A DNA stretch of 64,000 bases, from contig CP070744.1 in NCBI GenBank assembly GCA_020348265.1, positions 3,197,866 to 3,261,865 on the forward strand, given 5' to 3'. The translations under genes were made by a program, and so were the position numbers. Shown piece after piece: positions 1-64,000 of this stretch. The notes under the pieces are model-generated. The model made no database searches, was not told where the DNA came from, and worked only from the letters and a program-made list of their open reading frames with translations. The DNA comes from Phycisphaerales bacterium (GTDB lineage: Bacteria; Planctomycetota; Phycisphaerae; UBA1845). Position 1 is the first letter of the stretch. Each line of letters begins with the position of its first letter.

Positions 1-29375: not shown

Positions 29376-29494
29376 CCGGCCGTTTGCCCCGGCGATATCA
29401 CCACTCTCGCGGCGCGTCCGACTGACTTAGGGCGCCGCGTGCTGATTTGACAGTCTGAAAAAGCGCCGCGTAGAATAGTCCACCAGTACATCGC

Positions 29495-29560
29495 CACTGC
29501 TTTCAAGCAGTGCCGGCTGGGTCCTTGTGGTGTTTATGCACTGCTCAAGAGCAGTGGCAC
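29495..29560. repeat. Two CACTGC...GCAGTG REP-like palindromes
   Basis: CACTGCTTTCAAGCAGTG (29495-29512) and CACTGCTCAAGAGCAGTGGCAC (29539-29560). Confidence 0.6.
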
Positions 29561-29612
29561 ATCCGCACGCTCAAGCCTGGCGATGCACCAGTGACAATGA
29601 CGTCGTCCTAGC

Positions 29613-30692
29613 GTGAGGCTGCAACACAGCGTGACCCAACTGCTGCTTAGCGAACTATGTCGGAGGCTGACCTACTCCGGTTTTGCCGCCCGCCTCGAAG
29701 GAGAGGACAGGGCCATACAGGGCGTGAACACGCTCGAAGATGCTCGCGAGGGTGAGGTCACCTTCCTGGCGAATCCCAAATACTCCAGCGCCGTTGACAA
29801 GACCAAGGCATCTGCCGTCATTCTCAGAAACGACTTCCCCGTGCCGAAGAGAGTGTCGGCCCTGCGCTGTGACGATCCCTACGGCGCGGTTACGCTCGCC
29901 ATCGTCATCCTGCACGGCCACCGCAGACACCCGCAATGGGGGCTTAGCGAAAGAGCTTCCATCGACGAGTCTGCCAGGATAGGGACGAACCCGAACATCG
30001 CCGGCGGGGTGAGCATCGCCGCTGACGTCACTATCGGGGACAACTGCACGATCTATCCCGGGTGCTACGTGGGCGACGGGGCACGCATAGGGAGCGACTG
30101 CACGCTGTTTCCAAACGTCGTCATCTACGATCATTGTGAGCTGGGCGATCGAGTGACCATCCACGCCGGTTCGGTCATTGGTGAGGACGGCCTGGGTTAC
30201 GCCCCACAAGGCGGGAAATGGATGAAGATCCCTCAGGTGGGCCGGGCAATCATCGGCGATGACGTCGAAATCGGGGCAAACTGTGCGATCGATAGGGCTA
30301 CGCTTGGCTATACCGCTGTCGAGGCCGGCACCAAGTTCGGCAACGTCGTGGTCATAGGTCACGGGACAAAGGTCGGGCCCGACTGCATGTTCGTCGGGCT
30401 CGTCGGCGTCGCAGGTTCGGCGAACATCGGAAAGCACGTGACCCTGGCCGCGGGGGCCGGCGCCGTAGGCCACATCACCGTTGGAGACGACGTCCAAGTC
30501 GGTGCAACATCGTGTGTTATGGGGAACGTCGAACCCAAGGCGACCCTGCTAGGTACACCAGCAACCGACGCAATGCAGGCAAAACGGTCGCTAATCGCAA
30601 TTCAGAAGCTGCCCGAGTGGATTCAGCGGGTCAGACAGCTTGAAAAAGAAGTACAGTCTCTGCGTGAGCAACTCGACAGCGCTAGTTCGTGA
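29613..30692 (+). CDS. lpxD: UDP-3-O-acyl-glucosamine N-acyltransferase LpxD
   Basis: VTFLANPKY, hexapeptide repeats, GEDGLGY, KIPQVGRAIIGDDVEIGANCAIDR. Confidence 0.95.
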   Translation: MRLQHSVTQLLLSELCRRLTYSGFAARLEGEDRAIQGVNTLEDAREGEVTFLANPKYSSAVDKTKASAVILRNDFPVPKRVSALRCDDPYGAVTLAIVILHGHRRHPQWGLSERASIDESARIGTNPNIAGGVSIAADVTIGDNCTIYPGCYVGDGARIGSDCTLFPNVVIYDHCELGDRVTIHAGSVIGEDGLGYAPQGGKWMKIPQVGRAIIGDDVEIGANCAIDRATLGYTAVEAGTKFGNVVVIGHGTKVGPDCMFVGLVGVAGSANIGKHVTLAAGAGAVGHITVGDDVQVGATSCVMGNVEPKATLLGTPATDAMQAKRSLIAIQKLPEWIQRVRQLEKEVQSLREQLDSASS

Positions 30693-31003
30693 GAGCTAAG
30701 CGCCGAGACGTCACCACAGACGCATCTCCTATCACGCGCATAGCGATTGGCCTAGTCGTGGTGCAGGAATCACCAGCGTTCTCGAAGCGCACGCCGGTCA
30801 GCTCACTCCGCAAACCACACCTTGCCGCGGGCAACGTCGCTGCTCTATAATCACACCCGGTTCGTTGATCGGACTCTGGACGAAGACTGTAGAGGAGTGT
30901 GCTTAATTCCGACGGATCCACCCGAATTCGTGGTGGTTCCAACCTGCAACATCTGAACTCAGTGCTGTCAACAGCATGATTCGTTGACGAAGGGAAACAC
31001 CAA

Positions 31004-32674
31004 ATGACAACCGCAACTCCGAGTGTCGACGCTACTCGTACAGTCCACGCACCGCGTGGTGCCGAGATTACCTGCAAGGGCTGGCAGCAGGAAGCTGCGA
31101 TGCGCATGCTGATGAACAACCTCGACCCCGATGTCGCGGAGAATCCGGCTGAACTGATCGTCTATGGAGGCAGCGGGAAAGCGGCTCGGAGTTGGCCGGA
31201 TTTCGACCGCATTGTGGCCTCCCTCAAGCAGCTCGAAAACGACGAAACACTACTAGTTCAATCCGGACGGGCCGTAGGAATCGTCAAGACTCACAGCGAC
31301 GCACCTCGTGTGTTGATCGCCAACTCCCTGCTTGTACCCCACTGGGCCAACTGGGACGAATTCCGTCGTCTCGAAGCCAAAGGCCTCACCATGTATGGGC
31401 AGATGACCGCAGGAAGCTGGATCTACATCGGCACGCAGGGCATCCTCCAGGGTACCTACGAGACCTTCGGTGCCGCCGCCCGCGAGCATTTCGACGGTTC
31501 ACTCGCAGGACGCCTGGTCATCACCGGCGGGCTTGGTGGGATGGGGGGAGCCCAACCGCTGGCCGCCACCATGAATGAAGGCGTGTGCCTGTGCGTCGAA
31601 GTGGATAGGGCTCGCATCGAGCGGCGGATGGAGACACGCTATCTGGACCGCTGGACGGCTGACCTGGATGAAGCTCTGGGCTGGACGAGCGAAGCGGTCA
31701 AAGCGAAGACTCCGCTATCAGTTGGCCTGCTGGGCAATTGTGCGGACGTTCTGCCGGAGTTGGTGCGCAGAAACGTCATACCTGATGTGCTTACTGATCA
31801 GACTTCCGCCCATGACGCTTTGAAGGGATACGTACCAAACGGGATGACCTTCACCGAAGCGGTCAAGCTCCGCCAGACGGACCCCGACCGCTACATTACC
31901 GAGTCGATGCGCTCGATGGCTGAACACGTCCAGGCCATGCTCGAGCTGCAAGAACGTGGGGCGATTACCTTCGATTACGGCAACAATATCCGCGGCCAGG
32001 CCAAGCTCGCCGGGGTGGAGAACGCTTTCGACATTGTCGGCTTCGTTCCGCTTTTCATCAGACCGTTGTTCTGCGAGGGGCAGGGGCCCTTCCGCTGGGC
32101 GGCCCTCTCCGGCGACCCCAAGGACATCGCCCGCACCGACCAAGCTGTGCTAGAGACCTTCCCCGAGAATGAGCATCTATGCCGGTGGATTCGTCTCGCC
32201 AGGGAGCGTATCGCCTTTCAGGGCCTGCCCGCGCGAATCTGCTGGCTGGGCTACGGTGAGCGAGACAAGATGGGATTGGTGTTCAACGATCTCGTCGCCA
32301 AAGGTGAGATCTCCGCTCCGATCGTCATTGGCCGAGATCACCTCGACTGTGGCAGCGTAGCCTCGCCCAACCGCGAAACCGAAGGTATGAAGGACGGGTC
32401 CGACGCGATTGCCGACTGGCCCATACTCAACGCCCTGGTCAACACCTGCTGCGGGGCGAGTTGGGTGTCGGTGCATCACGGCGGGGGGGTGGGGATAGGC
32501 TATGCCCTTCATGCCGGACAAGTGATCGTCGCGGACGGCACCAAGGAGGCCGCCGACCGCCTCAAGCGCGTCCTCACCGCCGACCCCGCAACGGGCATCT
32601 TCCGCCACGTGGACGCCGGCTACGAAAAAGCCCAGCAAATCGCCGAGAAGCGCGGCGTGAAACTGCCGGGATGA
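31004..32674 (+). CDS. hutU: Urocanate hydratase
   Basis: [65 protein letters not shown]. Confidence 0.98.
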
Positions 32675-32848
32675 TGATCAAGAAGAAACCGTTTGACTAG
32701 CGGCCGAGGAGCGGTTAAGTCGAAATACCTTGCATCGGGACAAAGTCGCGTTTCCAGAATGGAGGGCTGAGGTATCCCCTCACGCAACGGCATATCGGCA
32801 GCGCAGTTAAAGCCGTATCTAAGAAGGTGCGGATACAAAGGCCCACTG

Positions 32849-35332
32849 TTGGCCCAAGATTATCGCTATAACGGCAGTTCAGTCGAGCTTGCCGGGTTTG
32901 CCGACCTGCCAACAGACACAAGGTCCGCATGCATTGGCGTCCTGGACGCGAGAGGCAACTCGGCAACAGCGGTAGAGGGGTGTCGAGAACTCGGCGCGCC
33001 GGTGATTCTGATCTGCCAGCAGGACAAAGTCGAATGGTGGCAACAGACGACCGAGCAACCGGAGCATCAGGAAACCATTGCTCCGAATAAGCTGGATCGA
33101 TTCTTCGAACACCACAGGAAGGACTTTGGCCCCGATCGCATCTTCCGCGCGAAGACAATAGGGCGTTTTGACCGTGCGTACCAACTGTCGTTTGTTGACA
33201 TCGGGCTCATGCCACTGGTTGAGAGCGAGATCGGCGACAAGGTCAGCAGGCTTGTTGGACGAGTGGTCAAGGACTTTGTGCACGACCTCAAGCGGCCGAG
33301 ACTGTCCGATGCCGAGTCAAGGCAGATCTTCAAGTCAGTGTTCTGGCTACTCGCAGCCAAGATTTTGCACGACAAGAAGAACGTAGAGAACTTCAAGAGG
33401 ATCGACCTGCTGGATTTCGACGCAGTTTTTGACAGAGTTGCGAAGCACTACGCTGCTGCAGTAAGCCCGCTACCCAGAAGCAAAGCCTGGAGATCGGCAC
33501 TTGACCGTGCCGCACAGACAGTCAGCGAATTCGCCCATCTTGGGAACATCTCGACAGAAGCTCTCGCCTACGTATACGAGAATACGCTCATTGATAAGGC
33601 GTTGCGCCAGAAACTCGGGACCCACAGTACGCCGTCCTACTTGGTGGACTACATCCTTTGGCAACTGTCGCCGTGGATCAGCGAGATTGAAGAGGACAAG
33701 CGCCATATCTTCGAACCTGCCTGCGGGCATGGTGCATTCCTCGTTGGGGCAATGCGATTACTGCGGTTCCTGTTGCGGGGCACCGACAGCGCGAAGCACC
33801 ACCGATACTTGAAGGCCCACGTTCGAGGCATAGAAATAGATCCTTTTGCCCTGGAACTAGCGAGACTTTCCTTGACGCTGGCGGACATACCAAACCCCAA
33901 CGGGTGGAGACTCACGGAAGCGGATATGTTCGAGTCGGACATTCTGCAGAAAGAAGCCAAGAAGGCACGGATTCTGCTGGCCAACCCGCCGTTTGAAGCT
34001 TTCACGAGCAAAGAGAAGGCAAGGTACCGCAAAGCGGGCAACGACGTCGGTACGAACAAGGCCATCGAAATGCTCGAACGGACGATCGCCCATCTGCCGG
34101 TGGGGGCGGTCTTCGGGGTAGTCGTGCCTCAGGGTGTGCTCCACAACAAGCAAGCATGCGATGTTCGCAGACAAATGGCCAGCGAATTCGAGCTTTCAGA
34201 GATCTGTCTCTTTCCTGACAAGATGTTCAAGTTCTCCGATATGGAGACCACGATTATTCTTGGGCGCAGGCGGCGCACTGACCGCGCAGCAACGGGGCAA
34301 GTGCAGTACCGCCGAGTCCGCGAAAGCGGCATGTCAAGGTTCCGCGAATCCTATACTGTCAGCACGGATCGTCTGATTCCGCAAGTGCGGTTCCTGGGTA
34401 CAGGCGATTCAAGTTTCAGGATTCCCGAACTGGAGAACCTGTGGGACGCGTTGGACGCCCGCCGCAAACTTTCCGACCTGGCAAGTATGGGACAAGGCTT
34501 GGCACATAAGGGCAAGGACCTCCCCGAGGGAGCATGGACGATCCGTAGCCCCAAGAGGAAGCGCGATACACCCGGTTTTGCCGACGTTCCGAGGAACTTG
34601 CAGATCTGGGGGCTTCCCGAAGAGGTTGGGGTGAACGTCGACAGCAGTGTCCTACTTCGCATGCGTGCTGGGCTACCGCCCGGTGAACCACAAGTGTTGC
34701 TCAACTACGCACCAGTCAGCCGCGGGCCTTGGAGACTCAAGGCAATCATCGATTCTGACGACCATGCAGTTACAAGCCGTTTCATCGCTATTAGGCCGAG
34801 TAAGCCAAGCATCTCAGTGGAGTTCCTCTGGGCCCTCCTCAACTCCCCCGTGGCGAACGCCTTCGCGTATTGCCATTTGGGAAAGCGCGACAACCTTGTC
34901 GGCACAATGGGGCAGATGCCCGCGCCGGACCCGGCCGCGCGCGACGTCGAGTCCATCGTTCGGGCAGCCTGCGCCTATCGGAGGCTCGTGAAGAGGTTCG
35001 ACGAATTCATGGTACCGGACCCCGACGAGTCAGCCGTGAGAAGTGCGCTACTAGCCATGGATGCTGAAGTACTGCGGCTCTACGATCTACCCCCGCGTCT
35101 GGAACGCGAACTCCTCGATCTGTTCGCCGGCAAAGTACGCAAAGGCGTCGGGTGTACGTTCAAACAATACTTCCCCGCCGACTTCACTCCGTTTGTCCCT
35201 CTCCACGAATACCTCTCGGACGAGTACCGCCGATCTACTGCCGGGGAGATGCGCAAGCGCCATGTACCCGTGACATCACCGAACGTACTTCAGGCGCTCG
35301 ACCGCGCAGTCGAGGCTTTCGGGGAGGAGTAG
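32849..35332 (+). CDS. N6-adenine DNA methyltransferase with C-terminal TRD (type IIG/Eco57I-like architecture)
   Basis: LG.HSTP, motif I FEPACGHGAFL, motif IV NPPF, WALLNSP TRD-like segment; start uncertain. Confidence 0.85.
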   Translation: MAQDYRYNGSSVELAGFADLPTDTRSACIGVLDARGNSATAVEGCRELGAPVILICQQDKVEWWQQTTEQPEHQETIAPNKLDRFFEHHRKDFGPDRIFRAKTIGRFDRAYQLSFVDIGLMPLVESEIGDKVSRLVGRVVKDFVHDLKRPRLSDAESRQIFKSVFWLLAAKILHDKKNVENFKRIDLLDFDAVFDRVAKHYAAAVSPLPRSKAWRSALDRAAQTVSEFAHLGNISTEALAYVYENTLIDKALRQKLGTHSTPSYLVDYILWQLSPWISEIEEDKRHIFEPACGHGAFLVGAMRLLRFLLRGTDSAKHHRYLKAHVRGIEIDPFALELARLSLTLADIPNPNGWRLTEADMFESDILQKEAKKARILLANPPFEAFTSKEKARYRKAGNDVGTNKAIEMLERTIAHLPVGAVFGVVVPQGVLHNKQACDVRRQMASEFELSEICLFPDKMFKFSDMETTIILGRRRRTDRAATGQVQYRRVRESGMSRFRESYTVSTDRLIPQVRFLGTGDSSFRIPELENLWDALDARRKLSDLASMGQGLAHKGKDLPEGAWTIRSPKRKRDTPGFADVPRNLQIWGLPEEVGVNVDSSVLLRMRAGLPPGEPQVLLNYAPVSRGPWRLKAIIDSDDHAVTSRFIAIRPSKPSISVEFLWALLNSPVANAFAYCHLGKRDNLVGTMGQMPAPDPAARDVESIVRAACAYRRLVKRFDEFMVPDPDESAVRSALLAMDAEVLRLYDLPPRLERELLDLFAGKVRKGVGCTFKQYFPADFTPFVPLHEYLSDEYRRSTAGEMRKRHVPVTSPNVLQALDRAVEAFGEE

Positions 35333-35335
35333 AGC

Positions 35336-35845
35336 TTGGACGGCTATCTGCTCGACACCAACATCGTCAAGTATTGGCACGATACAAGGTGCCCCGAGCA
35401 CGGACTCGTCGCAGCAAGAGTAGAGCAACTCGACGAGAGGGCGCCACTGTATGTCTCAGTGATCACACTCGGGGAGATTGAATTCGGACACCGAGCCGAG
35501 TCGCCCATTACCACCGAGAGCCAAAGGGAATTCTCCAGCTTCGTCAGCGAACGGCTCCCGGATAGGCTCAAAGTAGACAGGCACTCGGTCAGTCACTATG
35601 GCGACCTTCGGGCACGCTTGTTTGAGAAGTATGCTCCGATTGGCAAGCGCGCGAAAGTCAAGCGTCCGGAGCAGCTAATCGACCCGGTAACGGCGAAGAC
35701 CCTCGGCATCCAAGAAAATGACCTCTGGATCGCGGCCCAGGCACTCGAGAGAAACCTAGTCCTCGTCACTCACGACAAGATGGACCACATTCGCAAAGTG
35801 GCCAGCGAACTCCGTATCGAGGACTGGGCAGAAGTCCATTCGTAA
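35336..35845 (+). CDS. PIN-domain (VapC-like) ribonuclease
   Basis: YLLDTNI, SVITLGEI, ENDLWIAAQA, LVTHD (all four acidic residues present); SD GGAGGAG inside the MTase 3' end. Confidence 0.9.
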   Translation: MDGYLLDTNIVKYWHDTRCPEHGLVAARVEQLDERAPLYVSVITLGEIEFGHRAESPITTESQREFSSFVSERLPDRLKVDRHSVSHYGDLRARLFEKYAPIGKRAKVKRPEQLIDPVTAKTLGIQENDLWIAAQALERNLVLVTHDKMDHIRKVASELRIEDWAEVHS

Positions 35846-36086
35846 CAAGGGTGAAGTTCTGATAAGTGTGCCAGACTCTCCGCAAGCTAACGAGCCCCAC
35901 CATTCCGCCGTATATACTATTGCTTCCTGACAACGCTCAAGACAGCGCCCACGGCACCATGCTATAGGACCTGCACGAATTCAAACTGACCGCGGCGCGG
36001 GGTTGTTCTGAAACGTATACTTCTTCCGTGTTGGAGGTCCAACCGGCCTCTTGGAGACTCGTCCACACGAAGGAAAGGACTTGTTG

Positions 36087-36773
36087 ATGAGCGCTAACCA
36101 AACCGGCGAAGGGCAGGAGAACAGAAAGAGCAGGCGGCGCACCTATCTGATCAATCCGTCCTTCCAGTGGAAGTACACGGGCGCTATTGCTCTGACCGTC
36201 TTTATTCTCTGTTCATCGGTCGGAGTGATGCTTTTCGGGGCGTTGTACCAGCAGGCCCGGGCGATGGTCATCAACCCCAACGTAAGCCACCTCTGGGAGA
36301 ACACCCGGCTCATCGTTTTCTCGTCAGTAGGCTTTGCGGGTGTCACTGCAGCAGCAATCGCCCTTTGGAGCATCGTCGCGACCCACCGCATCTGCGGCCC
36401 GCTGCACGTGCTGGAGGGTTACATGGAAGAACTGGTCAAGGGGCGCTTCCCGAAGATCAGAGCCCTGCGCCAAAAGGACGAATTCAAACATTTGCACTCG
36501 ACATTCACCAGCACGGTTGATTCACTGAAACGGCGCAAGCAAGCACAACTCGCCACCTTGACCAAGATCCTGGAAATCGCCGGATCAGCAAGAGATGCCG
36601 AAGAAGAGAGCCTTAGGAGCGCCCTTAGTCAGATAACCACGCGCGTGGAGGGGCTGCGCTCACAAGTGGCCGACGTCTTGGGTGAGACGCTCGATAGCCT
36701 ACCCCTCGCGAAGCAGCAGGATTCCGAAACGGCGCCCCCGTCACCCCGGCCACTTGCGGAAGCCGGCGTTTAG
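36087..36773 (+). CDS. 2-TM membrane protein with HAMP-like domain, no output domain
   Basis: RRRTYLINPSFQWKY, two TM helices, THRICGPL...L..G...LRQKDEF. Confidence 0.7.
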   Translation: MSANQTGEGQENRKSRRRTYLINPSFQWKYTGAIALTVFILCSSVGVMLFGALYQQARAMVINPNVSHLWENTRLIVFSSVGFAGVTAAAIALWSIVATHRICGPLHVLEGYMEELVKGRFPKIRALRQKDEFKHLHSTFTSTVDSLKRRKQAQLATLTKILEIAGSARDAEEESLRSALSQITTRVEGLRSQVADVLGETLDSLPLAKQQDSETAPPSPRPLAEAGV

Positions 36774-37434
36774 CATAGACCGCGGCTGTCGCAGCTCAGC
36801 AAGGATTTGATAGCCGCACCGCCAGCCTTGCAGCTGGACGGTGCAGATCGTCAGCAGTTCAGGGGAAGAAGGAGCATCCTCCTAAGCTGAGGAGGTGGAA
36901 TCGAAAGCCATTTCCTATAACTAGACGGAAGGCAGGTCAGTAGTCCTTCCTGCGACAGCAGTCTGACACGTCCCATAGCAAACCTGCGCGCACAATTCGC
37001 GCAGGGTTTTGCGTCGCGCCTGGATGTTTCGTAGGTTGAAAGTGGAGCGCACCTGCCGGGGTGCCGGTCCCATAACCACACTGCAAGTACACCTGCTGGC
37101 AGCTGAGGGATCTACGCGTGAAGAAGAGTAAGTCAAAGCGACGCAACGATCGCAAGCGCAACCGCAACGTGCCACAGGCACGCGAGAGCCGAGCGTAGGC
37201 GAAGCGGGAGCGGCCTAGTCTGGGTGCATAATGGCTCGGTCGCGGCTTCGAAACGGGTTGCCAGCTGCTTGTGAATTGAACGTAAACCTATGAGAAACCC
37301 CGACTTAGGTCGGGGTCATCTCCAGGTCTTCATAGCGGGGGCATCATATGGGGTACTGGAGATAAGTGTGTGGCGGATTTGTCGGTTTAGCGCTGTCGGT
37401 AATTGGCGTAAGTGTTTGCAGGATAAAGACTTAC

Positions 37435-37473
37435 AACGTGTCGGGGCGTGTCACGCCGACACGTTCTTTTGTT
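37435..37473 (+). terminator. Terminator-like hairpin
   Basis: AACGTGTCGG / CCGACACGTT perfect 10-bp IR followed by CTTTTGTT. Confidence 0.5.
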
Positions 37474-37839
37474 CCGTAAGCGTGCGCCATCGACTCCCAT
37501 GGAACTAAGGCAGGGGACGGAGGCCGCGCCCATCCGTAGCCTAGCCTGAGCTCGATGGGGGGTGGTCTCGCAGCATCGGACCAGCCCGGTTGCAGTTTGC
37601 CCTGTGTTGGGTGGAGGCGCGCAAACCTTGAGCGTCTCAGGCTCGCGAACTCAATGGGCTATAACGGGCCTCAGGGATGGCATCGGACACAGGACATTTC
37701 AGTGACGAGAACGCCCGGATAGCGTTTCCAGAAGGGACAAACTTCCGATACCATCAGGGCCGCGAGAGCGACAGTCGTGGCCGGAATCGCCGAGCTTGGA
37801 TAGGCCCGGGGTCAGATGAGTTTGTGATACGTGGACGAT

Positions 37840-38409
37840 ATGTCATCCGATTTGACTCAGATTCTGGTCGACACGAGTGGAGAGGAGCCAGCCGACGTGG
37901 CCAGGCAGCTCATGCCGCTGGTGTACGACGAGCTGCGTGATCTGGCGGCCCGATACCTGCGCTCCGAGCGCAAGGGGCATACCCTGCAGCCTACGGCGCT
38001 GGTCCACGAGGCTTTTATGCGCCTGGTTGACCAGAGCCGTGTCGATTGGAAGGGGCGCACGCACTTCTACGCAGTCGGAGCAGCGGCCATGCGCCGCATT
38101 CTGATAGATCATGCAAGGACTCGCGGTCGAGGCAAGCGCGGCGGTGAGTGGCAACGCGTAGTCTTGGACGAGGCAGAAACACCGCAAGAGCTGCGGGATG
38201 TCGAGCTGGTGGCCGTACACGACGCTCTGGAAGCACTTGCGGCCCTCGATGAACAGCAGGCGCGCATCGTCGAGCTAAGATTCTTCGGCGGTTTGACGGT
38301 GGAGGAAGTGGCTCACGTCCTAGGAGTCTCCAAACGCAAGGTCGAAGGTGATTGGACCCATGCCAAGGCGTGGCTTCGCAAAACGCTCGACCCAGAAAGC
38401 CAGACATGA
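37840..38409 (+). CDS. Planctomycete-type ECF sigma factor (TIGR02999-like)
   Basis: LMPLVYDELR.LAARYL, HTLQPTALVHEAF, MRRILIDHAR, VELRFFGGLT, DW..AKAWL. Confidence 0.93.
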   Translation: MSSDLTQILVDTSGEEPADVARQLMPLVYDELRDLAARYLRSERKGHTLQPTALVHEAFMRLVDQSRVDWKGRTHFYAVGAAAMRRILIDHARTRGRGKRGGEWQRVVLDEAETPQELRDVELVAVHDALEALAALDEQQARIVELRFFGGLTVEEVAHVLGVSKRKVEGDWTHAKAWLRKTLDPESQT

Positions 38410-56406: not shown

Positions 56407-58668
56407 CTAACGACGCCGTCTTCCTCCTCCGTGGGTCGCTGATCCTCTCGATCGTTGCGATCCGAGGGAGCGACTGGCTCCGCGCTGCCGTGCCCGATGA
56501 TGACGGTCCAAGTCCTGTCTGAGCTTCCGGCCACCACCTTGATCTGTCCCTCGGAGTTTCCGCCTGTCTCCGGATCGTTGGGCCTTCTCCTTTACAGATT
56601 GCTGTTCGCCTGACTTGCCGGCCCTCCAAGCGGGCTTGGACCAGCTCTTTCCTTTGCGTTGCCGCCATCCATCCAGCGACTTGCGGTACACGTTGCCCTC
56701 CTTATCCGCAAAGATGTTGTCTGCGCGACGCCGCCCTTTGCCGCGTGTTGAAGTACCTTCCGCCCGGTGACCGCCTGACCGTACTGTCTTTTGCCTATCT
56801 TTCTTAGAACGTGTTCCATCGCGCCGCTTGCCTTGCGCAACCGGTGTTTCTCCGCGCCCTTCGAGTTTTGTGCGCGAACGAGTGATGTCACGCCGAGCGT
56901 AGATGTTGTTGCGATTGATGTTGATGTTGTTGTTTATGTTTACGTTCCGGCTGAAGCGGTTCACGCTCGCATGGCGATGGCCACCGGGGCCCCACCATCC
57001 CCTACCCCAACCGTGAATGTCAACGTCATCGATGTGGACGCCGCCCACACCAAGCCAACCCCCCGGGCCAGCATATCCCGCTCGAAAGGCCCAGTTACCC
57101 GTGTGCGAGTTGTATGCCACTGAGAAGCCCCAAGTAGCCGGGCGGGCACAATAGACGGAACCGTGCCAGGCGTGGTAGTGGTGCCCTGTTCCGTAAACCA
57201 CTGTGCTGCCATGTACATAGCAGCCGACGTAGCCTGGGGTATAACCTACGTACACCACGCTGGGCGTATGGTCATACAAGTAAACATACTTCACGTTGTA
57301 GACCGGGCAGCTCGGTGGGATAGTGTAAATCACCTTCGGCACGGAGACGCTGACAACCCAGGAGCTCGTTGGACTTGCGGACTGATACCAGACGGCGTCG
57401 TGGCAGCAGTAGTAGACTCCATCCACGCGGATGACCGAGTAGGGTGTGTTGACCGCGTAGTACATCGTCGTGCCTTCGATCTTCTCGAACTTTGGCTCGC
57501 CGTCGTAAGTCACGGAGACAGTGGCGGCGCTTCGGTCGATCTGGGTAGTTTGAGGGATATAGGTTTCAAGAACGGCGTCCTTCGCCTCGGGAGTACCGGC
57601 CACGAACGACAGAACGTGTCCTTTATCCGACCCCGGTGGGATACGGGCAAAATCAGCAGGCAACGTGTCGGGCGGAACGTACGTCCAAGGTCCGTCCTTC
57701 GATTGCGATGTAAACCATCTGCCGGAAAGAAGGACGTATATATCCTGCGTCTGGATGTCCATGAACACGTCGCTTTTCGTGTTACTCACATAGAGAAGAT
57801 CTGTGCCGCGCACGGTTCCGAATACCGCTGCACCATCGGTTTGGATCAATTCCGTCGGCTCGGTCGCCACGATGATCCGCGGCATGCGAGCTGCGTGGCT
57901 TTCACTGCCAGACGACGGTGGTACGGATCTTACATTCTTGGATGCGAGAGTCTGGATCTCATCCGGCACGTGCTCCGCAGCCTGCCAAGGGCCCATTGCA
58001 TCAGGAGCAGAAAGCCAGTAGCCGCCGCTTTGCAGGTAGTAGTTCTTAAGTTCTCGGTCGAATACGATGAAGAAGGGTGTGTTGACCACCCGCATCAAGT
58101 TAGTATCCGGGATCACGCCCAGCTTGGGTTCGCCGTCGATGGTCACCAGCACAGCCGGATAGTCAACCACGATGATCCTGGGCGGCGTGGTCTCCAAGTC
58201 TTCCGCCGTCTGTTGCTCCTGCTCCACCAGCTCCAGCATGGTCAACAAACGATCCAGCGAGAGGGTCAGCTGCATTTCAGACAGACGACCTTTCAGCTCC
58301 GCTGATAGCTTATGGACGTCCTCCGGGTTCGCCTCCGGGAACTTGGCGTCCGTTACGTCCACCTGCAAGCACGTTACCGTGCGTGCGTCTCGATCCGTCT
58401 CTACTCGAGCCGCGAACCAGACCGCGCCAAACACCGGCTCCGCTGTATCCGCCTTGGTCACCGCGACCGCGGCCCGTGCGGTCAGCTTGTTACCTTCGAA
58501 GGACTCGAGCTGCGGTTGGTAAATGACGATCTTGGCCGTGGGGACATCTATCTCAAGAGGCCACTCGAGTGTGGCAACTTGAGCCGAAGCCGCAGACCAC
58601 GCCGCCGTGGCACCTATAACAGCCACGGCTATCACGCGCGTTAAGACTGTGGGACGAGCTTTCTTCAT
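56407..58668 (-). CDS. Large secreted hypothetical protein with Arg/Gly-rich tail
   Basis: Signal peptide (ASA-Q), Trp/Tyr-rich repeats, NVNINNNININR segment, basic low-complexity C-terminus. Confidence 0.75.
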   Translation of the reverse strand: MKKARPTVLTRVIAVAVIGATAAWSAASAQVATLEWPLEIDVPTAKIVIYQPQLESFEGNKLTARAAVAVTKADTAEPVFGAVWFAARVETDRDARTVTCLQVDVTDAKFPEANPEDVHKLSAELKGRLSEMQLTLSLDRLLTMLELVEQEQQTAEDLETTPPRIIVVDYPAVLVTIDGEPKLGVIPDTNLMRVVNTPFFIVFDRELKNYYLQSGGYWLSAPDAMGPWQAAEHVPDEIQTLASKNVRSVPPSSGSESHAARMPRIIVATEPTELIQTDGAAVFGTVRGTDLLYVSNTKSDVFMDIQTQDIYVLLSGRWFTSQSKDGPWTYVPPDTLPADFARIPPGSDKGHVLSFVAGTPEAKDAVLETYIPQTTQIDRSAATVSVTYDGEPKFEKIEGTTMYYAVNTPYSVIRVDGVYYCCHDAVWYQSASPTSSWVVSVSVPKVIYTIPPSCPVYNVKYVYLYDHTPSVVYVGYTPGYVGCYVHGSTVVYGTGHHYHAWHGSVYCARPATWGFSVAYNSHTGNWAFRAGYAGPGGWLGVGGVHIDDVDIHGWGRGWWGPGGHRHASVNRFSRNVNINNNININRNNIYARRDITRSRTKLEGRGETPVAQGKRRDGTRSKKDRQKTVRSGGHRAEGTSTRGKGRRRADNIFADKEGNVYRKSLDGWRQRKGKSWSKPAWRAGKSGEQQSVKEKAQRSGDRRKLRGTDQGGGRKLRQDLDRHHRARQRGASRSLGSQRSRGSATHGGGRRRR

Positions 58669-58729
58669 TGGTCACTTCCTTTTCGTGTATGCGCCACTAC
58701 TCATTTCGGTGAAACCGCAAGCCGTGCCG

Positions 58730-58903
58730 CTACCTGTATTCATTCACTTCAAGCATAGAGCCAATCGCGTCTGCGACGGCCCCTGAGATCGCATCGCCTA
58801 CGCCGTCTTTGACGCTCTCGGTTACAAGGTCTACACAACCTCTATTCCGGCACGTTAAAACGACTATTAGGAGAACGATATTATGGTGTTTGCGTAAACT
58901 CAT
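58730..58903 (-). CDS. 57-aa mini-lipoprotein-like amphipathic peptide
   Basis: Manual translation MSLRKHHNIVLLIVVLTCRNRGCVDLVTESVKDGVGDAISGAVADAIGSMLEVNEYR; AGGAG SD overlaps the stop codon of the upstream gene. Confidence 0.5.
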   Translation of the reverse strand: MSLRKHHNIVLLIVVLTCRNRGCVDLVTESVKDGVGDAISGAVADAIGSMLEVNEYR

Positions 58904-58913
58904 GCGCACACTC

Positions 58914-59351
58914 CTACTCTAAAGAAGCTGGCGTCGTTGCGGCCTCAGTCTGGGCGAACGAGCGCGCTAAAGCCTGACTCCGCTCCGCCTCGAGCGCTGT
59001 GATCCGGCGCTCCAGCAGCTTAATCCGCTGCGCGGTACGGTTGACTTTCTCTTTCGCCTTCCAAATGGGAAACGAGAAATCCAGCCATACGCCATTGTCG
59101 TTGTCGCTGTTTCCGTTGTCGATATCACGGCGCCGATAAGTGATGCCTGTTGTTATCTTGTTGTTGCGATCGTCTTGCCACACGAACTCGAAACCTTGCT
59201 GCGCATACCACCGTATGCTGTTCGTCCGATCGGAACCGCGGTGGCGGAACTCCGGGCCTGTCTTGGACTTACCTCGGATTTCTACCAGCGTACATCCCGG
59301 CATGAATGCTAGTACAAGTCCAAACGCCAGCAGCCGCTTGATCCTCGACAT
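58914..59351 (-). CDS. Hypothetical lipoprotein (beta-rich core plus coiled coil)
   Basis: Lipobox MPGC; alternating aromatic strands; heptad tail IKLLERRITALE. Confidence 0.7.
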   Translation of the reverse strand: MSRIKRLLAFGLVLAFMPGCTLVEIRGKSKTGPEFRHRGSDRTNSIRWYAQQGFEFVWQDDRNNKITTGITYRRRDIDNGNSDNDNGVWLDFSFPIWKAKEKVNRTAQRIKLLERRITALEAERSQALARSFAQTEAATTPASLE

Positions 59352-59431
59352 TCGATACTATCTCCCCATCAGCACGAAACACTCGTGGCCGACAACGCTT
59401 AGACCGTCCCTGAGCAGTATCCGGCGGACAG

Positions 59432-60097
59432 CTACTTGCCGCTGTATCCGTGGGCCTTGTCCACTCGCTTCACGAACCGCTCGACCCAATGCCGGATCAC
59501 CTGCTTCGCGTGTCCGAGGGGATCCAATCCGGCGGCGATCGCCAATCGGTTCCCCGCCCGCGTATCCACAACCGCTAAGACGCGTTTCCCAGTTTGAGAG
59601 TCAAGCCCCTCGGCCTCCATAGATGCTCCCCCCAGGCCGATTCCGGAGAGCTTCGTTGCAGGGTGGATGTTCATGGCCGGCTTCGTCTTCTTGATGTCAG
59701 TCAGTGCGGCCCTAATGCGCAGGAACCCCGGGCCTGGCGCGTCGACCACGGAGTACCGCTCTGACCAGCCCTTTCTCACCTCGTCGTAGGCATAGTCGGT
59801 CAGCTTCTTCAGCGTGGCTGGGTCGAGCGCAGTACCTTTCGCATTCGGTGCGAAGTGCACGAGGATCGGATCGATCATGAACTTGTTATAATCGCCCAGA
59901 CTCTTTGCAGGATCCTGATAGTACAAGGCATCTTCTACTTCAGGGTTTGGCTGCAGTTTCGAGTAATCACTCAAGAATCCCGAGTAGGTCGCCTTGTGCG
60001 CCTGACATCCCGTAAGCAGACCAGAGGACATGGCCGCCAACACGACCATGCACGACACCGACAACACCGCGTTGACTTTGCCATTACGTTTCATCAT
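59432..60097 (-). CDS. DUF3313-family lipoprotein
   Basis: Lipobox LTGC, YSGFLSDYSKL, Y.KFMIDPI, LRIRAALTD, G.ASME.E..DSQTG..V.AVVD. Confidence 0.8.
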   Translation of the reverse strand: MMKRNGKVNAVLSVSCMVVLAAMSSGLLTGCQAHKATYSGFLSDYSKLQPNPEVEDALYYQDPAKSLGDYNKFMIDPILVHFAPNAKGTALDPATLKKLTDYAYDEVRKGWSERYSVVDAPGPGFLRIRAALTDIKKTKPAMNIHPATKLSGIGLGGASMEAEGLDSQTGKRVLAVVDTRAGNRLAIAAGLDPLGHAKQVIRHWVERFVKRVDKAHGYSGK

Positions 60098-60239
60098 CGA
60101 AAACTCCCTTCATTTCGCCTGGTTCATGACTCTACAGTCACCTAAGATCATTCTCATTAAGAACTCTGCGTATTCTGTCGTAATCGCGCCTCTACAAGTC
60201 CACGTGCGCGTGACTCCTTCCTGGCTGATTCCCGTGGTT

Positions 60240-61004
60240 CTAGTCTGCATTCATTCCTCCTGCACCCGCAGCCGGTGAATGCGAAATATGTAGGCCAACC
60301 AACCGAGCTACTAAGACCGCAAGGTAAAGCTGCCCTACGACTGCCTGCAGGGCGGCGCAGGTACGGGCCATGGATGAGATCGGAACGATGTCACCGTAGC
60401 CGAGCGTGCTCATGGTTACAAAACTGTAGTAGATCGCAACGAACGTCCGCTCACCGCCAAACCGCATGGTTTCAGCCTCACCCTCCTCGGCGAAGGAGAA
60501 GACGAACGCTCCCGGGTCCAGATAGTAAAACACCGAGTAGGCCAGGGCGCACAAGACTCCCAACAGCACGTACACGCACAACGACGCACAAATCATGTCC
60601 GAGCTGACACGGCCGCTGACGAACAGGAACTTCAGAATAAGGACGATCACGTAGGCAAGAAACAGGATGCCGAGAAAATGACCCGCAATCGCCAAGCCAT
60701 CTCTGGCAATCCATGTCTGTAGAACTTGGAGAATCGCTGCAGGAATGGCAAGCAGGAGCGCGAGTGTTCTCGTCCTGCGCGTTCGGCTTACCGCAAGAAC
60801 GGCCGACAGCAGCACCACCGCGAAGAGCAGTGGAATCACCAGGTCGGCAATCCTGGATTGCGCGTATGGCCTGAACATGCGTACAAGTGGTGCGCCTACC
60901 AGCAGCAAGGCAAGCGCGCAGAGCAGAACAGCAAAGCGATGCTGGAGGACCGTCCTCCACGCCTCGTGCCTTCCTTCGTGCGTATGTCCTTCATCTGCGG
61001 TCAT
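60240..61004 (-). CDS. Potassium channel family protein
   Basis: YYSFVTMSTLGYGDI pore/selectivity filter; GQLYLAVLVARLVG. Confidence 0.9.
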   Translation of the reverse strand: MTADEGHTHEGRHEAWRTVLQHRFAVLLCALALLLVGAPLVRMFRPYAQSRIADLVIPLLFAVVLLSAVLAVSRTRRTRTLALLLAIPAAILQVLQTWIARDGLAIAGHFLGILFLAYVIVLILKFLFVSGRVSSDMICASLCVYVLLGVLCALAYSVFYYLDPGAFVFSFAEEGEAETMRFGGERTFVAIYYSFVTMSTLGYGDIVPISSMARTCAALQAVVGQLYLAVLVARLVGLHISHSPAAGAGGMNAD

Positions 61005-61017
61005 GGGCGGTACTCTG

Positions 61018-63999
61018 TCATTCTACTGGTGAAGGAATCCTGAAGAAGCAGGCGTACAGCACGGGAACAAACACCAGAGTCAAGACGGTGGCGAATGCAA
61101 GCCCGAACATGATGGTCACAGCCATCGCCACAAAGAAGGCATCCGCCAGAAGCGGGATCATTCCTAGCACTGTGGTCAGCGCGGCCATCGAGACAGGTCT
61201 TACGCGACTCACACCTGAGTCAACCACGGCGTTGAGCGCCTCCTTGCCCGCCCCGATTTGACAGTTGATCTCGTCGATCAATACGATGGCGTTCTTGATC
61301 AGCATGCCGCTCAGGCTCAGGAAGCCCAACAGGGCCATGAAACCAAAGGGTTGCCCGGTAAGCAGAAGTCCGGCGGTGACGCCGATGATCGCCAGCGGCA
61401 CGGTCAGGAAGATGATCAGCGGCAACCGGATCGAGTTGAAGAGGAAGATGACTACCAAGACCATCAGCATCGCGACGATGGGCATCTTGCCAGCCAGGGC
61501 GGCCTGGGCGTCGCGAGAGTTTTCGTATTCTCCACCCCATTCCAGCGAGTAACCAGTCGGAACCTCGATCGCTTCGATCTTCGGACGCAGCTTCTCGAAT
61601 AAGATACTGGCCGGTCCCGACCTAGGGTCACACTTTACCGTCAACGTGGGCAAGCGATCTCGGCGGCGGACAATCGAATCCTCCGATTGGCTCTCGAAAC
61701 CGCGAACGACCTGACTGATGGGGAGCGACCTGCCGGCTACCGGGCTCCAGATCCGGGCGTCATGAAGATTGTCGATGTCGCCGCGTTCCTCTTCCGGACT
61801 GCGCCCGATGATAGGCAGCAGCTTGTCGCGCTCACGGTAGACGCCGATTCTCTTTCCTTCAAACGCTGCCTGCAGCGCACCGGTGATCTCCGCTCGGGTT
61901 ATGCCCGCATCACGCGCCTGAGTTTCTGCAACGACCGGGCGAATCAGCGGCACTCGTTGTCGCCAATCATCCATTACATCGACTGCGTCAGGATCGGCCA
62001 ACATGATCGAACGAGCTTGGGCGGCCAGACTGCGCAGCACGTCCGGGGCGGGGCCACGGAAGCGAACTTGAATTTTCTGGGCGTCGCCTGGCCCAAGCAT
62101 GAATTGACGAGGGAACGCCTGGGCATCAGGGAAGTTCTCAGCAAGGTAGTCTTGCACCAAAGGCAGCAGAGTACTGATCTTCTTATAGTCGCTAACGCTG
62201 ACCAGTAGCAGGCCATATGAACTGTTGGCATCCTCCGGTGTATAGGTGAGCAGGAATCGCAGCGCGCCTCGTCCTACGAATGTTGATACGTCCGTTACCT
62301 CGTCCAGCGTTGCCAGATGTTGCTCAATCCTTTTCAGGTCCTCTTCTGTTCGACTGATGTGTGTACCTTGTGGCAGCCAGTAGTGCACCATGAACTGAGG
62401 ACGGGTGGAGTCCGGGAAGAAGCTCCGTTTAACGAAGCCGAATCCACGAATCGACAGGGCCAGCAGGACAACCATTACCAGGACCGTCAGCCATCGTGCT
62501 CGAATACAAATACTTACGAAGCTGCGGTAGGCACGGAAGAGAATTCCGCCATAAGGGTCAGCAGTGTTTTCCGTCCCTTTTGCCCTCAGGAACATCACAC
62601 CAAACAGAGGGGTAACTGCGATCGCCAGTACCCAGCTCATCATTAGCGAGATTAGGATCACCTGGAAGAGAGACCGGCAATACTCACCCGTGGAATCACG
62701 CGAGACACCAATGGCGGCAAAGGCGAGCACGGCGACGATGGTTGCGCCAAGCAATGGCCAGATCGTCTGCCCCACAATCTGGGCGGCTGCCTTGACTCGG
62801 TCCATGCCGCGTTGAAGGTTGACTAGGATGCCTTCTACGACCACGATCGCGTTGTCGACCAGCATACCCAGCGCGATAATCAATGCTCCCAGGCTGATGC
62901 GCTCGAGCATGATGCCTTGGATCTTCATCACGATGAGCGTAGCCAAAACGGTCAACAGGAGGATGATGCCGATGAGAACACCGCTGCGCATCCCCATCGC
63001 GAACATGAGCACACCGATGACGATTGCGAGGGCTTCTGCCAAGCTCACTATAAAGCCGTTCACCGCTGTTGTGACTGAATCGGCCTGGTGAGCAATGGCA
63101 CCTACTTCCATACCGATGGGTGTCTCGGCCTTTAGCTCATGCAGGCGGTGCTTGACCGCCTCGCCCATCGTCACGACGTTGCCCCCCAGCACGGTGGAGA
63201 TGCCCAGACCGATGGCCGGGCGGCCGTTGAATCGCATGATTGTGCTCGGTGGGTCGAGGTAACCACGTTTTATCGCGGCTACGTCTTTCAGATAGAGCTT
63301 ACTTGCGGTTGCATCATCCTGGAGGATAAGCAGGTCCCCAATATCCTCGACCGAACTGAACTCGCCGGTCGGATGGATTCGGATGTACTGGCTGCCCACC
63401 TTGGCCTTCCCAGCCGGCTGAATCAGGTTCTGACCAGACAACGTCTGGTAGATGATTGCCGGTGCGATACCCAGCCGGGCGAGACGGGCCCGAGAGATCT
63501 CCACATACACGGCTTCCGGTTGGTCGCCGTAAACAGTGATCTTTCCCACATCCTCGCATAAGAGAAGCTCACGGCGCAGCAAATCCACGTAGTCTTTCAG
63601 CTCGGCGTAGGAATAGCCGTCGCCGTACACCGCATGGAACACGCCGTACACATCCCCGAAGTCGTCGTAAACCAGCGACGGCCCAGCTCCCGGGGGGAGC
63701 TTCGACTGCGCATCGTTGACTTTTCGGCGGAGTTCATCCCACACCTGTGGCAGCGAGTGTTTGTTGTACTTGTCCTTCATCTCCACTAGGACCGTGGACT
63801 TGCCTGGTTCGGAAATGCTGGTTACGAGATCCAGTTGCCCAAGTTGCTGCACAGCTGTCTCGATCTCATCGGTTACCTCCTCGGCGACCTCCATAGCTGT
63901 GGCACCCGGGTAGTTGGTGAAGATCTGCGCGTTCTTGATGGTGAATTCGGGGTCTTCCAGCCGGCCTAGCCGCTCATACGACCAGGTCCCGCCACCGAT
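61018..63999 (-). CDS. RND transporter permease (5' truncated by window)
   Basis: Frame continues to the window end (GRLEDPEFTIK...YPGATA); GMLVDNAIVV, GMLIKNAIVLID, SRVRPV. Confidence 0.95.
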   Translation of the reverse strand: MGGGTWSYERLGRLEDPEFTIKNAQIFTNYPGATAMEVAEEVTDEIETAVQQLGQLDLVTSISEPGKSTVLVEMKDKYNKHSLPQVWDELRRKVNDAQSKLPPGAGPSLVYDDFGDVYGVFHAVYGDGYSYAELKDYVDLLRRELLLCEDVGKITVYGDQPEAVYVEISRARLARLGIAPAIIYQTLSGQNLIQPAGKAKVGSQYIRIHPTGEFSSVEDIGDLLILQDDATASKLYLKDVAAIKRGYLDPPSTIMRFNGRPAIGLGISTVLGGNVVTMGEAVKHRLHELKAETPIGMEVGAIAHQADSVTTAVNGFIVSLAEALAIVIGVLMFAMGMRSGVLIGIILLLTVLATLIVMKIQGIMLERISLGALIIALGMLVDNAIVVVEGILVNLQRGMDRVKAAAQIVGQTIWPLLGATIVAVLAFAAIGVSRDSTGEYCRSLFQVILISLMMSWVLAIAVTPLFGVMFLRAKGTENTADPYGGILFRAYRSFVSICIRARWLTVLVMVVLLALSIRGFGFVKRSFFPDSTRPQFMVHYWLPQGTHISRTEEDLKRIEQHLATLDEVTDVSTFVGRGALRFLLTYTPEDANSSYGLLLVSVSDYKKISTLLPLVQDYLAENFPDAQAFPRQFMLGPGDAQKIQVRFRGPAPDVLRSLAAQARSIMLADPDAVDVMDDWRQRVPLIRPVVAETQARDAGITRAEITGALQAAFEGKRIGVYRERDKLLPIIGRSPEEERGDIDNLHDARIWSPVAGRSLPISQVVRGFESQSEDSIVRRRDRLPTLTVKCDPRSGPASILFEKLRPKIEAIEVPTGYSLEWGGEYENSRDAQAALAGKMPIVAMLMVLVVIFLFNSIRLPLIIFLTVPLAIIGVTAGLLLTGQPFGFMALLGFLSLSGMLIKNAIVLIDEINCQIGAGKEALNAVVDSGVSRVRPVSMAALTTVLGMIPLLADAFFVAMAVTIMFGLAFATVLTLVFVPVLYACFFRIPSPVE

Positions 64000-64000
64000 G

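Follow-up and report, generated by a model that had tools for sequence, protein, structure and literature searches.

How a VapC-type toxin gene with no antitoxin gene beside it is kept in check, and why it should be joined to the end of a DNA methyltransferase (MTase) gene, are the questions raised by a locus of a Phycisphaerales bacterium (contig CP070744.1 of GCA_020348265.1), analysed here within a stretch of 64,000 nucleotides referred to as the window. The sequence confirms the arrangement given in a preliminary description: a VapC-type PIN gene begins, in the same frame, 3 nt beyond the stop codon of an ORF for an N6-adenine DNA methyltransferase. The ORF list places an 827-aa ORF at 32849-35332 and a 169-aa ORF at 35336-35845, both on the + strand with TTG starts, and the junction reads GGGGAGGAG TAG AGC TTG, with the Shine-Dalgarno sequence GGAGGAG inside the last MTase codons (Table). 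The same +3 nt gap is the commonest spacing at PIN-A loci, being found at 21 of 44. The pair does stand alone, with hutU on one side and an unrelated membrane protein gene on the other. That no VapB-like gene flanks it is borne out by the small ORFs on either side, which have no Pfam match, and by the loci homologous to the pair, across which there is no conserved third gene; neither hsdR nor hsdS is present at the window locus. A promoter and terminator scan of 32400-36300 gave scores not above those of shuffled sequence. When the locus was compared with a genome of the same genus (G001) and with a further genome (G003) for synteny and an empty site, a homologue of the downstream gene was present in them and hutU and the other neighbours were not nearby, so the boundaries of an insertion could not be defined in these genomes.

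Table. Features of the MTase-PIN locus in window coordinates.
Feature	Position	Strand	Basis or remarks
Vestigial start ATG GAG GGC TGA	32759..32770	+	ATG aligns with the start of full-length homologues; in-frame TGA 32768-32770 is codon 4
N6-adenine DNA methyltransferase/TRD scaffold protein	32771..35332	+	First canonical start TTG 32849, giving 827 aa
N-terminal alpha/beta domain, PD-(D/E)xK-like fold	32798..33157	+	AF2 model, pLDDT 93.8; in the place of the type IIL nuclease domain
Helical spacer, four long helices between N-terminal and MTase domains	33206..33529	+	AF2 secondary structure; DrdV match also covers this region
Gamma-class N6-adenine MTase catalytic domain	33557..34318	+	PF02384, PF20473; motif I FEPACGHG 33710-33733, motif IV NPPF 33983-33994
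DNA target-recognition domain and C-terminal helical domain	34331..35215	+	AF2 model, Foldseek
Partner-specific tail, residues 790-827, SDEYRRSTAGEMRKRHVPVTSPNVLQALDRAVEAFGEE; proposed built-in antitoxin/PIN-docking peptide	35216..35329	+	Partner switching, co-variation
Coupling junction	35323..35338	+	Shine-Dalgarno GGAGGAG 35323-35329 inside last MTase codons, stop TAG 35330-35332, AGC, start TTG
VapC-type PIN toxin, 169 aa	35336..35845	+	PF01850, E 8.6e-10; catalytic residues D7, E47, D129, D147 intact
Family-specific basic insertion, ~25 aa, about residues 98-125, KYAPIGKRAKVKRPEQLIDPVTAKTLG	35627..35710	+	P117, L123 invariant

The larger protein has full-length homologues in the hundreds, with identities of 47-57%. 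Pfam assigns it N6_Mtase PF02384 (E 2.5e-18, residues 237-487) and MmeI_Mtase PF20473, and within its motifs FEPACGHG (residues 288-295) and NPPF (379-382) the residues E289, G293 and N379-P381 are invariant in the family, in agreement with the earlier reading of the protein as a IIG-like MTase. Profile matches of the catalytic domain are to CamA, HsdM and M.BseCI, and the region behind it is modelled as a target-recognition domain (TRD) of the DNA-MTase type, for which Foldseek returned M.BseCI 7qw7 (1.7e-6), CamA 7lni (1.8e-6) and MmeI 5hr4 (4.7e-5), and also BrxX, HsdS and M.TaqI. The order of the parts, a PD-(D/E)xK-like domain, a helical spacer, a gamma-class N6A MTase and a TRD, is shared with the type IIL/IIG enzymes (MmeI 5hr4, DrdV 7lo5), CamA and M.BseCI, and as in the MmeI family MTase and TRD lie in one chain that has the SAM motif and NPPF. 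Unlike the type IIG/IIL enzymes, the N-terminal domain has no D...(D/E)xK catalytic motif, and its best Foldseek matches are weak (DrdV 7lo5, E 0.028; HsdR nuclease fragment 3h1t, E 0.37). No (D/E)xK is conserved there in an alignment of 84 sequences, which extends to the family what had been noted for the window protein; the only invariant residues are D53, K132 and D147 (D23, K102 and D117 in 827-aa numbering), in a non-canonical arrangement. Because the conserved catalytic motif is missing, the reading of this domain as an active restriction nuclease was rejected, and the fold assignment is itself weak. The PADLOC search that had been proposed as a check placed the MTase in generic models only (MTase_I/II, mad2 and PglX in PADLOC-DB v2) and gave no match for the PIN. 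With regard to BREX, the PglX-model matches of the MTase are only partial (41 bits, where the cut-off is 400) and the neighbouring genes are not PglZ or BrxC.

The figure of 827 aa holds for the ORF that begins at the TTG and not for the extent of the protein, as the coding frame is open upstream of 32849 from 32771, with 853 codons from stop to stop. Homologues carry about 25-30 extra N-terminal residues with a conserved 'L.P.L..CGY', and the window encodes this motif in frame at 32801-32836. Between the in-frame TGA at codon 4 and 32849 there is no ATG, GTG or TTG, and the first canonical start falls at about residue 31 of the family consensus; expression of the MTase in the source genome is for these reasons uncertain. 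The GGAGGG at 32761-32766 could act as a Shine-Dalgarno sequence for a non-canonical start further downstream. Sequencing error was rejected as the origin of the TGA, since an independent Logan assembly of the source sample and a related strain both have it. It is conceivable that the module is a decaying remnant in this genome, its MTase silenced or truncated by the codon-4 stop and the pair no longer functional, and this would fit both the lack of a canonical start and the finding that the segment with the CGY motif is encoded by all 83 homologues examined. We consider it very improbable: both ORFs are otherwise intact and keep every family-invariant residue, the TGA is common to a ~93%-identical relative from another sample, and differences between strains fall mostly at third codon positions, upstream of 32849 as well. 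Furthermore, if the explanation preferred below is right, an intact toxin deprived of its antitoxin-bearing partner should kill, so that the MTase, or at least the part that bears the tail, must be made.

The downstream protein belongs to the VapC clade of PIN toxins. Its four acidic catalytic residues, which had been reported as kept, are invariant together with E127 across 34 sequences. Profile matches are to VapC 3zvk (8e-13) and to tRNA-fMet VapCs, the nearest solved relatives being tRNA-fMet endonucleases, and Foldseek gave a TM of ~0.8 to Shigella VapC. The substrate of the PIN would be RNA, probably tRNA. The basic insertion was correctly described as foreign to canonical VapC, since profile positions 98-120 are unmatched in solved VapC structures. 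It is modelled as short helices (pLDDT 67-79) and, far from being unique to the window gene, is conserved in a large family. Compared with VapBC systems (Shigella/Salmonella VapC/MvpT, Rickettsia VapBC2 and H. influenzae VapBC-1), the module is alike in having a VapC-clade PIN toxin with four acidic residues, and in the translational coupling of the toxin gene to an upstream gene for which a neutralising role is proposed here. It is unlike them in the insertion, and in having neither a separate VapB gene nor the DNA-binding antitoxin domain by which a type II toxin-antitoxin (TA) system is recognised; the proposed neutraliser is instead the last ~38 residues of a DNA methyltransferase of ~850 aa.

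The linkage of MTase and toxin is near-obligate in both directions. In the best 80 species-representative MTase loci a toxin-type gene stands at the MTase stop codon in 74 (40 PINs of the window type, 33 HNH and 1 other PIN), the remaining 6 being not assessable as they end or are truncated there. Conversely, where metagenomic PIN loci have upstream sequence, the MTase end lies directly upstream in 70 of 74, and in the other 4 a PIN-B gene comes between, so that the co-occurrence proposed as a check holds for all 74 PIN loci. MTase-PIN adjacency is more than a chance arrangement, as it extends to well over 100 independent loci in several phyla. The top 120 MTase homologues, which reach 915 aa at most, include no natural fusion of the two proteins. 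Such a separate toxin-type gene, always present and accompanied by a partner-specific tail, also sets the module apart from the type IIG/IIL enzymes. The pair is a conserved and mobile module that spreads horizontally. Phyla are intermixed in the MTase tree, and of 400 other genomes of the phylum 9 have a family member, as do 6 of 40 relatives. The MTase had no match in 50,697 phage records searched for a phage-borne origin. Most loci, that of the window included, lie outside defence islands and are solitary among housekeeping genes. A copy on an Agrobacterium plasmid adjoins a Shedu gene, a helicase and a Mu transposase, and a Rhizobium copy adjoins a BseRI-like REase.

The part of the MTase that changes with the partner is its last ~38 residues, where the type of tail switches with the type of toxin. 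In MTases that bear two tandem tails (A then B) two toxin genes follow, PIN-B and then PIN-A. Over 50 paired loci, and uncorrected for phylogeny, the correlation with PIN divergence is higher for the tail (r = 0.78) than for the MTase core (r = 0.49), the partial r being 0.71 (p = 0.0005), and control segments gave values of -0.11 to 0.11 in the same 50 loci. This co-variation could also be the product of cassette exchange and not of contact. An AF2 fusion model (pTM 0.85) has most of the tail ordered, with residues 790-814 at pLDDT 75-90; inter-domain error maps and contacts are not part of the output, and the tail-PIN interface is therefore not visible in it. Isolated A, B, HNH and C tail peptides found nothing in Pfam or NCBIfam. 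In tblastn against 72,556 plasmids a free-standing counterpart of the A-type tail, which is that of the window, was represented by chance-level matches only (E >= 2), and the B-type tail had no plasmid match.

Two sister cassettes were more informative. In one family member (L188), 39 aa of the tail align at 54% identity with the C-terminal end of a free-standing protein of 102 aa from a cyanobacterial plasmid (the plasmid tblastn match of the C-type tail having a database E-value of only 0.03). The gene for this protein sits just upstream of a PIN gene, in the antitoxin position, and the PIN beside it is 42% identical to that of L188 (E 2e-41). In a member on a Rhizobium plasmid, the tail matches PF09722, 'Antitoxin Xre/MbcA/ParS C-terminal toxin-binding domain' (E 1.5e-4; 22.1 bits, just under the Pfam gathering score of 24.5), and a RES toxin gene (E 1.5e-16) follows. 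By these matches two sister tails are homologous, as far as sequence can tell, to the toxin-binding ends of a classical antitoxin and of a protein in the antitoxin position. That the A-type tail of the window likewise binds and inhibits its PIN is the most likely reading, and the core of the preliminary description, in which the MTase restrains the PIN RNase, gains support from co-occurrence, tail switching, tail-PIN co-variation and sister-tail homology together.

It could be argued from the same architecture that the pair is a split restriction-modification system, in which the downstream protein is a restriction subunit that the tail recruits to the MTase/TRD and that cuts unmethylated target DNA instead of the N-terminal nuclease, which is degenerate. 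The layout does mirror that of type IIL enzymes, with the nuclease domain dead, the partner in a third of the relatives is an HNH nuclease, whose fold occurs in true restriction enzymes, and the MTase catalytic motifs are conserved, as would be expected if methylation protects self DNA. We nevertheless regard this reading as improbable. The HNH partner has its nearest match in PtuB, the effector of Septu, and not in known REases, the RES toxin that partners one family member is not a nuclease, and some members have two PIN toxins together. The partner in the window is a VapC-clade PIN with tRNA-cleaving toxins as its nearest solved relatives, and the ends to which two of the tails appear homologous are inhibitory modules in type II TA systems. 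Moreover, restriction enzymes with a PIN fold are not on record (Matelska 2017, PMC5499597).

It is suggested here that the MTase scaffold, its fused antitoxin tail and the cognate coupled PIN toxin form one module, for which a role in phage defence by abortive infection is preferred; on balance we think this probable. The MTase would be built like a single-chain type IIL/IIG enzyme whose end of ~38 residues acts as a covalently attached antitoxin. This tail would bind and silence the VapC-type PIN ribonuclease translated from the coupled downstream gene, holding the toxin on a DNA-modification scaffold. The MTase might be perturbed by engaging numerous unmethylated sites on invading DNA, by anti-restriction proteins of a phage or by proteolysis of its tail, and the PIN would then be freed and arrest translation.

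A close alternative to the defence role, unlikely in our estimate, is that the module is a selfish addiction element, in which post-segregational killing makes loss of the methylase gene lethal and the sensing of phage has no part. It rests on the same tail-toxin evidence and would fit the solitary position of most loci among housekeeping genes and the copies on plasmids and beside transposases; it is known that classical restriction-modification systems, like TA systems, act as addiction elements (Matelska 2017, PMC5499597, citing Mruk and Kobayashi). On the other hand, a large, catalytically intact MTase with a TRD and a conserved N-terminal domain would be a costly carrier for a peptide of 38 aa, the swapping of effectors on a constant, sensor-like scaffold typifies defence systems, and two plasmid copies have the Shedu or REase genes as neighbours. 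Within the preferred explanation of abortive infection, it is tentatively possible, if rather doubtful, that the family makes up a distinct class of immune module, in which restriction-modification logic is combined with toxin effectors and methylation-based discrimination of self from non-self leads to abortive infection and not to DNA cleavage. The MTase/TRD would methylate host sites and sense whether DNA is methylated, and the former nuclease domain, now dead, would have become a sensor or docking element; many unmethylated sites on the DNA of an invader, or a phage anti-restriction protein, would cause a conformational change that withdraws the tail, and the toxin set free would be the PIN RNase in the window and HNH or RES elsewhere, sometimes two together.

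The parallel drawn in the preliminary description with PrrC and EcoprrI stands for the logic and fails for the proteins. With PrrC-EcoprrI and RloC the module shares, as proposed here, an RNA-cleaving suicide nuclease held inactive by a DNA-modification enzyme, and in PrrC-EcoprrI a phage anti-restriction factor sets the nuclease free. There is no relationship between the proteins themselves: PrrC combines an ABC-ATPase with a nuclease domain of its own in one chain, and its partner is a multi-subunit type Ic restriction-modification enzyme with active restriction and no fused antitoxin-like tail, whereas the present locus has a PIN of 169 aa without an ATPase domain and neither hsdR nor hsdS, PrrC/RloC being flanked by hsdMSR genes. 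We know of no toxin swapping in PrrC or RloC. A link to the Xre-RES/ParST/MbcTA systems is provided by the plasmid-borne member with an Xre/MbcA/ParS toxin-binding tail and a RES toxin, unlike which the window cassette consists of an A-type tail and a PIN; the MTase scaffold takes the place of the Xre DNA-binding domain. The module resembles CapRel-type fused TA systems and PanA ('Panacea') systems in the modular recombination of toxins and neutralising parts, and may resemble them in using a larger protein as a toxin-releasing sensor. Where PanA systems have a single antitoxin domain for many toxins (PMC10440598), the scaffold here is constant and not itself an antitoxin, and the short tails that it carries are exchangeable and each matched to a toxin of its own. 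Literature searches found no published description of such an MTase-tail-toxin module, which is apparently an undescribed hybrid of a restriction-modification enzyme with a TA system.

If the tail is a built-in antitoxin, the family joins restriction-modification and toxin-antitoxin, the two oldest classes of bacterial conflict system, in one molecule, and would offer a natural large enzyme scaffold with exchangeable 'plug-and-socket' toxin cassettes (PIN, HNH and RES). This would account for 'orphan' type IIG-like methylases and 'antitoxin-less' VapC genes, of which there are hundreds in Planctomycetota, Acidobacteriota and rhizobial plasmids and which annotation and defence-finding tools now handle as unrelated. 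Short cognate tails could then be used as compact and specific toxin inhibitors, and the family would give a testable route to the long-standing problem of how toxin release can be tied to the recognition of anti-restriction factors or foreign DNA.

The N6-adenine DNA methyltransferase (MTase) gene and the VapC-type PIN gene that follows it are a conserved mobile module, and their linkage is seen from both sides. The PIN protein has about 1000 database relatives and the MTase hundreds of full-length ones, at 47-57% identity. In four of the first six PIN contexts, whose neighbourhoods are unrelated, an N6_Mtase/MmeI_Mtase gene lies directly 5' of the PIN gene, and in the remaining two (loci L001 and L002, from one sample) tblastn revealed a frameshifted MTase upstream. 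Among the 74 metagenomic loci that carry the window-type PIN (PIN-A) with at least 150 nt upstream, the MTase C-terminus is directly 5' of PIN-A in 70, and a different type of PIN (PIN-B) stands between the two in the other four. Starting from the MTase, a pattern scan using one genome per species gave 299 loci, and at the MTase stop codon of the best 80 of these there is PIN-A in 40, an HNH gene of about 200 aa in 32, a longer HNH in one and the unrelated PIN-B in one, the partner not being assessable in six where the contig ends or the MTase is truncated. The HNH partners match Pfam HNH, and in PADLOC the Septu effector PtuB matches them best. Co-occurrence of the homologues, which the preliminary description had proposed to measure, is nearly obligate from either side, every one of the 74 assessable MTase loci having a toxin-type gene at its stop codon. 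In L001 (3494-6501) and L002 (1165-4175), both from sample ERZ21271597, the MTase frame is in pieces and the PIN whole; in L002 a 233-aa ORF retains the C-terminal tail and still abuts the PIN gene. Either these breaks come from indel errors in long reads, or the methylase decayed while the fragment with the tail was kept.

Open reading frames of the MTase-PIN pair in the window
Feature	Position	Strand	Length	Start codon
MTase	32849-35332	+	827 aa	TTG
PIN	35336-35845	+	169 aa	TTG

The two ORFs point the same way in a region of unremarkable GC content. Their junction reads GGGGAGGAG-TAG-AGC-TTG, so that, just as had been described, a Shine-Dalgarno sequence lies within the last MTase codons and the PIN gene starts 3 nt past the MTase stop. 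Both genes are in a single reading frame. The small flanking ORFs in the window are without any Pfam match, in agreement with the earlier view that no VapB-like gene is adjacent. PADLOC, also suggested in the preliminary description, did match the MTase, with generic MTase models only, and no PADLOC model matched the PIN; NCBIfam gave sub-threshold matches only, to PglX/MAD2 for the MTase and VapC for the PIN. In-frame spacing between MTase stop and PIN start (0, 3 or 6 nt) occurs in 30 of 39 tightly coupled PIN-A loci (L003-L086; binomial p 3e-8, kinship of loci ignored), whereas HNH partner genes mostly overlap the MTase by 4 nt (ATGA). The in-frame spacing could reflect a constraint of termination-reinitiation, read-through that now and then yields a tethered fusion, or the splitting of what was once a fused gene.

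There is an ORF of 827 aa at 32849, as had been claimed; the N-termini of homologues indicate, however, that the coding frame begins further upstream. In the alignment the homologues carry about 25-30 extra residues at the N-terminus, among them a conserved 'L.P.L..CGY' motif, and in the window the CGY motif is coded in frame 5' of this position. The frame is open from 32771, a genome-wide search also returning the 853-codon open frame, and is preceded by ATG(32759)-GAG-GGC-TGA, so that the fourth codon of the ancestral ORF is an in-frame stop. This TGA is genuine; an independent Logan assembly from the source sample has it too, as does a ~93%-identical contig from a different sediment sample, and strain differences across the MTase start region fall mostly at third codon positions. 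Between the TGA and 32849 there is no ATG, GTG or TTG (window 32759-32849). The sequence suggests that the MTase would start either by non-canonical initiation or by reinitiation after the 3-codon mini-ORF. ATA at 32792 aligns exactly with the ATG of the MTase homologue P0125, and ATC at 32774 sits 7 nt past GGAGGG.

Pfam identifies N6_Mtase (E 2.5e-18, residues 237-487) and MmeI_Mtase in the first protein, and its catalytic domain is gamma-class with E289, G293 and N379-P381 invariant. The AF2 model of the N-terminal 265 residues (pLDDT 93.8, MSA of 84 sequences) has an alpha/beta domain and, after it, four long helices. Its top Foldseek match, a weak one over the whole length, is the type IIL enzyme DrdV (E 0.028), and the nuclease domains of HsdR, NucC and SfsA are matched, all weakly, as well. 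A D...(D/E)xK motif is conserved nowhere in this domain among the 84 sequences, which upholds the reported lack of a PD-(D/E)xK motif. The C-terminal half is modelled as a DNA-MTase target-recognition domain (TRD), matching M.BseCI and CamA at about 2e-6, with further matches to MmeI, BrxX, HsdS and M.TaqI. On the fold matches, the lack of a catalytic motif and the TRD, the protein is predicted to be a DNA methyltransferase of type IIL shape in which the nuclease position is filled by a domain without a recognisable active site. The first half of the TRD (MTase residues 491-600) is the most variable stretch, with a mean pairwise identity of 0.39 against 0.56 in the catalytic domain and 0.57 in the second half of the TRD, as we would expect if target specificity diversifies.

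The downstream protein matches Pfam PIN (E 8.6e-10), and the four acidic catalytic residues noted previously (D7, E47, D129 and D147) are invariant across its relatives. Its closest solved proteins are VapC toxins, tRNA-fMet endonucleases included, and by sequence it appears to be an RNase toxin. The basic insertion of ~25 aa (residues ~98-125) is conserved and, as was first thought, without counterpart in VapC proteins. It is not peculiar to this gene, however; the best 120 relatives are all 161-179 aa long, and the insertion is therefore a trait of the whole family. The MTase tail terminates in an acidic patch, and the tail may dock on this basic insertion.

All the MTases have a C-terminal helical region in common, and beyond it comes a tail specific to the partner. 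With PIN-A it is about 38 aa long ('..Y.RSTA...SP..L.AL..A.EAF.EE'; the A-type tail), with HNH it is about 70 aa and unrelated in sequence, with the long HNH there is a distinct tail of about 100 aa, and with PIN-B the A-type tail is followed by 47 additional residues. Three MTases (L065, L132 and L149) have both tails in tandem, A-type then B-type. Downstream of L132 (204-3986) and L149 (1-2373) the toxin genes run in reverse order, PIN-B then PIN-A, and downstream of L065 there is PIN-B alone. L121 and L160, like L132 and L149, are three-gene variants. Partner types cluster strongly on the core tree, where well-supported branches require at least four switches. Tail and partner have also varied together: across 50 paired PIN-A loci, the distances of tail and PIN correlate at r 0.78, compared with r 0.49 for the adjacent 260 residues, and the tail-PIN partial r is 0.71 (p 0.0005 by permutation), with four same-length control segments giving -0.11 to 0.11. 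With the in-frame TAG read through and the MSA paired across 50 in-frame loci, the MTase-PIN pseudo-complex reached pTM 0.85 with tail residues 790-814 ordered (pLDDT 75-90). We infer that the A-type tail of the window MTase binds and inhibits the PIN.

Sister cassettes point to an antitoxin-like origin for two such tails. The MTase of locus L188, with a third type of PIN downstream, ends in '...RPIWERMAELAAALPEEAIADLPTDGASQLDHYLYGAPK'. Over 39 residues this tail shares 54% identity with the C-terminus of a free-standing protein of 102 aa from a Stanieria plasmid (E 2e-13 pairwise, 0.03 against the database). The gene for the 102-aa protein lies directly 5' of a PIN 42% identical to that of L188 (E 2e-41), and a Microcystis plasmid has the identical layout of free-standing protein gene then PIN. 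On a Rhizobium sp. Q54 plasmid the family member is 945 aa long and 34% identical to the window MTase (E 1e-88), its residues 902-929 matching PF09722, 'Antitoxin Xre/MbcA/ParS C-terminal toxin-binding domain' (E 1.5e-4, 22.1 bits, slightly below the gathering score), and a RES-domain toxin gene (E 1.5e-16) begins in overlap with its stop. RES toxins, as established for the Xre-RES/ParST/MbcTA systems, are not nucleases, which makes the downstream position a slot for toxins rather than for restriction nucleases. This argues against a split restriction-modification (RM) system in which the tail recruits the small downstream protein as restriction subunit of the MTase, as do the VapC-clade PIN in the window and the two toxins found together in some relatives.

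The MTase tree intermingles Planctomycetota, Acidobacteriota, Chloroflexota, Myxococcota and Actinomycetota. Of 400 other genomes of the phylum only 9 contain a family member, and so do 6 of 40 close relatives; the same-genus genome lacks one, and the host genome has a single copy. No phage record carried the MTase, and three rhizobial plasmids have a family member, RefSeq labelling the plasmid copies only 'N-6 DNA methylase' and 'PIN domain-containing protein'. On the A. tumefaciens plasmid pAtA74a_a a hypothetical gene of 165 aa (L191 1015-1512), with a faint Trypco2 match (E 0.005), overlaps the MTase start by 4 nt and makes this a three-gene cassette; it has no counterpart in the window because the hutU stop (32674) and the ancestral MTase ATG are only 85 nt apart there. 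On the Q54 plasmid (L193 1-2797) a 'restriction endonuclease BseRI' gene is directly 5' of the MTase-RES pair and a 477-aa protein without Pfam match directly 3', and these surroundings may be a small defence island.

The role of the module is probably defence or addiction. A service in defence is favoured by the exchange of effectors on an unchanging scaffold, by horizontal spread, and by the Shedu and REase genes that adjoin plasmid copies, although most loci are lone insertions amid housekeeping genes. According to a 2017 PIN census, PIN nucleases had yet to be observed alongside type II RM genes and a PIN restriction module had yet to be demonstrated (PMC5499597). The BREX-diversity and DefensePredictor papers have PIN effectors in other contexts only, and full-text literature searches found no published description of an MTase-PIN module. 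We rate the module as a probable toxin-antitoxin system with its antitoxin grafted onto an RM-type methylase, and it may even form a class of its own, in which abortive infection is coupled to the sensing of methylation.
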